Of a stretch of 64,000 nt of DNA, positions 1 through 64,000 are shown piece by piece. Each line of letters begins with the position of its first letter. Within the stretch, counting starts at the first letter, position 1. A model generated the notes under the pieces. The model was not told the origin of the DNA. It was given only the letters and a program-made list of their open reading frames with translations, and made no database searches. Location: contig OX597817.1 in assembly GCA_951406725.2 (NCBI GenBank), positions 50,034,001 to 50,098,000 of the forward strand. Reading direction: 5' to 3'. A program made the translations under genes and the position numbers. The stretch is from Octopus vulgaris (lineage: Eukaryota).

Positions 1-1
1 T

Positions 2-859
2 TACGTCTGTATCGATTGGTTGAAGAGAGGATTATCAATGTGGCCCAATGATAGCTATATTTACTTATTACACACGGAAGGCTTTTGCCAACTGTTTATA
101 TACCTTGGTTATTCATCACGCTTTCTCTCGGCTTGGATTGTAGTAGCTTTTACTGTCGAACGTTACATTGCCGTTTGCCATCCATTCCAACGATACAGGT
201 ACTATACACGTCGATCAACTCGGCGCATACTTTTGCTTGTAGTAATTTCCTCTTTGATATTTAACCTTCATAAACCGATCCTAAGCGGAATTCATGAGGC
301 CACCAAAGGTGGACCGAAAATATGCACAGTACATCCAAATTTCAATATAATATCATTCGTACTGGATAACGTTTTTGCATTTTTTATTACACTCGTTCCA
401 TTCACAGTAATTACGATACTAAACAGTCTCATAATCCGATGTCTTCTCAGAAGAAACAGAAAGAGGAACCACAACACTGTGATTACCGAGGAAAACGTCA
501 TTCGTTTAGAATTTACTTTAATTCTTCTTGTAATATCTTTCTTCTTTATTGCCCTAAATTTACCATTTTTCGTAGTATGGTGCATTCAATTCTCTAAGGC
601 TGTATTAATAACCAATGTTGATTTTATAAGAATGGCAGTAGATTTTGAATTTCTAAAGAGTATTTTATTTATCACACGAACTATCTTTTATATGAATTAC
701 TGCGTCAATTTTTTTCTTTATAGTTTCACTGGAGCATATTTCCGAAAAGAATTAGGTGCTCTATTCATCTGTAAGCGTAAGTCCTTGAACAGAAGATCTT
801 CAAGTATTGTACGCACAACAGCTGTAAGCTGTAGATCGATGCAATCTTCCTGGGTGTAA
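2..859 (+). CDS. Class A (rhodopsin-like) GPCR, peptide-receptor type (FMRFamide/TRH-receptor-like); 5'-partial, TM2 end to C-terminus
   Basis: Frame open from base 2 (YVCIDWLKRG...) to TAA at 857-859. TM3 with Cys and ERY motif (CQLFIY...FTVERYIAVCHP), TM5 (LVPFTVITILN), TM6 (FFIALNLPFFV), TM7 (NYCVNFFLY), Ser/Arg-rich tail. No intron in the visible part. Confidence 0.93.
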   Translation, partial: YVCIDWLKRGLSMWPNDSYIYLLHTEGFCQLFIYLGYSSRFLSAWIVVAFTVERYIAVCHPFQRYRYYTRRSTRRILLLVVISSLIFNLHKPILSGIHEATKGGPKICTVHPNFNIISFVLDNVFAFFITLVPFTVITILNSLIIRCLLRRNRKRNHNTVITEENVIRLEFTLILLVISFFFIALNLPFFVVWCIQFSKAVLITNVDFIRMAVDFEFLKSILFITRTIFYMNYCVNFFLYSFTGAYFRKELGALFICKRKSLNRRSSSIVRTTAVSCRSMQSSWV

Positions 860-1584
860 AGAAAAGAGAAAGAAATTTACAATTCAAATAATCTGTACGT
901 TAAAATATTTTGCTGTGAATATGGAAATAAGACTTCTGAAAACCTTATTACAAAATGATTTATACAAAATTGTTTTTTTAAATGTTTCATAATCCAACGT
1001 TCGATTTCATCCATTTTATAAATTTCAGAAATCGATGAATGATTGATATATCAACATCATACATCACAGACAGTCTATCCTAAATATCTCTCAATAATAT
1101 AACCCTCAAACAATAAACTACTTCCTTACTTCTAATCTGTTTTTACTTCAGTCAATCTCTTCATGCATACAATCATCACGTTAGACATGCTATAAGGGAG
1201 AAAATACTTTTTCAGTAGATTACAGTATTGTAAACCAACGCCTAGTCATGAAAGAAATTCGCAAATTTTCAGAAGCATAAAAAAAAATCGCTTATCTTAA
1301 CAATACCTACATTAATTATATCAAATAAATCTACTAGTGATTAATATTTTTTTAGAGTTTCTTTCTCTTACATCCAGCTTCGTATTTTATTAAGATGCCC
1401 ACGCACATTTCCATACCTATACTTAATGCTTCAGACTAGTGGCACTAAATATCACCAATTGACAACGATGTACATCAGATCTAATGGTCAAGATTTGATA
1501 AACTTAAAACAAAAACAAACAAAAAAAATGAGAAGAAGACGTTATTGTTATAAAATATGGGTTAATATATGGGAGTTTGCATTT

Positions 1585-1940
1585 TCTTTTATTTGTTCCA
1601 TTCATTTGACTGCGGCCATGCTGGAGTACCGCCTTTAATCGAACAAATCTACACTAGGGCTTATTCTTTGTAAGCCTAGTACTTATTCTATCGGTTCTTT
1701 TTGCCGAACCGCAAGGTTACCGGGACTTAATCACACCAACATCGGTTGTCAAGCGACGGTGAGGGGACAAACACAGACACGAGAGGCTTCTATCAGTTTC
1801 CGTCTACTAAATCCACTCACAAGGCTTTGGTCGGCCCCAGGCTATAGTAGAAGACACTCTCCAAAGGTGCTACGCAGTGGGACTGAATCCGGAACCATGT
1901 AGTTGGTAAGCAAGCTACTTACCACACAGACACTCCTGCG
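1585..1940 (-). mobile_element. tRNA-derived SINE, family A
   Basis: Reverse complement shows tRNA-like head (gtgtggtaagtagcttgcttacc...ggttccggattcagtccc), shared body and tail ggcggtactccagcatggccgcagtcaaatga; many copies in the window. Confidence 0.85.
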
Positions 1941-1998
<58 letters not shown>

Positions 1999-2334
1999 CA
2001 TGTATTTTCTTCTTGTAATTGGTTTGCAGATACTTGATGTGAACTGATCTGAAGCTGACCTGGAGTAAAGAGAACATGACATGAAGGAGGTCCCAGATAA
2101 CGACGGAAGGATTTTGACAAATATAACTGAATGATTGATTATCCAAATGATTAATCAAACAAGCGATTAGTTAATTGGTTAAATAGTTACTCAATTAACG
2201 AATAATAAAGAAGTGAAACAAGCAGTGTGTGCGTTTATTGTTGGTATTATAACCCTCTAGAGATACAATAAAAATATTTATTTCGCGAGTTATTACCTTT
2301 TTATGAATAATAGTAGGTTATAGATAAAGATTCT

Positions 2335-2590
2335 GGAGGCACGTGGCTTAGTGGTTAGGGTGTCAACATCATGATCGTAAGGTTGTGGTTTCGATTCCTG
2401 GACCTAGCAACGCGTTGTATTCTTTAGCAAAACACTTCATTTCACGTTGCTCCAGTCCACTCAGCTAGCAAAAATGAGTAACGCTGCGATGGACTGGCGT
2501 CCCGTCCAGCTGGGGAACACACACGCCATAGAAACCGGGAAACCAGGCCCATGAGCCTGGCTAGGCTTTAAAAGGGCGCGTTTATTTATT
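2335..2590 (+). mobile_element. tRNA-derived SINE, family C
   Basis: A box-like tggcttagtgg, B box-like gtttcgattcc, body ttcacgttgctccagtccactcagct shared with 63620-63790, (TTTA)n tail. Confidence 0.8.
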
Positions 2591-3362
2591 ATTTATAGAT
2601 AAAGATTATAATTATGAAATAAACGAATATTTTAATAAAAAAAACATGTTACTGTAATTTGTTTTCAAAAATTGAATAACATTTTATATAAGGATTATAA
2701 TTTTGATTCGGAAATTACTGAAGATATTCAGATTTATGTCATTGGTAAACCTTTTATCCGGATTTATTTCATTGGCAAACTTTTTATTATTTGAATATTA
2801 ATATTTCGGTATACGCAACATCTCTGGAACTCTACCACATACCGAGAACTTACGATACATTAATTCGTTCCCTACAGTCTTTATAGTACAATGATAATGA
2901 TTTTTATACATAGTCCATTTCATATTTAGTATAGGTAACTATTTTGAATTGATATGTAGCATCGAAGAGAAACTTCTCAAAAATTACGTCTTTAAATGCA
3001 TTAGCATAAAAGAAACCTACATAATATGATTCATTCATATTTTGCAAATCGAAGAGAGAAAGGTTGCTTTCCGAAAGTAAAACGAAAAACTTTCCCTGAA
3101 ACTTCTGCATATTTTTGGCACAACTTGTACAAGATCAAATACAAAACTCTTTCAAACTCTGAAACAACTCTCGTATTTACATGGCATCTTTGTAAGCCAC
3201 GAGAAAAAGATTATAGTTAATTTGTGTTAGCATAACAAATACTATACGACGGTAGGAGAAATATATATGAACAAAAAACAAAAGACAGCCAATCCGGAGA
3301 TTAACAATACAATATAAATAACTTATTACATGTCCGGTAATAACCAGCTTTTGAGAAGATTC

Positions 3363-3396
<34 letters not shown>

Positions 3397-3399
<3 letters not shown>

Positions 3400-4092
3400 G
3401 GTATGTAGAAAAATACAACATGGACAAGAACGTATAACTCTTAGAAGACGATACAATAAACACGGACAGGACATTCGAAACCCTCAGTCTTCAGTCAAGA
3501 ACCGGATCATCGTAGTAATTTCGGCTGATTAATCTTGAGATTACTAGATCACGGCCAGCCCTCCAAGAAAAACTAAGCAACGAGCATTAGAAAAACTAAG
3601 CTGGGAGCGTAGATTTCCTGGAAGAAGGATCGAATGCATACGGACACCAGGACAGCAAAAGGGACGAATATAAAAAAACAAAAAAATAATGGAATACAGA
3701 AACATGAAATACAGAAGCATTAACGGTGAAAACAACAACAAGTGTCTTACGACTGATAACAAGCAAACAAATATTTTCTCTGGCGCAAGGAAAGGAGCCT
3801 TATCGGCGATGCCTATAGCGGCGGACGAAAAACAACGATGTTAACACGACGCTGGTCAGAAGCTGAAAGGCAGATTTCGGCCAGCAGTCACGTGACAGAG
3901 AAGAGAGAAAAGAAAAGAAAGAGAAGCAACGGAAGAGAGAGAGAGAGAGAGAGGAGGGACAAACGCGACAAAGAGCGAGAAGAGAGAGAAAGAAGGAATC
4001 AGAGAGGAGAAGGGATGGGTGTCGAAGAGCGACCTGTGAGTGCAGAGCGAGACAAAGAAATAGGAGGGTAGTGGAAGATTAGACCAAAGAAT

Positions 4093-4132
<40 letters not shown>

Positions 4133-4174
4133 TATATATATATATATTCATATATATATATGTATATACATATA

Positions 4175-4220
<46 letters not shown>

Positions 4221-4256
4221 TATATACATATATATATATATAAATTTATATATATA

Positions 4257-4337
<81 letters not shown>

Positions 4338-5305
4338 AGTTGGTAAAAGCAGTTCATATGGTAGTGTCTAAAATTTAAGGTTCGAAAGGAGAGATGAGGA
4401 AAAATAAGAACAAATGGCAGGGAGGGGGAAGAGAATATGTTCGACGTAGGAAGGAGGAACAGAGGTAGAGAAAAAGAATTTAAAGACCGAGAAGGTGAGG
4501 GATTTATATGACTTAGGGGGAGTGAATAGAGGTGGAATAGATGAGACGGAGAGGAGGGGAGAAGGTAAATTTAAGGTCATTGAGTTGAAAGGGAGTACCA
4601 CTGGTGTTCAAGGAATCCAAGCAGTCAATAAATCACTGACGAAACAGAGATTCAGGAAGAGATAACCAGTACAAGAAAGGGATGGGGGTAGTGGAGAGGG
4701 AAGATATACTGAGATATGGAGAATGGAATAAGGAGAATACAGAAAGAAAATGCTGCTAGCATAGCTAAGTAATAAGCAAGTGTTTAACCACATTTAGGGG
4801 AAATCATAAAGACTTTACGTAATGGGTAAATGGGAATTACATTCTGTGCTTACACGAGGAAATCACATCATAGGACTTATTATCTAACGTGGTATTATGA
4901 TAGCGAAGGATAGCAAGGGATTTCCTGAAACACAGCTTACAAATAAGGTAATTAGTGTTGTACGGGGGAGCTCTACAAACTACGGACGAAGATAAGGTAT
5001 AGAGAATATTCAGGAGGTGGTGTATGTAGCTAGGGAAGTAGATAGTTTAGGGGCTCCATTTGAGAAAGAATTCAGGTGAGCCCGCTAGCGGGACTTGAAA
5101 CAAAGATTGCCGCCGATATAGATCCTAATCTAGTGGGAATAGAACAGAGGTATTATCGTTACTAGTATGGAGCTGGGAGAGGGCCTCATCGTTGTTATAT
5201 GTGTGACGGCTACTCGTACTGGTGGTGATGATACGAGGGATTCTATTATTGAAGTGGTTAGGATTCCCGAAGCTCATAATATATTAGTGTTTATACATAT
5301 TTGAA

Positions 5306-5310
<5 letters not shown>
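3397..5310 (-). mobile_element. Penelope-like element 3' part (degenerate GIY-YIG endonuclease, 3' UTR, terminal repeat), interrupted by and bounded by (TA)n
   Basis: Minus-strand translation of ~4840-5140 gives RIYIGG...FKSR*RAHLNSF, YNTNYLICKLC and VISSCKHR, matching the Penelope GIY-YIG C-terminus pattern. Followed by a pyrimidine-rich tract. May be two adjacent pieces. Confidence 0.6.
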
Positions 5311-5356
<46 letters not shown>

Positions 5357-5570
5357 AATATTAAATTTCTAAATATCTCATAGAGATATGTACGGTGGTG
5401 GGGCGATAGAATGGTTGTATATTGTCAATTTAACGTGACAGTAGGGGATTACACCACCGCTGTTTAGCCCTAGGAAGCATCGACGCCTCCTGTCGGCTTC
5501 GACACATTTTTTCCTGTGTCCTTATATATTTACGAAGGGGAGACAAACACCCCCAGCAGCCAGGCCTGCA

Positions 5571-5617
5571 TCCAGAGACACGCATATTTCAGGATCTTTG
5601 TCCATCATCGGTCTAGA
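5571..5617 (-). ncRNA. Type I hammerhead ribozyme (copy A1)
   Basis: Minus strand: UCUAGA-CCGAUGA-UGGACAAAGAUCCU-GAAA-UAUGCGUG-UC^UCUGGA. Stems I and III pair using G-U wobbles; core has a U4C variant. Confidence 0.65.
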
Positions 5618-5643
5618 GTAGCAGAAGCCTGCCAGCTGCAGAT

Positions 5644-7256
5644 TAACTCTTTATTATAGGCACAATCACCCGGATTAAGAGGGGACATTACAATACAGGA
5701 CATGGGGTACATATAATAAAAAATCAAAAAGTATGGTATGACAATGAATTATTTATAATGAATTAATGGAATGTCTTACGAGCCCCAAAACTCGCAGTTT
5801 CATTTACACTTACAATTGTGTTATTCAGGGCGTTCGTCCGTTATGTATGTGAGTAACTTCTCCTGTTCTATAATACTTGGCAAACTTTCATACCTAATGT
5901 AATGCATTACACATACAGCTGTATACGCATTTTTCAGTTTCATTACTGTCTCTTTTTCTACAATCGCCGCCTTCACTTGGTCACCAAAAATTTTCGAATT
6001 TAACTTCACTCTAATTAGACTTTTCATATTTGCCAACTTCTTTTCAATTTCCTTGTCCTTCTTGTACAATATTATAGCTTTAAGATTTCTTCCTTTTGGT
6101 CTTCCTCCTTCCTTACATTTTTCCAGCTGTTCTTCCACTCTTCTATCCCATTCTTCCGTTATCTAACAATTTGAAGCTTCACTCGCTTTCGTTTCTGTAT
6201 CTTTCTCTTCGTGCGTTCGATCCTCCATGTCGTCGATCGACTTCTTTTTAGCTTTTTTCTTTTTTTGTGCTTTGGGTGGTAATTCCACCCGCGTTCTCTT
6301 TCTATCCTCTTTTTCTTCTGTTCTTTCCTTTCCTTTCTCCGACTCCTCACCACTTTCCACATTATCTGTAGTCACGATTTCCTCTTCCACATTCGCCTTT
6401 TGTAACTCCTCTGTCAAAGCCTCCAGTGTTATCGTTTTCTCTTGTACTTCTCTTCGCAGACACATATCCTTCATGTGGCCTCTAATTTTGCAATTGTAAC
6501 ACACTGGGGGTCTCCTCTCCACCACGACTCTGAGACGTGTCTCGTCGGGGAACACCAACTCCTCTGGGATGTTATACAGGCCTGGCATAACCCCACCACT
6601 TTAGTTCTTTCGACTTTTCCACCTTTAGTATGTCGACACTCTCTTTGCAGTTGAACACTATTGCCGCTACAATTCTTTCCATGTTCAGTTCCGGTGAAAT
6701 TTTAGTGATTCGTATTCTTACTGCCCTTTTTCCACAATAGCTAGGTAGTAACACCTATTTTTCCGTTTTCAATATTTTCGTGATGTTCCTCTTCGCTTCA
6801 TCTTCGTTTTTAAAATGAACGACTACTGTTGCGTATTTTCTACCTCTATTGTAGAAGGTAGTTTCTTCTTCAATTTCCTGTAAACACCTCTCGATTTCCT
6901 CCGCTTCTGCTGCTTCTATTCTCTTCGAAGCCACGCTCCACGTTCTGTATGTTATAATACGCTTCTCCGCCTCCTTCGCTTCGTCTTCAGGTGGTGTGAC
7001 CCTCACACAATCACCTTCCTTCTTGAAGCTGTTGAAGCATTTCTTCAAAATCTCCTTCTCGACGACCACTTCCTCCAACTGCAGTTCGCTCGCAGCCAGG
7101 CCCTTGCCTGCTGCTCCCGCATAAGTTTGGGCTTGCATACTCGAAAAAAAAACGTCCAACAATTCATTACGCCGTAACAGCTTCCACCAACGAATTCGAA
7201 CTCACAGCCGCAATACACAACAACCGTAACACAAAATAACCGACACAAAAAAAAAA
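5644..7256 (-). mobile_element. Non-autonomous Tx1/L1-like retroelement carrying only ORF1
   Basis: Flanked by a 15-bp direct repeat ctgcYagctgcagat (5629-5643 and 7257-7271). Minus-strand 3' end tgtattgt..cccctct..gtgc..aataaaga resembles the LINE end at ~44494-44520. Confidence 0.7.
5821..7138 (-). pseudogene. Disrupted gag-like/ORF1 protein (~440 aa) with CCHC zinc knuckle
   Basis: Four track ORFs join through two in-frame TAGs (6755-6757, 6163-6165) and one frameshift near 6588. CYNCKIRGHMKDMC is a CX2CX4HX4C knuckle followed by a K/E-rich region. Confidence 0.75.
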
Positions 7257-7558
7257 CTGCTAGCTGCAGATATTTGTTCCGACTTCGTAAATATATATAT
7301 CTAATTTTCAGTGAAGTTTATTCACTGATTACCAAAATCAGAAATATTAAATTTCTAAATATCTCATAGAGATATGTACGGTGGTGGGGCGATAGAATGG
7401 TTGTATACTGTCAATTTAACGTGACAGTAGGGGATTACACCAACGCTGTTTAGCCCTAGGAAGCATCGACGCCTCCTGTCGGCTTCGACACATTTTTTTC
7501 CCTGTGTCCTTATATATTTACGAACGGGAGACAAACACCCCCAGCAGCCAGGCCTGCA

Positions 7559-7605
7559 TCTAGAGACATGCATGTTTCAGGATCTTTGTCCATCATCGGT
7601 CTAGA
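7559..7605 (-). ncRNA. Type I hammerhead ribozyme (copy A2)
   Basis: Minus strand: UCUAGA-CCGAUGA-UGGACAAAGAUCCU-GAAA-CAUGCAUG-UC^UCUAGA. Perfect 6-bp stem I, palindromic stem III (ACAUGCAUGU), GUC cleavage triplet. Confidence 0.72.
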
Positions 7606-8604
7606 GTATGGTAACATATCTTATTCGAGTAGGAGCATATAAAGCGAAAACGACAGGAAATACTTATAAAGACACGAATTGAAATATGTTATCGTTAACA
7701 CGGAATATGACCCCAAAATATCTAAAGACATTTCTCTGTAAGGCAAAGGTTACATATTCGTTGAATGAATGTGTTAAATTTCTGTAATAGAAGAAGTTCA
7801 TAAATGTTTAAATTGCTTTGCTTCTGGATATATTCTTCATCGTGCCGTTGAACTCTTCACTTCAGTAGAAGTAACCCAACAGTCGTACACACACATACAC
7901 ACACAAACACACGCACACACAAAATTACTTCTCTGAAGACTTACAAGGAACGCTTGAATATTTTTACCTCATACAGTGAAGAAAAGAAAATATATGGGGT
8001 CCATTTTCTCCGGGGTTTGTTTAAAAATAATGGAATCAGAATTTGATTTCGAAGCCTGTGAAAATTCCAGAAGCTGTTTCTTGAAACTTAGTACGGAAGT
8101 TTCTGTAATTCCTATTCGGTCTTGGATCAGAATCATCTATACCTTGGGCTTTAAAGTTTCACAGTTCTGGAATATTTTCTACCAAAATATTACAGATATA
8201 TTCTGAGTAGTCATTAATATATTCAAACAATATTTGGATTTCTATAATGTGTGATCTCGGATTAACGTACATCACAACTAGAGGCGCAAAGGTGGGAAGC
8301 AAACTTTCTTATATTCCAGATATCATGCAGACGGCAAAAGGATGCACCGTTATTTATGGAGAACTCGAATCTTATTCGCATCCTATCACGTTTCAATTAC
8401 TACTCGTTTCAATTCACGTAATCAATCAGGACAAAATGATTTCAAATTTATTAAACTTTGAAAGTAAAATTGTTTTATTCAATCTAAAACTGTACGCTGG
8501 CTACGATTTGAATCATATTCAAAGATATTCAGAATGCTATGATTTTCATACTATAATCTCGCTATTATATTTCATATTTCTAATGTTATTTATATTCCTT
8601 TCAA

Positions 8605-8988
8605 AATTCGGCACAAAGCTAGTATTTTCAGGGACGGGAGTAAGTCGATTACATGACCCCAGCGGTTAACTAACTTATTTTATCGATCCGAAAAAATGAA
8701 AGGTAATGTCGACCTCGGCGGATTTTGAACCCAGAGCAAAATGGCGAACGAAATACCTATTTCATTACTACCCACAAGGGACTAAACACAGAGAGGACAA
8801 ACAAGGACAGACAAACGGATTAAGTCGATTACAGCGACCCCAGTGCGTAACTGGTACTTAATTTATCGACCCCGAAAGGATGAAAGGCAAAGTCGACCTC
8901 GGCGGAATTTGATCTCAGAACGTAACGGCAGACGAAATGCCGCTAAGTATTTCGCCCGGCGTGCTAACGAATCTGCCAGCTCGCCGTT
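8605..8988 (-). mobile_element. SINE family B, two joined copies
   Basis: Shared core gaaaggatgaaaggcaaagtcgacctcggcggaatttga.ctcagaacg with tRNA-like head ggcgagctggcag...gttagcacgccggg on the minus strand. Confidence 0.85.
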
Positions 8989-9301
8989 ATGTTACAGATA
9001 CTAGCAGTACTAACGATGGAACAAAACGTATACTGCAAGCACTCAACACGGTGCTTCTTATTACGTCAGTATCCAAGCTGAGATAAAATGTCAGGTTTAA
9101 CAGAATCATTTGCCGTCTATTTTACTGGGCTGATGAATCAAAACAAGTTAAGATTTTTAGCGATGTGTAGGAAAATAGTATTATCGATACATCGAATCCA
9201 CCGCCCCCATTTTAATTGGATCTGTAATTAGTTATTTTGCTCAAAGACAAACATGCCGGCTAAATCTTAAATTACAGTAGATTTTTATTATCTTTTTATC
9301 G

Positions 9302-9515
9302 CTAAGGCGGCGAACTGCTTGAATCGTTATTACGCCGGACAAGATGTTCAATGATATTTCGTCCGATTTTATGTTCTGGGTTGAAATACTGCTGAGGTCG
9401 CTTTGCCTTTCATTATTTCGGGGGCGATAGAATAAGTAGCAGTTGAGCAGTAGGATCAATACAATCGACTTGCTCCAACTCTCAGAATTGCTGGCCTGGT
9501 GACAAGATTTGAAAC
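9302..9515 (+). mobile_element. SINE family B-related, diverged
   Basis: aaggcggcgaactg head and gaggtcgctttgcctttcat core. Confidence 0.7.
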
Positions 9516-9734
9516 TAGCAATTTTTTTATCTCATCATAAGTGTTCGCAAATAAATAATTTCTGATTTCAAAGACAGCTTTTAAAAACTTTCTCATTTTC
9601 CAGAAAACCCAACAGTGATAAATTTTCCAAAAATTCAGAAAGTTATTGATAAAATTTCTGTGACCGTGTGTGTGCCTAACACACACACAGACACGTACTT
9701 TATGTTCATATATATGAATACATAAACACACGGC

Positions 9735-9779
9735 ATATACATACATATATGTATATATATATATATATGTATGTATATG

Positions 9780-9865
<86 letters not shown>

Positions 9866-9918
9866 CAAAGTTATTTTATTCCACACGAGTAGAAATATAC
9901 ACACACACAAACACACAA

Positions 9919-10007
<89 letters not shown>

Positions 10008-10027
10008 TATATATATATATATATATA
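9735..10027. repeat. Compound microsatellite (TA)n-(GA)n-(CA)n
   Basis: Directly visible. Confidence 0.95.
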
Positions 10028-11499
10028 AGAGCAAAGTGTAAACAGTAGCGGTACTGAGACCGATAGAATAAGTACTAGGTTTATAAAGAATAAGTCCTTG
10101 GGTCGATTTGTTCGTCTAAAAGTCGATGCTCCAACATGGCCGCAGTCAAATGACTGAAACAAGCAAAAAGAATAAAAATAAAGAATGTGTTATAAGTTTT
10201 ATGAAACGTGAAGATCTTTTTTTACTGATATGTACTTACAGTTGTCCAATAGTTTGAAAGAAAGGTAATAGAAGATAAAATGCATTCATACAGTTTGGTT
10301 TGCGCTTAAATAGTATAACATAAAAATGTTGTATGAAATATTATAAAGTCGTGGAAGGAGACCGAAATGTCATTCCCTCAACTCGTCATATATTTCATCA
10401 TATGTAAGGTCAATATACTAAAGAAACTCTAATTAATAAGATGCAGGCAGATATAAGAAGGGTCACTATCTCATGTGTGTAGATATACATTTGTATATGT
10501 CCATTCACACACACATGCATATTCAGTCCAACACACACACACACACACAGTTGAAGACCTATGCATACGTACAAACAATCCTAGCGCCAATGTCTACAGT
10601 TCTGAAACGAAAAAGAATTTTAGTGTAGCTTTGGAACATACAGTCAGAAATTGTAACAGGGACGAAGAGAAGGTTAAAAAACAAAATAACAGAATGAAAA
10701 CTTAATGTGGAAATTATTAAACAAATACAACACTAAAAATATTTTTTTGAAAAATACAATACATAGCAGAACTGGGTGAAAAATTGGGACCTCAGAAAAC
10801 AAAATCAAGGATGCCATAATGTCAGAGAGTTGCGTATGGTCATTAGGGTCAGAGAAAATGAAGGATAGTTGCGGCAATGGAAGTGACAAAAGAGAAGAAG
10901 GATCCAGTCACAGTTGGAAGTGATAAGGGCTGTGGAAAACGAAAAACACAAGACTACTAAAGAGCGTGAGAGGTGAGAGAAAATAGAGGTCAATTAACAA
11001 AGTTGACGCTGCTACGACAATAGGAATGATGCATAAAAACGTCAGGGCATGATGACATTTCGTAGCATTAAACCTGTCAACTTTGATGCAAATTTAACAT
11101 TGGAACATTGTGCCACTATCTCCACGATGTATCTCGTATGTTTGTTTGTATGTATGTCATTATTCAGTTTATTTCAAAGTTTCTTGTTAATAAAGAAAGA
11201 ATTGGCTTTTCACTTAGATCCAAGGTTCCTTCATAGGAATTTCAACATCAACAACAGGATATTTTTGTCTGTATGCATGTATATATGTATGTAAGTACGT
11301 ATGTATGTATGTATGCACAGATTTGTATGTTTGTAAGTTTATATGTATTCTCATGCATATAATTACATATCTAGAAATGCTCATATATATCTAAATGACC
11401 TGGGTGGAATTTGAACTCAGAACGTAAAGACAGACGAAATACTGCTAAGCATTTTCGCCCAGTGTGCTAACGTTTCTCCCAGCTCGCCGCCTTAACAGC

Positions 11500-11855
11500 A
11501 AAGGTATTGCTATACCGGGGAATACACGAGTGCCTAACAAAGAGCTGGAAAAGTTTGAAAAGTACAAGCTACTAGGAGGTGAAATAGAATGGATGAGTTA
11601 CTGTCTTGCCCAAAATTGTAGGAGCACTAGGAGCATTAACAGCCAGATTTGAGAAATTTGCTTAAGGAATTGGAATTGATTCGAGGGCAGAAGATGCTTA
11701 GAAAACTGATTTATTGCGAACACAGAGAAGATTTTTGAGATTGGTACTTAGGTGTTGAGAATTGTGGTGAGACTTTTTAGCAAAAGGTTGCTGTCCGCTC
11801 TTACAGAATTAACAAGAGCAAGTGAATTCGAGAGCTCTGAGAAGTGAAGATGGAA

Positions 11856-11856
<1 letters not shown>
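11500..11856 (+). mobile_element. R4/Dong-like LINE 3' fragment
   Basis: IAIPGNTRVPNKELEKFEKYKLL resembles the restriction-like endonuclease C-terminus; ends in (TAA)n. Confidence 0.65.
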
Positions 11857-11887
<31 letters not shown>

Positions 11888-11939
11888 GATGATGAAATAA
11901 CAATAATATTAATGATAATAATAATGATAATAATAATAA

Positions 11940-13462
11940 TTCGCTAAGACTGAGAAAGCAATTGAGAGTTTGACGGCAACTGTGCACATGATTAGCAATG
12001 ATATTGGCATGGAATTTGGGATCGAGAAATGTGGTGTAATGATTCTCAAAAGGGAGAAAATCAATAAAAGCCATGGGATCAATCTGGAAAGTGGCGAAAC
12101 TATAAAGGAAGTCAGAGAGGAAGGATATAAGTACCTGGTTATCACTGAAAGAGATAAAATGAATGAACACAAGATGAAAGAAATGTACAAGAAAGAGTAC
12201 TTGAGAAGAGCTCGGCTTGTGCTCCAATCGAAACTAAATGGCTGCTATAAGATTAGAGTAATTAACACCTGGACGGTTATTTGATGAGATATGGGGAAGG
12301 AATGATATCTTGGAAGAAGCATGAATTACAAGAAATAGACCGGAGAACACGTAAATTAATGACAATGAACAAGGAACTACACCCCTTGTGTGATGTGTCA
12401 AGATTGTATGTAAAGAGGAAAGAAGGAGGACGGGGATTGGTGTGTTGTGAAGGCTAAGGGAAGAGGAGAATAACCTGACTTGGTATGTCAAGGGGAGTAA
12501 AGAAGAAATGATTGAAGCAGTGAAAATGCAGGGAACCTTAAAAGTGAACGAAGCCGTAGATCCAACACATTTTAAGAAAGACCAGAGAGAGCAGATGAAA
12601 ATTTGGCAGGACAAGAGAATGCACAGTCAGTTCTTGAAGAGCAAAGATGAGATTGATTAGAATAGAACCTGGCAATGGCTGCAGAAAGGAGACTTAAATG
12701 GGCCCACTGAGACATTAGTTTTCCGCGCTCAAGAACAAGCTCTCAGAACAAACTACTCCAAATATCACATTGATAAAAGTACTGACTCGCCACAGTGTAG
12801 GATGTGCTCTGAGAAGGCAGAAAGTATAAGCCATATTATTAGTAAGTGCTGTAAGCTTGCACAACGTGAACGAGAAAGGAGACATGACAATGTGGCCAGA
12901 TATGTCTACTGACTGTTGTGCGATAAAATAAATCTCGAGAGAGCCGAACGATGGTATGAACAGAAACCAAAGGGAGTAATGGAAAATGAACATTACAAAA
13001 TACTCTGGGATTTTAACATGCAGTGCGACATAGAGGCGAAACAACCAGATATCGTGCTCATCCATAAAGATGAGAAAGAAGCAAAGATAATAGATGTTGC
13101 AATACCAGGAGTTTCGAAGGTGAAATTTAAGGAAATAGAAAAGAGTGAGAAATACCAGCCACTGTGGGACGTGATAGGAAAGTTACGGGGCGTGTGGAAA
13201 GTAATGATGATACCGGTGGTAATCGAAACATCAGGAGCGATTTCCAAAGGAATTGAAAAACATATTAAGAATATTGGAGCTGTTACCAGGCTCGAGGTGA
13301 TCCAGGTGACAGCATTGTTGGTTACAGCTCGTATCCTAAGGAGATTATTGTCTCTTTGAGTCACAGGAGAAGGCACTACTTGAAATCTCTGGTGATTTGT
13401 TATTGCATGCTTTCAAGTAAAGGATAACCGGTAATTAAGAACTATCCGAGAGACTTTCAGAA
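11940..13462 (+). mobile_element. R4/Dong-like non-LTR retrotransposon, 5'-truncated and degenerate
   Basis: RT C-terminus (DIGMEFGIEKC, YKYL), CCHC-type CRMC...SHIISKC, RHDNVA, and PD-(D/E)xK endonuclease region (ILWDF..PDIVL..IIDVAIP). Flanked by (TAA)n on both sides. Confidence 0.85.
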
Positions 13463-13481
13463 TAACAATAATAATAATAAT

Positions 13482-13696
13482 CCTTTCTACTGGAAGCACA
13501 AGGCCTCAAATTTGGGGGAAGGGATTAAGTCGATTGCATCGACCCCAGTGCGTAACTGGTACTTATTTAATCGACCTCGAAAGGATGAAAGGCAAAGTCG
13601 ACCCCGGCAGTATCTGAACTCAGAACGTATCGGCAGACGAAATACTGCTAAGAATTTTGCTCGGCGTACTAAAGATTCTGCCAGCTTGCCGCCTTC
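13482..13696 (-). mobile_element. SINE family B
   Basis: Family B core and head motifs. Confidence 0.8.
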
Positions 13697-13697
13697 A

Positions 13698-13772
<75 letters not shown>

Positions 13773-13793
13773 AACTACTACTACTACTACTAC

Positions 13794-13825
<32 letters not shown>
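13698..13825. repeat. (TAC)n followed by (TAA)n
   Basis: Directly visible. Confidence 0.95.
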
Positions 13826-13827
<2 letters not shown>

Positions 13828-13936
13828 CTTTCAATACAGAAAAATTAGGGCATCACAACACACCAATGCACATACCCAAAGCACACAGAACTGTGCTCGG
13901 CAGTACAGTGAAAGCACGTGACAAGAATAAGACGAT

Positions 13937-14012
<76 letters not shown>

Positions 14013-14031
14013 TGATGATGATGATGATGAT

Positions 14032-14425
14032 GAACAAGGTGCACCACATGTGCTCTATAGTTCATGTTGCGTGCCCATTTAGCCCACGAATAGTCAAGAA
14101 AGCAAGGCGGAAAAAAAGATATATACAATCATTATGGGTACGAAATAGCCCGCCTATGGAAAATGAAGAAGGTGAAGGTAGTGCCAATCGTTGTTGGCTC
14201 CATGGGGACAGTCTCAGACGGCATCAAGAGGAATATCAAGGAAATCGGAAGAGAGTGCACAGTAAGAACTGTTACAAAAGGTTTGCCTCTTTTGCACGGC
14301 CAGAATAATCAGGAAAGTATTAGATAGATGAAAAGAATAGATAGCATGGTACCGTATGCTGCAGGCATCAAGCCTGCTACGCATGCAAGACCCCAGGATT
14401 TGTAACAAAATCTGAGATTAAAAGA

Positions 14426-14426
<1 letters not shown>
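14032..14426 (+). mobile_element. R4/Dong-like LINE 3' fragment
   Basis: EIARLWKMKKVKVVPIVVG...LQKVCLFCTARIIRKVL; between (TAA)n/(GAT)n tracts. Confidence 0.75.
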
Positions 14427-14499
<73 letters not shown>

Positions 14500-14511
14500 A
14501 AATAATAATAA

Positions 14512-15045
14512 AACTGACAGAAATATAAATGCGTATAGGCCAGACATCATATTAAAAGACTTCAGACAAAAAACATGCCTCCTCATTGATATGACTGTCG
14601 CAATCGGTATAAACGTATCTGTCAAGACCTACTAAAAACTGAGCAAATATAAAGTTCTTGAAATAGAAATCAGCAATATGTGGAACCTGAAGACTAAAAC
14701 AATACCTGTTGTGATAGGTGCCCTAGGAATGATAGCAAAATGGGCTGACTGCTACCTAGCTCAGATACCAAGAAACCCCAAAATGGCAGAAATTCAAAAG
14801 ATAGAGCTCATGGGAACTGCTCATATCCTACGCAAAATACTTTCTATGTAAGCTCAAGTTTTAAAACAAACATAATTTTCGTATGGTTTTTTTAGACACT
14901 CACTAGTTCAACACTAAGTACAAAACCAAATATATGGCACACTAGGAATAATACCAACATGAACTTCCAACTTGTTGTCTCTTGATGTCTCTGGGTGAAA
15001 CTTGGAGCCAGTTTGTGCAAATGTAAAGCAAAAGTCAAACATATA
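14512..15045 (+). mobile_element. R4/Dong-like LINE 3' fragment
   Basis: RPDIILKD..CLLIDM..KYK.LEIEI..MWNLKT..IPVVIGALG..MGTAHILRKILSM plus 3' UTR. Confidence 0.8.
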
Positions 15046-15047
15046 AT

Positions 15048-15302
15048 AGAGTGGTTGTATACTGTCAACTTAACGTGACAGTAGGGGATTACACACCGCT
15101 GTTTAGCCCTAGGAAGCATCGACGCTTCCTGTCGACTTCGACACATTTCCTGTGTCCTTATAAATGTGTCGAAGCCGATACTAGGGCTAAACAGCGGTGG
15201 TGTGTAATCCCTACTGTCACGTTAAGTTGACAGTATACAACCACTCTATCGCTCCACCACCGTACATATCTCTATGAGATATTTAGAAATTTAATATTTC
15301 TA
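15048..15302. mobile_element. Fold-back truncated copy of the hammerhead repeat family (ribozyme segment missing)
   Basis: 15048-15161 matches ~7394-7513 in the same orientation; 15162-15302 is an inverted copy ending in gaaatttaatatttct. Confidence 0.8.
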
Positions 15303-15305
15303 AAC

Positions 15306-15493
<188 letters not shown>

Positions 15494-15579
15494 ACGCTTT
15501 CTGTTATAGGCACAAGACCTGAAATTTTGGTGGAAGAGTTAGTCGATTACATCGACCCCACTAATCAACTGACACTTAT

Positions 15580-16098
15580 TTTATGTGTTTGATAAAATTT
15601 TGAGTGAGTGTTGCACTTCGAGCCGGTCCCAGATGATCATGCTGTGAACGCTGACCTTTATGATCAACAACAGTAAGAAAATATATGGTGCTTTGAAAGC
15701 CTACAACACACGACATTAGTCGATCAAAAATGCTCACAACTACAGTACGACAATGCCTTCGCTTTCTCTGCCAAATGTAACCGAGTGCGAACTTGAGGAA
15801 TTTAAAGGGCTGGAAATGCTGTCTCACTCTGCTTCCAGTAAAGAGTTTGCACCATCCTATTACCTTTTCCGAACTGTGCTTCATTTTCTACACAAATTCA
15901 GTGAGGTCGAAAACGTTTGCAGGACGTTTTTACCTATCTAAACCAGGCAAATGGTATGAGCGTAGAATTGAGCTACTGGCAAAACGATGACGGCAGATAA
16001 TAGAATATGATGGAATAAATTATTTTGATAAATAAATACTTTGCGTGTGTAAATTGTTTGAATTTATTATTTAAAGCTTGAAATACGAAAAATCTTTT
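15580..16098 (+). mobile_element. Degenerate mariner transposase, 3' part
   Basis: LEMLSHSASSKEFAPSYYLFR resembles a decayed HPPYSPDLAPSDYHLFR; downstream end is similar to the 39345-39385 end in reverse. Confidence 0.65.
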
Positions 16099-16365
16099 AT
16101 ATATTTCCACTACCTAATCCTAAATTTAACGAGAGTTTATGTTTAACATTATTGGTGATATTCTCATCAATAGGATTACTATTGCGGATAGAAGTATCAT
16201 CCATTAAATTAATATTTGTCGTTACAGGTGTAGTGCTATTATAACCAACGTGATGGTTGCTCACGTTTGCACTAATAGATTTCTTGTCTCTACGTTTATA
16301 GAGAGGCAAATTACTACCACCCAGATTTATCTTTCTATCATTATAGAAGCAATCTAATTTCACAC

Positions 16366-16990
16366 GTGTATGTGTGTATGTGTGTGTGTATGTATGTGTA
16401 TATGGATGTGTGTATGTATGTGTGTGTGTATGTGTGTATGTATGTGTGTATGTGTGTATGTGTATGTGTGTATGTATGTATGTGTGTATGTATGTGTGTA
16501 TGTGTGTATGTATGTATGCATGTATGTATGTGTGTATGTGTGTATGCGTGTGTGTATGTATGTATGTGTGTATGTATGTGTGTATGTATGTGTGTGTATG
16601 TGTGTATGTGTACGTTTGTGTGTGTGTGTATGTATGTGTGTATGTATGTATGAATGTATGTATATATGTGTGTGTACGTATGTATGTGTGTGTGTGTGTG
16701 TGAATGTATGCGTGGGATTTCTTCTGGAGTTGTGTGGGCGTAATGTACATGCGCGTGCTTATGTGTGTGTGTGCGCTTACGTGCGTGTATGTGTGAGTGT
16801 GTCTCTGCTAGGTGTTTATAAGAGTGTACGTATCTGTATGAGTATTGTTTGTTGGTGTTTGTGCACGGGTATGTGTGTGTGCGCGTGGGGGTGTGTATAG
16901 GTATGGAAGTATGTGTGCGTACATGTGCATGTAGGTTGTATGTGTGTGGTGTGTTGGAAGTAGGTGTGTTGGAAGTAGGTGTGTTCGTGG
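16366..16990. repeat. Degenerate (TG)n/(TATG)n low-complexity tract
   Basis: Directly visible. Confidence 0.9.
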
Positions 16991-17062
16991 AGGTTGCATT
17001 TAAATGCAGTATATGAGGCCAGACGAAGTACACGTAAAAGAATGTCTGATACGTACAGTTCG

Positions 17063-17845
17063 CTAGTTGGAACCGGTGACAGCAGTGGTGTTAGTGATGA
17101 AGGGGCAAGTGTTGCACCGGGATCTGGAGCACGGGAAGGATCCGTGTGGGGCTGAGGGGGAAGAAGAGAGGGTGCTACGGACCAGGAGGTCGCGTAGATT
17201 CCGGGCTCGTTTGAAGGAGGACAGGGTGGGTTGGGGAAATGGGGCGGGTCGTGGGATCGAGCTGGAGGCGACGGAAGGCACGTAGTATCTTCCGACGAAG
17301 GGGTAGAGTAGAGGGGTGGAAAATGAGGGGAAAGGGGGTGCGGTTGGGGGTGGGTGAGAGGAAGGAGAAAGGGCGGTGGTGCGGTCGATGCGACGGGCAC
17401 GGCCAAGGGCGTTGAAGACCAGTGTAGGTGGGTATCCTCGATGCCTGAACAGGCGGGCCAGGTATTGAGACTGGGTCTCGAAATCCTGGTCGCGGCTGCA
17501 CAAGCGTCGGAGGCGGAGGAACTGAGAGTAGGAGATGGTCCGTTTGGTGTGGAAGGGGTGGGAGGAGGAGAAGTTGAGATAGAGGTGGGAATCCGTGGGT
17601 TTGAAGAAGGCGGAGATGGTGAGAGAGTGGGAGGGGTGGTCGATGCTGAGAGAGATATCAAGGAAGTTGACAGAGGTATTGGAGATGGTGGAAGTGAATT
17701 GTAGAGAGGGGTGGAAGTTAGAGAGGAAAGAGATGAAATGGCAGAGTTGGTCGCGGGAAAGGGAGGTGGCGCCTATGCAGTCGTCTATGTAGCGACCGTA
17801 TAGTTCTGGGGTCGGCCCGGATAATTGGGAGAATACTTGGAGAGG
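17063..17845 (-). mobile_element. Penelope-like retroelement fragment: RT C-terminus, thumb and zinc-binding linker
   Basis: Open frame with YGRYIDD, VNFLDISL, KPTDSHLYLNFSSSHP, YSQFLRLRRLCS, RGYP and CSRSRCNTC. Much more GC-rich than its flanks. Confidence 0.9.
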
Positions 17846-18069
17846 TGAACTCTTTTCAAGAAACAACAGCGTAGGGCTCAATTCGTTGAGCGATTAGATT
17901 AAATTATTAATTTGAAAGAGACAAGTTCCAAGGTCAATAATAATCCTCATCAAAGCCGACACATATCTAAACACAGAGGGCTTATATAAACCATTATAAG
18001 CACTATTATCTCATATTAGAATAGAGATGTAATCGTTACACCTTTGACACGTAATACCGAAACAATCTA

Positions 18070-18232
18070 AGAGATTGCTCGGGGCTCACATTAAGCAAGA
18101 ATTTGAAAATGTTTTTGGACCCTAAGAAGTGTACGTATAAAATTTGAATGAAATCGGTTGGGTAGTTCTCGAGTAGTAGTGGTGCACATATACAGATACA
18201 CAGACAGACACATATTCTCAGTTATATATATA
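18070..18232 (-). mobile_element. Non-autonomous Helitron-like 5' fragment
   Basis: Resembles the terminal segment of the Helitron at 47282-47677 (gtagtt...cagacagacaca...tatat). Confidence 0.4.
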
Positions 18233-18237
18233 TATAT

Positions 18238-18308
<71 letters not shown>

Positions 18309-18779
18309 TAGATAGATAGATAGATAGAAAGATAGATAGATAGATAGATATAAGTGGGGGTGAAGAAATCGAAAGAAGAAAAAGGGACAGGAAAACAGGA
18401 AAGTGCAAAAGAAAGAAAAATGCCGAAAGGGGATTAAAGAACGGCGATTGGGTACTAGAAAGGTTGGGAAAATGTGGTTGAGTGGTAATGTGAGTAGTGC
18501 ACCTGAAGAACAATGTGAGAGGAGGTAAATGAGTGAAGGCGATGAAATAGAAAAATCAGGTAGATAAATAGAAGATAAACAGACGATTGAACTTTGGAAC
18601 CTGTGATACTTAAGAGTAGAAAGAGATAATGAATAAGTAGATCAAATAATAAAATGACATGAGGTGACAGTTATAATGAATAGAAGAGGACTTCAACAGC
18701 GGGGGTGGTGATTTGGAAGAATGGTCTAAGGTGACGTAGGGGGAGAGATTAGTAGTAGTAAGTAAACAAATCTAGATTG

Positions 18780-20180
18780 TTTTCTACTCTAGGCACAAGG
18801 CCCGAAATTTTGGGGGAGGGGGTGGGGAGAGGATTAGATTTGACTCCAGTATGCAACAGGTACTTAAATTATCGACCCCGAAAGGATGAAAGATAAAGTC
18901 GACCACGGCGGAATTTGAACTCAGAACGTAGCGGCAGACGAAATACCTATTTCTTTACTACCCACAAGGGGCTAAACACAGAGAGGACAAACAAGGTCAG
19001 ACAAACGGATTAAGTGGATTATATTGATCCCAGTGCGTAACTGGTACTTATTTAATCGACCCCAAAAGGATGAAAGGCAAAGTCGACCTCGGAGGAATTT
19101 GAACTCAGGACGTAACGGCTGACGAAATACCGCTTAGCATTTCGCCCGGCGTGCTAACGATTCTGTCAGCTCGCCGCCTTGGAACAAATATTGTAAGCAT
19201 TACTTTCGATACTCTGAGTTTTCCAGTTGACCACCTTAAAGTTTCGCCAGTTCGTTAGAGTCGTATTTATCAATATGTTTAAGATATCTGTTATTATGCT
19301 GTTTATTTTCTATTTCATTTTTTAGGCGATAACAGCATTATTCAATCGATTCTTTAATTATTGGTTCCAAACATCGGCACAAGGCCAGCAATTCCGGGCG
19401 TTGGAGTTGGTCAGTCGATTACATCAACATCAGTGCGCAACTGGCTCGTATTTTATCGGCCGTGAAAGAATGAAAGGCAAAAATCGATCTCGGCCGTATT
19501 TGAACTCAGAACGTAATAACGGACAAAATACGACTTAGCATTTTGCCCGCCTTGCTAACAATTCAGCCAACGCACTGGGTTAATTGTTTCTTTAAATATC
19601 GATTTCGAATTTTGGCACAAATCCAACAATTTTGGTGGGAAGAGTAAGTCGATTACATCGACCCCAGTCCTTGCTTATTTTATCGACCCCGAGAGTGTGA
19701 AGGGCCAAGTCAACATCGGTGGCATTTGAACTCAAAACATGAGCAGAACGTAAGGACGGACGAAATGCCAGCTTACTGCGTTAATTGTTTCTTTAAATAT
19801 ATAGGCACAAGGCCTGAAATTTGGTGGGAGGGGAATAGTTGATAATATAGACCACAGTGTTTCACTGGTACTTATTTTACCTACCCCGAAAGGATGAAAG
19901 GCAAAGTCGACCTCGGCGGAATTTGAACTCAGAACATAAAGACGGTCGAAATACCTATTTCTTTACTACCCACAAGCACAGAGAAGACAAACAAGGACAG
20001 ATAAACGGATTAAGTCAGTTACAGTGACCCCAGTGCGTAACTGGTACTTACTTAATCGACCCCGAAAAGATGAAAGGCAAAGTCGACCTCGGCGGAATTT
20101 GAACTCAGAACGTAACGACAGACGAAATACCGCTAAGCATTTCACCCGGTGTGCATACGATTCAAACAGCTTGCTGCGTT
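18780..20180 (-). mobile_element. Cluster of about six SINE family B copies
   Basis: Repeated family B core at ~18870, 19055, 19455, 19682, 19885 and 20055. Confidence 0.85.
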
Positions 20181-20457
20181 AATTGTCTCTTTAAATAGTG
20201 TCATATACAGTAGTACCTGGGTTTACGAACGCCTTGATATTTTATTGCCCACTAGGGGCGAACACAGATGGGACAACACATTACATGCGGGGACAAAAAC
20301 AAGAAAAAAAATAAGGCAACGTATGAGAACATGAAATGAAAATGAAAATGAAAAAGATGCATCGAAGCCACTCGGCTTGTGGCAAGATGTTTGTTTCTCA
20401 GCTACTTTGCTGATTTCGTTTGTAATTATACGTGCTAAATATACACATGTTATATAC

Positions 20458-20636
20458 ACATCGCTTGACAACCGATACTGGTGTGTTTATGTCCCCGTAA
20501 CTTAGCGGTTCGGGAAAAGGGACCAATAGAATAAGTACTAGGCTTACAAAGAATAAGTCGTGGGGTGGATTTGCTCGACTAAAGGCGGTGCTCCAGCATG
20601 GCCACAGTCAAATTACTGAAACAAGTAAAAGAGTAA
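20458..20636 (+). mobile_element. SINE family A, 3' half
   Basis: catcgcttgacaaccgat...ggcggtgctccagcatggccacagtc. Confidence 0.8.
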
Positions 20637-20880
20637 ACTTGCTCAGGTATGTAGAGATGGCCTCCAGAATTTGTTGCCGAGTCGTGTAAATGGGTAAACA
20701 GCAACGTATCTGAGATTGGTGTTGTATGAAGCTTTTAGGTAGGGACAGGAAATTCGATCCATCATAGATATATAACCTGACGTGCATCATTAGGAATGTG
20801 TTTACAGCAAGCAGCCAATATTTACTTCGACATTATGATAGCAAGGCATGATACAAATACTTTAATAAAAAAAAAAAAAA

Positions 20881-21155
20881 TGAAATTATTGTTTACAGTG
20901 CTCAGGTGCACCACAACGTGTCAAAAGTGCGTATAAAGCATATGCAGTAATGTACAAATGTTTGGAAAGCGAACAGTGTATGAGTCAGATACATGCTTGC
21001 GTGTGTATGGAGGGGAGAAAATCAGGTGTAGTGTTGGCGAATCTCAGGAAGCATGGAAGTTTTGAAGGATGCAGTGCTCCGACAACTAACAACTGATGCC
21101 CGCAGTTTGTTCCACATTTCAGCAACTCTTAGCGTGAAAAAATGTTTCCGAAAAT
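20881..21155 (-). mobile_element. CR1-like LINE 3' end
   Basis: Minus strand FFTLRVAEMWNKLRASVVSCRSTASFKTSM resembles the CR1 ORF2 C-terminus, followed by a short 3' UTR. Confidence 0.7.
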
Positions 21156-21469
21156 GTTAAGCTGCTCACGAATCAATAATTTCTACTGAATTTCACATTT
21201 TGTAATTTGTATCACTGCTTTGTATTGATTCTGGTAGGGAAAGTTTATGGAGACTGTACTATAGCATCATTTATTAAGCTTTTAGTACGACCTTCGCAGA
21301 AACGGGCCTTGAGTTCATCTTAAAAGTACTTCACATCTTATCTAACCTCATTTTCTAAAAAGAAAAGCATGAACACAGCGTGTCATTTCTACTCCCCCTC
21401 TTAAAAATCACTAGACTTTGAACTTTGAAAAGATAATTATCTAGTATTTATGAACCTTTATCTAAACGC

Positions 21470-21851
21470 ATGAGTGGCTGTGTGGTAACAATCTTGCTTA
21501 CCAACCACAAGGTTCCGGGTTTAGTCCCACTGTGTGGCACCTTGGGCAAGTGTCTTCTACAATAGACTCGGGCTGACCAAAGCTTTGTGAGAGGATTTGG
21601 TAGACGGAAACTGAAAGAAGCCCGTCATATATATATGTATGTGTGTGTGTGTGCGTTGTTTGTGTCTGTCCCCCACCATCGCTTGACAACCGATGTTGGT
21701 GTGTTTACGTCCCCGTAACTTAGCGGTTCGGCAAAAAAGGCCGATAGAAAAAGTAGTGGGCTTATAAGTCCTGGGGTCGATTTATTCGACTAAAGGTGGT
21801 GCTCCAGCATGACTGCAGTCAAATGACTGAAACAAGTAAAAGAATAAAAGA
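21470..21851 (+). mobile_element. SINE family A, full length
   Basis: Head, internal (TA)(TG)n and tail all present. Confidence 0.88.
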
Positions 21852-22130
21852 TATTGTGATCCTAAGCGTCCTCAAATCTTAATCTTATAACAATTAGTTG
21901 TTATTACTGCTTTGTCTACCTGTTACTTGTTTCAGTTAGTAGACTGCGGCCATGCTGGGGCACTTTCCTTGAAAGGACTTATAGTAGAACGAATCGATAC
22001 CGGTACTTATTTTTTAAAGCCTTTGAACTTATTCTATCAGGTACCTCATTGTAAACGGTAGAAGCAGAAATTAAACATTAAATCGACAATTTTTATTTGT
22101 TGATTTAGTCTGGAGCAGAGATACAGTTCT

Positions 22131-22161
<31 letters not shown>

Positions 22162-22179
22162 TCTCTTCTTCCTTTTTTT

Positions 22180-22210
<31 letters not shown>

Positions 22211-22480
22211 TTATTATTATTATTAATATTATTACTATTATTATTATAGACATCTCAGCATCCAATATTGTGATGTTGTTGATCAAAGATATTGTGTCTA
22301 CCGGGGATTTGTACTGTTTGTCAAGTCACAACAAGGACCTCAGACGGAGTATTTTACGCAATATGCCGACTTTTGCAAGACAAACCTAGATTGTAGGGTA
22401 TTTCAGATGTTTTTCCTTACATAAAAAATGGCGGAACATACACATAAATCCTCGCGCGCGTACACACACACGCACACACT

Positions 22481-22742
22481 TAGCCATCCAAGAATTTGGA
22501 CCTGGAGATCTCAATTTCCAGCGACTTCGAGGGCCACCTCCCAGTGGTGTCGGGCGTCAACGAAGAGCCCTCGACTACGACAAGACGACCAACGTTTCTT
22601 TTTTTTCCAAGGTCATGGAAAAAAAAAACGTTGGTCGTCTTGTTGTAGTCGAGGGTTTTTCGTTGACGCCCGACACCACTGGGAGGTGGCCCTCGAAGTC
22701 GCGGGAAATTGAGATCTCCAGGTCCAAATTCTTGAACGGCTA
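22481..22742. repeat. 262-bp near-perfect palindrome (fold-back, MITE-like)
   Basis: Arms of ~128 bp, tagccatccaagaatttgg... / ...ccaaattcttgaacggcta, with a loop of only a few nt near 22609-22615. Confidence 0.9.
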
Positions 22743-23386
22743 CTGCTGCTACTACCGCTGCTGCCTCTATTACCATTTCTATTATGGAGTTCAGATTGAT
22801 ATTTATTAAACAACTTTTGTTTGATAGCTACAGAATTACAAAACAAGAATTATATAATGCGATGCATATATCACCTGATCAGAAATCATTTATTTGTCTA
22901 AAGAGGATTATCAGTAATACTTAAAGGTTACAAAATGTTAACATAGAAAGAATGTCAGAAAGAATCGCTTTTAGTCTTGCCTGATCCTTTATTAATATCA
23001 GTTATAATCTATGTTTATATTAATAGTTGAATACGTTTGCGTCAGTGTGCTCATATATGTTTAGTTTATTCATGATATATTTTTCATACAAGAATAAAGT
23101 TATATCCGATGAAAAAAGTTTAAATGTTTGTTGGAAAATCTATCGCCGTCATATAATGCCAGCTGTAGTTAGTATTACAATTGGCAACAACCGGCGAATA
23201 CTTAGTCTAGTGAATCAAAAATGTATTAACACTAACAGCTACGAAGCTTTAAACTGCATTTGCTGAATAATTTAGCGAATGTGAAACATGGTTGCACATG
23301 TCTCTTTTGTAAGTTTCCCTGGCACAGATGACCTCTTCCGGTGTTATATTCAGAGGCGAATTATACAGCTCTTCTGATTTAAATTC

Positions 23387-23989
23387 TTATTTCTTTACAA
23401 CCCACAAGGGGCTAAACATAGAGAGGACAAACAAGGACAGACAAATGGATTAAGTCAATTATATCGACCCCAGTGCGTAACTTGTCCTTAATTTATCGAC
23501 CCCGAAATGATGAAAGGCAAAGTCGACCTCGGCGGAATTTGAACTCAGAACGTAACGGCAGACGAAATACCTATTTCTTTACAACCCACAAGGGGCTAAA
23601 CATAGAGAGGACAAACAAGGACAGACAAATGGATTAAGTCGATTATATCGACCCCAGTGCGTAACTTGTCCTTAATTTATCGACCCCGAAATGATGAAAG
23701 GCAAAGTCGACATCGGCGGAATTTGAACTCAGAACGTGACGGCAGACGAAATACCTATTTCTTTACTACCCACAAGGGGCTAAACATAGAGAGGACAAAC
23801 AAGGACAGACAAATGGATTAAGTCGATTATATCGACCCCAGTGCGTAACTTGTCGTTAATTTAACGACCCCGAAATGATGAAAGGCAAAGTCGACATCGG
23901 CGGAATTTGAACTCAGAACGTAACGGCAGACGAAATACCGCCAGGTATTTCGCCCGGTGTGCTAACGTTTCTGCCAGCTCGCAGCCTTC
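23387..23989 (-). mobile_element. SINE family B, three head-to-tail units with 184-bp period
   Basis: atttctttac recurs at 23389, 23573 and 23757; only the last unit has the full head. Confidence 0.9.
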
Positions 23990-24161
23990 ATATTTAAATT
24001 TTGTCTCTCTCTTTCTCCCTTCTCTCTGTACCTCCCTACCTCTGTCTCTTCCTCTCTCTTTTTGTCTTTCTCAGTTTATATTAGCGATGAAAGAAACTCA
24101 CTAGTTTTCAATATATAGAGGGTGCGATGGGTAAATTGTCACCATTTTATATCTTTAGCAC

Positions 24162-24318
24162 TAGGAGTTGCTGCGTGGTAAGTAGCTTGCTTACCAACTA
24201 CATGGCTCCGGGTTCAGCCCCACTGCGTGGCACCTTGAGCAAGTGTTTTCTACTATAGCCTCGGGCCGACCAAAGCCTTCCGAGTGGATTTGGTAGACGG
24301 AAACTGAAAGAAACCCGT

Positions 24319-24395
<77 letters not shown>

Positions 24396-24590
24396 TTGTC
24401 CCCCACCATCGCTTCACAACCGATGCTGGTGTGTTCACGTACCCGTAACTTAGCGGTTCGGCAAAAGAGACTGATAGAATAAGCACTAGGCTTCCAAAGA
24501 ATAAGTCCTGGGGGTCGATTTGTTCGACTATAAAGGCGGTGCTTCAGCATGGCCGCAGTCAAATGACTGAAACAAGTAAAAGAAAAGTAA
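24162..24590 (+). mobile_element. SINE family A, full length
   Basis: Head, internal microsatellite and tail. Confidence 0.88.
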
Positions 24591-24794
24591 ACTCCAAAGC
24601 TATTGACTGTTTTTGTTGAATAATCTAGAAAATGTGGTACATGAATGTAAATGTCTTTTTGGTAAGATTCTCTAAGACAGTTGATTTTTTCCATTCCTTA
24701 AAAACATCATGTGTATCAGAGAAAATCCCTCAATCTCTCAGTTTATATATTAGAGATGAAAGAAACTCATTAGTTTACAGATATTGAATATATA

Positions 24795-25770
24795 CAGTGT
24801 GCGATGGGTAAAAATCGCCGTTTTATATTTTTAATTTCACGCATGTGCGTTGTTTGCTTTTGATTTTGTCGACTACACCGTACAGTAAGATCAGTTGGAC
24901 ACCGTCTGTGAGCAAAACAGCACTTGGATGCAATTCACTCTGCCAGAAATTTGGAAACGACATGCTGTACTGCTTGGCATTTGCGCCGGAAGTTCCATTA
25001 CGAATAGATGGTGGACACAGAAAAAACGTTGGCTTGCTACGTCCCCCCGAAATGTACCGAGAGTGATAAAAATCAAACGTCTAGTCGGCAGAAACGTTAG
25101 CACGCCGGGCGAAATGCTGAACGGTATTTCGTCTGCCGCTACGTTCTGAGTTCAAATTCCGCCGAGGTCGACTTTGCCTTTCATCATTTCGGGGTCGATT
25201 AAATAAGTACCAGTTACGCACTGGGGTCGATATAATTGACTTAATCCGTTTATCTGTCCTTGCTTGTCCCCTCTGTGTTTAGCCCCTTGTGGGTAGTAAA
25301 GAAATAGGTGTTTGGAGTGATTACTAGTGATGGCGACGTTATGCCTCTATTCGCCTTCACACACGGCCTCACACACAACACGGAGGCCTACATCAAGTGC
25401 TTGGAGCAGGTAGTGTTGCCCTGAGTCATGTGAGTGGCTGCTAGAAGGCCTTATGCCTGGCAACAGGACTCTGCACCATGCCACACAAGCAGGAAAACCC
25501 AGTCATGGCTGTCAGACAATTTCTGCGACCACAACACCCATAACATCTGACCCCCTAACACCCCACACTGCAACCCCTTGATTATTATGTGTGGGGCGCA
25601 GTAAGCGAGAAACCAACAAAGCTCCTTATAACATCAAAGATAAACTGATGGCAATGATTATGGCAGCATTCACCAACTTAAACAAAGAGATCATCCGGAA
25701 GAGTTCCAGAAGATTCCTAAGTCGTCTGGTCAAAACCCATAACCTTCGCTCTACTATGTTAAATTGAGGA

Positions 25771-25822
<52 letters not shown>

Positions 25823-25872
25823 TATCTATTAGTTAGTTGTTCCACTCAGACTGTGGTCATGCTGGGGCACCG

Positions 25873-25921
<49 letters not shown>

Positions 25922-26087
25922 TAATTAAATATATTCAGTTGAAGCCAATGGCGATTTGATTGAATAAATTCTTTAGCATTTCAAGATATTTTTATGTAAT
26001 TTTGGTAAATATATCTATTGAAATGAGGTGTTAGTATTAATTTTCATTTTTGAATAATGTAGACGACAATATAGTCACAGCACCCTG
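24795..26087 (+). mobile_element. Tc1/mariner-superfamily transposon remnant (maT/DD37D-like) with nested SINE B (25075-25310) and a (TA)n-containing insert
   Basis: Degenerate TIRs ta|cagtgtgcgatggg ... cacagcaccctg|ta; coding remnant WQQDSAPCHTSRKTQSWLSDNF...CNPLDYYVWG. Confidence 0.75.
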
Positions 26088-27152
26088 TATATATGTAGTG
26101 AAAAAATTAAAATGTGTTGGACATTCTCCAAAGAATATTGGTCAACTTGACCTCTTGGAATCATCTGTGAGAGACGAAGCTAAAATATATAAAGTTGACT
26201 ACTACACTTGAGAAGTTTGGCCTGTTAAATACCGTCTAATGAAATCCACATGAAACAGAAGCTGAACTGTACCCAGATTAATATCTTCAACATTGGCATA
26301 TTATTTCACAAAAGATTTTCGTCAGAAAGGATTACTTTGGAAAGACTGCTGCTGAAAACATCAATCTTCAAAATTTTTTACTGCTTCTTGTTCTTTATAG
26401 CAATGCAGAAAGTCAGATTTCCTCCATGCTCCCTATTATTATTTTCTTTTTTACATCTGTGCTTAGATAAAGGGACAGTACTTATAAATTTTGCAGGCTC
26501 TTCATCTCTATTGCTTTTATTGGAAGAAAACATCCATGGAACAGAACTCGACGAAATTCTCAGCTTAAATTCCAGAAAGGAACTCCTATACTGCCCGTAA
26601 GAATTCGAAGAAATACAGAATTCATGATTTGTATGGAATCTGAAACAAAAACTCTTGCATAAAGTTAAATACAAAAAGGTTTGTCTTTTTTGTCCGCGAC
26701 GTACACCGAACACAATGGATGTCCACTGTACAAAACGAGGAAACCAGGCGACGGGGAATTCGCAGCAACAATTAAACAACACAATTCAATTATTTAAGTC
26801 GACAATCGATGGATAGATTTACCATGGCTTTTGATTTCAAAGTTGAAGTTGGTAGTAAACTCGATTAATTACGTCTGCAAATATGTGAACAAAGGAGACT
26901 TGATTAAACGAGTATTTAATTCCTAAATTTCGACCCAGCCATGCTGAAATTACGATTTAACAGAAAGGCATATTCATCAACTAATAAAGAGATGTGGAAA
27001 ATTATTAAATTTCTTATCAATGAACACCATCCGAGCGTAAATATATTTAAGTGTTCGTCTAGAATATGGCTAAAGGAAATTGCCCGTGTTCGCATGAAAC
27101 ATACGCTTTGGTCAAAATCCATAGCCTTCGCTGTACTATGTTAAATTAAGGA

Positions 27153-27242
<90 letters not shown>

Positions 27243-27327
27243 ATATATATATATATATATAAATATATAAAATCTTTTATCTATTAGTTAGTTGTTCCAC
27301 TCAGACTGTGGCCATGCTGGGGCACCG

Positions 27328-27362
<35 letters not shown>

Positions 27363-27479
27363 ATAAGAAAATGGAGAAATATTAACATTTATGTATTAAC
27401 TTTGTTGGGTACTTCACTAGCAGTATATTGGATATATGTTATCCCATGGAGGGTTGCATTTACAACCCCTATCTCAATT

Positions 27480-27563
<84 letters not shown>

Positions 27564-27568
<5 letters not shown>

Positions 27569-27845
27569 GTAAATGTAATATGTGACAATTATTCGGTAGC
27601 CATGATAAAACTCCGAGTTTCAGATGCCGAGGTGGAAATCTACGCCGCCATCTCTTCAGTTTTCCGGCATTTTTTCCGATGGCCGGATAACTGAAGAGAT
27701 GGCGGTGTGGATTTCCACCTCGGCATCCGAAACTAGGAGTTTTATCATGGCTACCGAATAATTGTCACATATTACATTTACATATAAATTCCTCAATTTA
27801 CATAATATCGAGGCCGCTTTCATTCTTTTGTTTCTTACCATTTTA
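27564..27845. mobile_element. Penelope-type terminal-repeat fold-back carrying hammerhead-like motifs on both arms
   Basis: Inverted repeat 27564-27786 with ~105-bp arms. Plus arm: GAUAA-CUGAAGA-GAUG...CAUC(C)-GAAA-CUAGGAG-UU^UUAUC. Tail 27787-27845 is shared with 51539-51600. Flanked by (TA)n. Confidence 0.65.
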
Positions 27846-27865
27846 TATGTGTGTATGTATGTATG

Positions 27866-27924
<59 letters not shown>

Positions 27925-28261
27925 TTAACTAAATATATTTAGTTGAAATATTATACACTGAATTTATAATGAGTGCTCTTTGTATAAAGTGTTAAAAATA
28001 TTAATACTATAAAGTATTTAGACATTAATACGAGGGATTATATATCTTCTCCATCTCCATTAATGTGTATCAACAATGGATTCCATTATAATGACAATAC
28101 TATCGTGAAACGATCGTAAGATACATTTATTAACAAATTTTTAAACTGTCATGTTTCATATATTTACATATATTTTTAATACAATAATATTTTAGATATA
28201 TATATATCTTCGTGAGGAATTTTTTTGATATTGAATTTCATGCTATTATTTCAAAACACAG

Positions 28262-28630
28262 TAGGAGTGGCTATGTGGTAAGTAGCTTGCCTACCAACCA
28301 CATGTTTCCAGGTTCATTCCCACTGCGTGGCAACTTGGGCAAGTGTCTGCTGCTACAGCCTTGGGCCGACCAAAGCCTTGTGAGTGGATTTGGTAGACGG
28401 AAACTGAAAGTAGCCCGTCGTATGTGTGTATATGTTTGTGTGTCTGTGTGTGTCCCCCCAACATCACTTGACAACCGATACTGGTGTGTTTACGTCCCCT
28501 AAACTTAGCGGTTCGGCAAAAGAGACCGATAGAATAAGTACTAGGCTTCCAAAGAATAAGTCCTGGGATCGATTTGCTCGACTAAAGGCGGTGCTCCAGC
28601 ATGGCTGCAGTCAAATGACTGAAACAAGAA
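28262..28630 (+). mobile_element. SINE family A, full length
   Basis: Head, body and tail. Confidence 0.88.
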
Positions 28631-29724
28631 GGTAATGGCGAACTTCTGCTGACTCTTTCGCCACAACTTTCTCTCTCTTTCCTCTTGCATCTTGCAGCTC
28701 ACCTGTGACGGACCGGCGTCCCATCCAGGTGGGGAACCTACACACTAATGAAACCGGGGAAACCAGCCCTTATGAGCCAGGCATTGCTTGAGAAGAAACA
28801 AACGACAACACTATATAAATGTAGTAGTAATCTAGTTACAGATGTGTTTAACAGGCGTCTCAACCAAACCGAGAAATCGTCCAACAAACAAACAGAACAG
28901 CCTGCGAAAATATAAATTTTGTTTTAGCTCGGCAATGCTCAAATTCTAGTTGATTGTGATAGATTACTTTAAATTCCTGGTCTGAGTATAAATCAAGTAT
29001 GAAGGAAAAATAAATGGCTGTAAAATATATCCAAATATCCGTATCTGCCTCATTTATCATAAATTTATTGCAGAAAGAGTTGTACTAGCCCTAATAAATG
29101 AAACGGCGAAGGAAATTAATTTTAAGTGAAGGGGTCTTCTGGGATATTCCATTGCGTATAAATGTTTAGCTAGAAGCAAAAATCCTTAGCAATTGGGAAA
29201 TAACCCCATAGACTTTTAAAGTTCACTTCCTACCTCTTGGAGTCTTACCTGTGTGGAAAAGACCCCAGCCATGGTTGGAAATGTACATGATCCTCGTCTC
29301 TATAATGAGCCTCGCGGATCAGAAAAATAACAACACCAAAACGCTATTTCCAAACATCATAGAAGCAACAACTTCTACAGATTGTGAGAAGAAAGATGTT
29401 TTTATTCTAAGAATTCACTTAATCCTATCGGATTTGTCCTTCGAATTTACATGATTTCAGTATAAGGAGAGTATCATACTTGTCGAAATAAATTTGAAAT
29501 GGCACTGTTATTTCATAATCAAGTATAAATTTGTTTTTCCGCCATTGTAAACAGCGGGAAATTGTTTTTCTTTTCAGTTTCTGACAATGAAAAAAAAAAA
29601 AAAAAACACGCCAAATTATAACGAAAAAGTTGACTGATTAGAAAAATAATTAAGTTAGAGTAATTACGTAAATTGGTACAGCATATATTAAAAATTTGTG
29701 TTTACGCAAAATTTCAATAATTTC

Positions 29725-29960
29725 GTGGCTCTCCGTCGGATACGACGATGTGGATTCCAGTTGATCCAATAAACGGAACGGCCTGCTCGTGAAATTAACG
29801 TGTAAGTGGCTGAGCACTCCATAGACACGTGTTCCCTTAAAGTAGTTCTCGAGGAGACTCAGCCTGATACAAAGTGTGAGAAGGCTGGCCCTTCGAAATG
29901 CAGAAACAGAAAGAAAGAGAGAAAGTTGTGGTGAAAGAGTACAGCAGGGTTCGCCACCAA
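29725..29960 (-). mobile_element. SINE family C 3' part
   Basis: gcctgctcgtgaaattaacgtg.aagtggctgagcactcc shared with 42600 and 63020. Confidence 0.7.
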
Positions 29961-30789
29961 CTTCTTCGTTGGTGGTTTTTGGTAGATGCTCTAGCATGTA
30001 CAGATCGTCTCTAATGAAACTTTTAACGTATTTGAGGAAAGGTTTCAATAGTATGTCCAGAAAGTTGCTTAGGCGGTGTGTTTCACAGGCTGGGCCCGCT
30101 ATAATCGGTCTTAATTTTAAGTCTTCTAATGTTGGGATATTTATTTATGTATAGACCTGGATTTGATTTGCAGGCATTAGTAATTATTTTACTCCTGTGG
30201 ATTTTGCGGGAGGCCATATAAAATTCTTGGTTTGCATTTAACGTTTGTGATATAGTCTTTTTGTGTGAGGCTTTTTCCAAGTTTAGGTATTAAAGATGCA
30301 ATGTTTTTATTGTCTATAGTTTGCAAAGTTTTCGTAAAAGGAGTCGTTTTCTAATATGGGCAATGCTAGGTTTTTATAGTATTGTGTGTTCATCAGGACT
30401 ACAATACTACCTTTTTATGCTTCTTTGATTGTCAGGCCTTCGTGGTTTTTTAGTTGTAGTAGGTGATTCCATTGTAGCTTGTTGAAGTTTGGTACAATTT
30501 TTGGTTTATAGAAAGTGTGAGGAAAATTCTGGATACGGATGCAGAAGTTGTCTAGTATTTTATTCCTTACTTTGGGTACTCTCTCTCTCTTTTACTTGTT
30601 TCAGTCATTTGACTGAGGCCATGCTGGAGCACCGCCTTTAATCGAGCAACTCGACCCCGGGACTTATTCTTTTGTAAGCCCAGTACTTATTCTATCGGTC
30701 TCTTTTGCCGAACCGCTAAGTAACGGGGACATAAACACACCAGCATCGCTTGTCAAGCAATATTAGGGGGACAAACACAGACACACAAA

Positions 30790-30831
<42 letters not shown>

Positions 30832-32235
30832 TACGACGGGCTTCTTTCAGTTTCCGTCTACCAAATCCACTCACAAGGCATTGGTCGGCCCGGGGCTATA
30901 GCAGAAGACACTTGCCCAAGATGCCACGCAGTGGGACTGAACCCGGAACCATGTGGTTGGTAAGCAAGCTACTTACCACACAGCCACTCCTGCACCTGTT
31001 GTGGGTATTTTTGTTGGAATTAGTTGTAGGGGTGTTTAGTCCAGTATGGGGCGCTGTGAAGTTGTTCTTTTTATCTGGGTGAGAGAGTTGAAGTTCCGAA
31101 AGTTGAATTCCTTTGTTTAGGAGTAGATAGGACCCCCTGCCTGTTCCTAGTTGTTTGAGAGAAAGAATCGAAATAATAATGATAATTATTATTATTATTA
31201 GTCCTGGGGTGTTTCTTATTAATGGGTGGTTCTTACTGATGTTTCCTATTAATGGGGGTGGGGTCCTATTGTGAGGCTGGTCATGGTTGATTACCCAGTG
31301 GTGGGATAGTTTTGTGTGTCTGAGTTGAAAGTTTGATCTGGATCTAAGGTTATTGGTTTCTGTGGATGTATTTGTTTTGGATTTTTTTATAAAGGAGTTG
31401 TCTAAGGTGTAGTCTCTTTTGAATTGAGATTCGCAGTTGAGGAAAAAGTTGATATTGTTTTCCCATCGTTCTAGTGAATTAATTTCTTCCGATTCACAGT
31501 TGTCTTTCCATAGTTTAATAACATTTTGTAGAAGTTGTTCATTGGCATGTATCGTGAGTTCTGTGTTCATCTCGTCATCGATCGTTTTATATTTTTTGTT
31601 CATAATTCTTAGCTCTGAGTGTAAGTAATTCAATCTCTGTTCTCATTCTTTTCTAGTGCTACTTTCTCTCTGAGGGTTCGTTGTTGTTCTGGTTCATCTG
31701 GGACGTGTTTGATTTGGAGTTTGAGCAGCAAGATTAATGGTGTCGAGTTGATCCCTTTTTCATATATTTGTGCCTTATTATTTTTTTTTTACCAACTTCC
31801 AATGAATGAGAGTGTTCTGGTGTTGAGGTTTTTGGACCAAGTGTGACTAATGCAGCTTTTAATTAGACGTGCTGAAATTGGTGTGTTTTCATTTAGGGTG
31901 GGTGATTTTTGTAATGTATATTCTGTGGTATTCTTTAAGAGATTGTTTGTGAAAAATTCGTTTAATGTAGTGCATAGTTCATTTAGATTTTGATTGACCT
32001 TCGCTGTAGATTGCTATCAAGTCTTCTCGGGTTTGGCGATACAGTCCATCGATTTTGTTGGTTAGGGTGAATAAATTTGCGTTGATTTCTTTTAATTCCT
32101 TAAGAATGTTCTCGTTGGTAATTTTATCCGATGGGGTGGACGTAGGTTTCGCAGGCATTTTGCGTGCGACGTAAGGCAAATAGTAGAAATATAAAAGGAA
32201 CAAAAATACTGGAGAATCGGTATATAGCACGTGGC
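29960..32235 (-). mobile_element. Penelope-like retroelement, N-terminal region and start of RT, degenerate; SINE A nested at 30585-30995
   Basis: Minus strand VVLMNTQYYK, KIHRSK and PIIAGPACETHRLSNFLDILLKPFLKYVKSFIRDD are typical Penelope RT N-terminal motifs; upstream coiled-coil-like ORF pieces. Confidence 0.75.
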
Positions 32236-32319
32236 AAAATTATGAAGTGAAAATATGTGGAAAATATATCTAAAAAATGGAAGAGAAATGTCTTCGTTTC
32301 ACATAGTTTAATATCTTTG

Positions 32320-32402
<83 letters not shown>

Positions 32403-32414
32403 GTCTGTCTGTCT

Positions 32415-32456
<42 letters not shown>

Positions 32457-32458
32457 AA

Positions 32459-32532
<74 letters not shown>

Positions 32533-32533
32533 T

Positions 32534-32574
<41 letters not shown>

Positions 32575-33424
32575 TTATATATGTATCTTTATATCAGCAC
32601 TGTCCTGTACAAGGCTACTGTACTTGGAAAAGAACGCTGCACCTCGTCTATGTTTTGGGACAAATTATAGGAGAATTAGGTGACGAAGAACATGCTATAC
32701 AGACCAGACACAAAGGATGAACTACAACAAGATGGTGATATCCAAGCATAAAAGTCACAGATCGATGTACTTTGTCTGTTGAAGGCCACAGAGTTTTGGG
32801 AGATGACCGGGGTCTGTAAGAGAAAGACAGCCAGATGCCTCCGGATTCTGCTTACCAAATAGTCTGATAGTAGTCGAGAGAAAGAGAACGGTAATTTTAA
32901 GAAATGTTTCGATATCTCCTTACGGAGAATAGATTAAAAAAACTGCCCGAAGATGTATAAACTATCTTAGAATATCGAGACGGCATTTTGTATGAATAGA
33001 TATTTTTCGTTTCATAGCAGCGACTGACTACCAGACAGTCAACTTGTTATCTCTGATAAAAGTCGAGAACAAAAGACTGCGCTCGGGAAGTATGTTTTCA
33101 TAAAAGTGTGGGATACAAATTCGTTCTGATAGCGTGAGGAAAATTAGAATTATACTTCAGAATTATAGAGTACTAAGACAAACCGGCCTCATAATGCAGT
33201 ATTCGAACATAGAAAAATATACTGGAAACATACAAAGACGGGGATCTGGGAAAGCGTGTGGACACACTGGATTTAAGAATTACAGCGAGTAATATAGTTA
33301 AGATGTTGAAGTTGATTATAAATAGCAGGGGAAAGTTGCTTTTGAGTAATAAGTATATTTTCAATCTCACATAACAATAGAGGTATATATTTCTAACTCT
33401 CAATTGCCTGTTGATGACTCTAAC

Positions 33425-33565
33425 CCATGTCGCTTGCTTACTAACCACATGGTTCCGGGTTCAGTCCCACAACGTGGCACTTTGGGCAAGTCTCTTCACT
33501 TATAGCCTCGGGCCGACCAAAGCCTTGGGAGTGGATTTGGTAGACGGAAACTGAAAGAATCCCGT

Positions 33566-33621
<56 letters not shown>

Positions 33622-33830
33622 TGTATGTGTGTTTGTTTGACCCCGCAACATCACTGACAACCAATGTTTGTGTGTTTACGACCCCGTAAAATAGCGGTTC
33701 GGCAAAAGAGCCGATTGAACTAGTACTAGGCTTACAAAGAATAAGTCCTGGGGTCGATTTGCTCGACTAAAAACGGTGCTCCAGAATGGCCGCAGTCAAA
33801 TGACTGAAACAAATAAAAGAATAAAAGAAT
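33425..33830 (+). mobile_element. SINE family A
   Basis: B box-like ggttccgggttcagtccc, body and tail. Confidence 0.85.
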
Positions 33831-34024
33831 ATTGTGTATAAGGATTTGGTTGGCTCAAGGCTATAGTAGAAGATAACTCCTCAAGGTGCCACACAGTAGG
33901 ACTGAACTCAGAATCATGTGGCTTGCAAGCAAGCTTCTTACCACACACCCACACCTGTGCATAACGCCATGATTGATCGTTAAATCCACATTTTTTTTTT
34001 CTTATTCTCCCACTGTTCATTTCA

Positions 34025-34193
34025 TCGTGTTCCTTTCTGCTGAAGAGCGTAGGCTCGAAACGTAACAGTCTTTCTCACTTTCCCTAACGTCAAACTAATA
34101 CACCTGTTTGTTGTTTATACACCTGTCTTCGTATTTTGTTTTTCTGTAAATTTCGACATATATATGCATATGTATGTATGTCTATATATATAC

Positions 34194-34255
<62 letters not shown>

Positions 34256-34386
34256 AGAATTTCACAAAAAAGCAAAAGACGAAGACAGGTGGTATAGACA
34301 ACAAACAGATGTATTTGTATAACGCTCGGGAAGTGAAAAAGTCTATAACGTTTCGAGCCTACGCTCTTCCACAGAAAGGAACACGA
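34025..34386. mobile_element. Inverted pair of Penelope-type terminal fragments around a (TA)n tract
   Basis: 34025-34157 and 34252-34386 are imperfect reverse complements; motif ctgaagagcgtaggctcgaaacgt; a related piece lies at 55745-55850. Confidence 0.6.
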
Positions 34387-35117
34387 GAAAATAAAGAGAG
34401 AGAATAAGAAAAATTGTTGATTTAACGAAAAAAACAAGGAGAGAAAATAAAGAACGTGTAGTGGCTAGCGATCTATCATGGCGATCTAATATATTACTTT
34501 TCAAGATTTTTTGTATAGCTGAACTTTTACAAGTTTTAATCTCCCACGATTACATGTATCTACACTCGCATACACGTTTCTTATGATCTTATTTCATCAT
34601 TATATGCTCGAATAGAATGTCTTACTTCACTTAAATTTTATTATCTGAATTATTTTAATGTATACTTGTGTTTATTGATTCTAAAACTACATGAATAAAA
34701 CAACGTATGTCGTTCAATCTGGTCTTATAAATCACGGGAACCAAGATTTCGTTTATTTGGATGTAATAATTTTGATCTTCTACTAAAATATTTATTATTT
34801 CTTAGCTCATAAACAAGCACAAAAGATAGTTGTACTATACATAGAGTATCATCTCCACTAACACTTCATATTATTCTATGTGTGTGTGTGTGTTGCATTG
34901 TAATGTATTATACGTACTTTCATTAAACCTAAATAAACATCATAGCCTTGTGCGACCCAGATATATCTGCTTTATAAAATCTTATTATTTTCTTTGAGAA
35001 TGCAATCAAAATGTAGGTAAATATACATCTGATAAATATATTAGCTTTAACGTAATTGTTATGTCTACCAAGATATCTAAATTAGACATTTTAGCTTTCA
35101 CAGTAGATAGGTGTATG

Positions 35118-36195
35118 GATGCGTCTCTGAAAACTATGGAAGGAGGTGGGGAGTGATAGAGTAAAAGAAAGAGGGAGATTGAAAGTGAGAAATGAAGAGA
35201 AAGTGTGACAGAGAAGAAAGAGGAAGATGGAGTCGTGTAATTTAAAACTGTAATAAAAATATGATTATTGCGGTGAAAAATATCTAAATCAATGATTTTT
35301 GATAAGCTGCATTGTTGTTTTAAGCATGAGATAGTTCGCATTATAAAGACTGACATTCTTCTGTAGAAGCAGAATAAAATATGAATTTTTTTTTTTTTTT
35401 GGTTTCAAAGAACTGTCAAATAGTTTTGTAGCTGAAGGAGACATTGGTGTCAATTGTCTAAAGATTTTCCATACACTTTTAAATTCTTCAAAGAATAAGT
35501 CCTGAGGTCGATTTGATCGACTAAAGGTGGTGCTCCAGCATGGACGCAGTCAAATGACTGAAACAAGTAAAATAAATAGATCTTGTAAGTTCTTAGTTAA
35601 CTTGGATGTGGAGAATTTGTTTATTTTCTCCTTAACTTCTTTGGAGAACTTTATCAACTAAGTTAACATAGAACGTACTAAATCTATGAACTAAAATGTA
35701 TATTGTTAAAATATTTAAAAAATAATAAATCAAAACGATTAGAACGACCAGTAAATTAATTCTTTTTCTTTTTTCAAATATACCTAACTGTACTAAATAT
35801 CTCACACATTTTCCAATGGGGACATAAACGCACAAACATCGGTTGTCAATTATTGAAGGAGGTGGGGAGTGAGAGAGAAAAAGGAAGAGGGAGATTGAAA
35901 GAGAGAAATGAAGAGAAAGTGTGACAGAGAAGAAAGAGGAAGACGGAGTCGAGTAATTTAAAACAGTAATAGGAATATGATTATTGCACTGAAAAATATC
36001 TAAATCAATGATTTTTTATAAGCTGCATTGTTGTTTTAAGCATGAGATAGTTCGCATTATAAAGACTGACATTCCTCTGTAGAAGCAGAATAAAATATGA
36101 ATTTATATTGTTTCAAAGAACTGTCAAATAGTTTTGTAGCTGCAGGATGCATTGGTGTCAATTGTCTGAAGATTTTCCATACACTTTTAAATACT
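35118..36195. repeat. Local direct duplication of ~350 bp
   Basis: 35138-35487 matches 35855-36198 (gaaggaggtggggagtga...gattttccatacacttttaaat). Confidence 0.85.
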
Positions 36196-36508
36196 TCTGT
36201 CAACGTCATCGTTTTCTGCACGCTAGCACAAGTTCTTGTATTAAGGCAAATACACAGACAACTGATAACAGTAAGAAGTCTAGCGGAGTAAAATACAATT
36301 ATACTTGTAAGAGATATTTTATACTTTTCTTTTATTAATATCTTCGCAACTTGCCAGCAAGATATGTAGGTTCTCTGGAATATTATAAACGTGATATAGA
36401 AATGATCGTTTGGTACTGACACAAAGCTGGTTATTAAATTGTTATATAAATAACAGCGTGTATCAAAAAGTAGAGGTAAACTTCATTGGAGTATATAAAC
36501 GTTCATTA

Positions 36509-37225
36509 TACAAGGGATGACAGAAGTAACGACCTTTTTTATTTAGCAATTCTTATAGTACACATTTAAAAAAAAATTTAGTAACTTTTCGCGATACACA
36601 GATATTGTTTTGAGCTAAGTGCGGGTGATGGATTCTCTTGTTCGAAAATATAAGGCCACAGATCGCGTCGTATAGCCAGCAGGAGGCGATGTCTCCTGGG
36701 GCTAAATTACAGCAACATTCATCCTAAACCAGGACTGCCATGTTATGTTGGTAAACAATCTTTACTCCAATAGTAATTTTTTATTGTACAAAAAATTATT
36801 ACAGTAATTAAAGAAATGAAAAATTGAACAATTAATGAAAATAAATTGCAGTAGCTTTAAGAAATTTATTAATTATTGCTCCATCAAAATAACATAATCC
36901 ATTAAGATAAACAATTTAATTAACGTGTTCAGAACGCCCTCCTTCGTTTTCATTGCAATGCTGAACCCAACAAACAAAACTTCTACAAACCGTTTGACAC
37001 ATTTCCAAGTTAATAGCAGAACATTTATCAGAAATTACGTGTTTTAATTCATCAATTGTTTTAGGTTTGAGCGAGTAAACAAGATCTTTCAATACACCCG
37101 CAAGAAAAGTCAATGTGGTGTTAGGCCTGACGATCGTGATGACCACTCAATTATTCCATGTTGTCCTATCCACCTTACCTCAACAATTCCTGAACGTTTT
37201 ACCCACAGTGAAGTGGTCTGCCAGA
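36509..37225 (-). mobile_element. Tc1/mariner-superfamily transposase remnant
   Basis: WSSRSSGLTP (decayed WPSRSPDLTP), then LKDLVY..KPKTIDELK...MCQTVCRSF...EH. Confidence 0.7.
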
Positions 37226-37650
37226 AGGCCGCGAGCTCTGCAGAAACGTTAGCACACCGGGCGAAATACTTCGCGGTATTTCGTTTGCCGTTACGTTCTG
37301 AGTTCAAATTCCGCCGAGGTCGACTTTGCCTTTCATCCTTTCGGGGTCGATGAAATAAGTACCAGTTACGCACTGAGGTCGATGTTATCGACTTAATCCG
37401 TTTGTCTGTCCTTGTTTGTTCCCCTCTCCCTGTGTTTAGTCCCTTGTGGGGAGTAAAGAAATAGGTATTTCATCTGCCACCACGTTCTGAGTTCAAATTC
37501 CGCTGAGGTCGACTTTGCCTTTCATCCTTAAAGGGTCGATAAATCAAGGACCAGTTACGCACTGGGGTCGATATAATTGACTTAATCCGCTTGTCTGTCC
37601 TGGTTTGTCCTCTCTGTGTTTAGCCCCTTGTGGGTAGTAAAGAAAGAGGT
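37225..37650 (+). mobile_element. SINE family B, two head-to-tail units
   Basis: Tail aaagaaataggt joined directly to atttc of the next unit at ~37466. Confidence 0.85.
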
Positions 37651-37735
37651 GGTCTGCCATCATGTTGAATGTAGAAAAACTATAACAATTATACAAGTAA
37701 GAAAGGGCGTTACCTCTGCCGCGCCCTCTATGTTC

Positions 37736-37766
<31 letters not shown>

Positions 37767-37789
37767 ATATATATATTGCTATTCATTAT

Positions 37790-38001
37790 GTATTCTTTTA
37801 TTCTTTTATTCGTTTCAGTTATTTGACTGCGGCTATGCTGGAGCACCGCCTTTAGTCGAACAAATCGACCCCCAGGACTTATTCTTTGTAAGAATAAGTC
37901 CTGGGGTCTATCGGTCTGTTTTGCCGCACTGCTAATTTACGTGAACATAAACACACCAACATCGGTTGTCAAGTTATGGTGGAGGAACAAACACAGACAT
38001 A

Positions 38002-38069
<68 letters not shown>

Positions 38070-38192
38070 CGATAGGCGTCTTTCAATTTCCGTCTACCAA
38101 ATCCACTCACAAGTCCCGAAACTATAGTAGAAGACACTTGCCAATCCGGAACCATGTGGTTGGTAAGCAAGCTACTAAACACAAAGCCACTC
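37790..38192 (-). mobile_element. SINE family A with internal inversions
   Basis: Minus-strand tail and body; small palindrome at 37867-37908; head segment partly flipped after 38112. Confidence 0.75.
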
Positions 38193-38473
38193 ATCTTAAA
38201 TTGAAACTAAAGGCAAAAGATGCTATTTATATTGTTGATAATTCACATATACGTCTTGTATTAGTGGAATAAGAGAATTTGTATATTAACAAGATCTGGT
38301 GTTTCATCTCTTCCCAGTTTTCTTTTTTCTTATCTGTATACTTACTTTTGCACTCTCTTATATATGTATGCACGTATGCATGAATGTATGTATGTATGTA
38401 TGTATGTATGTATGTATGTATGTATGTATGTATGTATGTATGTATGTATGTATGTATGTATGTTTCTATGTAT

Positions 38474-39035
38474 GTCATTATTCAGTTTATTTCAAGATTT
38501 CTTGCCAGTAAAGAACCGGTTTCTTACCTAGATCCAAGGTTCCTACATTGGAATTTCAACGTCAACGACAGGGTATTTTTGTATGTTTCTGTTTGTATCT
38601 ATGTATCTATGCATGTATGTATGTATGTATGTATGTATGTATGTATGTATGTATGTATGTATGTATGTATGTATGTATGCATGTTGGTATGTATGTATGC
38701 ATGCGCAGATTTGTATGTTTTATGTATGTATTCTCATGCATATAATTACATATATAGACATGCTCATATATATTTAAATGATGAACTTCTGGAAAATTTT
38801 AGATTTCTACAGTTCCAGTGATGGAGTGGATCTGTAGTCTTCGAATTTATTTTCTCCTTTCTGGTTTTCATAAGCCTAATTTCTCAAGATTCGTAATTAT
38901 GCAGCGTGCTACCTATCCCAGGACCCCAATAATCACAGGTATAAACCTGGACTTGTAATCTGGATAGAATAACTGCAGATTTCTCAATATTTCAGCATAG
39001 GTGTTCTCTTTTTCGCTGATCTTCAACTTTATATT
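38474..39035 (-). mobile_element. R4/Dong-like LINE 3' end associated with (TATG)n
   Basis: KISEKENTYAEILRNLQLFYPDYKSRFIPVIIGVLG; the 3' UTR has a second copy at 11155-11398; the minus-strand end runs into (CATA)n. Confidence 0.65.
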
Positions 39036-39342
39036 TAAAATCCGCTGTATGTATGTGTCCATGCATGCATACACACATACGCATGTGAATTCATGCAAAC
39101 ACACATGCACACACACACACACACATGCACACACACACACAGACACACACACACAATAATTAGATGCAAACACTCAGGGTAGAACTGTTGGCATTGATAA
39201 AATAAATTCTTATTATGAAGATATTTGTAAAAGTATAATAATATATTCACAACAAAACTATTTACATAATTAGAGACATACAAATTTATACGTACATGCA
39301 CACACATACACAGTCACCTGCACAAACACAGACGCGGAGATA

Positions 39343-40538
39343 CTAGTTTCAATCAAGATTTTAGTATTTCAAGCTTTAATTAATAGTTGAATCAAACTAC
39401 GTCTGAAAAGCGTTTATTCTCCAAGTTGCATCCCAACATTTTCTATTGAGTGTTGCACATCTTTGGGCAAGAAGCTCACTTCCAAGCTTTTATGATTTGG
39501 CTGCTTTAGAAGCAAAAAATCTTCTTGCACCCGTCCTCAGCTTCATACACATTGCTGAACCTCCCTCTGTACACGAAATGCACCATTTCTCAGAAAACGT
39601 CGTAATTTGATGGTGCAAGGTTTGGACTGTAGGCGGGGTGGGACAGCATTTGCTGCCCCTCAAGTTTAAGCTTGCGCTTTGTCAGATCAGCTGTGTGTGC
39701 TGGGGCATTGCCATGCTGTAGGAGTACACGTCTTGGATTTACCAATGCCGGGTAACGAGATTTTAAAGCATCGTATGCTCGTTGCAGTTGCTGAGCATGA
39801 AGGTTAGCGCTCACAGCATGGCCATCTGAGACAAGTGACCAAAGTGTAACACCCCTTCGAAACTCCACCAAACATACAACACGGCCTTTTGCTCAAACTG
39901 CTTTTGTTTGATATGGGGTTCTGAAGCTTGGCCTTACTGGGATTACGAAAATAGATTCATTTTTCATCCCGAATTATAATTCGACGCCAAAAACTGGCAC
40001 CTCGAGGATTAGCCAGCAGTAGCTTACAAATATTCCCGTCATTGATCAGTTCATAGGGAGCTTCTCGGCGGCGTCAATTCAAAAGGTCGAGCTTATGGAG
40101 ATATCAATTGATGGTGCTTTGTGAAGGGCCAAGTTTTGCCGATAATGTGCGAGAGCCTGTGCTTGCTGTTTTTCAACAATTTCAAGTAAATCCTCATCTC
40201 CCACGACAGAATACCTCACTGACCTTGGTTTGTCTTCGAGGTTGGTATCCTCTTCCTTGAAACGTCTGGACTAGTTTTATGCCGCACGTTCATTGACAGT
40301 TACTGGACCTTCCATATCATTAATTAATTTTGCTGCTGTATTTGCACTCAATCCTCATTTTCCCACTGGTTGTGTAAAGTGACTTCAGCTGCAATTTTTT
40401 TCACCACTCATTATCAAAGTTGTAAAATAAAGAATAAACAATTCAGTAACGATTGGATAACAAGTCGTATCAAATTAATGATACAAATTTCTATGAATCA
40501 TCAATAAAAATCTGAAAGCCTTTTGACTCAACCCGGTA
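39343..40538 (-). mobile_element. Mariner transposon, near full length, degenerate
   Basis: LLQHGNAPAH...HPAYSPNLAPSNYDVF; upstream remnants of TLEDKPRS and IIIRDEK*IYF; length ~1.2 kb. Confidence 0.8.
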
Positions 40539-40699
40539 CATACATTCATGGACTTAAAGATGGGTCGCAATTTAGCATATAATTTAGTTATTGCAGTTTA
40601 CTATTAATATAAATACAATTTACATTGGTTTAAATGTCTCTTGTTGTAGTTTTAGAAACGTTAGTGTTTAATCTTGCATATATATTGATTGATTGATTA

Positions 40700-41520
40700 A
40701 AATAATGTGGTTATTAAGCTTTACTTTTATATTACACTATGGAAAACGGTAGGGATTATAGTTTTCTATGACTTAATAGAATTGTCGCTGTTTAGTTACG
40801 TATTTAGGAGTGGTTGTAATTTACATATGGAATTTATTTATCGATACGGTTGTACATTGGGTAAATGTGTTTGAAAGTTGTGGATTCTTTGGTTTGTTTG
40901 TTCCTAAACAACAATTATTTTAGTGCTGTTGACACCGCCGGATTGAATGATACTGCCCAGGTGTCGAAACCATAATGAAATCCGTGGGGCGGCAGATGAA
41001 TTAACCATGCGCTGTAGAGTGGAAGTTGTTTAAACATTATTGTATAGAGATTTTATTTGTTTGGGTATTGGAACTACATTATTGTTTAGAATTCAGTAAA
41101 GTATGAGAGTAACTAAATAAACTGGTATGTCACATTCAAGTGTTCAAATTCGGGTCATGTCATTCTTTGGACAGAAAACCGGTGTTGTTTGTATTTTATG
41201 GTTTGCAATAGAATGTCTCAGATGAAGCAGCTGCTCCCCTAGCATATGTCTGAATGATGTTGTACTGGTGTTGGTGATATTAAATTTCTCATAAAACATT
41301 TTAACTGTGTGTTTTGGGAAGGTTTAGGTTGAACGGCTACATCTCTATAAAGTTTATTGAAGTTTTCTAGTCAGTTTCTAGCGTGGTTAGTAGGGTTTTT
41401 ATTACATTGTTGTAGACAAATACATACACGTAACTGTATGTCATTATCCACAGAACCAGATGAATTTACACGGATATTTTTCAGAGGTATATTGGAATTA
41501 ATGGTGATATTCATATTCTT
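40700..41520 (-). mobile_element. Possible highly decayed Penelope-like fragment
   Basis: Weak resemblance to the Penelope linker region (FPKTH...); no intact catalytic motif seen. Confidence 0.3.
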
Positions 41521-42536
41521 TTCTCTTTTCTTTTAAACATTCCAGTCATAAGACTGCGGCCTTTTTGGGGCACCGCCCTGTATATTTTTTAATGCCTGAT
41601 ATATATATATATATTCTTTTTGTTTTTGTTTATTCTTTCATTGCTTTCAGCCGTTTGATTGCGGCCATGTTAGAGCACGCCGTTAATCGAACAAATCGAT
41701 CCCAGAAGTTATTCTTTGTAAGCCTAGTACTTATTCTATCGCACTCTTTTGCCGAACTGCTAAATTACGGTGACGTAAATACACCAAAATCGGTTTGCAG
41801 GTGATGGTGGGGGACAAACACAGAAACACAAACATACATATATATGTATATATATATATATATATATAAGGTTCAACATTATATATAAATGTACCGTTAC
41901 TAAAACTGCTAACTCACATAGTAAGATATATATAGGGAGCCCCATTAGTTGTAAACAGATTTTTAGCCCATATGCATTCATTTAAACAAAATATCACGAA
42001 TAACACTACGTCATCGGCTATATATGTACGTAAACTGAGACAAAAAAGATGTTACCTATAAATCATCCTGACTCAGCGGCACCATATACACATAAATCTT
42101 CTGTTTGTGTTTAAAAGAATCGCTATACATACTATATAAACAAAATGATTTAATTAATTGCCAATCGGGGGCATTACTCATATGTAGACATCGGTTTTAT
42201 AAAACTTTAAAACTCTATAAGAGATCATTAAGACAAGATTCACATTAATATTTTGTATTTCATAATGTAGTATCATAATAAATTATTAAGATTATTATAA
42301 GTAAAAAAAATAATAACATAAAATTAAATTGTTTTTCATCATACACATATTCACAATGGTAAAAATTGTTTATGAATATATATCATTCATTAAATAAATA
42401 CCTAGAATTTACCAATTAGAAATGTGAACCTATAATATGTAATTAATTGGCTTTATATATAATACTTTAAATATAATGCATTAATTTACTCTATACTAAA
42501 TCAATAAACAACTATATTTACACTTGCATAAAATAT

Positions 42537-42897
42537 CGTGGTACTCCGTCGGTTACGACGACGAGGGTTCCAGTTGATAGAGGGTTCCGATCAATGGAAC
42601 AGCCTGCTCGTGAAATTAACGTGCAAGTGGCTGAGCACTCCATAGACACCTGCACCCTTAACGTAGTTCTCAGGGAGATTCAGCGTGACAGAGAGTGTGA
42701 CAAAGCTGGAAGAAAGAGTGAGATAAAGTTGTGGTGAAAGAGTACAGCAGGGTTCGCCACCACTTTCTGCCGGAGCCTCAGGAAGCTTTAGGTGTTTTCG
42801 CTTAATAAACACTCACAACGTCTGGTCTAGAAATCGAAACCGCGATCCCACGACCGCGCCTCCGCTGCCTTAACCACTGGGCCATTGTGCCTCCGCA
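42537..42897 (-). mobile_element. SINE family C, full length
   Basis: Minus-strand head ggaggcacaatggcccagtggttaagg...gcggtttcgatttc and the family body. Confidence 0.8.
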
Positions 42898-43029
42898 TAA
42901 AACATAATAATGATATGGTTCTATAAATATAAATACAAGAATTAATCACTTTTATTTTCTTACATTTATTTATGGATTACAAAGAAGTAAATACATATCA
43001 AAGAAGTAAATACAAAGTTGTACTTTTAT

Positions 43030-44525
43030 TTGTCAAAAACACTTGTTCGAAGTGAGTAGCACAGTTAAAAAAAAAGAAACAGAAAAATGAAATTCGAAAG
43101 CATTAGCTCTTTGGAGCATTCTGAAGGTGAAATTGTGTCTCCCCCAAAAATGTTAAGCCCTGTGAAGGAGCAAGGAAAAGTTGTGGCTCCTATCAAGGAG
43201 GATATGTCTGGAGAAAAAATTATATCTTCCCCCACAAAAAAGATCTATAAAAGAAAGTGTCTACTGTGAAGGAGAATGTAAAAACATGGGGAAAAAATTG
43301 TCTTGTTAAGGGGGATGAAAAAAGGCAATTGGGTCTCCTGTGAATATGGAACCCCAAAAAGTTGTGTTTCCCTCTAAGGAGACTGGGAAAACGAATTTTG
43401 CGGCGGCTGCAGGAGTAGCCAGAAAAGATTTAATAATAGATACTAAGGAACTGGAAAAATTCAAAGGTATGTTAAAGCGGGAGGGCAGGAACTAACAATA
43501 TTCCCTCTCAGCGAAATAATTGAAAAAGCCTCAAAATGCACAGTCATTTATAAAGGCTGTTGTATTAAAATCGAAAAGACTGGATACAGCGAGTGGGGGG
43601 TGGGCAGTGGAAATTTGTTTGCATCCTGTGTGAAAAGACTTGATGTTCCTCATAAGGGGAAAGAGCTTCGCTACGGTGGAGGTGAGATTCTGGTCCGAAG
43701 AAAAAGCCTAGCAGCACTCCTACACCAATAACAACAACAACATCCTGGTAGAGGCAAAGTGTGACGATACCTTAGGAGACGCCCTGAGTCACGATGATGG
43801 TCAACTAGCTGGCCTGTTCCGACGTAAATTCCAGACAGGGTCCTTGGATAATTTCCAAAAGTCCCTGGGTAGGCAGTGTTACAGAGGAGCCGTACCTGTT
43901 CGTGATAACTCTCAATACATTGTGCAAAATGTGAGTAGGAGGGAGAAACTTCCTGCATGCTATTGTACAATGTCCGAAAATCTCGGAATTGTGAGTTTAT
44001 GTCAAACAGTTGCTGTACCGTATGGGAAGAGTATAGCTGTCGTTCGAATCAATCATTAAGATTACGTTGCCGTCTTCCTTGTTAAAGGTTTGCTTTCTCG
44101 TTGCAAATGTTATGGCGAAAGAAGCAGTATGGAAGTCTCGAATGAAAGGAGTTGTGACAGGCATCTTCTTCTCCAGCCAATGTTTAGTAACCTTCTTTAT
44201 TTTACATCTCAAAAGGAAAATACGGCTGGAGATTAGATGTCTGTCGTCTGCGTTATATAGCAAAAGATGGAAGAAAGTGGTACAAATGCTGGGTATAAAT
44301 GACCAGACGTAGGTGTAAACAATGAAGAAAAATTAAAAGGTCTCAGTGGTGGAACGGGGCTTGCAGGGTCGGAACCAAACCCGTCCCCCACTTCATTGTA
44401 TTGTCTTTACTTAAATCATACGCTATATTTTCAGAAATTATTAATTTGTCTATTTCTTTGAAAAATTCATCCGTTTTTATCGACCCGTGTTTTGTATTGT
44501 CCCCTCTGTGCAATAAAGAATCATA
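43030..44525 (+). mobile_element. Internally deleted Tx1/L1-like LINE (ORF1 start plus ORF2 C-terminus)
   Basis: FAAAAGVARKDLIIDTKELEK resembles YAGAAG...VVVEKEILKK of the 5821-7138 ORF1. ORF2-like FQKSLGRQCYRGAVPVRD, LHAIVQCPKI and AKEAVWKSR. 3' end carries AATAAA. Confidence 0.65.
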
Positions 44526-44580
44526 TTTTCTTACATTTATGGATCACACACTGAAGAGGAAATGAATCATGGGAATTTTA

Positions 44581-44810
44581 TCTACACACAGCCATTACGG
44601 ATTGTTACCACGGATTTTTACCATGGATTTATTTTTAGCTCAAATTTATACCAACACAAATTTATAGCAATAACTTTTTAAACAACACCTTTTTCATCCG
44701 ATTTTAAATACCGTTTCCATCATTCGATTTATTACACTAATATTTTGCTTTTTTCTTCCAATAAATAAGGAACGATTTCATTCCCAGGCAAAGCCGGGTG
44801 TCTCTACTAG
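44581..44810 (+). mobile_element. Short non-autonomous Helitron
   Basis: A|TC start; subterminal imperfect hairpin cccaggcaaagccggg followed by CTAG|T at 44807-44811. Confidence 0.6.
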
Positions 44811-45112
44811 TAAGGACCAATTACTGCAACAGCCTGGGTTTCAAGGGCCCACAGCTTTTTAATATTCTCCCAAAGAGTATGAAGAACTTGCACAAAGTAG
44901 ATGTAGGGGGTTTTAAATCAAAGCTGGATCTCTTCCTGTCGAACCCAGATGAACCTACCTCACGGCAAGAGGTACAAATGAGGGTAGCTATATCAAACTC
45001 CATGCTTCACCAAGTGCCACATATTAGAGGAGGCTCTTAGTAATAACAGTGTAGCAAAACGGCGGTGCATCAGCATAGCCACAGCTCTGAGCTGAAACTA
45101 GAGAAAAAAAAG
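44811..45112 (+). mobile_element. CR1/L2-group LINE 3' end whose tail resembles SINE family A
   Basis: SLGFKGPQLFNILPK...FKSKLDLFLS.PDEP; 3' UTR ggcggtgcatcagcatagccacag...ctgaaac then an A-rich tail. Confidence 0.7.
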
Positions 45113-45909
45113 TAAATAAATAAAGTTAATTGCCACATCCAAGTGGCTGTTGCAAATTACTACTATTACTACAGACAGAAATCCACCAGCTGGTTATAGT
45201 TGCAGCGCTAACAGAGGGAGTGAAATCCTACCATCCTCTAATAGACAACAGCATCGTGAGACTGACTCACTTTCGAGCTGGTTAGCGTATCCTCAGTCGC
45301 GAGCACCTGGCATCCGGAGCAATAGCCAGGGTCTGCTCCAGCCAGCAATATACTGTAAACAAAGCGACCGTCGATCCCTGATTTACGACAAGCAAATGAG
45401 TTGTAAAATCTCAAACAGAGATCAGAGTAGTAACCATAATAACAAGTAAAGTCAGTCACCACATCAAAGTGATTGTTCTGTGTTACTACTAGTTTAACCT
45501 CAAGTAGATCTTCTGCCAGCTGGTTTTCGGTTAAACTAGTAGTAACATGGAAAAGCCACTTTCATGTGGCGATTAACTTTACTTGTTAGTATAGTTGGCC
45601 TGTCTGCATGTTGTACCTCCAGGGGGCAATTTGCCAGCACTAATGGAGATACAACACCACGCACACAGCTCGAGATGGTTGCTGAGAGTCACGCACTTCA
45701 CCTGTTTTGTGAAACTTGTAAATAAACCAGTTGTAAATTGCACTTGTACTTAAAGACTTCTTTCTTCGTCTGCCGGAGCCAAAACTACACGAAGAACAAG
45801 ATATAATAGGAGAAGGCGATATTCTCCCGATATCGTAAACCTTGCCTTCCATTATAGGATTTTACAACCACCGATTTTGCTTATAAGTAAATACATTTTC
45901 CCAATATAT

Positions 45910-46506
45910 TTTTTATTACCCACAAGGGGCTAAACATAGAGGGGACAAACATGGACAGACAAACGGATTAAGTCGATTACATCGACCCCAGTGCAAAACT
46001 GGTACTTTATGTATCGACCCCGAAAGGATGAAAGGTAAAGTCGACCTCGGCGGAATTTGAACTCAGAACGTAACGATAGACGAAATGCTTATTTCTTTAC
46101 TACCCACAAGGGGCTAAACACAGAGAGAAGAAACAAGGACAGACAAACGGATTAAGTCGATTATATCGACCCCAATGCGTAACTAGTACTTATTTAATCG
46201 ACCCCGAAAGGATGAAATGCAAAGTCGACCTCGGCTGAATTTGAACTCAGGACGTAACGGCAGACGAAATACCTATTTCTATTTCTTTATTACCCACAAG
46301 GGGCTAAACACAGAGAAGACAAACAAGGACAGACAAACTGATTAAGTCGATTATATCGACTCCAATGCATAACTGGTACTTAATTTATCGACCCCGAAAG
46401 GATGAAAGGCAAAATCGACCTCGGCGGAATTTGAACTCAGAACGTAACGGCAGACGAAATACCACTGAGCATTTCGCCCGGCGTGCTAACGTTTCTGCCA
46501 GCTCGC
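45910..46506 (-). mobile_element. SINE family B, three head-to-tail units
   Basis: tacccacaaggggctaaaca recurs at ~45916, 46101 and 46292. Confidence 0.9.
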
Positions 46507-47103
46507 AACATTTTCCCAATATAATAGGTTAGCTTAAGGTGGCGAACCGGCAGAAGTATTAACATGCTAGGCAAAGCGTTAAGTTAACCTATACGTAGCC
46601 GTGTTTCAAAATTTCAAATCAGTATTTCCCACGTTTAAGACATTCTGAGTTTAAATTACGCCGAGATGGACTTTGCCTTTCATAATTTCGAGGCCGATGA
46701 AATGATTATCAGTCAATCTCTAGGGTTCGCGTTATTGACTCGCCCACTCTTGTAAATGTTTTGGCCTTGTACGTAATGTAGAAGGGAATAAATAGGCTGG
46801 TGAATAATCGTTATCAATTATCACCCAATTATTCTCTTATCGGAACATTCGATAAGAGAGAGGGAACCTTATCTCGATAAAGTTGATGAAAGGACTGGCT
46901 GGAAGGTCGAGAATAAACAGCGTTTATAAGCAGCAGTGGATTAATCAGTTTCCTTCAAGTTTGAGAGAGAGAGAGGCATACAAAGTAGCTCTTCATTTCA
47001 TTTAACTGAAATTGTTAAGGTATGTTATTCAAAACATTTGACACATGTTTATAAAATGATGAAACGTTTCTAATACAAACATGAGAATATATATATGTAT
47101 ATA

Positions 47104-47151
<48 letters not shown>

Positions 47152-47167
47152 CGTATGTATGTATGTA

Positions 47168-47211
<44 letters not shown>

Positions 47212-47281
47212 TTAAAAAAAATAAATAGGGATAGCTTTTCTGATAATTCATTCTCTTTAATAATTAGTTGTTTATAAATTA

Positions 47282-47677
47282 CTAGCATTATCGCCCGGCG
47301 TTGCTCGGGTTTGTAAGGGAAATAACTATATAAGCATTTTTAGAGAGTTATAGCCAAAAAATAGCAAAAAAATGCATTAAAAATGGGGAAAAAATTAAGG
47401 TAAATTTTTTTTTAAATCGTTGACTCATCGTAGACATTTTTAGAGAGTTACTTCCCTTATATAATAGCGAAAAATGCATTATAATGGAAAAAGATGATGG
47501 TAAATTTTTTTTTAAATCGTAGACTCATCGTAGACGCGCGCTAATACCCAGAAGGGCTCGATATGAATCACGACTATAAGATACCCGCTTTGGTTAAACT
47601 GCACCGCAAAATGTGGGAGTAGTTAGGAATCTAAATCGTAGGAGACAGACACACAACTTCTCTTTTATATATAAAGA
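47282..47677 (-). mobile_element. Non-autonomous Helitron
   Basis: Minus strand: A|TCtttatatataaaag...cccgagcaacgccggg hairpin...CTAG|T. No TSD; internal ~100-bp tandem duplication (47337-47535). Confidence 0.85.
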
Positions 47678-47784
47678 TTAGCGCACTCGGAAAAATTATC
47701 AGAAAAGCCATTTCCATTCATTTTATTTTTTCAAATAAATAATAATATATCAAAGACTTTCTACTTATTATTCTACTCCACTAT

Positions 47785-48458
<674 letters not shown>

Positions 48459-48460
48459 TT

Positions 48461-50277
48461 TGTCTTGTTCCTTGGTTTGTGTCTATGTTTTTCGTCTCTA
48501 TATGTGTCTGACGTCCTTTTGGTGTCCTGTACACATATATGCGTGTATATGTACATGTAGAGGTAGGTACGTACATATATGTTTATATATATGCATATAT
48601 TTTATTAACATATTATACGACTAAACGCACGCACCCTATTAAGTAAGATTGTTCTGTTTATCAAGTTCGCCTTGATATTAACTCTCACGCGACTCTGCAT
48701 CTTTCTTTCTTTCTCTCCCATTCCCTTTCTCGTCTTTTTTCCCTCACTTAACTTGTCTCTTCCTCTCTCTCTCCCCCTACTGTTCTTCATGGTCTCCTCG
48801 CACCATTCCCCTTCTTCTCTCTCTTCCTCTTGCTCCTTCTCCCCCATTCCCGTCGTCCATCTGCGACGAACTTCCGTCGTAACTGCTATCCCGTCTTTTC
48901 TCACCTGCCTTCTAAGGCCACTGGTCGACATCTTCCTCTCTCGTCGTCCACTATAATCCAGCGTTTGCAATACTTTTTTCGTCTGGCGTTAACAGCCCTT
49001 CTTATCTTGTTCTCCTTGTCCTGTCTCTCACTGTTATATATTTATTTTTCCACTGTTTATATATATATTTTTTACTGTTTATATGTTTGTACTGTCGTTA
49101 CCGTCTTGCTTTTTTTACCCCTCTGCGACAAGATCTCAGAATTTTAATTGATTTGCTTTTCGCAGGAAGGAATTTTTCATTCGAAGTATACGTCTCGCTT
49201 TTATCCTTTGAAACGTTTAGTAGATGAAACTTTAGCGACTGAAGAAGGGGATTTTTCGTTGTGCTTATTGTCCTGTATCTCCTTTTTTTGCTTGTCTTGT
49301 TCCTTGGTTTGTGTCTATGTTTTTCGTCTCTCTATGTGTTCGACGTCCTTTTGGTGTCCTGTACACATATATGCGTGTATATGTACATGTAGAGGTAGGT
49401 ACGTACATATATGTTTATATATATGCATATATTTTATTAACATATTATACGACTAAACGCACGCACCCTATTAAGTAAGATTGTTCTGTTTATCAAGTTC
49501 GCCTTGATATTAACTCTCACGCGACTCTGCATCTTTCTTTCTTTCTCTCCCATTCCCTTTCTCGTCTTTTTTTCCCTCACTTAACTTGTCTCTTCCTCTC
49601 TCTCTCCCCCTACTGTTCTTCATGGTCTCCTCGCACCATTCCCCTTCTTCTCTCTCTTCCTCTTGCTCCTTCTCCCCCATTCCCGTCGTCCATCTGCGAC
49701 GAACTTCCGTCGTAACTGCTATCCCGTCTTTTCTCACCTGCCTTCTAAGGCCACTGGTCGACATCTTCCTCTCTCGTCGTCCACTATAATCCAGCGTTTG
49801 CAATACTTTTTTCGTCTGGCGTTAACAGCCCTTCTTATCTTGTTCTCCTTGTCCTGTCTCTCACTGTTATATATTTATTTTTCCACTGTTTATATATATA
49901 TTTTTTACTGTTTATATGTTTGTACTGTCGTTACCGTCTTGCTTTTTTTACCCCTCTGCGACAAGATCTCAGAATTTTAATTGATTTGCTTTTCGCAGGA
50001 AGGAATTTTTCATTCGAAGTATACGTCTCGCTTTTATCCTTTGAAACGTTTAGTAGATGAAACTTTAGCGACTGAAGAAGGGGATTTTTCGTTGTGCTTA
50101 TTGTCCTGTATCTCCTTTTTTTGCTTGTCTTGTTCCTTGGTTTGTGTCTATGTTTTTCGTCTCTCTATGTGTTCGACGTCCTTTTGGTGTCCTGTACACA
50201 TATATGCGTGTATATGTACATGTAGAGGTAGGTACGTACATATATGTTTATATATATGCATATATTTTATTAACATA
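48461..50277 (+). mobile_element. Near-identical 832/833-bp tandem repeat (~2.2 units) inside (TA)n, probably a non-autonomous Penelope-type element
   Basis: Unit starts tgtcttgttccttgg at 48461, 49293 and 50126. Pyrimidine-rich body; gaaa...ctgaaga motif at ~49203-49252 and ~50036-50085. Confidence 0.7.
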
Positions 50278-50280
50278 TAC

Positions 50281-50313
<33 letters not shown>

Positions 50314-50314
50314 C

Positions 50315-50437
<123 letters not shown>

Positions 50438-50610
50438 TGCACATACATACATACACATATATACAAGTATATTGATTTATGTAGCCTTATATGCAGGTGT
50501 ATCCGTACATATTTATGTATGTGTATTGTATACATCTTAAAAATTTATAATTTTGTGCCATAGCAAACAACTTAAAGATGGCTTGAATGTAAGTACTATA
50601 CATACAATTA

Positions 50611-51168
50611 TGATGGCTGCCCCCTCGTTATCGAGTATGGCCATTGCACGAAGCTTAATCAATGTTGTTCTCGTGCAATGCCTGCACAAGAAGATATTTT
50701 TTAAAGTGAGGAAAGGCTGTGCACTGAGTCAATCCCACTCACTAAGCAACAGCAGCCATAATCCGAAAAGAAGAACAAATCAACATCATCGGTAACCGCT
50801 TAGCTGCAGGTCTTATGTCGGAGTTATCCCAGTTACCTGAGTTACCTTCTCCTAGAAGGATGCCCTAACAAAGGCTAGGAGTCCTTCACTCCTAATGGTT
50901 TAACCGCGCGATCCGGTATTCAGTCCGATTATTTCTATGTCCCCGCCTTTCTATGATACAGCCTTAAGACATTTATTGGATGGCCGTTGACTCTCAAGAG
51001 TTCCTCCACCCTTTGACGGGTTTTGATTTTCATCCCGCAGGGTGTTCAATAAACACCCTCCTCACCAAGCAAGCTTGGTGGAGTTGCCGGTTTAGTCGCC
51101 GATGACCCGACTATGCGACAGGTTGTACTGGGTTACATGTTACCAGTAGCACTCGAAAGTGACCTGAC
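50611..51168 (-). mobile_element. Non-autonomous RTE-related element
   Basis: Minus strand contains tagcctttgttagggcatccttctaggagaagg, resembling RTE 5' UTR motifs as I recall them; 3' end ...gcagccatcat is similar to the RTE end at ~58800. Confidence 0.5.
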
Positions 51169-51199
51169 ATATACAATTATACATGCATACATACATACA

Positions 51200-51270
<71 letters not shown>

Positions 51271-51626
51271 ACAAAATAGAATGAAAATCTACAGAAGACT
51301 TGTATTATAGGCTTAAAGAATATATTAAATCGTCATGTTAGAAAAATGTTACAGAATTTTGTGTATAGTAACATTGTTTTTGGAGAAATAACCAGTTTCG
51401 TATTCTCTTTTCAAATTTCACAAATTTCTTTACCGATATTGTGTCATCTCTTCGCTGGTTTTTTTCATTCTATTTTGTTTTTATACATCCAACCACGTGC
51501 TTTTAGAAGCCAACTCTCTCACTCATATATATATATATAATTCCTCTATTTACATAATATCGAGGTCTCTTTCTTTCTTTGTTGTTTTACCGTTTTTATC
51601 AATATACATATGTATGTATATGTATG

Positions 51627-51675
<49 letters not shown>

Positions 51676-51839
51676 GTTGTATACCGTCAACGTAACGTGA
51701 CAGTCCCGTATGGGAATTACACCACCGCTGTTTAGCCCTAGGAAGCATCGAACGCTTCCTGTCGGCTTTGACACATTTTTTCCCTGTGTCCTTATGTTTG
51801 TGAAGAGGAGGTAAGCACCCCCACCAGCCAAGATTCACA

Positions 51840-51886
51840 CCTCAGGACATGCATGTTTCTGGGTCTTAACCCGTCATCAGCCCAGG
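51840..51886 (-). ncRNA. Type I hammerhead ribozyme (copy B1)
   Basis: Minus strand: CCUGGG-CUGAUGA-C-GGGU-UAAG-ACCC-A-GAAA-CAUGCAUG-UC^CUGAGG. Canonical core, palindromic stem III. Confidence 0.8.
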
Positions 51887-52176
51887 ATAGGGAGATCTGC
51901 TGATTGAGGAGCCTGTCCAGCCTTCACAAACATATATATTTACAGAGAAATGTAAATATATATGTTTGTGAAGGCTGGACAGGCTCCTCAACCATGCGGG
52001 ACTGTCACGTTAAGTTGACGGTATACAATCACTCTATCGTTCTACCACCGCTCATGTCTCTTTCAGACATCTAGAAATTTAATATTTCTGATTACGGTGA
52101 TCAGTGAATAGATTTCACTGTAAATATATATGTTTGTGAAGGCTGGACAGGCTCCTCAATCAGCAGATCTCCCTAT

Positions 52177-52223
52177 CCTGGGCTGATGACAGGTTAAGAC
52201 CCAGAAACATGCACGTCCTCCGG
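52177..52223 (+). ncRNA. Type I hammerhead ribozyme (copy B2, slightly degenerate)
   Basis: CCUGGG-CUGAUGA-CAGGUUAAGACCCA-GAAA-CAUGCACG-UC^CUCCGG. Confidence 0.7.
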
Positions 52224-52443
52224 TGTGAATCTTGGCTGGTGGGGTGCTTACCTCCCCTTCACAAACATAAGGACACAGGGAAAAAATGTGTCAAAGCCGA
52301 CAGGAAGCGTTCGATGCTTCCTAGGGCTAAACAGTGCTGGTGTAATTCCCATACGGGACTGTCACGTTATGTTGACAGTATACAACCACTCTGTCGCTTC
52401 ACCACCTCTCATGTCTCTTTGAGACATTTAGAAATTTAATATT

Positions 52444-52485
<42 letters not shown>

Positions 52486-53061
52486 GCACACACACACTCA
52501 CATATATACATGTGCATATATTTGCATGCATTTATATGCAGTATTGAAATTCAAGCCATCATAAGATGGGCGTATAAGTATATTCTTTAAAGAGTAATTC
52601 ATGTTATAAGTTTATTATAATATATTATATTTTGTTAGAAATCACGACGTGGGTTTGCACCAGAAATTCATATTACATATATAACAGGCATGTTAACAAA
52701 ATGCCAGCTCTTAACATTAAAACGAAAACTAAGACACATCAAAATAGATTTATTGCATATGGATTACTCTGTAAAGCATACACCTAATCTGCCGAATAAT
52801 CTTGTGTATTAAAATGGCTCAAACTTAGTTACACTGTATATTGAATTTTTATCTCTCCTTCTACGGAGTAATTTTTGTTGATCCTACCAATAACGGAACT
52901 GTAAAGAAGTAAATGATATGCAGTAGAACTTCGGTTTACGAACAACTCTAATCCCGAATAAATCGTATTTTATCTCCTGTCTTTCTCCTATTCATTTAAT
53001 ACAGTAGTACCTCGGTTTACGAACGCCTCTGAGCACGAATAAATCGTGCTTTATATATATC

Positions 53062-53133
<72 letters not shown>

Positions 53134-53373
53134 CTGTCTGTCTGTCTGTGTCCCACTGAGTAGCATCTTTGGTGGGAGGTGGTGGGGTCTTCTACTATAG
53201 CTTTGGTTCGACCAAAGCCATGTGAATGGATTTGGTAGACGGAAACTGAAAGAAGATTTTCGTATGTGTGTATGCACTTGTGAATGATTGAATGCGAGTA
53301 TGTGTCAATGACATTGTAAGTATGTATACATCTAACTCCTTATTTATTTTCACTTTAATATTACGCTCAACAC

Positions 53374-53845
53374 TAAGGCGGCGACCTAGCAGGATCGTTA
53401 GCACGCTAGGCGAAATGCTTAGCGTTATTTCGTCCGTCGCTACGTTCTAAGTTCAAATTCCACCGAGGTCGAATTTGCCTTTTATACTTTCGGGTTCGAT
53501 AAATTAAGTACTAGTTGCGTACTATGGTTGATCTGATTGATTGACCCCGTCCCCCTAAATTTCAGGCCTTGTGCCTAGAGTAGAAAAGAATCGTTAACAC
53601 GCTGGACGAAACTCTTAGCGTTATTTCGTCCGTCGCTACGTTCTGAGTTCAAATTCCGCCGAGGTCGACTTTTCCTTTCACCCTCTCGAGGTCGATAAAT
53701 TAAGTACTAGTTACGTACTGTGGTTGATCTGATTGACAGATTCCACCGAGGTTGACTTTGCGTTTCATCCTTTCATCTTTCACTGTCGATAAAACAAGTA
53801 CCAGTTGAACACCTTCCCCAAGCTGCCCTTGTAGCAAAAATTTAA
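53374..53845 (+). mobile_element. SINE family B-related tandem copies
   Basis: aaggcggcga head; core repeated three times, the last one partial. Confidence 0.8.
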
Positions 53846-54076
53846 AACATTACATTCAACTCTATCAACTAAACAGAGAATTAACAGAAATTCGATGTGT
53901 TTGAGCAGTAATCTTGAGCAAATTTAATCTAATGATTTAAAAAAAAAAAACGACAAAACATCCGATCACTTCCCGTTCGTGGTCAAATATACTATCTAAA
54001 CAGATAAAGGTTTAGATAAGACGAGAAACCTTTGAAATGGAAGGCAACAGCTGATAGTGTCCTTGCTCTATCTGTG

Positions 54077-54114
<38 letters not shown>

Positions 54115-54122
54115 CATTATTA

Positions 54123-55541
54123 CTTTTTTTTCTTCTTCTTTCAAATTTGCTATCATTTCTTGCCGAGTGTCTTCCCGACTCCTAGGGCAAAGAAACTCAT
54201 AGTATACATTGGTAGGCCATTAAACCAAACTCAGTAGTTCGTTCATTTAAAAAAAATTTTTTTTTTAAAGTTAAATTAAAATACATGAGCAGCAACAGTT
54301 CTCACATCGACAATGCTCTTCTCAATACGTGTGATGTACCAGTTAAGACAATCTTTTGCACTTTTTGCAGGGATGGTAAGCCAGGGATCATTCTCATATA
54401 ATTTTCGGTTCCCTTCTTGATCATTCCTAGTGCTCCTACGATCACTGGTATTGTAACCGCCTTGAGATGCCACATTTTCTCAATTTCAATGAGTAGGTCT
54501 TTATATTTTCTGAGCTTGTCAAACTCTTTCGCTGAGATATTATGATCACAGGGGATGCTCATGTCGATCAATAAGCAAACTTTATTGTTTTGGTCTTTCA
54601 CAACAATATCTGGTTTATTGGCCTTGATGGTTCGGTCTGTATGTACTGGCAGTCCCACAGAATGGTTACATTTTCTCCTTCAGTTACAGCCTCAGGGTGG
54701 TGATTATACCACTTGTCGGCAGTTTTGACATTGTAATGCCGACTTATTAGCCAGTGTAGATATTGGCCAACTCTGTCATGTCTTAATTTATACTCGACTG
54801 GTGCTAAGACTTTACATCCAGAGATTAGGTGGTCCACTGTTTCAATCATGTCGTTGCAGAATCGGCATTTTGGGTCTGCTCCATTTTTCATCACATTGGC
54901 CTGGTAGTTCCGAGTTAATAGGCTTTGATCTTGAGCAGCCAGGATGAAACCTTCGCTCTCTGCTTTTAGCCCTGAGCTCCGTAGCCACTGATGGGTTTGC
55001 TTCTGGTCAACATCAGCTTGTTTGCTGCGGGTCACATATTTGCCGTGCAGAGGTTTCTCCTCCCACCTATCAGCCAATTGCTCGTGCGCTTTTTTCATTG
55101 CCATCATTTTCACCTTCTTTGCAACAATAGTTGCCGTACTTCCCTCGGGTTGTTCAGTTTGGGTATCCTGCACGAGATCAATAGCAAATTTTTTGCTTTC
55201 CTTTATGATTGAATGAAGCTTCTTTCGTCTCTCGTTATTTTCCACGAGCTTTAGCATCCAGTCATTCGATATTTCGAGATATTTGGTCAGTCCAATTGTG
55301 GTTGTTTTGTAAGCTAGTTCAAATTGGATCAGGCCTCGACCTCCTTGGGCTCTGGGAAGGTAAAGGCGATCTACGTCTGCCTTTGGGTGGTGCATCCTAT
55401 TACAACTCAGCAGCTTGCGTATTTTCCTATCTATATTCTTTACTTCACTCATATTCCAGTTCAACACATTGTAGCTATAAGTAACAAGTGGAACTGCTAA
55501 GGAATTTATAGCTAACACCTTGTTACGTGCATTTAGTTCTA
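54123..55541 (-). mobile_element. R4/Dong-like non-LTR retrotransposon, 5'-truncated, well preserved
   Basis: RLYLPRAQGGRGL, LHGKY, AAQDQSL, CRFC...VDHLISGC, RHDRV, KPDIVV...LIDMSIP...KYKDL; one frameshift near 54650; (TTA)n on both sides. Confidence 0.92.
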
Positions 55542-55547
55542 TTATTA

Positions 55548-55600
<53 letters not shown>

Positions 55601-55870
55601 TATATGAGTTATCGTTGAAGTATTGAAACTAAAGGGAACAAGATAACTATGTTGATGATTGTTGTTATGGTGCTGAAGTATTACTAATAATGCTGCCTTG
55701 TAATTCGATCTAGTTCTATGCATGCATGCATGTATGCATGTATGTAACGTAAAAGACTTTTTCTATTCCTCAGCTTTATACTAATACATCTGTTTGTTTT
55801 GTACACCACCTGTCTTCGTCTTTTGTTTTTTTCGTAAGCTCTCCCTATATATAGAGATAGATAGATACAT

Positions 55871-55902
<32 letters not shown>

Positions 55903-55964
55903 TCACACACACAAACATATACATACATATATAGAATTTGTTTTGGGATTTGAATATATATATA

Positions 55965-56003
<39 letters not shown>

Positions 56004-57091
56004 GCGTGCGTGTGTACATGTGAGACTTAATGGTCATAACACTTTTTTTTAAAATTATTGTTGTAATTTTGACTTACTTAGCTGTTTCCGGTAGTCATTA
56101 TTGGTTCGTTGTTAATATCTTTACTCAATCTGTCATTGATCGGTTCGAGAAAAATTGAATGACCGATAAAATTTATCCAGAAAATTGGTCGGAGTTATTT
56201 CTGGTTATAACCAAGCAGAACACTGAAAAAAGGGTACAGCCATGGGAAGGGGCCGAAGAGTGATAAAGGGGAAAGAAGAAGAAAAGTGATGACTTGGAAA
56301 AAGAAGGACTAAAAGGAAATGAAACAAGGAATGGAAGAGAGGAAGGAGGAGGAAGAATAGAGGAGGGGTTTATTCGTAATTTCTAATGCTTTAATTTTTA
56401 ATTGATTTTAATTTTAATCCTCAATTTTTAAAGTTTAATCTTTTTTTAATTCTACAAACTTAATTTAGTTTAAAATTATATTTGGCCTTCATTTTATTTT
56501 ATTTCATTTGCTTTTTAAAATAACAATTTTATTATATTTGATATTTTATTTTTATTTTATTTGCTTTTTATTTTTATTTGGTTTTTAGAATAACTATATT
56601 TCATTTTTATTTTTTTAATCTCACATTTCTCTCCCTGTCTCTATTCACTATCCAATCTTACCAAAACTTTCTCTACCTTCCCATCATGATTATAATTACT
56701 GTTGATAGATCATTGCCTTTTCTAATACAGTTCCCTTAATATGTGGGACATGTACGAATGACCAAATATTAATGATTTAAGTTGACCATCTGAATAAGGG
56801 GCCTATATTGAATTTCAATACAATACCCGGATAGTGTCTGACCTGAAGTCTATGCAAATGTCTTTGTGCGTGATGATCCAGTTACCAACGCTGATGTTTC
56901 TATAACTATCGCTTCCTCAACTTCGACCATCCGCTGCCCCTTTTTCTATCGAATGCTTCCCCTTCCTCTATTTTATCTATTCTTTCCTCTCTTCCTTTCT
57001 TTCCTTCTTTTACTATTAGTCCGGTGGGATGGGGGAGACAGACAGACGCAAAGACACACGCGCAGATATATATATACACACACACACACAT

Positions 57092-57130
<39 letters not shown>

Positions 57131-57562
57131 CTTACATATATATATACTTACATATATATATACTTACATACATATATACATACATACATATATACATATA
57201 TGTATGTATACAAGCACATAGAAATGCATGCCCCCAGTGGTGCGTTTACACCCAGATTACATCTATATGAAGAATGTTTTCTCTCGAGTTTGTGCAGCCT
57301 ATTTTTCATGTCTGAATGTACAAGAAAAATTCTAAATATTACTATGTACAGGAGAGTATTGTAGTTCGCTTGAAGCATTGTGTATTGTTTGTAAAGAATA
57401 AAATATTTTGAATGGTACAACAATGCAATATAATACAAACAATGGACTATAATAGCTGTTGTAATTTAATCTTCGATAGTCTGATATATTTCGTAATAAA
57501 ATTCCTTCTTCACTGTATTATAGTGTATTGTTGTATCATTCAAAATATTTTATATATTACTA

Positions 57563-58037
57563 CGTATGTATGTATGTATGTATGTATGTATGTATGTATG
57601 TATGTATGTATGTATGTATGTATGTATGTATGTATGTATGTATGTATGGAGGGAGGGAGGGAGGGAGGGAGGGATGGATGGATGGATGGATGGATGGATG
57701 GATGGATGTATGTATTTATGTATGTATGTATGTATGTATGCATGTAATGTATGTAATGTATGTATGTAATGTATGTACGTAATGTATGTATGTAATGTAT
57801 GTATGTAATGTATGCACTGTATGTATGTAATGTATGTATGTAATGTATGTATGTAATGTATGAATGTAATGTATGTATGTAATGTATGTATGTAATGTAT
57901 GTATGTAATGTATGAATGTAATGTATGTATGTAATGTATGTAATGTATGTATGTAATGTATGTATGTAATATATGTATGTAATGTATGTATGTAATGTAT
58001 GCATGTAATGTATGTATGTAATTTATGTAACGTATGT
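57563..58037. repeat. (TATG)n, (GGAG)n, (GGAT)n and a derived ~11-bp (TATGTATGTAA)n array
   Basis: Directly visible. Confidence 0.92.
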
Positions 58038-58812
58038 ATAATGAAATATATTTCAGGCTGCAGAGAGCAATTGTTTCCTTCTGGTCTCTTCAGTCTCGTA
58101 TCTGGTCCCAGTGTGGCATCACAAAGCAAACAACAATTGCTGTGTATGGTGCATGTGTACTGACATTGCTCTTTTACTCATGTGAGACATGGATCTTTTA
58201 CACACGTCATGTAAGGATCCCTGAACGCTTTCATCAGAGATGACTCAGACACATTCTGAATTTTGGCTGGATCTTAAAATTTCCAGACACACAAGTCCTG
58301 AGGACAGCTGATATCCTGAGTATTGAGGCGATGGTGCACGAGCATCGGTTACGTTGCACTGGACACCTTATTTGAATGAAGGATAGCAGGATCCCTAAGC
58401 AGATAATATATGGGGATCTTGTGACTGGAAAGAAACTCTGCAGAAACGAAGGTTGCGATTTAAGGGCTGTGTCAAGTCCTCATTAAAGGCCTGTGATATG
58501 CAGGAGACTGACTGGGAGAGAAATGCCTGTCATCGCCATAGATGGAGGAAGCAGGTTAAGGAGGGGTTCGACACTTTTGAGAGAGCATGTATTCAGCATG
58601 AAGAACTTAAGCGTGCTGCTCGAAAGCGCACTGCTGGTGTAGTGAATGGGGAAAGCTTGGTTTGCAATGTTTGCAGCCATGTATGCAGGGTTCATTAGCC
58701 ACCAACGGAGCCGCAAATGCAAAATATAAGTTAGTCCTAGAGTGCACAATGTTCCTGAAGGTCAGCAATGGTCTTTCTTGGTCACCAATTGGGTATGGTG
58801 GACGGCCATCAT
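58038..58812 (+). mobile_element. RTE-clade LINE 3' fragment, degenerate
   Basis: VYGACVLTLLFYSCETW, ERFHQR*LRHIL, TGHLI*MKDSRIPKQIIYGDL, RFKGCVKSSLK and a terminal CxxC. Confidence 0.85.
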
Positions 58813-58876
58813 GTAGGTATGTATATATCCATGTGTGTGTATGTATGCATGCGTCCGTTATTCATTTACATATACA

Positions 58877-59173
58877 CAGTGGGGGTGGGGGAATAAATAT
58901 TCGTACATGTCAAAATTCTTTATTTATTTCATTTCTAATGAACATAAATGGGATATACCAATACTATATTTGCAAACAGATGCATAAACTAAGAATATTC
59001 AAAAGAAACTAATAAATTATAGTAACTAAGTTAGAAATTAGTTTCTTTTGCATATTCTTAGTTTTATGCATGTGTATGCAAATATAGTATTGGTATATCC
59101 CATTTATGTTGATTAGAAATGAGATAAATAAAGAATTTTGACATGGACGAATATTTATTCCCCCACCCCACTA
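58877..59173. mobile_element. Palindromic MITE with Tc1/mariner-type CAGTG termini
   Basis: cagtgggggtggggg...cccccaccccacta; ~135-bp imperfect inverted arms; flanks CA and TA (decayed TA TSD). Confidence 0.8.
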
Positions 59174-59258
59174 TAAGCCTTTCTTGTCGCATTATTCACA
59201 AACGAATTTTTTTGTTTTATTTCAGGTTTTACCATAATCTATCTACTTAGAAAACTGC

Positions 59259-59825
59259 ATGCCTTATTACATGGAATCTGATAGTTCAGACCCCTCATCA
59301 CCATTTCCAGATGATTGCAGAATAGACAGAATCGCTATAAATTTGCTCCAGCAGCTGCATTCGAAAGAAAAGAACCTTTTAAGAAATGTTAATAACATCG
59401 TTAAACATCAACCTCTCACGGCCAAAAATATTTTCACGCATAATATTCATGGTTGGACCTTTGCACATGCCTGCGTTTTACGAGGCAATAAAGAACTAGT
59501 ACAAAAGGTCTTAGATTCTGGAGTAAGTATCAACAGTCAATTAGGTGAATCGACTGACGGAATCCCAGGTAACTGCACATTGTTGCATATAGCAGCGTAT
59601 AGAGGTGATCCACAAATCGTTGAATTTCTCTTGTCTCGTAAAGCTGACATATCTGCCGAAGATAGCTTCAAGGATAAACCGATCGCTTACGCTCGACATC
59701 ACAAGCATCACAAAGTGGTTGCGTATCTCGAGAAAGCTTCCCAGAAACACAACTATGAAGACAATGTTCAGAAACGGTTCAAGTTTTTTTCAAATCTTTC
59801 AAACAGACTCACCCGTGTTCGTTGA
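59259..59825 (+). CDS. Small ankyrin-repeat protein (188 aa, 2-3 repeats)
   Basis: GWTFAHACVLRGNKELVQKVLDSG, NCTLLHIAAYRGDPQIVEFLLSRKADISAED and KPIAYA repeats. Strong acceptor ttttgttttatttcAG at 59224-59225. In-frame TAA at 59235 upstream of the ATG implies a 5' UTR intron. Confidence 0.88.
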   Translation: MPYYMESDSSDPSSPFPDDCRIDRIAINLLQQLHSKEKNLLRNVNNIVKHQPLTAKNIFTHNIHGWTFAHACVLRGNKELVQKVLDSGVSINSQLGESTDGIPGNCTLLHIAAYRGDPQIVEFLLSRKADISAEDSFKDKPIAYARHHKHHKVVAYLEKASQKHNYEDNVQKRFKFFSNLSNRLTRVR

Positions 59826-60262
59826 GAATATTATGTAATAGTCAGACATTCACACAGACGTACACACTCACATGGATACTCATATACTAACAGAAACATA
59901 CACGCATATACAAATGTGCTTGGACATAAGGACATACTTACATACACTTTCCGTATAAATGCTGTTCTACACCAAACTCTGTATACATCTACATAGGCTT
60001 GAACTGCAGCACGTATCAAAATGTACGTAAATAAATGCAACATCCAATGGCTGTTTAGTACAGCCACCCAGCTGTGTCCACAACATTACAAAAGTATAAG
60101 CGCAGTCGTGGCTGTATTGTTAAGACGCTCCCTTTACAACCACATGGTCTCAAGTTCATCCCCATTGCGCCGTAACTTGGGTGAGTGTCTGCTAATATAG
60201 ATCTGGGTTGAGCTATGTCATGTGAATGAATTTGGCCGACGGAAACTGCATGGAAGCCCATC

Positions 60263-60348
<86 letters not shown>

Positions 60349-61544
60349 GAAAAAATCAAGATAGAAAATGCTAAAATAATTTTATAAAAAACATTTCAGT
60401 ACCGTTTTCAGTCATTGAGACTTTTTCAACTGTAAGTATGGAAAACAATTAAATTTTGGAAAAATTAAAAGAGATGTTTTTCTAAAGAAATATTTGTATA
60501 GTGTACAAATACAAGGGGCATTTTCCTTATTTCTGCCTGTCTCTGTCTCTCTTGTTAACTCTTGTGGGTTTCGAGGTCGTTGTGAATTCTTGGTAGGAAA
60601 GAAGAAGAAGAAGATGAAGAAGAAGAAGAAGAAATATATATATATATCAGGGACGTACCGCCTGGGCAGGCAAGGTAGGAAGTGCCTACTCTGAATAAAA
60701 TAGATCGATCGTAACAGTTTCCTTTTATGGTTAAATATGCACATAATTCAATAAAACTATGAAGGTTACTCTGACTTCTATGCATAAAATGCAAAATATT
60801 CTTTTTCTTTTTTGTAGATTAAGTAGGCATAATTCGCCCCTGCCTTTCAATTTCATTATTAAAGCTTCGCATAGGACTGCTGTAGTACTCATACTACGTT
60901 CATTCCTACAACAACGTTTTCTTTACAAGCTATAAAGGCAGAAGTAAATCTGCCTCCAACTCAGTCGCGCATCTGTGTTTCGCTTATTTTATTTATTTAT
61001 TTTTTTTGTGTGTGTTTTACTACATAAACGTCACCAACTGCCTACCCTGAGTAATTACTGACGCCACGTGCCCGATATATATATTCTCTTATTCTCCTCC
61101 GCCATAAGCTGTTCCTTGCTATTTCTTCTAACGGTCGTTATAAATGTGCGTGCGCATTTATCTGTATATTCCCGGATTACGTTTGACTGTTATCTTCTAT
61201 CTTTCGCTTGTTTTTGTTATTGAAATGTGGCTATGCTGAGACATCACTTTAAAGCTTTTAGTCGAACAAATTGATCCCAATACTAACTTTGTTGTACCAT
61301 TCCAGACACGTTACTTTTGTAAAATATATTTTCCCTTTGTAATTTTAGCTTTGCCCTGAGTATAAGTTGCAATTCCAATTTTTTTAAAGTTAAAATCAAA
61401 TACAAAATAGAGTAACTTATGCATGAGAGAATACGCCAACTAAAATTACTAAATTTAATTATTAAAATGTAGTTGGCATACACTTCACAAGCAGAAACAC
61501 ATCTAAATTTCGAGAAATCTAAATCGAATCAATTCTAAATTTCT

Positions 61545-61778
61545 TATTTCTTTATTGCCCACAAGGGGCTAAACACAGAGGAGACAAACAAGGACAGACA
61601 GACAGATTAAGTCGATTATATCGACCCCAGTGCGTAACTGGTACTTAATTTATCGACCTCGAAAGGATGAAAAGCAAAGACGACCTCGGTGGAATTTAAA
61701 CTCAGAACGTAACGACAGACGAAATACGGCTACGCATCTCGCCCGACGTGCTAACGTTTCTGCCAGTTCGCCGCCTTC
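61545..61778 (-). mobile_element. SINE family B, single full copy
   Basis: Head, core and tail. Confidence 0.87.
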
Positions 61779-62171
61779 ATTTGTGTAATAACGTATTATC
61801 TTTGTTCACGAGTGTTATGTATACAAATGAAGATTCTACAAATAGTTTTTTTTTTAAATTAGGAGGAGAGAGAATAACTTATCACGGAACAAATCGATAT
61901 TGCATAAAGTATCTCAATGTTTAGCTTAATTATACGACATAATGGTTGGACAATAAAAAACATACAATATTAAGAAAATATTTACTTTGACGGCTGACAA
62001 AAATGGGATTTGATGTGATAAGTAGAAATATTAGAGTAACTTAAGGGGAAGAATTATAAGTAAACAGTCAAATGAATTCAAAGAAAACCAAATAATAAAA
62101 TTAGAATTATTCCGTCATTTTGAAGGTTTTTGAATTGATGATATTTATATTGCCCATATATCGGCAAGAAT

Positions 62172-62203
<32 letters not shown>

Positions 62204-62219
62204 CATACATACATACACA

Positions 62220-62381
62220 GGCACAGGAGTGGCTATGTGGTAAGTAGCTTGCTTACCAACTACATGATTCCGGATTCAGTCCTGCTGCGTGGCATCTTGA
62301 GCAACTGTCTTCTACTATAGCCACGGGCCGACCAAAGCCCTGTGAGTGGATATGGCAGATGGAAACTGAAAGAAGCTCGTC

Positions 62382-62467
<86 letters not shown>

Positions 62468-62630
62468 CGCTTGGCAACCAATGTTGGTGTGTTTAACTCT
62501 CTGTAACTTAGCGGTTCGGCAAAAGAGACCGATAGAATAGGTACTAGGATTGCAAAAATTGTGTCCTGGTGTCGATTTGTTCGACTAAAAGCGGTACTCC
62601 ACCATGGCCGTAGTGAAAGATTAAAAGAAT
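62220..62630 (+). mobile_element. SINE family A, full length
   Basis: Head, internal (TA)n(TG)n and tail. Confidence 0.87.
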
Positions 62631-62662
62631 ACATACATACATACATACATACATACATACAT

Positions 62663-62729
<67 letters not shown>

Positions 62730-62994
62730 CGTGTGTGCGTGTGTGCGCGTGTGTGTGTGCATGCACGAAATTTAAGGAGATGAATGAACAATAGCATTTC
62801 AATCCGTGCTACATATGTTTCAGTGGTATGGTATTTTATTCATAATTGGTGACTCATGTTAACATTAAAATTAGAGTTGTGGAATACCTAATGCAACTAA
62901 TTAATTATTCTTAACCTTATTATGTAATGATGTAGAGCTAATTTTAATTGCTTTATTCATTTATCAACTAGCTAATTATATGCTGGAAGCGACT

Positions 62995-63280
62995 GGCTTC
63001 CAGATCAAAGGAACAACTTGCTCGTGAGATTAACGTGCAAGTGGCTGAGCACTCCACAAACACGCGTACCCCTTCATCTACTTCTGAGGGAGATTAGCTT
63101 GACATAGAGTATGACAATAATGGCTCCTTGAAATACAGGTACTACTCATTTTTGCCATCTGAGTGTACTGGAGCAATGTGAAATAAAGTGTCTTGCACAA
63201 GGACACAATGCGCCGCCGGGAATCGAACTCACGACACCACTATCGCCAGTTGAATACCCCAACTGAGCCACGCGCCTTCA
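62995..63280 (-). mobile_element. SINE family C
   Basis: Minus-strand head ggcgcgtggctcagttgg...gagttcgattccc; an opposite-orientation copy lies at 63620-63792. Confidence 0.8.
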
Positions 63281-63316
63281 CACACACAGACACACACACA
63301 TACACACGCATATATT

Positions 63317-63377
<61 letters not shown>

Positions 63378-64000
63378 TTCCGGAATTGTAATATTGTACG
63401 TTGAGGAGAGGGGAAATGTATGACAGCAAAAGGGAAATGATGTGTTTGAATAGAAATGAAGGACGAGAGTGAATATTATCTAGGATACGATATCAACATA
63501 ATTTCCGATAAGATTTTCAAATTGTAATGAGATAGTATGTGATAAGGAATTTGGATTAACACTAGGAATATTCTTCTATGGTGGTAAACAATAGTCACAT
63601 ACATACATACATACATACATGAGCAAGACACTTTATTTCACGTTGCTCCAGTCCACTCAGCTGGCAAAAATGAGTAGTACCTGTATTTCAAGGGGCCAGC
63701 CTTGTCATACCCTGTGTCAAGCTGAATCTCCCTGAGAAGTAGATGAAGGGTTACGCGTGTTTGTGGAGTCCTCAGCCACTTACACGTTAATCTCACTTTT
63801 TATCCCACCGTTGGTTTGCAGAATATATTTTCTATATGGTGCGATGGGGAAAATATTCATGGAATTAATTTACTTCTTGCACGATTATTTTTTAAACATG
63901 CGAACGCAAATCATGAAATATAAAACACGCATGCTACTAATTACCAAGCTCTAAAATCACTGGTTTTGTGCCAAAATTTGAATTCATTATTATCACTATT

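Follow-up and report, generated by a model that had tools for sequence, protein, structure and literature searches.

The DNA that separates two hammerhead ribozymes in the Octopus vulgaris window (the whole stretch analysed, 64,000 nucleotides of contig OX597817.1, positions 50,034,001 to 50,098,000) is in all likelihood a broken copy of a multicopy retroelement that encodes ORF1 only. Its insertion site is fixed and lies upstream of the hammerhead in retrozymes of several families. The element likely gets there by a target-primed reverse transcription that it borrows from a LINE with two ORFs, which uses the same site and which we take to be Tx1-like. The copies, called cassettes below, form a family, are bounded by duplications that match each host, have their site in common with the LINE, carry an ORF1 under selection and at five loci entered after the retrozyme was in place. 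Since the element lands repeatedly upstream of hammerheads in several families, the insert is likely a parasite of ribozyme repeats and not a protein-coding circular RNA.

Anatomy of the window locus

Two 272-nt repeat copies on the minus strand (7608–7337 and 5620–5351), 97% identical to each other, flank the insert of 1613 bp (Table 1). The anatomy put forward in the earlier note was found in the letters as described. Both type I hammerhead motifs and their GUC sites can be read on the minus strand, with cleavage predicted after 7565 and after 5577, and the two cuts would release 7564–5577, or 1988 nt. The 15-bp duplication that bounds the cassette is real, has one mismatch between its copies and is present once in empty retrozyme monomers, as claimed for an insertion into the retrozyme junction with target duplication. 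The remnant of the ORF is interrupted by stops at 6757–6755 and 6165–6163 and by a frameshift near 6585. The window copy is best explained as an insertion into a dimeric retrozyme in which the hammerhead of the upstream monomer happens to survive. There is no inverted retrozyme copy at the window locus, and the evidence from inverted copies on the order of events comes from the other loci described below.

Table 1. Features of the nested insertion and its flanks; positions are those of the window
Feature	Position	Strand	Description and basis
Upstream family-A retrozyme monomer	7257..7608	-	Starts 3 nt before hammerhead stem I; repeat comparison
Upstream type I hammerhead	7559..7605	-	U4C core, palindromic stems I and III; predicted cut 7565/7564; sequence and covariation
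TATA-like box	7292..7299	-	28 nt before duplication start; putative promoter role
Target site duplication, 5' copy	7257..7271	-	15 bp; repeat alignment, empty monomers
ORF1-only non-LTR element	5644..7256	-	1613 bp; T-rich 5' end; AATAAA at 3' end
Broken ORF1	5821..7138	-	Two RRM-like domains, CCHC knuckle, acidic/basic C-terminal half; 2 stops, 1 frameshift
Zinc knuckle CX2CX4HX4C	6460..6501	-	E 0.0013, just below Pfam cut-off
AATAAA close to element 3' end	5650..5655	-	Sequence; conserved among copies
Target site duplication, 3' copy	5629..5643	-	One mismatch to 5' copy
Downstream type I hammerhead	5571..5617	-	U4C core and two extra G-U wobbles; predicted cut 5577/5576
Downstream partial retrozyme monomer	5351..5628	-	Ends at common family end (monomer position ~272) in TA microsatellite

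The host repeat and its hammerheads

The host repeat of the window locus, family A, has a monomer of ~360 nt and gave 2861 candidates in a DNA search of the genome, of which 40 were scored. Its copies are partial tandems (dimers and trimers). An inverted 5' copy often goes with them, and their ends lie close to position 217 or 272 of the monomer. Non-LTR retrozymes have been described as ~360-nt monomers with a type I hammerhead, arranged in partial tandems with inverted 5' copies (PMC7229834, excerpt), and family A likewise carries its type I hammerhead in tandem repeats of a size within 150–450 nt. Partial tandems, 5' truncation and the inverted 5' copy, all seen in family A, are also in the feature list of PMC8557442 for Penelope-like insertions, and the same excerpt locates the Penelope-like start site in the pLTR. 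Judged by its sequence, the host repeat fits both the non-LTR retrozymes and the Penelope-like insertion forms, and the retrozyme is probably moved by a Penelope-like enzyme. One Penelope-like family was compared with family A and gave no match across 30 loci with 1.5-kb flanks. A broken Penelope-like RT/GIY-YIG fragment lies in the window at 17003–17839 on the minus strand and is 64–95% identical to an ORF in locus L181. Loci L221 and L239, among others, contain a Penelope-like family that is very young, with many of its copies identical and with frames of 884–1009 aa still open. The window also contains a dispersed SINE-like repeat family, presumably an octopus SINE, at 8688–9012, 13496–13717 and 18797–19992.

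Since an Rfam search at gathering threshold matched neither window hammerhead and the folding energy of both motifs was no better than that of shuffles (z of −0.86 and 0.11), support for their identity was taken from covariation. Among 55 distinct hammerheads parsed from the fetched loci, by a parse that demanded stem pairing and not the 3–8 pair, that core pair was C-G in 42 and U-A in 11, and several pair types occurred in stems I and II. The family-A core reads CCGAUGA (U4C). In hammerhead families B and C (L003, L014, L021, L129, L131) the core pair is U3-A8 instead of C3-G8. Two further hammerhead-repeat loci with inverted copies were observed in the window at 15046–15310 and 51602–52481, the second with a canonical CUGAUGA core.

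The cassette family and its ORF1 protein

A DNA search of the 2.8-Gb genome returned 297 cassette candidates (40 scored), whose full-length copies are 78–91% identical and have fixed ends. The unit measures 1.6 kb and contains one ORF; open natural copies encode 450–463 aa, ORF1 only. The subfamily of the window cassette ends a few nucleotides past AATAAA with no A tail, and a young related family has A runs.

Residues 1–250 of ORF1 were modelled at pLDDT 92 from a 108-row alignment. The best Foldseek matches of this model were tandem-RRM proteins (E of 4e-4 to 1e-3), and VIA-align delimited two alpha/beta domains, residues 50–135 and 134–220, at middling Z scores of which the best was 8.2 and none stood clearly above background. 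The zinc knuckle was recovered in 22 of 24 aligned cassette copies at E up to 0.5. The RRM-like fold model and the CCHC knuckle both support the earlier prediction that the ORF encodes a nucleic-acid-binding ORF1. The term "Gag-like" used for it suits the zinc knuckle only, the rest being modelled as a tandem RRM-like fold. A retroviral or LTR Gag was considered and rejected: no capsid domain stands before the knuckle, which in the model of residues 1–250 is directly preceded by alpha/beta RRM- or ACT-like domains. As modelled, the domain order is the layout of a LINE ORF1 and not that of a capsid Gag.

The median dN/dS was 0.115 for residues 1–240 (11 open copies, of whose 55 pairs 45 could be used), 0.40 for the middle of ORF1 (55 pairs) and 0.29 for the C-terminus (50 pairs), with many pairs near saturation. 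Read in this way from the alignments, the cassette ORF1 is under purifying selection at a dN/dS of ~0.12. A word-based homologue search with the full ORF1 gave no match. A profile search recovered homologues where the word-based one had not, and the 10 relatives looked up included five ORF1 matches, from Octopus vulgaris, O. bimaculoides, O. sinensis and Argonauta hians. The cassette ORF1 also resembles ZCCHC3 (Atlas score 0.91), a resemblance that we regard as a lead; a literature search found no paper linking ZCCHC3 with Tx1.

Insertion sites, duplications and the order of events

Of the 30 closest cassette copies, 27 lie next to a hammerhead repeat or to the target sequence of such a repeat, and 25 have the hammerhead downstream. 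The hosts of these 30 copies were family A or an array at its site (20), family B (3), family C (4), an LTR (1) and sequence elsewhere (2), to which more distant cassette copies add hammerhead families D–F. Of the 29 copies that have a 3' end, 21 show a clear duplication of 14–21 nt, which in every case agrees with the local host, and in L006 the duplication of a previous host is found at the cassette 5' end. On a tree of 28 cassettes, from which L026 and L029 were omitted as incomplete and in which 3'-only family-A copies were scored as a separate group, the host label was unclustered (12 changes versus a shuffled mean of 12.5; 71 of 200 shuffles as low), and well-supported clades mixed hosts A and C, or A, LTR and other. 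An inverted retrozyme copy was present at 6 of 14 cassette loci examined. Five of these span the target and one is uninformative; all five are empty while the direct copy carries the cassette. Since the inverted copies are empty at every informative locus, cassettes usually entered retrozymes that were already in the genome. The idea that a retrozyme gained its cargo once and then spread as a unit is contradicted by these results: own-host duplications, unclustered hosts and empty inverted copies indicate that the cassette itself is mobile and entered many retrozymes independently. Separate inserts of ~340–490 nt with their own AATAAA end were seen at the same retrozyme site in L162 (1027–1510) and L163 (1174–1510), and are possibly truncated copies of another family.

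A two-ORF LINE at the same site

A search for AATAAA together with the family-A target gave 23 matches in the genome, several with a LINE ORF2 upstream. Three loci, L164, L166 and L170, contain full-length two-ORF LINEs of 5.4–5.7 kb with 15-nt duplications at the same site as the cassette; they and the related L173 contain APE, RT and zf-RVT domains. The CCHC knuckle of the LINE ORF1 is intact in L173 and L179 and has one Cys changed in L164. This ORF1 is 31% identical to that of the cassette (E 4e-30), and the homology appears in the tree as well. With a CCHC knuckle in ORF1, and APE, RT and a C-terminal zinc motif in ORF2, the LINE has a Tx1-type layout. The nearest solved structure for its RT is LINE-1 ORF2 (1e-47), ahead of R2 (1e-26), which would put the partner in the L1 group in a sense that takes in L1 and Tx1 alike. 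None of the 120 homologues listed is named Tx1, the top named match among them being an Argonauta protein at 64%.

Nineteen of 21 LINE 3' ends lie at a hammerhead-host site or in an array there: 15 are followed by a hammerhead repeat (13 by script and 2 by eye) and 4 by a duplication and another element, while 2 run into other sequence. The pattern used was host-free but drawn from ends first found at host sites. This proportion exceeds the >20% of flanks in one repeat that an excerpt of PMC4494074 gives as the mark of target specificity. We also detected chimaeras in both directions: in L015 and L019 the 5' end of a LINE leads into a cassette, and in L153/L171 LINE ORF2 follows the 5' end of a cassette. 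At L164/L140 two cassettes occupy the direct retrozyme copy and a full LINE the inverted one, and double occupancy of sites looks commoner than chance would suggest (3 loci among the 23 pattern matches).

TATA spacing, arrays and the choice of target

In 22 of 26 loci the best TATA-like 8-mer within 60 nt precedes the duplication by 26–37 nt. Some cassette hosts are LTR-like, that of L138 standing upstream of a protease-RT ORF. In three LTR hosts the TATA box is found at −26, −28 and −28 with scores of 8.7–10.5, a combination matched by 1.9% of 3000 random positions, and in a third host type it is found at −29; the duplication starts of L123, L138 and L126 were set by eye. L007 and L104 have clear duplications but no TATA where the spacing would predict one, and the insertion site is shifted by 4–9 nt in families D and E. 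Because the LTR hosts are 71–90% alike, the pattern represents only three independent host lineages, and for this reason the proposal that the elements target transcription start sites is offered as a suggestion from sequence with about an even chance of being right.

Under the mechanism that we propose, the element's own ORF1 would package its RNA, the LINE ORF2 would nick the host ~28 nt after the TATA box, probably at the host transcription start, and the host promoter would then transcribe the inserted element. Because the host promoter would transcribe the element, an old duplication would remain at some 5' ends and repeated hits would build head-to-tail arrays; the former-host duplication at the 5' end of L006 is as expected if transcripts start at the duplication. 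An insert inside a retrozyme may sometimes be copied along by the retrozyme's mover, probably a Penelope-like enzyme. LINEs, and cassettes of several deep lineages (27–84% identical to L011), were seen to follow one another head to tail in arrays, the longest of which has at least seven units.

The alternative that survives best, to which we would give slightly less than an even chance, is that the LINE endonuclease reads a degenerate sequence or structure common to the hosts, with the TATA spacing incidental and an internal promoter in use. Hammerhead repeats A–E look related, so that the spacing from TATA to hammerhead may be inherited; moreover, the site lies 17–36 nt before the hammerhead core and shifts by subfamily, 4 of the 26 loci are without TATA at −26 to −37, and target choice is mainly attributed to the endonuclease in the excerpt of Kojima 2015 (PMC4494074). 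Against this, the duplicated sequences have no obvious consensus by eye across A, B, C and LTR hosts, and the LTR hosts carry strong TATA boxes at the distances given above, with a TATA box at −29 in the third host type.

The most far-reaching form of the start-site proposal is a tentative one, which we would sooner doubt than accept. It holds that the LINE and a deep radiation of ORF1-only partners may target Pol II start sites by position, ~28 nt after TATA, in unrelated mobile elements (retrozymes, Gypsy-type LTRs and a third repeat), take over the host promoter and build HeT-A/TART-like arrays inside chromosomes. They might then sometimes ride the retrozyme's Penelope-type cycle, two flanking hammerheads then giving a protein-coding circle.

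Several groups of loci are recorded here as separate observations. At L123/L124, L138 and L178, ORF1-only cassettes, one of them a six-unit array, are situated just after the CCAAT and TATA boxes of Gypsy-type LTRs. L121, L122 and L173, together with L125/L179, L126–L128 and L134–L137, are young arrays in which ORF1-only units of 443 aa, almost identical to one another, occur along with more diverged lineages. The arrays have a common AT-rich high-copy upstream repeat in which no hammerhead was seen, and they may move as a unit.

Co-mobilisation and the question of a coding circle

In a less probable alternative, retrozyme and cassette would be one mobile unit: double self-cleavage would free an RNA of ~2 kb, the RNA would circularise, and a Penelope-like enzyme would return it to the genome as a retrozyme with coding capacity. 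We consider this improbable as an account of the cassettes. Hammerheads do flank the cassette at the window locus (L001) and at L011, and L139 has elements between full monomers; however, these two are the only cases with a hammerhead on both sides among 15 family-A cassettes with an upstream direct repeat. Within family A, the more alike two cassettes are, the more alike their hosts tend to be (Mantel rho 0.45, p 0.001, n 18; 0.28, p 0.013 without the oldest pair), in a test that omits L008, whose downstream flank is a LINE. Such a correlation is expected from co-mobilisation, but also from families active at the same time. At L169 the junction of LINE and retrozyme occurs in both the inverted and the direct copy at 99.5% identity, versus 92–96% to others, and five loci (L008, L023, L025, L167, L168) are 5'-truncated, with no upstream host and with a downstream retrozyme that ends at the usual retrozyme 3' ends. 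Because of these junctions and truncated loci we conclude that inserts sometimes travel with the retrozyme, so that there is occasional hitchhiking of composites, to which later DNA rearrangement is an alternative.

Against the coding retrozyme stand the inverted copies, empty at 5 of 5 informative loci, the occurrence of one cassette subfamily in hosts that are unrelated to each other, among them LTRs in which no hammerhead motif was seen, and the element's own AATAAA end. The U4C core also lowers activity in vitro, though it is still sufficient in a viroid in vivo (PMC3088659, excerpt). The suggestion of the earlier note that such a retrozyme could propagate as a coding circular RNA is thus not upheld, given two-sided hammerheads in 2 of 15 cases and the empty inverted copies. 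Reads across the back-junction, which had been proposed as a check, cannot discriminate because a hammerhead with the same joined letters already exists in the genome. Assembled contigs from four sequencing runs cover retrozyme and cassette and contain no joint of the predicted circle; as contigs over a 97% identical repeat they are unable to show one. Finally, the earlier note also raised a one-off dead nested insertion. The broken state of the window copy would suit such an isolated insertion, taken as a processed fragment of ORF1, but this reading is refuted by the multicopy family with fixed ends; open copies, purifying selection and homologues in four octopod species also speak against it.

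Comparison with known systems

The nested, parasitic insertion that we favour would amount to three-tier parasitism in octopods, with an ORF1-only element living on a LINE, and the LINE on a retrozyme that is itself likely dependent on a Penelope-like element. An ORF1 under purifying selection without any ORF2 is a natural test of the role of ORF1 in cis. If targeting follows the start site and not the sequence, it would be of interest for programmable insertion; to our knowledge such targeting is unusual for an APE-type LINE. The locus also carries a caution, in that an ORF found between ribozymes is not necessarily the cargo of a circular RNA.

In Drosophila, HeT-A with TART and TAHRE combines an ORF1-only element with an RT-coding partner in mixed head-to-tail arrays, in which 5' sequence comes from the upstream neighbour. 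These elements are telomeric, belong to the Jockey group and make no target duplication, whereas the octopus arrays are interstitial and have target duplications. The terminons of bdelloid rotifers contain co-oriented ORFs interspersed with hammerhead repeats and are single Penelope-like units at telomeres; in the octopus, by contrast, every ORF represents a separate insertion and the RT is of LINE type.

The cassette also resembles mammalian HAL1 (half-L1). HAL1 is a non-autonomous derivative of L1 that encodes ORF1 only (PMC5753468, excerpt), and the cassette too encodes only an ORF1 that is homologous to the ORF1 of an autonomous LINE. It differs in that its ORF1 has a CCHC knuckle and is only ~30% identical to that of its partner, and in that it is target-specific. 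In the case of Tx1-clade LINEs and SINEU/Tx1-Mar, an APE-RT LINE inserts into other repeats, a non-autonomous partner has the same target, and sequential insertions stand side by side (PMC4494074, excerpt), and the octopus LINE and cassette are likewise an APE-RT LINE and a non-autonomous partner at one target. Hammerhead retrozymes are absent from the targets named in that excerpt (DNA transposons, snRNA and 5S genes, satellites, microsatellites and some LTR elements), and the SINEU partner is a non-coding SINE, whereas the octopus partner codes for ORF1. The non-LTR retrozymes, here the host repeat, are described as non-coding in excerpts of PMC7229834 and of bioRxiv 10.64898/2026.07.22.740005, and the latter has no mention of ORF1, Tx1, nested, cargo or octopus. 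The literature searched contained no retrozyme as a LINE target, no coding partner of this kind and no such arrays, and Repbase or subscription papers may already list the families. Each ingredient has a precedent in the excerpts cited (PMC5753468, PMC4494074, PMC7229834). Our verdict is that the cassette, which is nested in a hammerhead retrozyme and encodes ORF1 only, is HAL1-like and is the partner of a LINE that is target-specific and Tx1-like.
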